In this document: positions 1 through 21,565 of the stretch, piece after piece
Position numbering within the stretch: position 1 is the first letter of the stretch
Layout of the letters: each line of letters starts with the position of its first letter
Source of the DNA: a virus
Lineage: Duplodnaviria; Heunggongvirae; Uroviricota; Caudoviricetes
Direction: 5' to 3' (one strand)
Virus record (IMG/VR): IMGVR_UViG_3300048503_000086
Length of the DNA: 21,565 nt
Made by a program: the position numbers and the translations under genes
The notes under the pieces: generated by a model
The model's database searches: none
What the model saw: the letters and a program-made list of their open reading frames with translations, nothing else
What the model was told of the DNA's origin: nothing

Positions 1-25
1 AAGCAGTGGTATCAACGCAGAGTAC
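1..25 (+). other. Library adapter (SMART/template-switch type amplification primer), not genomic
   Basis: Exact AAGCAGTGGTATCAACGCAGAGTAC at 1-25; the methyltransferase frame is open from base 26. Confidence 0.97.
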
Positions 26-1519
26 TCGCCGTATGCCAAAGCGATTGCGGCTTACCTTGCATTCGCCACAGATAAGGTTGCCGACTTCAGTTCCACATTT
101 TGCAGATGGGGCAACGATGACGAGGGTGTCACGGGTACGTTCGGAATGCAAGCCGTCGGGATGGTTTGGGATTATGCAGAAACAAATCCGCTCTGCGACA
201 AGACCGGGGGCTTCCGTTGGGCGATTGATCTTGTCGTGAATGCCATCAAGACTACGGCCCAGTCGCACACGAATGCTGCTCACGTCAAGCGCGGCTCGGC
301 ATCACGTCTGCCGTTTGGTGACTCGACGCTCGATGCCGTCATTGTGGACCCACCGTACTATGATTCCGTTCCTTACGGCGATCTTAGCGACTATTTCTAC
401 GTTTGGCTGAAGCGGAGTCTTGGTGGTCTGTTTGGTGAAGTGTTCTCGACTCCGCTCACCCCAAAGGCCGACGAGGCTATTGCCTACTGGGGAAACGCCG
501 CTAAGAAGCGTGCGATTCAGAAGCCGCCGGAATGGTACGAGCAGCAGATTGCTCTTTGCTTTGCAGAGATGAATCGTTCAATGTCGCAACATGGTGTTGC
601 TTCAATCATGTTCGCCCACAAAACGACCACTGCTTGGGAGGCAATTGTATCGGCTCTCGGGCGGAGTGGAATGTATTGCACGGCCTCATGGCCTATTCAC
701 ACGGAAGGACGTGGCAGGCTCACAAGCCAGGATGCCGCTGCCCTTGCAAGCAGCATCACGCTCGTTTGCCGGAAACGGGACACAAATGCTGAGAGCGGGC
801 TCTGGGACGACGTTCGTCAAGAACTCAAGACGGTCGCTCAGGAACGACTCGACTTCTTTTGGGACCAGGGTATCCGAGGAGCGGACTTCTTCGTGTCGGC
901 TATTGGGCCGGCCCTTTCTGTTTACGGCAAGTACGAACGGGTTACGAAGTTGTCCGGTGAAGAAGTTGCCGTCGGCCGGTTTCTCGATGAAGTGCGGGGA
1001 CTTGTGACCAACTACGCCTTGGCGAAAATTATGCGAACTGACCACACGGCCAGTATCGACCCGGAAAGCCAATTCTACGTGATCTGGAGGTGGTCCTACG
1101 GCGATGCCAAGGTGCCCGCCGACGAGTCGTTCAAGTTGGCCCAGGCCCTCGGCATGGCGACCGAGACCATGTGGGATCGTACCGGCGTGCTAGAGAAATC
1201 GGGAGAGAATGTCCTAGCAATGCCCATTGCCAAACGAATGAAGGTCAAGGATCTGGGTGATCCCGAGGCGAACGGCACCCCGGCCAGCCTCATTGACGTG
1301 CTCCACCGGCTCTGTGTCTTCCGTGAGAAGAACGACCCAGACGGCATGGGCCAATTCCTCGCCCGAAGCGCCCAGGGGAACAACCCGGCCCTCTGGGTCG
1401 TCGCCCAAGCCATCAGCGACATCCTGCCGGAAGGCAACAAGGAAAAGCAACTCATGCAGGGCCTACTGAACCAGAAAGAGAAACTCGAACAAGCCGCCGA
1501 GCAGGGACGGCTGTTCTGA
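26..1519 (+). CDS. DUF1156-type adenine DNA methyltransferase, C-terminal part (5'-truncated)
   Basis: Frame of ORF 146..1519 is open back to 26 (SPYAKAIAAYLAFATDKVADF...). Catalytic motif IV DPPYYD, plus the family-typical segments GMVWDYAETNP, FAHKTTTAW and ASSITLVCRKR. Confidence 0.88.
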   Translation, partial: SPYAKAIAAYLAFATDKVADFSSTFCRWGNDDEGVTGTFGMQAVGMVWDYAETNPLCDKTGGFRWAIDLVVNAIKTTAQSHTNAAHVKRGSASRLPFGDSTLDAVIVDPPYYDSVPYGDLSDYFYVWLKRSLGGLFGEVFSTPLTPKADEAIAYWGNAAKKRAIQKPPEWYEQQIALCFAEMNRSMSQHGVASIMFAHKTTTAWEAIVSALGRSGMYCTASWPIHTEGRGRLTSQDAAALASSITLVCRKRDTNAESGLWDDVRQELKTVAQERLDFFWDQGIRGADFFVSAIGPALSVYGKYERVTKLSGEEVAVGRFLDEVRGLVTNYALAKIMRTDHTASIDPESQFYVIWRWSYGDAKVPADESFKLAQALGMATETMWDRTGVLEKSGENVLAMPIAKRMKVKDLGDPEANGTPASLIDVLHRLCVFREKNDPDGMGQFLARSAQGNNPALWVVAQAISDILPEGNKEKQLMQGLLNQKEKLEQAAEQGRLF

Positions 1520-2000
1520 ACCATTCACCCACGCGAGCCAGCACTATGCCCGGAGCCATTGCAGCAAACCTCCACGAGGGCAGTCGTTCAGAATACCTGG
1601 CCCAATACGTCTTTTCCTCTTGGGGAACGGCGGTCGCTATTCCACACCAGGAAGACTCCGGCTTGGACCTCTTCTGCGCTCTTGTTGAAAGGAAAGGCCG
1701 GCTTGCCCTGGCGAAGTCGCCATATACCGTCCAGGTGAAGAGCACGATGGATGCTTGGGTGTTCGAGGGGGAGGATGCCGTTAAGTGGCTGATTGAGCAC
1801 CCTTTGCCGCTGTTCCTATGCGTTGTGGACAAGTCGTCAGCACACCTTCGGGTATACCAGACATCACCTCGGTTTCATGTATGGGCTGGCGGTTCGCTGC
1901 CGGAGCGACTCTCACTGGTTCCGACTATGGAGACGGATGGCGACTGTCGTGGCTGGAAGAAAGGTGACACGTTTGATCTCCGTGCCCCAATTCTGGATTT

Positions 2001-3688
2001 GGTTGCAACCGCCGCTGCGCGCTACCGCGCATTACGCAGTTTGCCCATAGTTACGCAATAATAACTCTTATCGGGATGATGAGGACATAAAGGCGGGCTC
2101 CAGGGTAAAACATTGAAATGTGTTACGAATGTTTCAGTGTCCTACCACAGGAGCCCGAGCGATGATTATCGAGATTGAGGATCGGTTTTGCAAGGTGGCG
2201 AAGGTGTTTTCAGAGGTGCTAAGCAAAGTCCAGCGTGCGGCCGAACGGGGCGATGCGGTGCATGAGGTTGAGGAGATGACTTGGAGGGGCCTGATCGAAA
2301 CGGGCCGCGAAACCGTCGTCGCGTACATCAAGGAGCAGGAGGAAAAACTCCCGCGACCAGAAGTGATCGAACACGAGGGGAAGACGCTTCACCGGTTGCC
2401 CGAGCAACGTACGCGGCCGTATGTTTCGGCCTTCGGCCCGACGCCGTTCCGACGTGACGTCTACGCCACGCGAGAAACGCAACGCCAGGAGGTGGTGCCG
2501 TTGGACGCGAAACTTGGAATGCCGGAGAGCGATACGTCGTACCTGTTGCAGAAGTGGAGTGGCTCGCAGTTTGTGAAGGAATCGTACAAGGAATCGCGGG
2601 GCACACTGCTGGGAATCCTCGGCTTTGCTCCGTCGGTCAACTGCCTGGAAGATATCGCTACGGCGGCGTCCGAGCATGCCGATGCCTACTTCGCGCAACA
2701 GGAACCGGTTGATCTGACGACGGAGGAGGAGATCCTTGTCGCCACGAGCGATTGCAAAGGTGTGCCGATGCGACAGGTGGACGCGCCGCAGAAGAAGCAG
2801 GACGCGGACGTACCGCGAAGGAAACGGCTGAAGAAGGGTGAGAAGAACGGCCAGAAGCGGATGGCGTGCGTCGGCGGTGTCTACTCGGTGGCCCCGTTTC
2901 GTCGCACGATCGAGGATGTGCTCAATGAGATCCTTCGCAAAGAAAAGCAGGAACAGCGGCCCAAACCGCAGAACAAGCGACTACGGGCCGTCTTGACTCG
3001 CGAAGTTGACGGCGAGGAAGTCAACGCCAAGGATGTTGTCTTCGACTGGCTTGCCAAGGAACTGCAGCAGCGCGATCCGCACGAGCGCCGGACGGTCGTA
3101 GCGGTCATGGACGGCGAAACGAAGCTTCGCGACTTGCAGGAACTGAAGATCAGCCGGGCGATCGGCATCTTGGACATCTGGCACGTGACCGAATACTTAT
3201 GGGAACTGGCCTACTGTTTTTACCGCGATGGGAGTGATGAGGCGGAAGCGTTCGTTGAAACTTATCTGCGAAAGCTGCTCGAAGGCAACGTCAACCGCGT
3301 AGTTGGCGGCATTCGCCAAATGGCGACCAAACGTGACTTGCCGAACCACAAATGGGAGAAGGTCGAGGATTGTCTGAGCTACCTCGCGGCGCGGGCTGAA
3401 TACATGAAGTATGACGAGTACCTGGCCGCCGGCTACCCGATTGGCAGCGGCGTCGTGGAGGGTGCTTGCCGTCACTTGGTGAAGGATCGGATGGAACAAG
3501 CCGGCATGCGTTGGCGGATCGCTGGCGCCCAGGCGATTCTCAGCCTACGAAGCATCTACGTCAACGATGACTGGGATGCGTTCCATGCCGATCGAATCCA
3601 AACAGAACAACGCAAATTGTACCCCTACAAGAAACGCTTGCACGCTACCCTAAACTGCGCAACTTAACGCGATCCAGAGGTTGCAACC
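2001..3688 (+). mobile_element. ISKra4-family insertion sequence, 1688 bp
   Basis: Both ends are GGTTGCAACC followed inward by N7-CGCG(C/T)TA. 9-bp direct repeat TCTGGATTT at 1992-2000 and 3689-3697. Confidence 0.9.
2162..3667 (+). CDS. ISKra4-family DDE transposase (501 aa from ATG 2162)
   Basis: AGGAG RBS upstream of 2162. Motifs ATSDCKGVPM, VMDGE, LDIWHVTEYLW and GSGVVEGACRHLVKDRMEQAGMRW. Frame intact. Confidence 0.88.
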   Translation: MIIEIEDRFCKVAKVFSEVLSKVQRAAERGDAVHEVEEMTWRGLIETGRETVVAYIKEQEEKLPRPEVIEHEGKTLHRLPEQRTRPYVSAFGPTPFRRDVYATRETQRQEVVPLDAKLGMPESDTSYLLQKWSGSQFVKESYKESRGTLLGILGFAPSVNCLEDIATAASEHADAYFAQQEPVDLTTEEEILVATSDCKGVPMRQVDAPQKKQDADVPRRKRLKKGEKNGQKRMACVGGVYSVAPFRRTIEDVLNEILRKEKQEQRPKPQNKRLRAVLTREVDGEEVNAKDVVFDWLAKELQQRDPHERRTVVAVMDGETKLRDLQELKISRAIGILDIWHVTEYLWELAYCFYRDGSDEAEAFVETYLRKLLEGNVNRVVGGIRQMATKRDLPNHKWEKVEDCLSYLAARAEYMKYDEYLAAGYPIGSGVVEGACRHLVKDRMEQAGMRWRIAGAQAILSLRSIYVNDDWDAFHADRIQTEQRKLYPYKKRLHATLNCAT

Positions 3689-4146
3689 TCTGGATTTCAC
3701 TATGGAAGACACCTTCTCGGACGATTTTGCTGAACGGGCCAGGGAGGTTGTTCAAACCTGGGTGGACGTGGAATACGCAAACCTCGATCGGCGGCGAAAC
3801 GGGGTTCGCAATTTCATTGTGCCGCTCAAGTACAACCGAAACGAGCCGCCCGATATGCGATGCACGGCTAAGTATGTGTCCCCGAGTCGAATAGTTACTG
3901 ATGATGAGCTTCGGCAAGCTCTGGCTCCCCTCAAGGAGTTGCTGGATTTTGTCGGCGGTGAATGTTACAAGCGCAAAGATATTCGTGGCGCAGCCTTGGC
4001 ATTGTTGCTCCACCGACACTTGTACCCCGACCAACTGCACCCGTACATGAACGAGATCGACAGTGAATTGGCCCTGGAGAAAGACGAGTTCCGACACGTA
4101 GGTGTGGAGCGGTTGGAGCAGGTCATCGACGCGGCCTTGGCAGCTA

Positions 4147-5340
4147 TACCTTACGCGGCGAGAAATGATCTGTTCTTGTCTCTTGGACCGGATTTTGGTA
4201 CATCATAGCCGGTTCGCCGATGGATCGGCGGACGAGGCATCGGTCCATGAGGCGAATGGAGGTCAAGGATGGCTTGGTTTCGAGTGCGTTTGTCGGAGGA
4301 AGAGCAGCGGATTGTGGGGGAGGAGCGATGGGAGCATCCCCACGAGACCGACACGACGGAAAATGGAGGTTCTGTGGCTGCTGCACCATGGACTTACCCG
4401 AGAACAAGTGGCGAAAATCGTCGGCATCGGATCGGCAACAGTAAAACGATACGCAAATGCATACCGGGACGGCGGCCTCGATGGTCTGCGGCGCTGGGCG
4501 AAAAAGGGGCCAACCGGTTCGTTGGAGGCCCATCGCGAATTGCTCGCCGAGTCGTTCCGGGAACGACCGGCTTCAAGTGTGGCGGAGGCGGCCGACCGCA
4601 TCGAGCAATTGACTGGGATTCGTCGCGGGCCGACGCAAACGCGGTTGTTCTTGAAGAAGCTCGGCTTGCGTTGGCAGCGGATGGCTGCCATTCCCGTTCC
4701 CCCCAAAAAAGTGTCGAGGAACACGTGGCGGAGCAGCAGCGATTTCTCGCTGACGAACTGAGGCCCCTGCTGGATGCCGCCCAGGCCGGTCAGGGGCACG
4801 TGTTCTTCGTTGATGCGGCGCACTTCGTGTTCGGCACCTTTCTGTGCTGCTTGTGGTCGTTCGGGCGGCTGTTTGTAAGGGCGGCGTCGGGGCGGCAGCG
4901 ATTCAACGTCTTGGGGGCTTGGAACGCGGTGACGCGGGAGTTGATTGCCGTGACAAACACCACGGTGGTCAACACGGAGACCATGTGCGAACTGCTGCGC
5001 GAGGTCGCGGTTCGTGGACTGGTGGGGCCGATCACGTTCGTGCTGGACAACGCCCGCTACCAACGAAACGCCACGGTGCAGGCTCTGGCCGCCCAATTGG
5101 GGATTACCTTGCTCTACCTGCCTTCGTACTCCCCGAACCTGAATCTGATTGAGCGGCTGTGGAAGTTCATCAAGCGAAAGGAACTTTACGGCAAGTACCA
5201 TGCCCGGTTCGACGACTTTCGGACCGCGATTCAGACGTGTCTGTCTCAAGTCAGTACGACACACCGGAATCCCCTCAAAAGCCTGATGACCCTCAACTTT
5301 CAGACATTCGAGAACGTATCACTATTGTCCGCGTAAGGTA
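4147..5340 (+). mobile_element. IS630-family insertion sequence, 1194 bp
   Basis: Terminal inverted repeat TACCTTACGCGG (4147-4158 and 5329-5340), flanked by TA at 4145-4146 and 5341-5342. Confidence 0.93.
4269..5336 (+). pseudogene. IS630 transposase in three frame segments (apparent extra base near 4335-4350; -1 shift at CCCCCCAAAAAAG 4699-4711)
   Basis: N-terminus MAWFRVRLSEEEQR in one frame, the HTH region (RRKMEVLWLL...TVKRY) in the +1 frame, and the DDE part (FFVDAAHF, VLDNARY, LPSYSPNLNLIERLWK) back in the first frame. Confidence 0.8.
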
Positions 5341-5524
5341 TAAAGGCCGCGCAGCACCGAATTCGGCAAGATGATGGCGATATGACTGACGTGTTGATCT
5401 ACTGGCGAGACTACCTGCTAAGGCTTGAATTATTTGAGACGGTGATTCGCAGATAAGGCAAGATGCGAGAACGCGAAGGCGGACGTCCGTGTCCGCAGAA
5501 GTGCGAGGAGAGGGAACCAGCAGA

Positions 5525-5845
5525 TCAGTCGGCTGGCGGGGCAGGTGGCGCGGAGGACTGAGCGGGCAGGAAGTCGGCAAGGAAGTAGACGGCTGCGACG
5601 AAGTCGCGCCCGGTGGCCAACATCACGAAGTCGATAGCGTTGAAGTTCTCTTCGCAGCGGAAGCAGCGGCCCAGGTTGGTATGGGGATTGACGGCGGTCA
5701 GGGACTCACCGCAGCGCGGGCAGACGAAGCAGAACCGCCCTTCGCGGCGTTTGCTGGGCCAGTTCAGATGTTCGGCGATGACACATTCCAGCGGAATCTC
5801 ATTGCGCAGACGATACAGTAGTTCGCGGGGGAAGTACTTGGACAT
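5525..5845 (-). CDS. CHC2/primase-type zinc-finger protein (transposon passenger)
   Basis: CPRC...NLGRCFRCEENFNAIDFVM followed by DFVAAVYFL, the pattern of the DnaG-type zinc-binding domain. Confidence 0.7.
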   Translation of the reverse strand: MSKYFPRELLYRLRNEIPLECVIAEHLNWPSKRREGRFCFVCPRCGESLTAVNPHTNLGRCFRCEENFNAIDFVMLATGRDFVAAVYFLADFLPAQSSAPPAPPAD

Positions 5846-5886
5846 GACGTCTTTCCAGGAGCCGCGCGGGCTGATTGGCGTCCGCG

Positions 5887-6678
5887 TTAAGGGAGTTGGA
5901 ACTCGCTGAGTGTCTGCTGGAGCATGGCTTCGCTGATGCGAGAGGCGTTTTGGGCAGCGGCTTGCAGGAGGCAGGCCGTGGCTAGGTTGTTGATCTGCCG
6001 GGGGATGCCACCCGAGTAGTCGTGGATCAAGTTTTTGACTGTCGGGTCAAAGAGCTTCTCCGAGCCGCCGGCCTGCTTCACTTGGAAGTCGATGTAGGAG
6101 GCGGTCTGCTCCTTGCGTGAGCGGTGCCAGGTGAAATCGCACGGAGATGCGATTCAAGAGGTCAACGTGCAACGACTGTCGCAAGGTCTGCCGTAGCGGT
6201 TCCTGGCCGGCCAGCACGACCTTCAGCGGCGGCGCGTCGTCCAGGGCGGAGCTGATCAGCAGGCGGATGTCGACCAGCGCCTCGGCGGCGATCAGGTGGG
6301 CCTCGTCGAGGACCACCAGCAGGCCGCCATCGGCTTGGCGGGCCTTGCCGAGGATCTGCTCGAACAGGCGTTCCTTGCCGCAGCGCGGAAGCTCTCCCAG
6401 CTTGCCCACCAGCAGTTTCAAGAGCCCGGTGGCCGACAGATGGGTCAGGTGCAGATAGACCGGCTGCCACCGCGGCCCGTGCAACTCGTGCAGAAGCGTT
6501 TCAGCAGGGCCGATTTTCCCACGCCGCTGGCGCCGGTGACCAGGGCCACCGTGGCCTGCTCGGCCAGGTAACGGAGCCGGGCCAATCCCTGCTGCATGCG
6601 ATCGTCTTGCCAGAGGGCCGCCGCCGAAACTCGTTCGGCGAAGGGTTGTGAGGTGAACTGGAAGTGATTGAGGAACAT
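5887..6678 (-). pseudogene. ExeA-like AAA ATPase, frameshifted near 6490 and 6110
   Basis: AAGGAG RBS, then MFLNHFQFTSQPF, Walker A GASGVGKS, Walker B VVLDEAH, and C-terminal SGGIPRQINNLA, spread over three frames. Confidence 0.8.
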
Positions 6679-6757
6679 CAGGTTCTCCTTTGTTTTTCGT
6701 GGACCAATTGTCTGTAAGAGAAAGACGATGTCGGGGATGGTCCGCCCAGTGGCGCGC

Positions 6758-8253
6758 TCACACGCCTCGCGGAGCATGGGGAGCGTCCAGGCAGCTCAGC
6801 CGCTGATAGACCTTTTGCAGGCTCTCCAGTTCGTCGGTGGTGAAGGCCGTCAGGCCGCCCTTGCGCCCCAGGTGGGCGGCGAGCTGCTTGACGAACTCGA
6901 CGAATGGCCAGCGGCGTCCGGCCGCGGCCAACACCGCCTGATAGTCGATCCCCGCGTGGCGGTCACGCAGGCCCTGCTCGTGCTTCTGGATCAGCAGTTC
7001 GAGATAGTTGTGCTTGGGCTTGGGAGTTTCCTGTTGCGGCGGCTGCGCGGGTACGCTCTCGCGCTGGTGCCGCTTGCCCATGCCCAGGTATTCGCCATCG
7101 GAGGAGTAGACGAGCACGGTTTCCAGCGGGCTGAACGGATCGTACCGCACCTCGACCCAGTCGCCGCGGAGCCGGGATCGACCTGGAAGAAGCGACCCTC
7201 CAGTTGCACGTCGGAGAAGTCCGCATGGACCTTGCGGCCGACCTTGTGCAAGAAGTACTTGAGCACCTCTTGTAGGTTGACGTGCCGGGTGAAACGGTTT
7301 CCCTGGTGATAGCGCTCCAGGGGCGATCTGATGGGTTTCGCTGTTGGGCTGCTGGTGGTAGCTCTGCTCCATCCAGGCGGCCAAGGCCCGGTTGAGCCGG
7401 TCCAAAGTGAGGATCTCGCCGGCGCGGACCTCGCTTTCCAACTGGCTTTGGGCGGTCTCGAAGAAGCGTTCGATCAGCCCGCCAGGCGGTGGATCGCCCA
7501 CGCCACGGTGGAGCAGGCGGATGTTCAAGGCGAAGCAGGCCGCCTTCAGGGCGTGGGCGTGGTAAATCTTGGCGTTGTCCAGATACAGTTCGCGGCTGGC
7601 CCCGTGGACGGCCCAGGCCCGCAGCAGGGAGTCGGTGAGGATGTCCAGGTTTTCGCGGAGGTAGTAACGGGCCTCGACCACGTAACGGCTGTGGCAGTCG
7701 ATGAAGGCCGAGAGGTGCGTGGCAACTGCCTGGTCGCCCACCAGCACGCACGGTCCGTCCTCGAAATCGCCCAGCCACAAGGCGTTCGAATGGTCCCTCG
7801 TCCAGCGGCGGCGAACCTTCCGCTGGCTGATGCCCAGTTTCAACCGCGTGGCCCCGGCCCGCTTCAGATGGCGATAGAGCGTCGATTTGGGGATCGTCGC
7901 CTTGAACTCGGCTTCCAGGAACTGGTTGATGGGGACGTTCGAGCGGTAGCGGCTGCTCCTTCTTCAGCTCGACGGCCTTGGCGATCATCGCCTGGCGTGT
8001 GCTTGCGCGGCTGGCCCCGGTCGCTCCGCCGCTTGCGGAACAGGGCCTCGAAACCGCCGTCGCGGTATTGCTTCCACTTCCGCCACAACGTGGCCCGCGA
8101 CGGCCGGCGACGCTGCCCGTCAGGGAAGACGTGCTCCTGGGAGGCCAGTTCGTTCAGAAAGCGACCGGCCTCTTGCGGAGGAATCTCTCCGTAGAGCAAG
8201 GGACTCAACAGCGAACACCAGAAAACGGCCCAATGTTCTTGGCGATCGGACAT
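6758..8253 (-). pseudogene. Mu/rve-type DDE transposase with several frameshifts (3' end approximate)
   Basis: Start MSDRQEHWAVFW with an AGGAG RBS and an HTH (SRATLWRKW). DDE segments WLGDFEDGP, LYLDNAKIY and LIERFFET. Pieces lie in ORFs 7864..8274, 6963..7988, 6758..7843 and 6991..7266. Confidence 0.82.
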
Positions 8254-8302
8254 CGGAGGCGCTCCTTTCCGCACGTTTGCCTCGTGCGAAAAGCAGTCTA
8301 CC

Positions 8303-8969
8303 TCACGACCAGTTCTGGCTTATTGCATAGCGGGGGAAGATTCCCGCGCCGAATAGCCCTTCGCACACGCGGTCTGCCGCGAGCAACTGCATGGCCTGCT
8401 GAAGCGTGTTCTGCCGCTGCTCGGAACGGTACTTCATCGGCGGCACCACCCAAGGCTGGCGGTGCAGCGTCGAGTTGGGTTCTTTCTGCCGAACCAGATC
8501 CCAGGCGGCCCGCAGCGTCCTCGGCATCCCTCCCAGCCACGACAACCACCGCCACACCGTACTCGGGGCCAGACCACGCGCCTTCTCCAAACCGGCCGGA
8601 GTGCGGTCGTCGTACATGATGGGCATCCCCTGGTGCTTGACGGTCTTCGCGTAGGAGTGATCCGTTCCCAGATACTCGCCGGCCTTCTCCAGCACCGGCG
8701 ACTTGACGAACCGTTTGCCGGGCAAGGCGAAAGGGCGGGTAGTCCGTGAATCGCTTGCCGCAGCGCAGGCACCGCCATCGTAAGATCCAGGACACCGTTA
8801 CCTGGATGCACCGCTCCAGGACCAGCCGGAACTTCCGCCGCCGGCAGTCGTGCCACCGGAAGGACTCCTTCTCCACCGCGCCACAGCCGGGACACGCATG
8901 GGCATAGCGCACCCGCTCCCCCGACTCCACCCGCCGGGTGTGGGTCTTGACATCCTTTTCCAAATCCAT
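8303..8969 (-). pseudogene. DUF6431-like zinc-ribbon/HTH protein, one frameshift near 8730
   Basis: CPGCG...RWRCLRCGKRFTDYPPF continues, after one extra base, as ALPGKRF...LAPSTVWRWL. Confidence 0.68.
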
Positions 8970-9641
8970 GATTGTAGAAGCATCGTTTGAGGCGGGGGGC
9001 GTGCCGCGATCGCAAGATCCGCACGCCTCCTGCTTTTCCTCCCCATGGTAATGTTGCGAAGCGACCGCGGCGCGCCACAAGCAGGGGGCGGGGTCCTATT
9101 TTCGCATTCTTGGGGCGGGGTTACAGGGCGGGGGGCTGCCCAGGCGGCGGGATGCGTCTCTGGTACTTCAAGCCGCGCAGCCGCTCTCCGTCCGGCAAAG
9201 TTCAGGACTCAGGAACTACCGCAAGAACGCGACCGGGCAGTATGCCGGCTGGCACTCGAACGCCCAGCTTCTCGGCAAACTGCTGCCTGGGGACCGCATG
9301 TGGATGGTCACGTCGGGCAAGGCCCTTCAGCAGGAGGCCGAACAGGCGGGGTTCTTGGTGGCGGTATGGCAGGTGGCGGAGGCCCTGGGGAATCCGGGCG
9401 ATGATCCGACCTACCCCAAGGATCGCTACCGCTACCGGGTCGTGCCAAACGAGGGGGAATCCATTACACTGAATGAGCCGGTGCCGGTGGACCACATCCT
9501 CCGGCCGGCGCGAGGTAGCAAGGCCGTGTCCATCGGACGGTACTTGCAGGGACCAAGAAGACTGGATGAATCAACCATCCGCCTCCTGCGTGTGGCCGCG
9601 GGGCCGGATATGGCAATCAAGTGGTTGAAAGGAAATCGAGC

Positions 9642-12437
9642 ATGAGCATCCTGAAACCGTGGCGTCAAGTCGCCACCCCGCACGCTGACATCCGCCAGGG
9701 CAAGTTCGACACTTCGGTCTTCGCCGCCGACCTGGGCGAAGTGCTGGCCGGGCGCGGGGCCGTCGATTACCGCGACGCCTGCACCTTCTTCTCCAAGACC
9801 TACCTGACGGAAGGGCTAACCCAACTGGTCATCGACGTGATGCAGCGGTTGGCCGGCTCGGGCAAGACCGAGGCGGTCATCCAGCTTCAAACGGCTTTCG
9901 GCGGGGGCAAGACGCATACCCTGTTGACCCTCTACCACCTGCTGACCAGCCCGAACCCGGTCGCCAAGCTGCCGGAAATCCAGGCTTTGCTCGCCGCCGC
10001 CGGCCTCAAGCAGATTCCCACCGCCCGGGTGGCCTGCCTGGTCGGGACCGCGCTCAACGCGACTGCCGATCGAACCTTCTGGGGCGACCTGGCTTGGCAG
10101 CTTGGCGGCGAGCGGCTCTACGCCAAGCTGGCCAAGTGCGACGAGCAGAAGGTCTCGCCGGGCACCAATCTCCTGGGCGAAGTGTTGGCCGAGGCCGGCC
10201 CGTGCCTGATCCTGCTCGATGAAGTCCTGGCCTACCTGCTCAAGGCCGGTGGGGTCAAGGTCGGGGAGAGCACCCTGCGCGGCAACACCCTCACGTTCCT
10301 GCACGAATTGGGGATCGCCGTGGCCAACTGCCCTACGGCCTGCATGATCGCCACGCTCACCAGCCAGCTTGCCGAGTACATGGACGAGGGCGGCGAGCGG
10401 GCCTACACGTCGCTGGAAAAGGCGCTGGGACGGGTGGAGAAGGTCCGGCAGACCGTCGTGGGCGCTGAGATTTACGAGGTCATTCGCCGCCGCCTGTTCG
10501 AGAACCTCGGCGACCCGGCCGACCATCGCGCCGCGGCCGAGGCGTACTGGCAGGTCTACCGGCAGCTTGGCGAGGACGTGCCCTCGGGCTGCCGCGAGCC
10601 GTCTTATCGGGACGAGATGATCCGGGCCTACCCGTTCCACCCGGAGTTGATCTCCGTGCTGTACGAGCGATGGGGGTCGATCCCCGAGTTCCAGCGGACC
10701 CGCGGCGTGCTCCGGCTGCTCGCCGATGTTATCAGCAACCTCTATCAAGGGAAAGACAACGATCCCCTGATCCAGAGCGGGTCGGTGAACCTCGGCGCGT
10801 CGGCCGTGCGCGGCGAGTTGGTCAAACACACGGGCTACGGCAGCGTTTTTCACGGCGTCATCGAGAGCGACATCTCCGGCACCCACGCCAAGGCTCCTGA
10901 GATCGACCGGCAGCTTGGCAGTGAGTATGCCAAGGAGAGCGTGTCGGAAAAGCTCGCCCGGTCGATCTTCATGTACTCGTTCAGCGGCGGACAGCAGCGC
11001 GGGGCCACCCTGCCGCAGTTGCGATTGGCCGTGCTCAACCCCGAGATGGCCCCGCCGTTCGTCTCCGACTCGCTGGACCGCATGACGAAGCGGCTCTGGT
11101 TCCTCTATCAAGACAGCGGGCTCTACCGGTTCGACTCGCGGCCCAACCTCAACCGCATCCTGGTAGACCGGGAGGAAATGGTCCGTTCCGAGCCGGATAA
11201 GGTCAAGGAGTTTGCCAAGAAGACGCTCAACGATTTGATCGGCGACGCCGCTTTTCGCGTCTACCGCTATCCCGAGGAAGACCGCGACGTAGCTGACGAG
11301 CCACGGCTGAGTCTCGTTGTGCTGGACCTGCACCAGGTTGCCTCTGAAGATGAAATGCCCAAGGCGACCGAGGATTTCGTCACGGGCATCCTAAAGCAAC
11401 ACGGCAAGGGGTTCCGCAAGTACGCCAACGTGCTTGTTTTCCTAGCCCCCGACCAGCAGCGGGCTTCGGAAGTCACCGACGCTGCCCGGACGCTGATGGC
11501 CCTGCGAAACGTGGACGAAGACAAGGCGACGAAGAAACAGTTGTCGGAGGAGCAACTCAAAGACCTGGCCCAGCGCCTGAAAGAGGCCGAGGCCCGCCTG
11601 CCGGCGGCCCTGACGACGGCCTACCGGATCGTCCTGGTGCCCGCAGAGAAGAAGACCCTGCGGGTATTCGACATGGGGATTTCCAAGTTCAGCGGTCCAA
11701 GCACGTTGAGCAGCAAGGTCTTGGAGAAGTTGATCGACGAACAGATTCTCAAGGGGTTGGACCCGAAGATACTTATCGGCGAACGATTCGCGCTCTGGCC
11801 CGAGGACCAGGAAATGGTCAACGTGCGAACGCTGGCCGACTACTTCACCCAACTGACGCACCTGCCCCGACTGCTGGGACCGGACGTGCTGCCAGCCTGT
11901 CTGGCACAGGGCGTCCACCGAGGACTGTTCGGCTACGCTCTCGGCGACAGCGAGAAGAGGCAGTTCGATACCATCTACTATAAGGACAAGTCCATCACCG
12001 CCACGGATTGCCAGATCATCGAGTCGGCATGGCTGCTCCGGCCGAAGGTGGCCGAGGCGCTCATGCCGAAGCCGGAGCCGGCGACGGTGCCGACAACCGG
12101 AGGCGGCGGCACTGGTGTCGTTGGTGACGGCGGCGTTCCGACTCCCGGAGATGGCGAGGAGCCCTGGGCACCGGGCGGCGGGGGTGGCGTGCAGATCGTC
12201 GAGGGCGAGCGCCGGCTGAACAAGGTCCGCATCGAGATGAAGAACCTCCCCTGGGAGAATTGGAACGACATTTACAACGAGGTCATCGACCCCTTGGCCC
12301 AAGAAGGGGCCGAGGTCCGTTGCGACGTGATCGTCGTCGCCAAGGGCGAGGCGGCGATCCGTGAGAACACGATTGAATTGGGTATCAAGGAATCCCTTGC
12401 CCAGCGAGGCATTCAAGCGGATATTCAGACGGGGTGA
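9642..12437 (+). CDS. DUF499-family AAA+ ATPase of a restriction-like defence system
   Basis: N-terminus KPWRQVATPHADI...FAADL, Walker A TAFGGGKTH, Walker B LILLDE, and YPFHPEL...FQRTRGVLRLLA. ATG 9642 is coupled to the upstream stop. Confidence 0.92.
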   Translation: MSILKPWRQVATPHADIRQGKFDTSVFAADLGEVLAGRGAVDYRDACTFFSKTYLTEGLTQLVIDVMQRLAGSGKTEAVIQLQTAFGGGKTHTLLTLYHLLTSPNPVAKLPEIQALLAAAGLKQIPTARVACLVGTALNATADRTFWGDLAWQLGGERLYAKLAKCDEQKVSPGTNLLGEVLAEAGPCLILLDEVLAYLLKAGGVKVGESTLRGNTLTFLHELGIAVANCPTACMIATLTSQLAEYMDEGGERAYTSLEKALGRVEKVRQTVVGAEIYEVIRRRLFENLGDPADHRAAAEAYWQVYRQLGEDVPSGCREPSYRDEMIRAYPFHPELISVLYERWGSIPEFQRTRGVLRLLADVISNLYQGKDNDPLIQSGSVNLGASAVRGELVKHTGYGSVFHGVIESDISGTHAKAPEIDRQLGSEYAKESVSEKLARSIFMYSFSGGQQRGATLPQLRLAVLNPEMAPPFVSDSLDRMTKRLWFLYQDSGLYRFDSRPNLNRILVDREEMVRSEPDKVKEFAKKTLNDLIGDAAFRVYRYPEEDRDVADEPRLSLVVLDLHQVASEDEMPKATEDFVTGILKQHGKGFRKYANVLVFLAPDQQRASEVTDAARTLMALRNVDEDKATKKQLSEEQLKDLAQRLKEAEARLPAALTTAYRIVLVPAEKKTLRVFDMGISKFSGPSTLSSKVLEKLIDEQILKGLDPKILIGERFALWPEDQEMVNVRTLADYFTQLTHLPRLLGPDVLPACLAQGVHRGLFGYALGDSEKRQFDTIYYKDKSITATDCQIIESAWLLRPKVAEALMPKPEPATVPTTGGGGTGVVGDGGVPTPGDGEEPWAPGGGGGVQIVEGERRLNKVRIEMKNLPWENWNDIYNEVIDPLAQEGAEVRCDVIVVAKGEAAIRENTIELGIKESLAQRGIQADIQTG

Positions 12438-12480
12438 AACCATGTTGGGAGTGATGATCTGAACTGCCCGGAGCACTCCT

Positions 12481-12744
12481 ATGGGTTGGTCTTATCGCAA
12501 GAGCGTCAATCTCGGTCCCTTCCGCGTCAACATGAGCAAGTCGGGCATCGGCTACTCCTTCGGCGGCGGCGGCTTCCGCACGGGGGTGAACGCCCGTGGT
12601 CGCCGCTACAAATCGCTCAGCGTCCCTGGAACGGGAATGCGGTACTACTCCTCGTCAAAGCAGGGCTGCCTCGTTATCCTTGCCTTGCTTTCGGGCATCG
12701 TTTCCATCACCACCATCATCATCCTCTTGAAGGTCTGGCCATGA
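12481..12744 (+). CDS. DUF4236-like small protein with a C-terminal transmembrane helix
   Basis: MGWSYRKSVNLGPFRVNMSKSGIGYSFG...SVPGTGMRY pattern followed by a hydrophobic tail. Confidence 0.75.
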   Translation: MGWSYRKSVNLGPFRVNMSKSGIGYSFGGGGFRTGVNARGRRYKSLSVPGTGMRYYSSSKQGCLVILALLSGIVSITTIIILLKVWP

Positions 12745-13037
12745 AACTGATTCGCACGTTTCGGACAATGACCTCGGAACGCTTCCTGGTCCAGAAGAAG
12801 GAAGGCCAAGATTCGGCGGCCATCGACCTCCACTACTTGGCCGATGGGCATGTGGCGGGGACCGTGTTCCTGTTTGAGCACGCCGGCATCGAGGATGCCG
12901 AAGTTCCCGACTTCCTGCAACACATCGACGAGGCCCTGCTACCGTGGGTGCATCTTGAGGACCGCACGCTGACGTTTACCGTCGTCCGGGGCCATGTGGT
13001 GGGCGATTTTCAGCCGGATAAGGGAAAGGAAGCGTAG
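12741..13037 (+). CDS. Hypothetical protein (98 aa, MKLIRTFRT...)
   Basis: ATGA overlap with the upstream stop; protein-like composition; corresponds to the 3' part of ORF 12486..13037. Confidence 0.65.
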   Translation: MKLIRTFRTMTSERFLVQKKEGQDSAAIDLHYLADGHVAGTVFLFEHAGIEDAEVPDFLQHIDEALLPWVHLEDRTLTFTVVRGHVVGDFQPDKGKEA

Positions 13038-13095
13038 CTGGGCCATCATTAGCGTTTGTTTGGAGAGCTTGGTGAAGAAATAGGCGGCTGTCCTC

Positions 13096-13971
13096 ATGGA
13101 CTTCAACACCTACACCACGATGCGTGACTGGACTCGGCGGGTCTCGCCAGGGGATCGCTTCGCCCAGGACATCGACCAGTTCTACAAGCGGGCAATGGAC
13201 GATGCGGTCAAGGTGCGTTCCGCTCAATTCTTTGCCCAACTCATCAACGAACGGGACTGGGAGAAGGCTCGGAGGCCCTACTACAACCTGTGGCCGTCAA
13301 TCATCCCGATGCTCACCCGGCTGGACCTGGACCTTGATTCCGAGTTGATCCGGCTCCCATTGCCGGCCCTCTGCGTCCGTTTTCCCAAAGACTCGGCGAA
13401 GAACCCGCTCAAGTTCGATTGGAAGGGGGATGAGGTTTCGGTCCGTTGTATCATGATGGGGGACATGAACCAAGGCGAAGGTATTTCCGTGCTGATCGAC
13501 GTGGGCGAATTGGTGGACGAAATCGGGGTGCCGGTCTACAGCTACCGTAACTTTCCGCGCAAGCCCGGCTTGACCGTCCAGCAATCGGTAGCCAGCCTTG
13601 GAAGGAACGTCTTTGCCGACCTGGGCATCCAAGTCCCGGATTCCCTGGTCATGGACTGCGTGCGCCTGTGCTGCTCCCTTTGTCTGTTGGAAAACGACCC
13701 CGAGATCATTTCTCCCGATGTCCTGGCCGACGACCGGGCCAAGTACGAGGCCACCGGCGACCAGAAGTTCGTGGACAAGGCTCACCGGCGTGGCAAGGTC
13801 GGCTGGGATGTGGGGAAACATATCGAAGTCATCCCGCACTACAGAAGGCCGCACATGACTCTCGTTTGGACCGGGCACGGGCGGGCGACGCCTCGGGTGG
13901 TGCCCAGGCGGGGAAGTGTTGTCCATCGGGAGGCGGTGGAGAAGTTGCCGAGCGGGTTTGAGGGAGGGTGA
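13096..13971 (+). CDS. Hypothetical phage/MGE-type protein with a C-terminal PHYRRPH motif
   Basis: 291-aa ORF with AGGCGG upstream; the C-terminus reads IPHYRRPHMTLVWTGHGR. Confidence 0.75.
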   Translation: MDFNTYTTMRDWTRRVSPGDRFAQDIDQFYKRAMDDAVKVRSAQFFAQLINERDWEKARRPYYNLWPSIIPMLTRLDLDLDSELIRLPLPALCVRFPKDSAKNPLKFDWKGDEVSVRCIMMGDMNQGEGISVLIDVGELVDEIGVPVYSYRNFPRKPGLTVQQSVASLGRNVFADLGIQVPDSLVMDCVRLCCSLCLLENDPEIISPDVLADDRAKYEATGDQKFVDKAHRRGKVGWDVGKHIEVIPHYRRPHMTLVWTGHGRATPRVVPRRGSVVHREAVEKLPSGFEGG

Positions 13972-15033
13972 ACATGAAGTCCTTTTGCCAGCCGCCTAGA
14001 TTGCGCCCTCGTAACCCAGGGCTAGGCGGCGGCCAGGCAGGATGTGATGAGATCCGCTTCCCTTGTCCAGTCCCTTCCGAGTCGGTAAACTGTCAAAGTG
14101 TCCGGGCTTCCGCCCGTTCGTGCGGTGGAAGCCCGGTTACAGGCCATAGCAACATCGCTACTTTCGTACCCCCATTTGCAAGGGTGACCCATATAGCGTA
14201 GAGTATCAGTGACAACTTGAATTGACGCGCGTGCGTCAAGTTTCTGCTTCCCGAAAAACGACCAACCTGAGTCTGCGGACTCTTGAACAGATGAAGCAGT
14301 GCTTGGACCGCGCCCCTGCATGGGGGCGTCGGCCGAGTGCTGTTCATCTGTGCCCCTTGGTCGGGGTTTCGGGAGCAGCCTTGGTTGTGCGCCACGAGGC
14401 GCACAGATGGAATGAGTGAATGGCCCTCAAGGCCCGTCACTCCGCTGCTCGTTCAGGCGGGCGGCGCGTTGTTGGGACGTAGCTGCGGGCCGATGCTGGC
14501 TCGCGGTGAAAGAGCTGTCCCTGAAAGGTACTGGTGAGGCGCGAGGCAAACCGCCAAGAGGCCAGGCTTGACGAAGAAGTGACATGGTGAGTAACAGCGA
14601 AGCGGGTTTCAACCCACGGGAAACTGCTCCCCCTCCTCGTAATACTTTTGCCTAGCCTTGCAGGTAGCGGAGCAAGGATATACGGGGAGGCGATCGCGTT
14701 TCGACGTAAGAAGAAACGACCGAACCTGGTCAGAACCAATGCCAGGCCAAAGGATGCAACAGGCCACCTGTTTACCCTGCTGCCGATCGGGATTCCGCAG
14801 AGCGCGGCTCGGGTTGGTCTTTAACCGCCACCTAACTCACTTCGCAGAGTCCGTCTGTGTGAACGTGGGAGGCTTCTCGGGGAATGCCAAGGCGAGCAGT
14901 CCGCCGATGACCACGAGAAGCGTCGGAGCCGCCGTAGTAGTCCGAGGCTGGGAAAGCCAGCCACATGGCGAAGGGCGGCAGTCTTTTGGATTTTCGGCGC
15001 AGAGGTCACCGGATGGGATTCGGAGGCATCTCC

Positions 15034-15386
15034 GTGAATGTCGGTGAAATGCAACGAAAGCTGAGCCAGTGGGCGGAACAGCGACTGGAGGAGTTGGAGT
15101 ATCCGCTGTTTGTAGGGCGGAAAGACCTGCGACTTCACGACCTGTACCACCTGCTCTATGACGGAACGTGGCTGCGTCAAGCCCATGAACACGTTTGCCG
15201 CAACCGTGGGAGTCGAACCGCGGGATGCGACGGCCTGAACATGGGCGTGTTTAACGCCGACCTGGAGAATCAACTTTCCAAGTTGGCGGAACAACTGCGG
15301 ACGCAGACGTTCCGGCCACATCCCGTGCGACGGGTGTACATTCCCAAGAAGAACGGTAAGCTCCGTCCCCTGGGAATTCCGACGGT
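15034..15386 (+). pseudogene. ltrA: Group II intron RT/maturase, N-terminal fragment (RT0-RT2)
   Basis: GGAGG RBS and GTG start. Sequence MNVGEMQRKLSQWA...GSRTAGCDG...PVRRVYIPKKNGKLRPLGIPTV ends at the recombinase element. Confidence 0.88.
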
Positions 15387-15404
15387 ATAGGCATAATGCA
15401 CTCC

Positions 15405-17486
15405 TTACAATGAGCGTTGGGATTGTTGGCTGCGACTCTTCTGGATTCGGGTGGATTTCTCCGCCCATCGCTGCAATCGGCATTCCGTTTCCGGATCGAG
15501 GGTGATCCACAACGCGGAACCCCGGTTACGGCGGCGGGCCAGGACAACGCCACGTTCGATCCAGTAATACACGACGCCTGGGCTGACATCGAGTTTCTCA
15601 GCCACCTGGGCTACCGTCAGTTCTTCCGGTCGCTTCAGCGTCGGGGCTGAAATCCGATGCTTGTAGCGAATCCAGGCGATCATCGACTGCGTAAAAGACT
15701 TGCCCTTCGCGCTGCGGAAGCCCTGCTGGTTGAGCGTGTCGGCGATCTCCGCGTCGGCCTTCTCCGTCGCCAACGATCGGACCTGCTCCACAAGATCTTC
15801 AGGATACCGCAGCCGATCAGCGATGGGAAGCGGCCGGTTCACGGCGATGTCTTCGCAGGCACCTCCTTGCCAACGAACGTGGAGCAGGACCTGTCGAGGC
15901 TCGGTCAGCCGTTCGACCGTGATGTCCTTCACCAGCAATCGCAGCATCCTCTTCTTGTCCTTGGGGGGCGTCGTGGGGGCATTCCATAAACGCGGAAACT
16001 CTTTGGCCAAAGCCAGAATCTTCGCCCGTTGCTCCACTGTGACGACCAAGCCATGGCTGCGTTGGAAATCGGCGAACTCCTGTCGTATCTCCTCCAGGCG
16101 GCTGAGGGCCTCGTTCCAACGTTGCTCCAAGGAAGCCGCGACGAGACGGTTGGCCGGGTCCACCTGCTCGTAGCGCCGCTGGGCGAGCTGGGCCTCATAC
16201 TCCGCGCGCTGGAGCCGCATCCGCCATTGCCCCTGGGAGGCATCGTCACGTTTCTCCAGTTCCTGGAGCACGTCCAGAGAAAGGTGGAGCTGATCGGAGT
16301 TGACCACCTGTACGACGCGGTTAGATACCGCCTGGTCGATCAGACCGCAGGGAATGCTCATGCAGGACTTGCGTGAACGGCCTTGCCGCTTACGCCAGTT
16401 ACATTCATAAACCGGATAGATGCCGCCGTTGCCTTGGTAGCGCGGCGTTAAGCGACGGCCACAAACACGACACACCAAGAGCCCTTGCAAAAGGGCCAAA
16501 CCCTCGCGTGCCGGTCCGCTCAAGAGCGTGTCCTCCCCGTTCGTGCGGTTGCGTTCGAGGGTGTCCAGATTGTGCAGGTATTCGTCAAAGGAAAGGTAGC
16601 CCGGGTGGTGGTTCTGGATCTCCACCAGCCACGCGGGCCGAGGCATCGCTTTTACCCGTGAGCGGACCTCGCCGTTGGCAAGGACGTGCTTGACACAACG
16701 ATAACGGCCAAAGGCATAGACTCCTGCATACGCCGGGTTTTTCAATACGCTCCGAACCCGATCGTCCGTCAAGTGTCCCCAGAAGATTCGGCCGTTCCAA
16801 ACGCCGCCGTAGGCCCGCTTGGGGAACTTCAGCCCCCGCGCTGCGAACGCCTGGGCCACGGCATACGCGCTGCCTGTTTCACGGAACAGGGCAACCAACA
16901 ACTCCACGGCCCCGCGCACCTCGGCGTCAGGGTCCAGCACGATTGCGTTGGCGTCATCATAACACAACCCGACGGGCAACGGGAAACGCAACTCACCCTT
17001 CTTGGCTTTGTTCAGCTTGCCGCCCTGGAGGCGGACGTGGAGGAAATGCAACTCCGCCTGAGACATCTGGGCCTTCATCCCCAGCAGGAGGCCATCGTTG
17101 AAATCCGCCGGATCGTAGCAACCATCCTCGTCGATGATCAGCGTGCCGGTCAATGCACAGATCTCGATCAAGCGGTGCCAGTCGGCGTTGGATCGCGCCA
17201 GGCGTGAAGCCTCCAAAGCAAACACGGCACCCACTTCTCCCAGCGAGACTTCGGCTATCAACTTCTTGAAGTCGTCTCGGCCGCTGCTGGTCGCCCCCGA
17301 GATTCCCAGATCCCGGTCCAGGATGCGCATACTGGTTGCTGGCCATCCCAGCGAGATTGCCTTGTCCTTCAAGGCATACTGCCGTTCGGTGCTCTCCTGA
17401 TGGTTCCGCACCTGCCCCATCGTCGATTGACGCACGTAGACATACGCCGTCTTCTGCCGGTGGGATAACGTCACCTGGGTCGTCAT
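15405..17486 (-). CDS. Large serine recombinase (resolvase + recombinase + Zn-ribbon + coiled coil + C-terminal HTH), 693 aa
   Basis: Catalytic AYVYVRQST and EASRLARS, Zn ribbon LVCRVCG...YEC, C-terminal HTH ELTVAQVAEKLDVSPGVVYYWI. Frame intact. Confidence 0.93.
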   Translation of the reverse strand: MTTQVTLSHRQKTAYVYVRQSTMGQVRNHQESTERQYALKDKAISLGWPATSMRILDRDLGISGATSSGRDDFKKLIAEVSLGEVGAVFALEASRLARSNADWHRLIEICALTGTLIIDEDGCYDPADFNDGLLLGMKAQMSQAELHFLHVRLQGGKLNKAKKGELRFPLPVGLCYDDANAIVLDPDAEVRGAVELLVALFRETGSAYAVAQAFAARGLKFPKRAYGGVWNGRIFWGHLTDDRVRSVLKNPAYAGVYAFGRYRCVKHVLANGEVRSRVKAMPRPAWLVEIQNHHPGYLSFDEYLHNLDTLERNRTNGEDTLLSGPAREGLALLQGLLVCRVCGRRLTPRYQGNGGIYPVYECNWRKRQGRSRKSCMSIPCGLIDQAVSNRVVQVVNSDQLHLSLDVLQELEKRDDASQGQWRMRLQRAEYEAQLAQRRYEQVDPANRLVAASLEQRWNEALSRLEEIRQEFADFQRSHGLVVTVEQRAKILALAKEFPRLWNAPTTPPKDKKRMLRLLVKDITVERLTEPRQVLLHVRWQGGACEDIAVNRPLPIADRLRYPEDLVEQVRSLATEKADAEIADTLNQQGFRSAKGKSFTQSMIAWIRYKHRISAPTLKRPEELTVAQVAEKLDVSPGVVYYWIERGVVLARRRNRGSALWITLDPETECRLQRWAEKSTRIQKSRSQQSQRSL

Positions 17487-17616
17487 GGCACACCTCCTGG
17501 GCTGGGGAAAGAGGAGGTGTGTCGGCCAGATAAGCCTGGATCATATTGGCCACGAGAATGGCCAGGGCCTGAGTGTCGATCGGTTCGCTGTCGGGTGCCA
17601 TGGTTGTACCGGACAC
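17483..17616 (-). CDS. Probable short coding segment upstream of the recombinase (MSGTTMAPDSEPIDTQALAILVANMIQAYL...); 3' end uncertain
   Basis: AGGAGG RBS before GTG 17616 and an amphipathic helix. The frame has no stop at the recombinase start and runs on as an overlapping frame to 16993. Confidence 0.35.
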
Positions 17617-17711
17617 GCCGCCTCCTGGTGAAGGCCCGCGCGCTGGCCGACCTTGCGGCAGGCCAACCGCCAGCCGAGTTCTGGTTCACCGACCGATCGG
17701 GACGGCAGTCT

Positions 17712-17741
17712 GTTATGCCCCAAAGCGATTTCATGGGTCAA
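17712..17741 (-). promoter_or_regulatory. Putative sigma70 promoter for the recombinase operon
   Basis: Minus strand TTGACC (17741-17736), 18-nt spacer, CATAAC (17717-17712). Confidence 0.5.
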
Positions 17742-17743
17742 GA

Positions 17744-18043
17744 TCACTTTCTGCTTCGTCTGAGAAGGGCGATCAGTTCCGCCAATTGACGAAGACAAAG
17801 GCCGTCGAGAATTGGCAACGGGCTGATACCCAACGCAGCCACGGGAGACGGATCGGCCCGGTCGGTCCATTCCCGCGGCACGGCAAACGTGCCGTGGGAA
17901 GTTCCTTGGAGGATCAGCGTTTCAATGCCCCGGACTCGCCGGAGCTTAAGGATCGGGAACTGCTGCCCCTTGAGAGGGTGGAACGGATGGGTGATCTCCG
18001 CCGATCCCGAAAGGGCGCTGGGGTGAGGTGCAGTTACCGGCGA
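17744..18043 (-). CDS. DUF5372/Y4bD-like ORF body lacking its own start; the start codon lies at 15394, across the att junction
   Basis: SAEITHPFHPLKGQQF...TFAVPREWTD pattern. Joins in frame to ATG 15394 when the element is circularised (103 aa). Confidence 0.72.
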   Translation of the reverse strand, partial: SPVTAPHPSALSGSAEITHPFHPLKGQQFPILKLRRVRGIETLILQGTSHGTFAVPREWTDRADPSPVAALGISPLPILDGLCLRQLAELIALLRRSRK

Positions 18044-18065
18044 CCGTGCCCACCATGGATCGCAT

Positions 18066-18580
18066 CCGGACAAGATCGGGCGAAGGTGTTTGCCCAAGTG
18101 GACCACTTTGCTTTCTGGCAAATGGCCTACTGGCTCGCAGGCAAGTACCGATGTTCCACCTCGAAGATCATGCGGCGGTTTTACCGACGTGTCGCCGGGT
18201 CCATGACCCTCGCCACCGACGATATCGCCCTTGATCCCATCAGGGTGATTTCACGTCGGCGTTTCCGCCTTCGCAGCTTCGACAATCCCTACACGACGCC
18301 AGGTGCCAAGCTGATCCGCTCGGAGCAGTTTGGTCTGGAACCGGGCTGGCAGGGGAACGAACGCAATCCCGGCGTGGAGGACCTTCGCCATCTGGTGCTG
18401 CAACGGGACCAATGGACCTGCCAGCACTGCGGCGAGGGAATCGACCCCTCCGATTACGAGATTGACCACATTCGTCCTGTCCGCAGGTTCAAGTCTGTGG
18501 CCGCGGCCACTTTTCTGGAGAACCTTCAGACTTTATGTGGCCCATGTCATCGGGCCAAAACTCAGGATTCCAAGAGACGG
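18066..18580 (+). pseudogene. ltrA: Group II intron IEP C-terminal fragment: end of maturase (X) domain plus HNH endonuclease
   Basis: AKVFAQVDHFAFWQMAYWLAGKYR, then CQHCG...EIDHIRPV...NLQTLCGPCHRAKT, directly upstream of domain V. Boundaries approximate. Confidence 0.85.
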
Positions 18581-18581
18581 A

Positions 18582-18673
18582 GAGCCGGATGCTTTGAAAG
18601 TTGCAAGTCCGGTTCGGAGGGGGGAGCGGTGGAAACGTGCCTCATGGGGTAACGCGCCCCGCTCCTACCTTAC
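18582..18673 (+). ncRNA. Group II intron domains V and VI
   Basis: 34-nt hairpin GAGCCGGATGC-TTTGAAA-GTTGCAAGTCCGGTTC with the AGC triad, followed by GGAGGGGG and a D6 stem ending CCTACCTTAC. Confidence 0.93.
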
Positions 18674-18709
18674 TGACGCACCCTGTTTTGTTTTCTTGGC
18701 GGGCCATCC

Positions 18710-18919
18710 ATGCTCATTACCGAAATGCGACATCGCCTTCAGTGTCTCGGCTGGAGAACTCTTGGCCGAGGGCAACAAATTGACGGTCGATGGTGGGTGT
18801 TTGCTGGAAGTTGCGGGCACACCATCATCGCCATTGCTGACACTCCGCATGAAGTCTGGTCCGCGGCCTGTGCGATGGCCATGAAGCTGACACGGAACGG
18901 TCTCTCGGACGGTGAGTAG
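18710..18919 (+). CDS. Small hypothetical protein (69 aa)
   Basis: ORF track; protein-like composition; followed after 6 bp by another ORF. Confidence 0.55.
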   Translation: MLITEMRHRLQCLGWRTLGRGQQIDGRWWVFAGSCGHTIIAIADTPHEVWSAACAMAMKLTRNGLSDGE

Positions 18920-18925
18920 CCCGCC

Positions 18926-19081
18926 ATGCACCTGGATGAACTACGTCGGCTTGTCGAACGCAAGACGGAAATCGTCGAGATGCTCGAATCGCTGCTGGAG
19001 GACGAGGAAGCGGAATTAGTCGAGTTAGAACGTCAACTTGAATCGCGCGAAGATGCCGGGGAATGCAGCGGTGGTGGTTAG
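18926..19081 (+). CDS. Small acidic coiled-coil protein (51 aa, MHLDELRRLVERKTEIVEMLESLLE...)
   Basis: Below the ORF-track cutoff; read manually; heptad-like Leu/Glu pattern. Confidence 0.55.
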   Translation: MHLDELRRLVERKTEIVEMLESLLEDEEAELVELERQLESREDAGECSGGG

Positions 19082-19090
19082 TGGCGGTGG

Positions 19091-19357
19091 TTAGCGATCC
19101 ACCTTGCGGTAAGCAGGCTGTGCTTCAGAATCCTCTTGCTTGGGCCCCGGTCCGCCAAGCTGCCGGAGCCCGGCCACCGCCCTCTTGTGCCCTTTGACCA
19201 GGCTCTCGTAGGCTTGGTCCCGTTGTCGCTCACTGCCGTACCAGCCATTGGAGAACCATTGCTGGAACCAGTTGCTCCAGTATTCGATGCCCCATTTCTT
19301 CTTCCGCGAGGGCATAGCCTTCTTCTTGTGGCGGGGAATCTCGGGGTCGCGGAACAT
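19091..19357 (-). CDS. Hypothetical phage-like protein
   Basis: AGGAG RBS before ATG 19357; part of a same-strand gene run. Confidence 0.6.
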   Translation of the reverse strand: MFRDPEIPRHKKKAMPSRKKKWGIEYWSNWFQQWFSNGWYGSERQRDQAYESLVKGHKRAVAGLRQLGGPGPKQEDSEAQPAYRKVDR

Positions 19358-19426
19358 GGCGGCTCCTTCTCGACAAGGCTGTTGTCTTCGGCCCAGGCTT
19401 CCAGTGAGGTAGCCGGGTCGCGTCAG

Positions 19427-19846
19427 TCATCGGAAAAGGCCGCCGTTGAACAGCTTGTGCATGGCGCGGCGGGTGATCCTGAAGTAACGCACTGCACCGC
19501 CGAGAACACCCGCACCGAGGGCCAGGCCGAAGCCCTGGGCCAGGGAGGGGCCGTTCGTGTATATGAGCCACATTGCGCCGCCGATGATCCCCAGCAGCAC
19601 CAGGACCGTGACGCCGGCCAGCAAGCACTCGGTCAGGACCACCAGAGTCTTCTTCCAGAGGCCCTGCGGGCGGAAGTGGCTCTCGGCCCAATCGGTCAGG
19701 ATGCTCGTGACCATCGGGCCGTGGTTGCCGTTGTTCAGGGAGAGGGTGACCGTCCTGCCGCCGAACTCGACATTGAGCCAGGTCCCCTCGGCGTTTTTCG
19801 TCAGTTCGACGCTTGCTTTCGCCGTCTTGGTCTTAGTGTCGGTCAC
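19427..19846 (-). CDS. Hypothetical membrane protein (two hydrophobic segments)
   Basis: GGAGAGA upstream and overlap with the upstream stop; hydrophobic LLAGVTVLVLLGIIGGAMWLIY and GFGLALGAGVLGGAV. Confidence 0.7.
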   Translation of the reverse strand: MTDTKTKTAKASVELTKNAEGTWLNVEFGGRTVTLSLNNGNHGPMVTSILTDWAESHFRPQGLWKKTLVVLTECLLAGVTVLVLLGIIGGAMWLIYTNGPSLAQGFGLALGAGVLGGAVRYFRITRRAMHKLFNGGLFR

Positions 19847-20370
19847 GTCGTCTCTCCTTGGGATGGCTTCCTCGCCAGGCGGTTGTAGTGGAGTAGCTCT
19901 TCGCCACGTTCGCCGGCGCTGGGCACCTTGGCATCTTGCATCAGTTCAGCGGCCGATTGGCACGTCGGCCAGGCGACATCTTCGGCACAGCGATGAATCG
20001 ACGTGAAGGCGACGGGCATGTCCGGCAGAACCGGATTGGGATTGGTGACGGCAATGACCGGGCCTGGAGCCTCCTTGACTTGGGAGGCGCTGGCACAATC
20101 GTCGATGCCCTTGCCGACAGTCGGGTTGATTGGAGCGGCCCGTTTCCGGCGAACGATCTTCAGGGCCTCTACCAGGTCGGCCACGAATTGCTCGGTGTCC
20201 GGGTGCATTGTGCCGGGGCCGCCGACCCGGTTAGCGTAGTGAACTTCGTCCGGTTCGGCCTTGATGGCGGTGCCGTCCGGCTTGACGATGGTGCAGAAAC
20301 TCCCGGGCATCTCCAGCTTGTGGAGGAGGGAGAGCAGGTTTCGGCGACTCAAGACGACTTCGCTGGGCAT
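19843..20370 (-). CDS. Hypothetical phage-like protein (LSRRNLLSLLHKL...HY..R..GPGTMHP.TE)
   Basis: AAGGAG RBS immediately downstream of the tRNA; 175-aa ORF. Confidence 0.7.
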   Translation of the reverse strand: MPSEVVLSRRNLLSLLHKLEMPGSFCTIVKPDGTAIKAEPDEVHYANRVGGPGTMHPDTEQFVADLVEALKIVRRKRAAPINPTVGKGIDDCASASQVKEAPGPVIAVTNPNPVLPDMPVAFTSIHRCAEDVAWPTCQSAAELMQDAKVPSAGERGEELLHYNRLARKPSQGETT

Positions 20371-20389
20371 GATGTAGCTCCTTGGTCAG

Positions 20390-20458
20390 TACAGCCAACG
20401 GGAATCGAACTCGCATTGCCGGCTGGAAGCCGGTGTCCTGCCGTTAGACGATGGCTGT
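20390..20458 (-). tRNA. Atypical tRNA with a TCC (Gly) anticodon, about 2 nt short; possibly pseudo
   Basis: 7-bp acceptor ACAGCCA/TGGCTGT, D arm GTCT-AACGGCA-GGAC, T loop TTCGATT, anticodon arm CCGGC-TTCCA-GCCGG. No encoded CCA directly after the discriminator. Confidence 0.7.
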
Positions 20459-20466
20459 TGTTGGCA

Positions 20467-20706
20467 CTAGCTCGCCGGGGCGGCCGGGGTGGCCGGCGGC
20501 GTGGCCAGGGTGGCGTCGGCGTCGGCTTCGAGCTTGGTGGTGGCCTGCGCGACGGCAGCCTCGGCCTGGGCGACGGTGGGCTCGGCGGCGGTCACGGCCT
20601 TGGCGGCCTCCGTCTTACCGATGCCGATGGCCTTCTTGACGGCTCCAACTCCGTGGCTGATGGCGGTCTCGATCTTCTCTTTGATCTGATCCAACTTGTC
20701 GGACAT
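20467..20706 (-). CDS. Ala/Thr/Lys-rich hypothetical protein (79 aa)
   Basis: GGAG RBS; strongly GC3-biased codons. Confidence 0.7.
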   Translation of the reverse strand: MSDKLDQIKEKIETAISHGVGAVKKAIGIGKTEAAKAVTAAEPTVAQAEAAVAQATTKLEADADATLATPPATPAAPAS

Positions 20707-20821
20707 GGCGTTGCTCCAGAGGGAAACAGGACAGTGCTTCAGTAGTTCATCGGCCCCGGTCTCGCCAGTATCACTGGTCCCCGGTCACGTCGGCCGTCTA
20801 CGGCGGTTTGAGGATTGAGCC

Positions 20822-21565
20822 TTACGGCAGCCGCGAACTACAACGTCCAGCTTGAATTGCTTGACCGGTTAGTTGGGACATTTGGCAGCCCGCGGTTCGG
20901 CCGGCAGTACGCCGGTCGCCCAGCAGCAAGAGGTTCATCAAGGTCTCGGTCAGGCTCGCGCCCTTGCCGTCCTTGCCATCGCCGCCGACGATCACGACGC
21001 CCGGCACCTTGATCCCTGCCAGGGCCTCGGCGACCTTCGCGTCCCGGTCGGCCTTGATCGTGGCCAAGATGCGGTCTTTCTCCGCCAGGCCGCCGCCCAG
21101 TTCGATCTCTTTCTGCTTGGCCTCGGCAGCCGATATGGTCGCCTTCTTGTCGATCTCGGCGGTGTCGGCCTTGATCTGGGCGATCTTCTTGAGGGTCTCG
21201 GCTTCGGCCTGGGCCTTGGCGGCGACTTCGACCTTCTGCTCGGCGGCGGTCACGGCCTGGGTCTTGGTAATCACGGCGACCTCCGCCGCCTGGGTGGCCT
21301 GGATCAGGGCCCGCTCTTTCTTCTGGTTCTCCTCGGCCTTGATTTCGGCGACCTGCCGGAGTCCCTTTTCCGTGACCATGAGCCGCTGCTGGTATTCCTC
21401 CTGCCGCTGGGCCTTGGCTTGCTCGGCCTTCAGGTAGGACTCCTTCTTGGCCGCGAATTGGGCCAAAGTCTGTTCGTCGTACTGAGTCTCGGTGACGCTG
21501 AATTGAAGGATGCCGATCCGGTAGCGGTCCAGAGGAGACGCCTGCACGATGACCGGCTTCCCGTT
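20822..21565 (-). CDS. SPFH/band-7 (flotillin/prohibitin-like) protein, C-terminal part (5'-truncated)
   Basis: GILQFSVTETQYDEQT (end of the SPFH domain) followed by a long AE/AQ-rich coiled coil and a terminal VPGVVIVGG. Possible frameshift near 20910. Confidence 0.7.
   Translation of the reverse strand, partial: NGKPVIVQASPLDRYRIGILQFSVTETQYDEQTLAQFAAKKESYLKAEQAKAQRQEEYQQRLMVTEKGLRQVAEIKAEENQKKERALIQATQAAEVAVITKTQAVTAAEQKVEVAAKAQAEAETLKKIAQIKADTAEIDKKATISAAEAKQKEIELGGGLAEKDRILATIKADRDAKVAEALAGIKVPGVVIVGGDGKDGKGASLTETLMNLLLLGDRRTAGRTAGCQMSQLTGQAIQAGRCSSRLP

What the first reader, a model, noticed from the sequence alone, without database searches (positions are those of the whole stretch)
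15380..18047. Gene that exists only on the excised circle: DUF5372-like ORF split across the att site of a minimal serine-recombinase element
Seen in sequence: on the minus strand the recombinase stop runs into an RBS and start, TAAGGAGTGCATT-ATG CCT ATA CCG TCG (ATG at 15394), then leaves the element. At the other end, a DUF5372/Y4bD-like ORF (18043-17744) has no start inside the element. Joining the ends at the shared CGAC (or GT) gives MPI(P/R)SPVTAPHPSALSGSAEITHPFHP...RRSRK*, 103 aa in frame, for either crossover position. While integrated, the same ATG gives only a 47-aa antisense peptide into the intron (15394-15251). A candidate promoter at 17712-17741 would transcribe recombinase then DUF5372 only on the 2661-bp circle. 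Inference: a built-in integration-state switch, with DUF5372 acting as a directionality, re-integration or maintenance factor. Established analogy: mycobacteriophages with attP inside the repressor gene, and junction promoters on IS circles. I know of no assigned function for DUF5372.
Basis: partly seen in the sequence, partly recalled or inferred. Interest (0 to 1): 0.88.

Follow-up and report, generated by a model that had tools for sequence, protein, structure and literature searches.

The report
Mobile-element gene completed only by circularisation
A 2.67-kb jumping element sitting in a group II intron carries a small gene whose ribosome-binding site and start codon lie at one end and whose body lies at the other. 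The gene is therefore whole only when the element's ends are joined, and its product is predicted to bind the element's own recombinase.

Summary
On the minus strand the recombinase (LSR, 17486-15405) stops at TAA, followed by GGAG, six bases and ATG (15394). The DUF5372 body (18049-17744) has no ATG, GTG or TTG inside the element.

The circle is therefore 2670 bp and the joined protein 106 aa. Excision would restore the reverse-transcriptase (RT) motif PLGIPTMDR.

- **Family survey:** in 75 distinct relatives from many phyla, all have ATG or GTG at this position. 73 have a Shine-Dalgarno (SD) motif, and none has a stop in the joined leader, against about 20 expected.
- **Joined ends in assemblies:** four metagenome contigs, covering two element variants, carry exactly this joint. 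One contig closes into a circle.
- **Promoter:** a conserved promoter-like motif lies just downstream of DUF5372. Transcription therefore reaches the gene only around a circle.
- **Function:** a complex model places DUF5372 where the LSR zinc-ribbon domain meets its coiled coil, the site where known directionality factors bind. The direction of its effect is unknown.

Earlier notes from this scan describe the same family and the same split gene on other DNA. I found no paper that mentions DUF5372.

The parts
15379..15380 (.). Left copy of the crossover dinucleotide (CC on the plus strand, GG on the element strand), next to the recombinase-distal end of the element
   Evidence: Centre of the attP palindrome. 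Agrees with the assembled joints of relatives. Excision here restores PLGIPTMDR.
15381..15404 (-). P' arm of attP, carrying SD GGAG (15404-15401), GTGCA (15401-15397), ATG (15394-15392) and four further codons up to the crossover
   Evidence: The pattern GGAG-GTGCA-NT-ATG-N11-dinucleotide is conserved in 75 of 75 distinct relatives. SD-like motifs occur in 73/75 here and 5/75 at the mirrored position of the P arm.
15405..17486 (-). Large serine recombinase, 693 aa, with a C-terminal HTH_17 (Xis-like) domain
   Evidence: Pfam Resolvase, Recombinase, Zn_ribbon_recom and HTH_17. phrog_95 integrase, E=4.9e-51, and phrog_7506 on residues 614-653.
17487..17616 (-). Region upstream of the LSR with the LSR's own SD and the conserved part of a small ORF (GTG 17616 or ATG 17601; motif LAILVANMIQAYL). 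The ORF continues in another frame over the LSR start.
   Evidence: The motif is found in 73 relatives, and in 72 of them it lies in the same frame relative to the LSR start. Function unknown.
17712..17741 (-). Promoter-like motif TTGACC-N18-CATAAC, directly after the DUF5372 stop and pointing towards the LSR
   Evidence: Conserved across subfamilies as TTGAC(A/C)-N17-18-TAnnAT. Not called by the strict sigma-70 scan in the window.
17744..18049 (-). Body of the DUF5372 gene: codon -18 (GCA) to the stop, with no start codon of its own
   Evidence: PF17342, E=2.5e-16. Conservation among homologues starts at codon -18, and in-frame stops in flanks never lie nearer than that. AF2 model pLDDT 81: SH3/KOW-like barrel plus a C-terminal helix.
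18028..18048 (-). P arm of attP (CACGGT....AACTGCAC). It also encodes residues 7-13 of the joined protein.
   Evidence: Imperfect inverted repeat of the P' arm. The conservation pattern follows the DNA motif, not codon wobble.
18049..18050 (.). Right copy of the crossover dinucleotide CC
   Evidence: Same dinucleotide at both ends in 71 of 75 relatives. GG-type elements lie antisense in the RT gene and CC-type sense.
14965..15380 (+). N-terminal part of the interrupted group II intron RT gene, up to ..RPLGIP
   Evidence: Translation; restored motif.
18051..18673 (+). Rest of the host intron: TMDRI, then a deleted RT, the maturase/HNH part and intron domain V
   Evidence: HNH, E=1.6e-9. RF00029 at 18580-18673. 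Only residues 289-446 of a relative's RT align.

Best explanation
The insert is a 2670-bp cut-and-paste element moved by a large serine recombinase (LSR). It sits in the RT gene of a group II intron, at the codons for LGIP|T.

Its attP site lies inside the DUF5372 gene. The SD, the ATG and four codons are at the LSR-distal end (P' arm). Codon 6 onwards (ARSPVT...ITHPFHP...) is at the other end (P arm).

The only promoter-like motif in the element lies downstream of DUF5372 and points towards the LSR. In the integrated state DUF5372 therefore has no promoter, no ribosome-binding site and no start codon. When the ends are joined, as an excised circle or a head-to-tail dimer, transcription runs promoter, LSR, attP, DUF5372. 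The 106-aa protein is then translated, probably coupled to the LSR stop 10 nt upstream.

Shown here: the anatomy, its conservation, and the existence of joined ends in assemblies.

Inferred: the protein binds the LSR where the zinc-ribbon domain (DBD2) meets the coiled coil, and so modulates which att pairs the LSR recombines. I cannot tell the direction. My preferred reading is a state-encoded ratchet, in which a factor present only after excision favours or locks integration, or blocks the back reaction. A classical excision-promoting directionality factor (RDF) made from the circle is the alternative.
For: **Window anatomy.**

**Crossover.** It is fixed by the symmetry of attP, by the joints of relatives and by restoration of the RT motif.

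**Survey.** 160 related loci were fetched and 75 distinct att pairs analysed.
- Start codon at P' in 75/75 (72 ATG, 3 GTG, including the sister pair L040 GTG and L042 ATG).
- SD-like motif in 73/75 at P', against 5/75 at the mirrored P arm.
- Matching dinucleotide in 71/75.
- Joined leader free of stops in 75/75. The other frames carry stops in 54-61 of 75. A column shuffle expects 20 leaders with a stop (minimum 10 in 2000 shuffles).

**No start inside the element.** 33/75 have none in codons -18 to -1. The TTG at -5 in the rest has no SD in 0/52.

**N-termini.** Those called by gene finders diverge exactly upstream of codon -18.

**Integrated-state product.** The ORF from the P' ATG is short and variable, with a median of 34 or 52 codons.

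**Joined ends exist.** L001 is a 2303-bp contig with a 141-nt exact terminal overlap. L002 and L003 come from other samples. L166 is a second variant whose LSR is 85% identical to the window's.

**Promoter.** The motif after the DUF5372 stop is conserved.

**Purifying selection.** Third-position variation dominates in the domain codons.

**Complex model, LSR + DUF5372.**
- Score 0.76; best of 3 controls 0.00.
- The mark was reached by 51 of 78 solved complexes and 2 of 108 mismatched pairs.
- The runs agree in at least 73% of contacts, and the partner's pLDDT is at least 71.
- Interface on the LSR: residues 338-344, 394-414 and 479-545, which are the zinc knuckle, the DBD2-proximal start of the coiled coil and the second half of DBD2.
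- Interface on DUF5372: HPFHPL and the C-terminal helix.

Verified RDFs are reported to bind this junction (PMC12286644, PMC11722253). No DUF5372 relative has a solved structure.
Against: - No RNA, ribosome or protein data exist, and reads of the window's own sample could not be examined.
- The joined-end contigs cannot tell a circle from a head-to-tail dimer.
- Three of the four joint contigs are the same sequence. That variant lacks LSR residues 1-110, so it may be an unusual, non-autonomous form.
- No further joint-type proteins turned up among about 160 more homologues from two other subfamilies.
- The fixed distance of the ATG from the crossover is partly dictated by att-site geometry, so the 75 cases are not independent events for the frame itself.
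- Under the classical rules for serine integrases, a factor at this site promotes excision. It is not obvious why such a factor should be made only after excision.
- The window's -10 hexamer is weak.
- The complex model is a prediction, not a measurement.
Confidence: 0.8

Rival explanations
1. DUF5372 is made in the integrated state. Translation would start from a non-canonical or weak internal start (for example TTG at codon -5) or from start codons that happen to lie in the flanking intron. On this reading the SD-ATG at the other end is only part of the recombinase binding site.
For: - 34 of 75 relatives have TTG at -5.
- About half of the integrated copies have some in-frame ATG, GTG or TTG in the flank before the first stop. 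The window has TTG at 18121.
- In sense-oriented copies the RT codons GAT-GGN often give an ATG 27 codons upstream of the I of ITHPFHP.
- Gene finders call such starts.
Against: - The -5 column alternates TTG and TCG, and none of 52 TTG copies has an SD.
- 33 of 75 have no start in codons -18 to -1, and several have none before the upstream stop.
- Flanks differ in sequence and in orientation.
- The SD and ATG are absent from the mirrored half-site, so half-site symmetry does not explain them.
- Stop avoidance in the four P' codons plus the P arm is significant.
- No promoter lies upstream of DUF5372 within the element.
Confidence: 0.1
2. The SD-ATG at the recombinase-distal end exists to translate something in the integrated state. 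Candidates are a short regulatory peptide or, in sense-oriented copies, the downstream part of the interrupted RT. Its being in frame with DUF5372 would be a by-product.
For: In CC-type copies the ATG reads in frame into ..PTVLDRFIQQ.. of the RT for some codons.
Against: - The integrated-state ORFs are short and variable (5 to about 60 codons as a rule) in both orientation classes.
- Most copies lie antisense in the RT.
- This reading does not explain why the DUF5372 body lacks a start and why its frame stays open back to the crossover.
Confidence: 0.04
3. The split is real but has no function. DUF5372 would be a decaying remnant whose start was lost when attP moved into it.
For: The window's subfamily has already lost the middle gene, DUF6788. 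Truncated DUF5372 remnants exist, for example in L009, L047 and L057.
Against: - The domain shows a coding pattern with invariant HP.HP and WT residues across phyla. LSR identity across these relatives falls to about 50%.
- It sits next to an LSR in nearly all loci.
- It is predicted with high score to bind the LSR.
Confidence: 0.04

Closest known systems
[quoted passage not shown]
   Same: A small element moved by a large serine recombinase through a non-replicating circle. Joining the ends switches on a gene needed at the circle stage.
   Different: - There a hybrid promoter is assembled and the gene switched on is the recombinase itself.
- Here the coding sequence is split: the SD and start codon lie on one side of attP and the body on the other.
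- Here the gene is a small accessory protein, and the promoter is not split.
- The target here is one conserved motif of RT genes.
State-dependent int transcription in ICEclc (Pcirc) and ICEKp1 (P3'end) (PMC13023037)
   Same: A promoter at one end of the element reads across attP into a gene at the other end, but only in the excised form.
   Different: Those are large conjugative elements with tyrosine integrases. The int gene there keeps its own start and is also transcribed, from a host promoter, when integrated. No open reading frame spans attP.
Integration-dependent immunity of mycobacteriophages (attP inside the repressor gene) and Mx8 intP (attP inside int). From my own knowledge, not checked in papers here.
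   Same: attP lies inside a coding sequence, so the protein made depends on whether the element is integrated.
   Different: There integration changes the C-terminus, and both forms are translated from the same start. Here integration removes the ribosome-binding site and start, so no product is expected. The recombinase family and the gene function also differ.
Recombination directionality factors of large serine integrases (SprB, Bxb1 gp47, phiC31 gp3 and those found by virtual pulldown; PMC12286644, PMC11722253)
   Same: A small protein of no common fold, encoded beside the integrase and predicted to bind the DBD2/coiled-coil junction.
   Different: Known RDF genes are complete in the prophage and are induced before excision. 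DUF5372 can be made only after the ends are joined. No effect on directionality has been measured.
Junction promoters of IS circles (IS911, IS2, IS30). From my own knowledge.
   Same: End-joining creates an expression signal that boosts the integration step.
   Different: Those are DDE transposases with a hybrid -35/-10 promoter. There is no split reading frame.

Membership tests
Large serine recombinase integrative element | Recombinase with an N-terminal resolvase catalytic domain, a recombinase domain (DBD1) and a zinc-ribbon domain (DBD2) with an inserted coiled coil | tested here: met
   Pfam PF00239 (E=4.4e-19), PF07508 and PF13408 on the 693-aa ORF. phrog_95 integrase, E=4.9e-51. Helical insert about residues 395-480.
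Large serine recombinase integrative element | att sites are imperfect inverted repeats around a non-palindromic 2-bp crossover that sets the orientation; there is no target duplication | tested here: met
   attP is GTGCA..ACCGTC-GG-CACGGT..TGCAC. The dinucleotide is the same at both ends in 71/75. GG copies lie antisense in the RT and CC copies sense. Removing the element restores an uninterrupted RT motif.
Large serine recombinase integrative element | Excision to a circle carrying attP | tested here: inconclusive
   Joined ends occur in four metagenome contigs of close relatives, one of which closes on itself. No reads could be examined for the window's own copy. A circle and a tandem dimer cannot be told apart.
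DUF5372 (PF17342) | Match to the Pfam model above the gathering score | tested here: met
   59.9 bits against a cut-off of 25; profile positions 1-74 of 78.
Recombination directionality factor of a serine integrase | Binds the cognate integrase at the DBD2/coiled-coil junction | tested here: inconclusive
   Model only. Score 0.76, best control 0.00. The mark was reached by 51 of 78 solved complexes and 2 of 108 mismatched pairs. Runs agree in at least 73% of contacts; partner pLDDT at least 71. Interface on LSR residues 338-344, 394-414 and 479-545.
Recombination directionality factor of a serine integrase | Switches the integrase from attP x attB to attL x attR | not testable with these tools
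   Needs in vitro or in vivo recombination assays.
Circle-joint promoter systems (Tn4451, IS911 type) | The -35 and -10 elements lie on opposite ends and form a promoter only at the joint | tested here: not met
   The conserved promoter-like motif lies entirely inside the element, after the DUF5372 stop. What is assembled at the joint is a reading frame.
RT-targeting DUF5372 / DUF6788 / LSR element family (undescribed in the papers searched) | Gene order DUF5372, DUF6788, LSR on one strand, inserted at the codons for LGIP|T of an RT gene | tested here: met
   - The order DUF5372 then LSR holds in nearly all 160 loci.
- The RT motif is restored in most of the roughly 80 distinct sites.
- The window's subfamily lacks DUF6788; it has a 257-bp gap instead.

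The most novel reading that the evidence does not exclude
The family is a hyperparasite of group II introns that stores its own state in DNA topology. Excision assembles the gene for a recombinase cofactor that works as a reverse directionality factor. That cofactor would promote or lock integration, or block the back reaction into the donor site, only while the element is free. Integration would then dismantle the gene. This would be a new logic for directionality control in serine integrases, with a compact two-protein, 44-bp-site system.
Probability: 0.3. Interest if true: 0.9.

Novelty: new variant of a known kind. Interest (0 to 1): 0.8.

Why it matters
- **Control of direction.** Serine integrases are major genome-engineering tools, and controlling their direction is the open problem. 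A cofactor gene that exists only in the excised state would be a new, self-contained way to couple direction to DNA state.
- **Annotation.** DUF5372 proteins in databases carry arbitrary N-termini read from flanking DNA, because the true start lies 2.6 kb away.
- **Testable function.** The finding gives a testable function to DUF5372, a widespread family that none of the papers searched mentions.
- **Ecology of mobile elements.** It describes a very common element that lives inside another mobile element.

Tried and rejected
- **Own genome.** None is held for this window, so no other copies or empty sites could be sought.
- **Viral contigs.** A scan for an attP pattern gave 0 hits.
- **More joint-type proteins.** Two further homologue searches in other subfamilies found none.
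- **False lead.** P0083/L167 looked like a joint by length. It is an integrated copy with a GTG in the flank.
- **Fold searches.** They gave only generic SH3/KOW/Tudor barrels: best Z 6.5, rmsd 1.6 over 49 residues; best Foldseek E-value 0.016. No function follows from that.
- **PHROGs and PDB.** Neither holds a sequence relative of DUF5372.
- **Strict sigma-70 scan.** It calls no promoter in 15200-18200.
- **83-aa ORF 17734-17483.** It has no family hit and an Arg/Gly/Ser-rich composition. I did not take it as a gene.
- **ATG restarting the RT.** I considered that the P' ATG might restart the RT in sense-oriented copies. The ORFs are short, so I rejected this.
CGAC or GT gives a non-canonical RT motif and does not match the assembled joints.
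Full report
**What is in the window**

On the minus strand the region reads, in order:
- a DUF5372 ORF (PF17342, E=2.5e-16; the Pfam domain begins at the I of EITHPFHP), ending at 17744;
- a 257-bp gap;
- a 693-aa large serine recombinase (LSR; 17486-15405) with Resolvase, Recombinase, Zn_ribbon_recom and a C-terminal HTH_17 domain;
- the stop TAA, then GGAG, six bases and ATG at 15394.

Both flanks belong to a group II intron on the plus strand. An RT N-terminus ends in ..KLRPLGIP. After the insert come an HNH-bearing C-terminal part and intron domain V (RF00029, 18580-18673). No whole genome is held for this window.

**Where the ends really are**

A close relative of the DUF5372 protein (P0004, 80% identical) lies on three metagenome contigs. 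In each, the 3' end of the LSR gene runs through TAA-GGAGTGCATT-ATG straight into DUF5372. One of them, L001, has a 141-nt exact terminal overlap, so it closes into a 2162-bp circle. A second variant (P0005, contig L166; LSR 85% identical to the window's over residues 171-693) shows the same joint.

Laying the window's two ends on these joints puts the crossover at a GG on the element strand. On the plus strand that is CC at 15379-15380 and 18049-18050.

Two further results agree. The GG is the centre of an imperfect palindrome, GTGCA..ACCGTC-GG-CACGGT..TGCAC. Removing the element at this point gives IPKKNGKLRPLGIPTMDRI, the canonical RT motif.

The element is therefore 2670 bp. The joined ORF is 106 aa, starting MPIPS-ARS-PVTAPHPS.

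**Is it a property of the family?**

I fetched 160 related loci from genomes and metagenomes and analysed them with scripts.

- **Gene order.** DUF5372 is followed on the same strand by an LSR of about 690 aa in nearly all of them.
- **Where conservation starts.** Conservation of the DUF5372 ORF begins 18 codons before the Pfam domain. Upstream of that point the sequences, and the N-termini chosen by gene finders, diverge. In-frame stops in the flanks never lie nearer than codon -18.
- **The LSR-distal end.** It always carries GGAG-GTGCA-NT-ATG-N11 followed by GG or CC, the same dinucleotide that precedes codon -18.

Among 75 distinct att pairs:

| Feature | Result |
|---|---|
| Start codon at the P' position | 72 ATG, 3 GTG |
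| SD-like motif | 73 at P'; 5 at the mirrored position of the other arm |
| Start-codon triplet at the mirrored position | 3 of 75 |
| Same dinucleotide at both ends | 71 |
| Stop in the joined leader, frame 0 | 0 |
| Stop in the other two frames | 54-61 |
| Stop expected in frame 0 (column shuffle) | mean 20, minimum 10 in 2000 shuffles |
| No ATG, GTG or TTG in codons -18 to -1 | 33 |
| TTG at codon -5 | 34 of the rest; this column alternates TTG with TCG |
| SD before a TTG at -5 | 0 of 52 |

In the integrated state the ATG opens only short, variable ORFs.

**Target and orientation**

Joining the two flanks restores IPKxxGxxRPLGIP|TxxDRxxQ in most of about 80 distinct sites. GG-type elements lie antisense in the RT gene and CC-type elements lie sense, as expected if the central dinucleotide sets polarity. 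A few copies are off target. The whole family is thus a parasite of group II intron RT genes. Earlier notes from this scan reached the same view on other genomes. I found no paper that mentions DUF5372 or DUF6788, and a search on serine recombinases in group II introns gave nothing relevant.

**Transcription**

The strict sigma-70 scan does not call it. The motif is nevertheless conserved across subfamilies as TTGAC(A/C)-N17-18-TAnnAT. In the three-gene relatives it is followed by a perfect palindrome.

It points towards the LSR. Inside the element nothing lies upstream of DUF5372 except the 21-bp P arm. DUF5372 is therefore the last gene of a circular operon, and it is cut off from promoter, SD and start when the element is integrated.

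**What the protein may do**

The AF2 model (pLDDT 81) shows a disordered leader, an SH3/KOW-like barrel and a C-terminal helix. Fold searches give only generic barrels, and no relative has a solved structure.

A complex model of LSR with DUF5372 reached the mark:
- Score 0.76; best of three controls 0.00.
- The mark was reached by 51 of 78 solved complexes and 2 of 108 mismatched pairs.
- The runs agree in at least 73% of contacts, and the partner's pLDDT is at least 71.

The invariant HPFHPL motif and the C-terminal helix touch LSR residues 338-344, 394-414 and 479-545. These are the zinc knuckle, the DBD2-proximal start of the coiled coil and the second half of DBD2. Verified directionality factors are reported to bind this junction (PMC12286644, PMC11722253). 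This is a model, not a measurement.

**Mechanism and its open point**

I take the split gene and its joint-dependent expression as well supported (0.8). The role as an LSR cofactor is an inference (about 0.6).

The direction is open. By the classical rules a factor at this junction promotes excision, yet here it can be made only after excision. Two readings remain:
- A ratchet, in which the factor favours or locks integration, or prevents immediate re-insertion into the donor site.
- A classical RDF that acts in trans on other integrated copies.

Only recombination assays can decide between them.

**Comparison with known systems**

- Tn4451 assembles a promoter for TnpX at the circle joint.
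- ICEclc and ICEKp1 read across attP into int (PMC13023037).
- Some mycobacteriophages and Mx8 have attP inside a gene, which changes that gene's C-terminus (my own knowledge).

The present case differs from all of these. The translation start and the body of an accessory gene are on opposite sides of attP. I rate it a new variant of a known kind.

**Limits**

- There are no expression data and no reads from the window's sample.
- Joined-end contigs cannot distinguish circles from tandem dimers.
- Three of the four joint contigs are one sequence, a variant that lacks LSR residues 1-110.
- The frame relation is partly fixed by att geometry. The independent evidence is therefore the conserved SD, the ATG/GTG and the stop avoidance, not the frame alone.

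Noticed in passing
window 18051-18100 (+): The host intron's RT gene has lost the equivalent of about 275 residues (fingers and palm). The loss starts some 9-25 nt after the crossover, so the target-side half-site next to the element is kept. Only residues 289-446 of a relative's RT align, and the frame shifts. Whether the deletion is linked to the element is unknown.
   Followed up: partly
window 17616-17487 (-), continuing over the LSR start: A small ORF with the motif L..L(V/I)ANM(I/L)(Q/E)..L lies just upstream of and overlaps the LSR start. It has its own SD (AGGAGG-4 nt-GTG). The motif was found in 73 relatives, and in 72 of them it lies in the same frame relative to the LSR start. It could be a further small protein or a leader peptide.
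   Followed up: partly
L013:6346-6690, L062:6354-6695, L093:2048-2401: Most of the family (about 100 loci) has a third gene, DUF6788 (PF20586), a zinc-ribbon protein of about 115 aa, between DUF5372 and the LSR. The window's subfamily lacks it.
   Followed up: partly
relatives, first 60 nt after the DUF5372 stop (e.g. L129, L145, L106): In the three-gene relatives the promoter-like motif is followed by a perfect palindrome of the type TCAGACCAGT..ACTGGTCTGA, which looks like an operator.
   Followed up: no
window 15405-15650 (-), LSR residues 614-656: The LSR carries a C-terminal HTH_17/MerR-like domain. It also hits a PHROG annotated as a recombination directionality factor (phrog_7506, E=2.9e-4), so it is an Xis-like DNA-binding module fused to the recombinase.
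   Followed up: no
L001 (circle), L002, L003, L086 (integrated): The variant found with joined ends in three samples has an internal deletion of about 508 bp. The deletion removes LSR residues 1-110, including the catalytic serine region, so this variant should depend on a full-length copy in trans.
   Followed up: partly
L021, L022, L024, L026 (MAG OZ244976.1 and relatives): The flanks of some copies are reciprocal chimeras of two different introns (A-left/B-right and B-left/A-right). This points to recombination between element copies, probably an inversion.
   Followed up: no
L005:515-865: One copy, next to a D5-type primase gene, has the normal LSR-distal end in an RT motif but no P arm. 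Its DUF5372 has an unrelated 27-residue N-terminus with its own ATG, so it is perhaps an immobilised copy.
   Followed up: no
sense-oriented (CC-type) relatives; database proteins with the I of ITHPFHP at residue 28: In sense-oriented copies the conserved RT codons for Asp-Gly (GAT-GGN) create an ATG in the DUF5372 frame, 27 codons before the I of ITHPFHP. Gene finders often take it as the start. No SD was looked for.
   Followed up: no
window 4269-5336 (+), 9621-12437 (+), 20390-20458 (-): Elsewhere in the window there are a DDE_3 (IS630-type) transposase, a 938-aa DUF499 protein and a tRNA gene.
   Followed up: no

What the first reader, a model, noticed from the sequence alone, without database searches (positions are those of the whole stretch)
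15360..18075. Hyperparasite: the recombinase element targets the conserved LGIPT motif of a group II intron RT gene
Seen in sequence: the left junction falls exactly in the ...CTG GGA ATT CCG ACG GT codons (LGIPTV of RT2). Established: RPLGIPT is among the most conserved stretches of group II intron RTs. Inference: the recombinase uses this conserved DNA as attB, which gives it a widespread, multicopy, non-essential landing pad and inactivates a competing element.
Basis: partly seen in the sequence, partly recalled or inferred. Interest (0 to 1): 0.75.

Follow-up and report, generated by a model that had tools for sequence, protein, structure and literature searches.

The report
Serine-recombinase parasite of group II introns
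A 2.7-kb jumping element driven by a large serine recombinase sits in one conserved codon of a group II intron's reverse-transcriptase gene. About 70 related copies from many bacterial phyla sit at exactly the same spot, so it is a specialised parasite of another genetic parasite, and I found no description of it in the literature.

Summary
The insert is a 2,668-bp element (window 15381-18048). It encodes a 693-aa large serine recombinase (LSR) and a DUF5372 protein. It is bounded by 21-bp inverted arms that abut the same dinucleotide at both ends (CC in RT sense, 15379-80 and 18049-50).

Among 80 homologous loci (56-89% LSR identity, many phyla), 66 of 69 readable upstream flanks and 55 of 60 downstream flanks encode the same RT motif. 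Removing the element in silico restores 450-600-aa RT frames. An exact empty site exists in one genome.

Copies with 100% identical LSRs, and 99-100% identical DNA where compared, sit in RTs only 30-35% identical.

Insertion orientation follows the central dinucleotide (GG, CC, or palindromic GC in both orientations).

The window copy also has 840 bp of RT replaced by 28 bp. A sister contig lacks this change.

Mechanism is inferred from sequence; nothing was tested experimentally. No publication was found. This scan has reported the same family before on other DNA (e1-3090688, e1-5056762, e1-2659122).

The parts
14387..18673 (+). Host group II intron (5' GUGCG to the end of domain VI)
   Evidence: GTGCG at 14387. 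Rfam Intron_gpII domain V/VI at 18580-18673, 56.9 bits. It is 85% identical in DNA to an intact intron, L090.
14965..15380 (+). RT N-terminal fragment, ending at ...KLRPLGI plus the first two bases of the Pro codon
   Evidence: 90% identical to residues 1-118 of the intact RT P0124. The homologue's start (MNVGEM) corresponds to about 15034.
15379..15380 (.). Central (crossover) dinucleotide of the left junction, CC in RT sense (GG in LSR sense)
   Evidence: The same dinucleotide is found at both ends of nearly every resolved copy (two differ: L021, L062). It was mapped from copies whose target differs from the arm on both sides, such as L010.
15381..15401 (-). Element arm P (GTGCATTATGCCTATACCGTC on the minus strand). 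It holds a conserved ATG (15394-15392), preceded by AAGGAG, which overlaps the LSR stop codon
   Evidence: the arm, the Shine-Dalgarno site and the ATG are conserved across the family.
15405..17486 (-). Large serine recombinase, 693 aa, with a C-terminal HTH_17/MerR-like helix-turn-helix
   Evidence: Pfam Resolvase 4.4e-19, Recombinase 7.5e-14, Zn_ribbon_recom 3.8e-11; HTH_17 4.5e-05 (24.1 bits, below Pfam's 27-bit cutoff). Full-length homologues are 85-92% identical.
17487..17743 (.). Spacer. The DUF6788 gene present here in 55 of 81 related elements is absent in this clade
   Evidence: The ORF 17483-17734(-) has no family match and a low-complexity make-up.
17744..18046 (-). Body of the DUF5372 gene. 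It has no start codon inside the element and is in frame with the ATG of arm P only when the two ends are joined
   Evidence: Pfam DUF5372 2.5e-16. The joined frame is 106 aa here and is open in 51 of 56 family members. The fold is an SH3/KOW-like barrel plus a C-terminal helix, pLDDT 82.
18028..18048 (-). Element arm P' (CACGGTCGCCGGTAACTGCAC on the minus strand)
18049..18050 (.). Central dinucleotide of the right junction (CC in RT sense)
18051..18078 (+). 28-nt degenerate stretch that resembles the RT codons after the Pro (reads PTMDRIRT). It replaces 840 nt of RT that are present in the sister contig L094
   Evidence: The stretch is absent from L094 and from all other loci.
18079..18652 (+). 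RT C-terminal remnant: tail of the maturase (X) domain plus the HNH endonuclease domain
   Evidence: HNH 1.6e-09. It is 80% identical to residues 397-583 of P0124.

Best explanation
This is an integrated copy of a compact, IS-like mobile element whose only enzyme is a large serine recombinase (LSR).

Shown by sequence comparison:
- The element is 2,668 bp. It is bounded by two 21-bp imperfect inverted arms, each abutting the same dinucleotide.
- Joined end to end, the arms form a near-palindromic 44-bp attP.
- The insertion is conservative: there is no duplication beyond the 2-bp core and no loss of target bases.
- The target is the DNA encoding K..G..R.LG(I/V)|P(T)(V)xD(R/K)..Q of group II intron reverse transcriptases. 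The crossover falls in the first two bases of the Pro codon.
- The orientation of the element relative to the RT gene follows the core as read from the LSR gene: GG gives antisense, CC gives sense, and the palindromic GC occurs in both orientations.

Inferred by analogy with characterised LSRs:
- The recombinase excises the element as a circle (attL x attR), restoring the RT codon.
- On the circle, the ribosome-binding site and ATG in one arm are joined to the start-less DUF5372 frame in the other arm, so this small SH3-like protein is made only from the free form.
- LSR dimers on attP and on the RT-motif attB synapse, cut with a 2-nt stagger at the core, rotate and religate.

Consequence: the RT frame is cut after motif 2 (here ...LGIPTV-stop), so the intron loses its own RT/maturase. 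The element gains a landing site that is multicopy, conserved across phyla and dispensable to the host.

In this window the occupied intron has since lost a further 840 bp of RT.
For: - Anatomy of the window copy.
- Eighty loci with LSRs 56-89% identical, from Planctomycetota, Acidobacteriota, Verrucomicrobiota, Pseudomonadota, Myxococcota, Chloroflexota, Bacteroidota and others.
- An RT N-terminal fragment ends at the same residue next to the element in about 75 of the 80 loci.
- The same core dinucleotide occurs at both ends. The reconstructed attB translates to the RT motif in 66 of 69 upstream and 55 of 60 downstream flanks.
- In-silico excision restores 450-600-aa RT frames.
- The flanks are bona fide introns of several Rfam D1-D4 classes with domain V downstream. 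They encode RVT_1 from profile position ~15, plus GIIM in four of five and HNH in two.
- The elements with identical LSRs that were compared directly are 99-100% identical over 2,933-3,027 bp while their flanks differ. Pairs with 100% identical LSRs sit in RTs that are 30-35% identical.
- An exact 202-nt empty site (flank-GG-flank) is present in the same genome as the occupied copy L053.
- L040 and L023 carry the same GC-core element in opposite orientations in copies of one intron.
- The core state switches at least 7 times on the LSR tree.
- The attB consensus has strict 3-nt periodicity with free wobble positions.
- The element with this window's exact LSR protein lies next to at least four different RT genes.
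- A Nostoc plasmid LSR only 42% identical has the same arm and the same target.
- A cultured strain carries a copy: Cupriavidus basilensis pRK1-1.
Against: - There is no experimental or read-level evidence of excision, circles or integration.
- Which attB bases the protein actually reads cannot be separated from the coding constraint on the RT.
- Specificity is not absolute. L075 and L008 lie in non-RT DNA and L070 has one non-RT flank.
- Some contigs combine one flank of one intron with the other flank of another (L095-L098). This may be recombination between copies or an assembly chimera.
- The roles of DUF5372, DUF6788 and the LSR's C-terminal HTH are unknown. The fold search gave only generic SH3/KOW-like matches.
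Confidence: 0.88

Rival explanations
1. Survivorship rather than targeting. The recombinase inserts with low specificity, and only insertions in harmless places such as the ORF of a selfish intron persist, which gives an apparent preference.
For: Intron RT genes are dispensable to the host. A few copies lie outside RT genes (L075, L008).
Against: - About 70 insertions are at one and the same dinucleotide of one codon, not scattered through RT genes or other dispensable DNA.
- The inner bases of the element's arms match the target half-site (ACGGT).
- The core dinucleotide matches at both ends and predicts orientation.
Confidence: 0.04
2. Cargo rather than parasite. The recombinase cassette is an inherited part of one intron lineage and spreads only when that intron retrohomes, so the RT association is common descent.
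For: Some intron-plus-element composites are duplicated as a unit within a genome (L011/L012, L021/L023, L013-L015). This could reflect retrohoming of the composite with RT supplied in trans.
Against: - Identical elements sit in introns of different Rfam classes with RTs 30-35% identical.
- Both orientations occur.
- An empty copy of the same intron exists.
- Element homology stops exactly at the arms.
Confidence: 0.03
3. Domesticated switch. The host or the intron uses reversible LSR excision to turn the intron RT on and off, as the skin element does for sigK or the XisF element for fdxN.
For: Precise excision would restore the RT frame. The weak NCBIfam matches for the LSR (all below cutoff) are XisF and the cassette recombinases CcrC and CcrB.
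Against: - The element is multicopy and spread across phyla, sits in unrelated introns, and often sits in decayed ones such as this window.
- There is no conserved host context.
- This behaviour is that of a selfish element.
Confidence: 0.03

Closest known systems
Tn4451/Tn4453 (TnpX) and Tn5397 (TndX), large-serine-recombinase transposons of clostridia
   Same: A large serine recombinase is the sole transposase. Movement goes through an excised circle with a 2-bp crossover and no target duplication. In Tn4451 the circle joint creates an expression signal.
   Different: - Those elements carry resistance cargo and use short GA-centred sites with relaxed specificity.
- This element is 2.7-3 kb with no cargo. 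It has a near-palindromic 44-bp attP and targets one conserved coding motif.
- Here a whole gene, not a promoter, is split across the joint.
- The LSR matches no NCBIfam model above its cutoff.
Phage and island serine integrases that interrupt a conserved gene (A118 in comK, SPbeta SprA in spsM, skin SpoIVCA in sigK, XisF in fdxN; from my own knowledge)
   Same: Site-specific attP x attB recombination occurs inside a coding sequence, with precise restoration on excision. The central dinucleotide sets polarity.
   Different: Those are 10-130-kb elements with one site per genome in a host gene. Here the target is a motif shared by many copies of another mobile element, across intron classes and phyla. 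The target tolerates variation at every wobble position.
Mobile elements that hunt other mobile elements: IS4321/IS5075 (IS1111 family) in Tn21-family inverted repeats, IS1111-attC and class C-attC introns in integron attC sites, twintrons (from my own knowledge; IS1111/IS110 targeting in PMC11187229)
   Same: The strategy is the same: a conserved feature of another mobile element serves as a safe, multicopy landing site.
   Different: The enzymes differ (DEDD transposase with a guide RNA, or an intron ribonucleoprotein). None uses a serine recombinase, and none targets the intron RT coding motif.
IS607 family (serine-recombinase insertion sequences; from my own knowledge)
   Same: It is a small insertion sequence moved by a serine recombinase.
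   Different: IS607 TnpA is a small serine recombinase of about 200 aa with an N-terminal MerR-like DNA-binding domain, very low target specificity and a TnpB partner. Here the enzyme is a 693-aa large serine recombinase with recombinase and zinc-ribbon domains.

Membership tests
Large serine recombinase (serine integrase) systems | N-terminal resolvase-type catalytic domain followed by a recombinase domain and a zinc-ribbon domain | tested here: met
   PF00239 residues 14-165, PF07508 residues 193-311, PF13408 residues 332-391.
Large serine recombinase (serine integrase) systems | Conservative recombination at a 2-bp central dinucleotide that is identical in attL and attR, with no target-site duplication | tested here: met
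   The same dinucleotide is found at both ends in nearly all resolved copies. The empty site equals flank + core + flank exactly. The core was mapped to 2 bp from L010-type copies.
Large serine recombinase (serine integrase) systems | The central dinucleotide alone sets the polarity of integration | tested here: met
   GG versus CC correlates with orientation in all resolved RT-associated copies. The palindromic GC-core element occurs in both orientations. This is correlative, not experimental.
Large serine recombinase (serine integrase) systems | Catalysis through a phosphoserine intermediate, with directionality controlled by a separate factor (RDF) | not testable with these tools
   The RQS motif is present near the N-terminus. 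No RDF was identified. DUF5372 has an SH3-like fold of unknown role.
Tn4451/Tn5397-type serine transposons | TnpX/TndX-clade recombinase (often with DUF4368) and GA-centred sites of relaxed specificity | tested here: not met
   No DUF4368 match. The core is CC/GG/GC within a conserved 40-50-bp target. It works like these elements but is not a member.
IS607 family | Small serine recombinase with an N-terminal HTH and a C-terminal catalytic domain, usually with TnpB | tested here: not met
   The protein is 693 aa with an N-terminal catalytic domain, and there is no TnpB.
Group II intron (the host element) | Ribozyme domains V/VI, a 5' GUGYG, and an RT/maturase ORF in domain IV | tested here: met
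   Rfam RF00029 at 18580-18673. GTGCG at 14387. The RT pieces are 80-90% identical to the intact RT P0124, which has RVT_1, GIIM and HNH. The RT core is deleted here.

The most novel reading that the evidence does not exclude
This is an undescribed, phylum-spanning class of minimal serine-recombinase insertion elements specialised on one codon of group II intron RT genes. Three features stand out: a palindromic attP whose inner arms imitate the target, an orientation that flips through the central dinucleotide (CC, GC, GG), and a gene that exists only on the excised circle. Beyond that, intron-plus-element composites may also spread at the RNA level by retrohoming, with RT supplied in trans by unoccupied introns. 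A DNA parasite would then ride the retromobility of the element it disables.
Probability: 0.55. Interest if true: 0.82.

Novelty: new variant of a known kind. Interest (0 to 1): 0.7.

Why it matters
- It adds a layer to the ecology of selfish DNA. A DNA element found in several phyla (thousands of LSR database relatives, though only about 80 loci were examined) lives almost only inside another selfish element and knocks out that element's RT. This may limit group II intron spread in soil and sediment bacteria.
- It is a natural case of a serine integrase whose attB is defined by amino-acid-constrained bases and tolerates every wobble position.
- Many related attP/attB pairs and several core dinucleotides exist in nature. 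That makes it useful material for studying how these enzymes read DNA, and possibly a source of compact orthogonal integrases.
- Its 2.5-3.5-kb repeat nature breaks short-read assemblies. Current annotation calls it only 'recombinase family protein' with two DUFs.

Tried and rejected
- **Deletion flush with the element's end.** I first thought the RT deletion started at the element's right end, which would point to LSR-mediated recombination with a pseudo-site in the X domain. That rested on a 28%-identity alignment to L002. I rejected this mechanism: DNA alignment to the close intact intron L090 and to the sister contig L094 shows 28 nt of non-X-domain sequence between the core and the joint, and 840 nt replaced.
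- **Template for the 28 nt.** None was found in the window or in the 99 loci.
- **The window's own genome.** None is held.
- **Empty sites for the L010 and L011 introns.** None was found in that genome. One was found for L053.
- **ORF 17483-17734(-) as a third gene.** It has no family match and a low-complexity make-up. The true third gene of the family (DUF6788) is absent here.
- **Function of DUF5372 from its fold.** Only generic SH3/KOW/Tudor-like matches, E >= 0.03.
- **Literature.** I searched for serine recombinase with group II intron, DUF5372, DUF6788, y4bA/y4bD, and read the LSR survey PMC10083194 and the intron-neighbourhood paper PMC7306698. None describes this element.
Full report
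**What is in the window**

A group II intron runs from GTGCG at 14387 to the end of domain VI at about 18673. Rfam places domain V/VI at 18580-18673. Its RT frame opens at 14965 (the homologue's start corresponds to about 15034) and stops at 15390 after ...KKNGKLRPLGIPTV*.

On the minus strand follow three features:
- a 693-aa large serine recombinase (15405-17486), with Resolvase, Recombinase and Zn_ribbon_recom domains and a C-terminal HTH_17-like helix-turn-helix;
- a 257-bp spacer;
- a DUF5372 frame (17744-18046 and beyond) that has no start codon of its own inside the element.

RT coding resumes only at 18079, with the tail of the maturase domain and the HNH domain. No whole genome is held for the window.

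**Boundaries of the element**

Copies in the same genomes are 99-100% identical over 2,933-3,027 bp, and homology stops sharply at both ends while the flanks differ.

Read with the LSR on the plus strand, each copy has this layout:
- flank - NN - 21-nt arm P' ((C/G)ACGGTCAnCGCGAACTGCAC);
- DUF5372, then DUF6788 in most copies, then the LSR;
- 21-nt arm P (GTGCATTATGAAnnCACCGTC) - NN - flank.

NN is the same dinucleotide at both ends. Joined, the arms give a near-palindromic 44-bp attP.

In the window, arm P is 15381-15401 and arm P' is 18028-18048. The core CC (RT sense) is at 15379-80 and at 18049-50. The element is therefore 2,668 bp. Alignment to an intact homologous intron (L090, 85% identity) ends exactly at the core.

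I fetched 80 loci with LSRs 56-89% identical, from MAGs and isolates of many phyla.

- A tblastn with the window's RT N-terminal piece found a fragment ending at the same residue next to the element in about 75 of them.
- After extracting both junctions and joining flank + core + flank, the reconstructed site translates to K..G..R.LG(I/V)|P(T/C/A)(V/I/L)xD(R/K)..Q. This held in 66 of 69 readable upstream flanks and 55 of 60 readable downstream flanks.
- Removing the element in silico restores continuous RT frames of about 450-600 aa wherever enough flank is available.
- The flanks carry Rfam group II D1-D4 models of six different types upstream and domain V downstream.
- From the core onward they encode RVT_1 from profile position ~15. 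GIIM follows in four of the five flanks scanned and HNH in two.
- Exceptions are L075 and L008 (non-RT flanks, the latter with core GT) and one flank of L070.

**Independence from the intron**

- Pairs with 100% identical LSRs sit in RTs only 30-35% identical (L007/L009, L010/L011). The median over all pairs is 34% for RTs against 63% for LSRs.
- In the genome of L053, an unoccupied copy of the same intron carries the exact 202-nt sequence 'left flank - GG - right flank'. This shows conservative insertion with a single shared 2-bp core.
- Elements at least 98.6% identical in DNA, encoding exactly the window's LSR protein, lie next to at least four different RT genes in related samples. This lineage has therefore moved recently.
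- Some of those contigs pair flanks from different introns. That may be recombination between copies or an assembly artefact.

**Polarity**

- With core GG (LSR sense) the RT is antisense to the LSR, as in the window (49 loci). With CC it is sense (22 loci).
- The GC-core element of one Acidobacteriota genome occurs in both orientations in copies of one intron. The two states differ exactly by inversion of everything between the cores (L040 versus L023).
- On an LSR tree the core state changes at least 7 times across well-supported branches. GC-core copies lie near such switches.
- This matches the established rule for serine integrases that the central dinucleotide alone sets polarity. Here it acts on an attP whose two arms are nearly equivalent.

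**The target**

The attB consensus from 72 unique sites is GGnnnnnnCGnCCnyTnGGnATn-CC-nACnnTnnnnGAyCGnnTnnnnCA. It has near-zero information at most wobble positions. The conserved bases are those fixed by the RT protein. Which of them the recombinase reads cannot be told from sequence alone. The inner six bases of both arms (ACCGTC/GACGGT) equal the target's ...ACGGT half-site, which is why the junction looks like a longer repeat.

**The split gene (lead from note e1-5387940, checked here)**

Arm P holds a conserved AGGAG and an ATG. Joined across the core to arm P', this ATG is in frame with the DUF5372 body. The joined frame is 106 aa in the window and is open in 51 of 56 elements. A model of the DUF5372 body (pLDDT 82) is a small SH3/KOW-like barrel with a C-terminal helix and has no specific match in the PDB. 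I infer that the protein is made only from the excised circle. Its role is unknown.

**Variants**

- Fifty-five of 81 elements carry a DUF6788 gene between DUF5372 and the LSR. The window's clade (L001, L002 and mostly Planctomycetota copies) lacks it.
- A Nostoc plasmid element has an LSR only 42% identical, a Y4bD/Y4pK-family gene and a passenger gene. It has the same arm P and sits at the same RT codon.
- A Rhodococcus relative (44% identical) has a different gene set, and no RT gene is annotated beside it.
- A cultured carrier of the standard three-gene form is Cupriavidus basilensis DSM 11853 plasmid pRK1-1. Its flanks read GKPGEFRNLGI|PSALDRFVQQ.

**The deletion in the window**

Contig L094 is the same locus, 100% and 99.9% identical on either side. 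It carries the same element, but its RT continues intact after the core (PSIRDRIVQE...). Relative to L094, the window has 840 nt replaced by 28 nt (18051-18078). These 28 nt read PTMDRIRT and occur nowhere else in the data. My first idea, a pseudo-site (LSR-mediated) deletion reaching into the X domain, rested on a weak alignment and was withdrawn. The origin of the 28 nt is unexplained.

**Comparison with what is known**

The element works like the serine-recombinase transposons Tn4451 and Tn5397 and like serine integrases that interrupt genes. It fails the defining features of the TnpX/TndX group and of IS607 (see the membership rows). Its strategy resembles IS4321/IS5075 or the attC-hunting elements, but with a different enzyme and a different prey.

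Full-text searches found no description of it. Neither did the LSR survey PMC10083194 or the intron-neighbourhood study PMC7306698. RefSeq annotates it only as DUF5372, DUF6788 and 'recombinase family protein'.

Earlier follow-ups of this scan reached the same reading on other DNA. I re-derived it independently here.

**Verdict**

Mechanism steps beyond sequence anatomy are inferred by analogy and need the assays listed under next steps.

Noticed in passing
window 18051-18078 (compare L094:2597-3436): Relative to a sister contig that is 100%/99.9% identical on both sides, 840 nt of RT are replaced by a 28-nt stretch. The stretch looks like a degenerate copy of the RT codons after the target Pro. 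No template was found in the window or in any fetched locus.
   Followed up: partly
L095, L096, L097, L098 (contigs carrying the identical LSR): The same element is flanked on one side by the window's intron and on the other by a different intron's RT N-terminus. L097 and L098 share one flank but not the other. This is either homologous recombination between element copies, which would rearrange genomes, or assembly chimeras across a 2.7-kb repeat.
   Followed up: no
L021 and L062 (both junctions): The two ends carry different cores, GC at one end and GG at the other. This may be a point mutation. It may instead be a trace of integration with a one-base core mismatch, which could be the route by which the core, and hence the orientation, changes.
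   Followed up: no
L092 (Nostoc sp. N6 plasmid pNPM3, NZ_CP026685.1 35121-42145): A distant relative (LSR 42% identical) sits at the same RT codon. It carries a Y4bD/Y4pK-family gene and a 319-aa serine-rich passenger gene, so the family can carry cargo.
   Followed up: partly
L093 (Rhodococcus opacus pLPS8) and 446 plasmid records below 60% identity, mostly rhizobia: A broader clade of LSRs linked to DUF5372 has extra HTH and small genes. No RT gene is annotated beside the Rhodococcus copy.
   Followed up: no
L014:8472 versus L015: One of two otherwise 99.9% identical intron-plus-element copies has a further 2.2-kb insertion inside the RT C-terminal part. This is another nested element.
   Followed up: no
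window 2120-5336 and 9621-12437: Upstream context: a UPF0236-like ORF (weak match), a DDE_3 transposase (4269-5336) and a 938-aa DUF499 ATPase (9621-12437). Other notes of the scan read this as a defence operon broken by insertions.
   Followed up: no
window 13096-13971 and 20390-20458: The 291-aa ORF just upstream of the intron has a faint precomputed AcrVA2-like hit in the sister contig. A tRNA gene lies at 20390-20458 on the minus strand.
   Followed up: no
window 14280-14386 versus L090:18-124: Homology to the intact related intron extends about 107 nt upstream of the intron's 5' end. Both introns therefore sit in a similar exon context, possibly a shared homing site.
   Followed up: no

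What the first reader, a model, noticed from the sequence alone, without database searches (positions are those of the whole stretch)
15380..18047. Gene that exists only on the excised circle: DUF5372-like ORF split across the att site of a minimal serine-recombinase element
Seen in sequence: on the minus strand the recombinase stop runs into an RBS and start, TAAGGAGTGCATT-ATG CCT ATA CCG TCG (ATG at 15394), then leaves the element. At the other end, a DUF5372/Y4bD-like ORF (18043-17744) has no start inside the element. Joining the ends at the shared CGAC (or GT) gives MPI(P/R)SPVTAPHPSALSGSAEITHPFHP...RRSRK*, 103 aa in frame, for either crossover position. While integrated, the same ATG gives only a 47-aa antisense peptide into the intron (15394-15251). 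A candidate promoter at 17712-17741 would transcribe recombinase then DUF5372 only on the 2661-bp circle. Inference: a built-in integration-state switch, with DUF5372 acting as a directionality, re-integration or maintenance factor. Established analogy: mycobacteriophages with attP inside the repressor gene, and junction promoters on IS circles. I know of no assigned function for DUF5372.
Basis: partly seen in the sequence, partly recalled or inferred. Interest (0 to 1): 0.88.

Follow-up and report, generated by a model that had tools for sequence, protein, structure and literature searches.

The report
Recombinase partner gene intact only on circle
A 2.7-kb mobile element sits inside a group II intron. 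It carries a serine recombinase and a small partner gene whose ribosome-binding site and start codon lie at the opposite end of the element, so the partner can be made properly only once the element has excised into a circle.

Summary
On the minus strand the element reads DUF5372 body (18049-17744), a conserved 257-nt spacer, a 693-aa large serine recombinase (LSR, 17486-15405), then GGAG-N6-ATG (15394). No ATG, GTG or TTG precedes the DUF5372 domain inside the element.

The crossover is the dinucleotide CC (plus strand) at 15379-80 and 18049-50, not CGAC or GT. The circle is 2670 bp and the junction ORF is 106 aa (MPIPSARSPVTA...).

Supporting evidence:
- Four metagenome contigs from four samples carry exactly this junction; one has circular-assembly overlap.
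- In 85 of 87 related loci the ends join into an open, in-frame ORF.
- Among 65 unique elements, 63 start with ATG and 2 with GTG, 63 have a Shine-Dalgarno (SD), and only 1 has an in-frame ATG in the element-borne leader.
- In-silico excision restores the RT motif LG(I/V)P-xxx-D(R/K) in 45 of 57 elements.
- One genome holds 5 empty and 4 occupied copies of one intron.
- A complex model places DUF5372 at the LSR zinc-ribbon/coiled-coil base, where directionality factors bind (0.74, controls 0.00).

Function is inferred: a circle-only LSR cofactor, most likely favouring re-integration.

The parts
15379..15380 (.). Left crossover dinucleotide, CC on plus (GG on the element's coding strand); attL core
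   Evidence: Defined by alignment to junction contigs. The same dinucleotide is found at both ends in relatives. Empty versus occupied sites in G001 agree.
15381..15401 (-). attP left arm, 21 nt (GTGCATT-ATG-CCTATACCGTC on minus). It holds the DUF5372 start codon (15394-15392) and codons 2-5.
   Evidence: It shows dyad symmetry with the right arm (GTGCA...ACCGT).
15401..15404 (-). Shine-Dalgarno GGAG, 6 nt upstream of the ATG and directly after the LSR stop TAA (15407-15405)
   Evidence: An SD-like motif is present in 63 of 65 unique elements, although the distance from LSR stop to ATG varies from -4 to +48 nt.
15405..17486 (-). Large serine recombinase, 693 aa, with an extra C-terminal HTH (residues 623-652)
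   Evidence: Pfam Resolvase 4.4e-19, Recombinase 7.5e-14, Zn_ribbon_recom 3.8e-11, HTH_17 4.5e-5. 38 homologues are aligned in A3.
17487..17743 (-). Conserved spacer / 5' leader of the LSR. It contains the candidate promoter TTGACC-N18-CATAAC (17741-17712), whose -35 begins 2 nt after the DUF5372 stop.
   Evidence: Mean identity is 91% across six relatives. Both hexamers are invariant and the spacer is variable. The consensus scan did not call it.
17744..18049 (-). DUF5372 body (codons 6-106 plus stop). It has no SD, no start codon and no upstream promoter inside the element.
   Evidence: PF17342, 59.9 bits against a cutoff of 25. Sequence read. AF2 model with pLDDT 84.5.
18028..18048 (-). attP right arm, 21 nt (CACGGTCGCCGGTAACTGCAC on minus). 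It encodes leader codons 6-12.
   Evidence: The AACTGCAC motif is conserved across lineages.
18049..18050 (.). Right crossover dinucleotide, CC on plus; attR core
14965..15380 (+). Host target, left part: N-terminal part of a group II intron RT, ending in ...RPLGIP
   Evidence: ORF listed. The RT motif is restored by in-silico excision in relatives.
18051..18673 (+). Host target, right part: an RT remnant (TMDR, then thumb/X and HNH domains) followed by intron domain V/VI (18580-18673)
   Evidence: HNH 1.6e-9. Rfam Intron_gpII 56.9 bits. Aligns to residues 289-446 of RT P0084.

Best explanation
Window 15381-18050 is a 2670-bp mobile element moved by a large serine recombinase (LSR). It is integrated antisense into the DNA that encodes the conserved LGIP|T..DR motif of a group II intron reverse transcriptase.

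Its attP site (21 + 2 + 21 bp) lies inside the 5' end of the element's second gene, DUF5372. Integration therefore separates two pieces. The SD, ATG and codons 1-5 end up just past the LSR stop at the left end. Codons 6-106 end up at the right end with no promoter, SD or start.

Only when the ends are joined, on the excised circle or a head-to-tail multimer, is there a complete cistron. It is then the second gene of an operon: promoter, LSR, DUF5372.

The first 23 residues are an attP-encoded linker. The functional part is an SH3/KOW-like barrel followed by a C-terminal helix. [quoted passage not shown]

I therefore infer that DUF5372 is a cofactor that reports the element's state to the recombinase. 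When the protein is absent the element is integrated. When it is present the element is free. The most likely effect is to favour attP x attB re-integration (or block further attL x attR or attP side reactions). After integration the gene is taken apart again.

What is shown: the gene anatomy, the crossover position, the target, conservation of the split, and the existence of junction molecules. What is inferred: the binding (a model only), the direction of the effect, and the promoter.
For: Anatomy and domains.

Junction molecules:
- L001, L002, L003 and L004 come from four samples and assemblers. Each carries LSR C-terminus, stop, 10 nt, ATG, DUF5372 without a break.
- L001's first 141 bases equal its last 141, the signature of a circular k141 assembly.
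- The rebuilt window junction aligns to them without gaps.

Conservation:
- 85 of 87 loci give an open in-frame junction ORF of 104-120 aa, with matching dinucleotides at both ends.
- In 65 unique elements the left-arm start is ATG in 63 and GTG in 2, and an SD is present in 63.
- In-frame ATG in the element-borne leader occurs in 1 of 65.
- The distance from LSR stop to ATG varies from -4 to +48 nt, so the start site is not simply the LSR 3' end.

Crossover and target:
- Joining the flanks restores xLG(I/V)P-xxx-D(R/K)xxQ in 45 of 57 elements. GG-core elements are always antisense to the RT (33) and CC-core elements always sense (11).
- Genome G001 has 5 empty and 4 occupied copies of one intron, differing exactly at CC.

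Binding model:
- Score 0.74 in three runs; best of 3 controls 0.00.
- That mark was reached by 58 of 80 solved complexes and 2 of 110 mismatched pairs. The counts hold only roughly here because my own alignments were used.
- The runs agree in at least 73% of contacts, and partner pLDDT is at least 71.
- The interface covers LSR 338-343, 394-413, 479-523 and 536-545, and DUF5372 21-26 (HPFHPL) and 68-100.

Logic: the split is universal in the family. That is hard to reconcile with a product needed before excision and easy to reconcile with one needed only after it.
Against: - No expression or recombination data exist. The binding is a model's confidence, not a measurement.
- No lineage has an indel in the 23-codon leader. 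The 85 in-frame cases are therefore not independent events, and the spacing is partly fixed by attP geometry.
- 37 of 65 elements have an in-frame TTG or GTG in the leader (TTG at codon 13 in 28). Gene callers and PGAP use these, so some integrated-state translation is not excluded in those lineages.
- In characterised phage LSRs the enzyme alone integrates and the cofactor drives excision. A pro-integration cofactor would reverse that logic.
- Junction contigs were found only in the window's own two-gene lineage: 2 of 204 protein clusters, and none among the 120 clusters listed from the search with the alphaproteobacterial (three-gene) query.
- A junction could also come from a tandem dimer.
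Confidence: 0.6

Rival explanations
1. DUF5372 is a conventional RDF that drives excision. In the integrated state it is made at a low level from internal TTG/GTG codons, from chance starts in the flank, or from read-through. The circle-borne SD-ATG only boosts it afterwards, producing a positive-feedback burst that excises other copies or delays re-integration.
For: The predicted interface is the known RDF site (PMC11795197). 37 of 65 elements have an in-frame TTG or GTG in the leader, and 30 of 65 have some in-frame start in the flank. This would match the canonical LSR rule that the enzyme alone integrates.
Against: The window's lineage has no ATG, GTG or TTG between the crossover and the domain, yet it is the lineage in which circles are seen. 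Only 7 of 65 flank starts have an SD-like motif. The gene sits at the very edge of the element with no internal promoter upstream. A factor needed before excision would be selected to stay intact when integrated, and the opposite arrangement is universal.
Confidence: 0.2
2. This is a suicide-type lock. DUF5372 is an obligatory LSR subunit for every reaction. Integration dismantles its gene, so the integrated element is frozen until a complete gene is supplied in trans by an incoming circle. Archaeal 'suicidal' integrases are proposed to behave in this way.
For: The split-gene logic is the same as that described for partitioned integrases (PMC8371274). DUF5372 is present in every member of the LSR family sampled. 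A derivative that lacks the LSR catalytic domain is still found both integrated (L086) and as a circle (L001), which shows mobilisation in trans.
Against: The first circle in a cell would need an outside source. Yet genomes hold many copies, with occupied and empty sites among paralogous introns. The LSR gene keeps its own conserved promoter-like region and SD in the integrated state, which is pointless if the enzyme is inert there.
Confidence: 0.12
3. The split has no function. attP simply overlaps the gene's 5' end. The conserved ATG and GGAG are recombinase-binding bases, and the junction contigs are assembly artefacts or tandem repeats. DUF5372 would then be a regulator or maintenance protein unrelated to recombination state.
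For: The ATG lies inside the conserved left-arm motif GTGCAnTATG. No indels occur in the leader, so frame conservation is weak evidence on its own. The fold search gives only generic SH3/KOW similarity (Z 5-6).
Against: The symmetric positions of the right arm vary freely while the left arm keeps ATG or GTG. The SD lies at or beyond the edge of the 44-bp site. Four assemblies made with different assemblers give the same junction. The complex model scores 0.74 against 0.00 for controls.
Confidence: 0.08

Closest known systems
Recombination directionality factors of large serine integrases (phiC31 gp3, Bxb1 gp47, SPbeta SprB, TG1 RDF)
   Same: It is a small accessory protein encoded beside an LSR. 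[quoted passage not shown]
   Different: No sequence or fold relation was found; DUF5372 is an SH3/KOW-like barrel plus a helix. Its gene is cut by attP, so a properly initiated product can arise only after excision. This argues for an effect opposite to, or at least timed differently from, a classical RDF. Activity is untested.
SSV1-type 'suicidal' tyrosine integrases of archaeal viruses and plasmids
   Same: attP lies inside a recombination gene. That gene is whole only on the circular form and is partitioned by integration (PMC8371274).
   Different: There the integrase gene itself is split, and the enzyme is a tyrosine recombinase. Here the LSR gene stays whole, and an accessory gene loses its SD, start codon and five codons.
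Tn4451/Tn4453 (TnpX) circular intermediate
   Same: It is a small element moved by a large serine recombinase, and its circle junction creates an expression signal that is absent when integrated (Lyras & Rood 2000, cited in PMC13023037).
   Different: In Tn4451 a promoter for the recombinase is assembled. Here a whole cistron for a second protein is assembled, while the candidate LSR promoter is internal. The LSR is only distantly related to characterised ones.
Integration-dependent immunity of mycobacteriophages, and junction promoters of IS circles (IS911, IS30, IS110 family). This comparison rests on my own knowledge and was not checked here.
   Same: The integration state is read out through an att site or end junction that interrupts a gene or promoter.
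   Different: In the phages, integration truncates the 3' end of a repressor and stabilises it. In IS circles only -35 and -10 elements are joined. Neither involves a recombinase-binding cofactor.
skin / SPbeta-type LSR elements that interrupt host genes (sigK, spsM). This comparison rests on my own knowledge; PMC5025042 appeared in the hit list but was not opened.
   Same: LSR-mediated excision rebuilds an interrupted ORF.
   Different: There the rebuilt gene belongs to the host and lies at attB. Here the rebuilt gene belongs to the element and lies at attP. In relatives, in-silico excision also restores the host RT ORF.

Membership tests
Large serine recombinase | N-terminal resolvase catalytic domain with the conserved Arg/Ser nucleophile region | tested here: met
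   PF00239 E 4.4e-19 over residues 14-165. R19, Q20 and S21 are invariant in 38 homologues.
Large serine recombinase | Recombinase domain plus a zinc-ribbon domain with an inserted coiled coil | tested here: met
   PF07508 7.5e-14 and PF13408 3.8e-11. The coiled coil at about 395-500 is read from the sequence only.
Large serine recombinase | Conservative recombination at a 2-bp crossover, with insertion polarity set by that dinucleotide | tested here: met
   The same dinucleotide is found at both ends. GG-core elements are antisense and CC-core elements sense to the RT. Empty and occupied sites differ exactly there. No biochemistry was done.
DUF5372 (PF17342; RefSeq 'Y4bD/Y4pK family protein') | Match to the Pfam model above its gathering score | tested here: met
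   59.9 bits against a cutoff of 25, profile positions 1-74 of 78.
LSR recombination directionality factor | Binds its cognate LSR at the DBD2 / coiled-coil base | tested here: inconclusive
   Complex model 0.74, best control 0.00. This is a prediction only.
LSR recombination directionality factor | Stimulates attL x attR and inhibits attP x attB | not testable with these tools
   This needs recombination assays. The gene anatomy argues against a need for the protein before excision.
Suicidal (SSV-type) integrase systems | The recombinase gene itself is partitioned by integration | tested here: not met
   The LSR ORF 15405-17486 is intact in the integrated state.
Junction-promoter elements (Tn4451, IS circles) | -35 and -10 elements lie on opposite ends and are joined only in the circle | tested here: inconclusive
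   No promoter-like site was called across the ends. The conserved hexamer pair lies wholly inside the element. Promoter rules for this host are unknown.
Group II intron (host site) | Domain V/VI RNA and an intron-encoded RT with maturase and HNH domains | tested here: met
   RF00029 56.9 bits at 18580-18673. HNH 1.6e-9. The RT fingers/palm (about 280 codons) are missing, so this intron copy is defective.

The most novel reading that the evidence does not exclude
DUF5372 is a new kind of LSR cofactor, an 'integration directionality factor'. In this family the recombinase alone excises. The cofactor can be made only once attP has been re-formed, and it switches the enzyme to integration. It then removes its own gene by being integrated. 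The result is a two-protein, self-resetting toggle that needs no regulator. The whole family uses the toggle to colonise a conserved motif of group II intron reverse transcriptases, as a parasite of a parasite.
Probability: 0.35. Interest if true: 0.9.

Novelty: new variant of a known kind. Interest (0 to 1): 0.8.

Why it matters
- It gives a first, testable function to two widespread families of unknown function: DUF5372 here, and DUF6788 as the usual third gene. I found no paper for either in the library searched.
- It shows a very economical way to couple recombinase behaviour to the physical state of the element: put attP inside the cofactor's 5' end.
- If the cofactor really biases an LSR towards integration, or is a strict on/off subunit, it would be a new handle on the directionality of large serine integrases, which are used in genome engineering.
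- It also reveals a multi-phylum group of LSR elements that specifically home to the LGIP motif-coding DNA of group II intron RTs, with orientation set by the GG or CC core.
- Cultured carriers exist for experiments, for example Paraburkholderia phymatum STM815 pBPHY02, Burkholderia sp. PAMC 26561, Bradyrhizobium iriomotense and Neorhodopirellula pilleata Pla100.

Tried and rejected
Rejected. It leaves a 9-nt gap against real junction contigs. The shared ACNGTCG reflects similarity between the attP and attB inner arms.
- **Window's own genome.** Not held.
- **DUF6788 remnant in the window's spacer.** None found by tblastn.
- **Upstream ORF as a third gene.** A conserved SD+GTG ORF starts at 17616 and overlaps the LSR start. 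Variable sites fall 10/12/12 by codon position, so there is no coding signature.
- **L077 and P0083/L169.** These looked like possible junction forms but are ordinary integrated copies.
- **Junction-form proteins among the clusters from the three-gene (alphaproteobacterial) query.** None among the 120 clusters listed.
- **Viral contigs.** One weak partial hit only.
- **Fold searches.** Foldseek against PDB gave no hit at E <= 0.001. VIA-align gave generic SH3/KOW/Tudor barrels at Z 5-6.
- **ESM Atlas.** No usable hit.
- **Sigma-70 scan.** No promoter called.
- **Paper searches.** Nothing for DUF5372, DUF6788, y4bD or y4pK, nor for LSR elements in group II introns.
- **LSR-mediated origin of the RT deletion.** Considered and dropped. 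About 15 nt of normal RT sequence remain to the right of the crossover.
Full report
**What is in the window.** On the minus strand the region reads as follows.
- An ORF with a DUF5372 domain (PF17342, 59.9 bits against a cutoff of 25). The domain starts at the ITHPFHPL motif.
- A 257-nt spacer.
- A 693-aa large serine recombinase (LSR, 17486-15405) with Resolvase, Recombinase and Zn_ribbon_recom domains and an extra C-terminal HTH.
- The LSR stop TAA, followed at once by GGAG, six bases, and ATG at 15394.

Within the element, no ATG, GTG or TTG precedes the DUF5372 domain in frame. The first such codon is a GTG deep inside the domain. On the plus strand the surroundings are a group II intron. 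An RT N-terminus ends in RPLGIP at 15380. An RT thumb/HNH remnant follows the element. Rfam finds domain V/VI at 18580-18673 (56.9 bits).

**Where the ends really are.** The closest DUF5372 homologues include two 106-aa proteins, P0004 and P0005. Their contigs L001-L004 come from four different samples. Each carries LSR C-terminus, stop, 10 nt, ATG and DUF5372 in one piece. L001 is a k141 contig whose first and last 141 bases are identical, which is the signature of a circular assembly. Its unit is 2162 bp and lacks LSR residues 1-110.

Comparing these junctions with the window's two ends puts the crossover at a single shared dinucleotide. It is GG on the coding strand and CC on plus, at 15379-80 and 18049-50. 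It is flanked by two 21-nt arms with dyad symmetry (GTGCA...ACCGT).

My reconstruction aligns to L001, L002 and L004 without a gap. The circle is 2670 bp. The junction ORF is 321 nt, or 106 aa, beginning MPIPSARSPVTAPHPS.

**Independent checks of the crossover.** I fetched 160 further DUF5372 loci from genomes and metagenomes. Nearly all have DUF5372 followed by an LSR on the same strand.
- In 87 loci with both ends present, the same rule was applied: ATG + 11 nt + dinucleotide at one end, and dinucleotide + 13 nt + AACTGCAC at the other. It gives identical dinucleotides at both ends and an open in-frame ORF of 104-120 aa in 85.
- Joining the flanks restores an uninterrupted RT motif, xLG(I/V)P-xxx-D(R/K)xxQ, in 45 of 57 unique elements with enough flank. 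Elements with a GG core always lie antisense to the RT (33). Those with a CC core always lie sense (11). This is as expected if the central dinucleotide sets polarity.
- In one Vicinamibacterales genome (G001), nine copies of one intron are present. Five are empty (GGGCATT-CC-GTGTCTCC) and four are occupied, and they differ exactly at CC.

**Is the split gene a conserved design?** Among 65 unique elements, the codon at the outer edge of the left arm is ATG in 63 and GTG in 2. An SD-like motif precedes it in 63. The distance from the LSR stop to this start ranges from -4 to +48 nt, so the signal is not just the tail of the LSR gene. The symmetric positions in the right arm are variable.

Between the crossover and the domain, an in-frame ATG occurs in 1 of 65 elements. 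TTG or GTG occurs in 37, mostly a Leu codon at position 13, and gene callers and PGAP pick these. In the flank, 13 of 65 have an in-frame ATG and 7 of 65 have any start with an SD.

One caveat applies. No lineage has an indel in the 23-codon leader. The many in-frame cases are therefore not independent, and attP geometry fixes part of the spacing.

**What DUF5372 looks like and what it may touch.**
- The AF2 model (pLDDT 84.5) has a disordered leader, a small beta barrel (residues 16-58) and a C-terminal helix (83-100).
- Structure searches give only generic SH3/KOW/Tudor barrels, with Z 5-6 at rmsd about 2 Å over about 49 residues.
- A complex model of the full LSR with DUF5372 scored 0.74 in three runs, against 0.00 for the best of three controls. 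That mark was reached by 58 of 80 solved complexes and 2 of 110 mismatched pairs, and these counts hold only roughly because I used my own alignments. The runs agree in at least 73% of contacts, and partner pLDDT is at least 71.
- The interface covers the zinc-ribbon CxxC (338-343), the two ends of the coiled coil (394-413 and 479-523) and 536-545 on the LSR. On DUF5372 it covers HPFHPL and the C-terminal helix, but not the leader.

This is a prediction, not a measurement.

**How it most likely works.** Three things are shown. The cistron is complete only on attP. The body has no promoter, SD or start when integrated. Junction molecules exist.

The following steps are inferred.
- A conserved hexamer pair, TTGACC-N18-CATAAC, starts two bases after the DUF5372 stop. 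Its hexamers are invariant and its spacer variable across six relatives, though the consensus scan did not call it. It drives the LSR.
- On the circle the same transcript runs across attP, and DUF5372 is translated behind the LSR.
- The protein binds the LSR and changes which sites it recombines.

The split is universal. A product needed before excision should therefore have been selected to stay intact. I therefore prefer a role after excision: promoting attP x attB or blocking other reactions. Integration then dismantles the gene.

Three rivals remain: a classical RDF made from leaky internal starts, an obligatory subunit that locks the integrated element (as proposed for partitioned archaeal integrases, PMC8371274), and a non-functional overlap. 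They are weighed in the rivals section.

**Relation to known systems.** The principle that an att site or end junction interrupts a gene or promoter is known. Examples are suicidal SSV-type integrases (PMC8371274), the Tn4451 junction promoter for TnpX (Lyras & Rood 2000, cited in PMC13023037), and, from my own knowledge, integration-dependent phage immunity and IS circle promoters.

What I could not find described:
- an LSR accessory gene split in this way;
- any function for DUF5372;
- LSR elements that home to the RT motif of group II introns.

The LSR is only remotely similar to solved or curated LSRs. The family is essentially absent from viral contigs. I rate this a new variant of a known kind.

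**Wider family.** Most lineages carry a third gene, DUF6788 (PF20586, E 1e-23), between DUF5372 and the LSR. RefSeq annotates the trio inside RT genes on Paraburkholderia and Burkholderia plasmids. The window's lineage (Planctomycetia and Opitutaceae MAGs) has no trace of it, so LSR plus DUF5372 appear to be the minimal set. All junction contigs I found belong to this two-gene lineage. A derivative lacking the LSR catalytic domain occurs both as a circle (L001) and integrated (L086). This implies mobilisation in trans.

Noticed in passing
window 15370-15385 and 18045-18070; loci L006-L165: The whole LSR/DUF5372 family targets the DNA that encodes the conserved LG(I/V)P|xxxD(R/K) motif of group II intron reverse transcriptases. 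This holds across many phyla. Insertion orientation is set by a GG or CC core. Rare cores (GT in L052, GC in L157) and a few non-RT sites also occur.
   Followed up: yes
L028:3451-3786; L166:4952-5206; L167:4874-5206: Most lineages carry a third gene, DUF6788 (about 112 aa, with a CGKxGCxC...GHGP motif), between DUF5372 and the LSR. It is absent from the window's lineage. It is a candidate second cofactor, possibly a classical RDF.
   Followed up: partly
L001 (whole contig) and L086:1935-4246: A non-autonomous derivative lacks the LSR catalytic domain (residues 1-110) and part of the spacer. It is found as a circular contig in one sample and integrated in an RT gene in another.
   Followed up: partly
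window 18051-18652: The host intron's RT ORF lacks about 280 codons (fingers/palm). The deletion begins about 15 nt to the right of the crossover, with a frame change, so this intron copy cannot encode a working RT.
   Followed up: partly
window 17487-17743 (minus strand): The spacer is 91% identical across six relatives, about as conserved as the coding regions. It contains a conserved SD+GTG (17616) that opens an ORF overlapping the LSR start for about 200 codons. Variable sites show no codon-position bias. Its role is unexplained; it could be a regulatory RNA, a DNA site or a uORF.
   Followed up: partly
window 15405-15620 (LSR residues ~620-693): The LSR has a C-terminal HTH_17/MerR-like helix-turn-helix extension. 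It is conserved in the family (W642 and I643 are invariant in 38 homologues).
   Followed up: no
L079 (whole contig, 2935 bp): This SPAdes contig has a stated coverage of 927x and runs exactly from one crossover to the other. That suggests a very high-copy or collapsed element in a Chromatiaceae MAG.
   Followed up: no
window 4269-5336, 9621-12437, 20390-20458: Elsewhere in the window there is a DDE_3 (IS630-like) transposase ORF, a 938-aa DUF499 protein and a tRNA gene on the minus strand. Several other large ORFs have no Pfam match.
   Followed up: no
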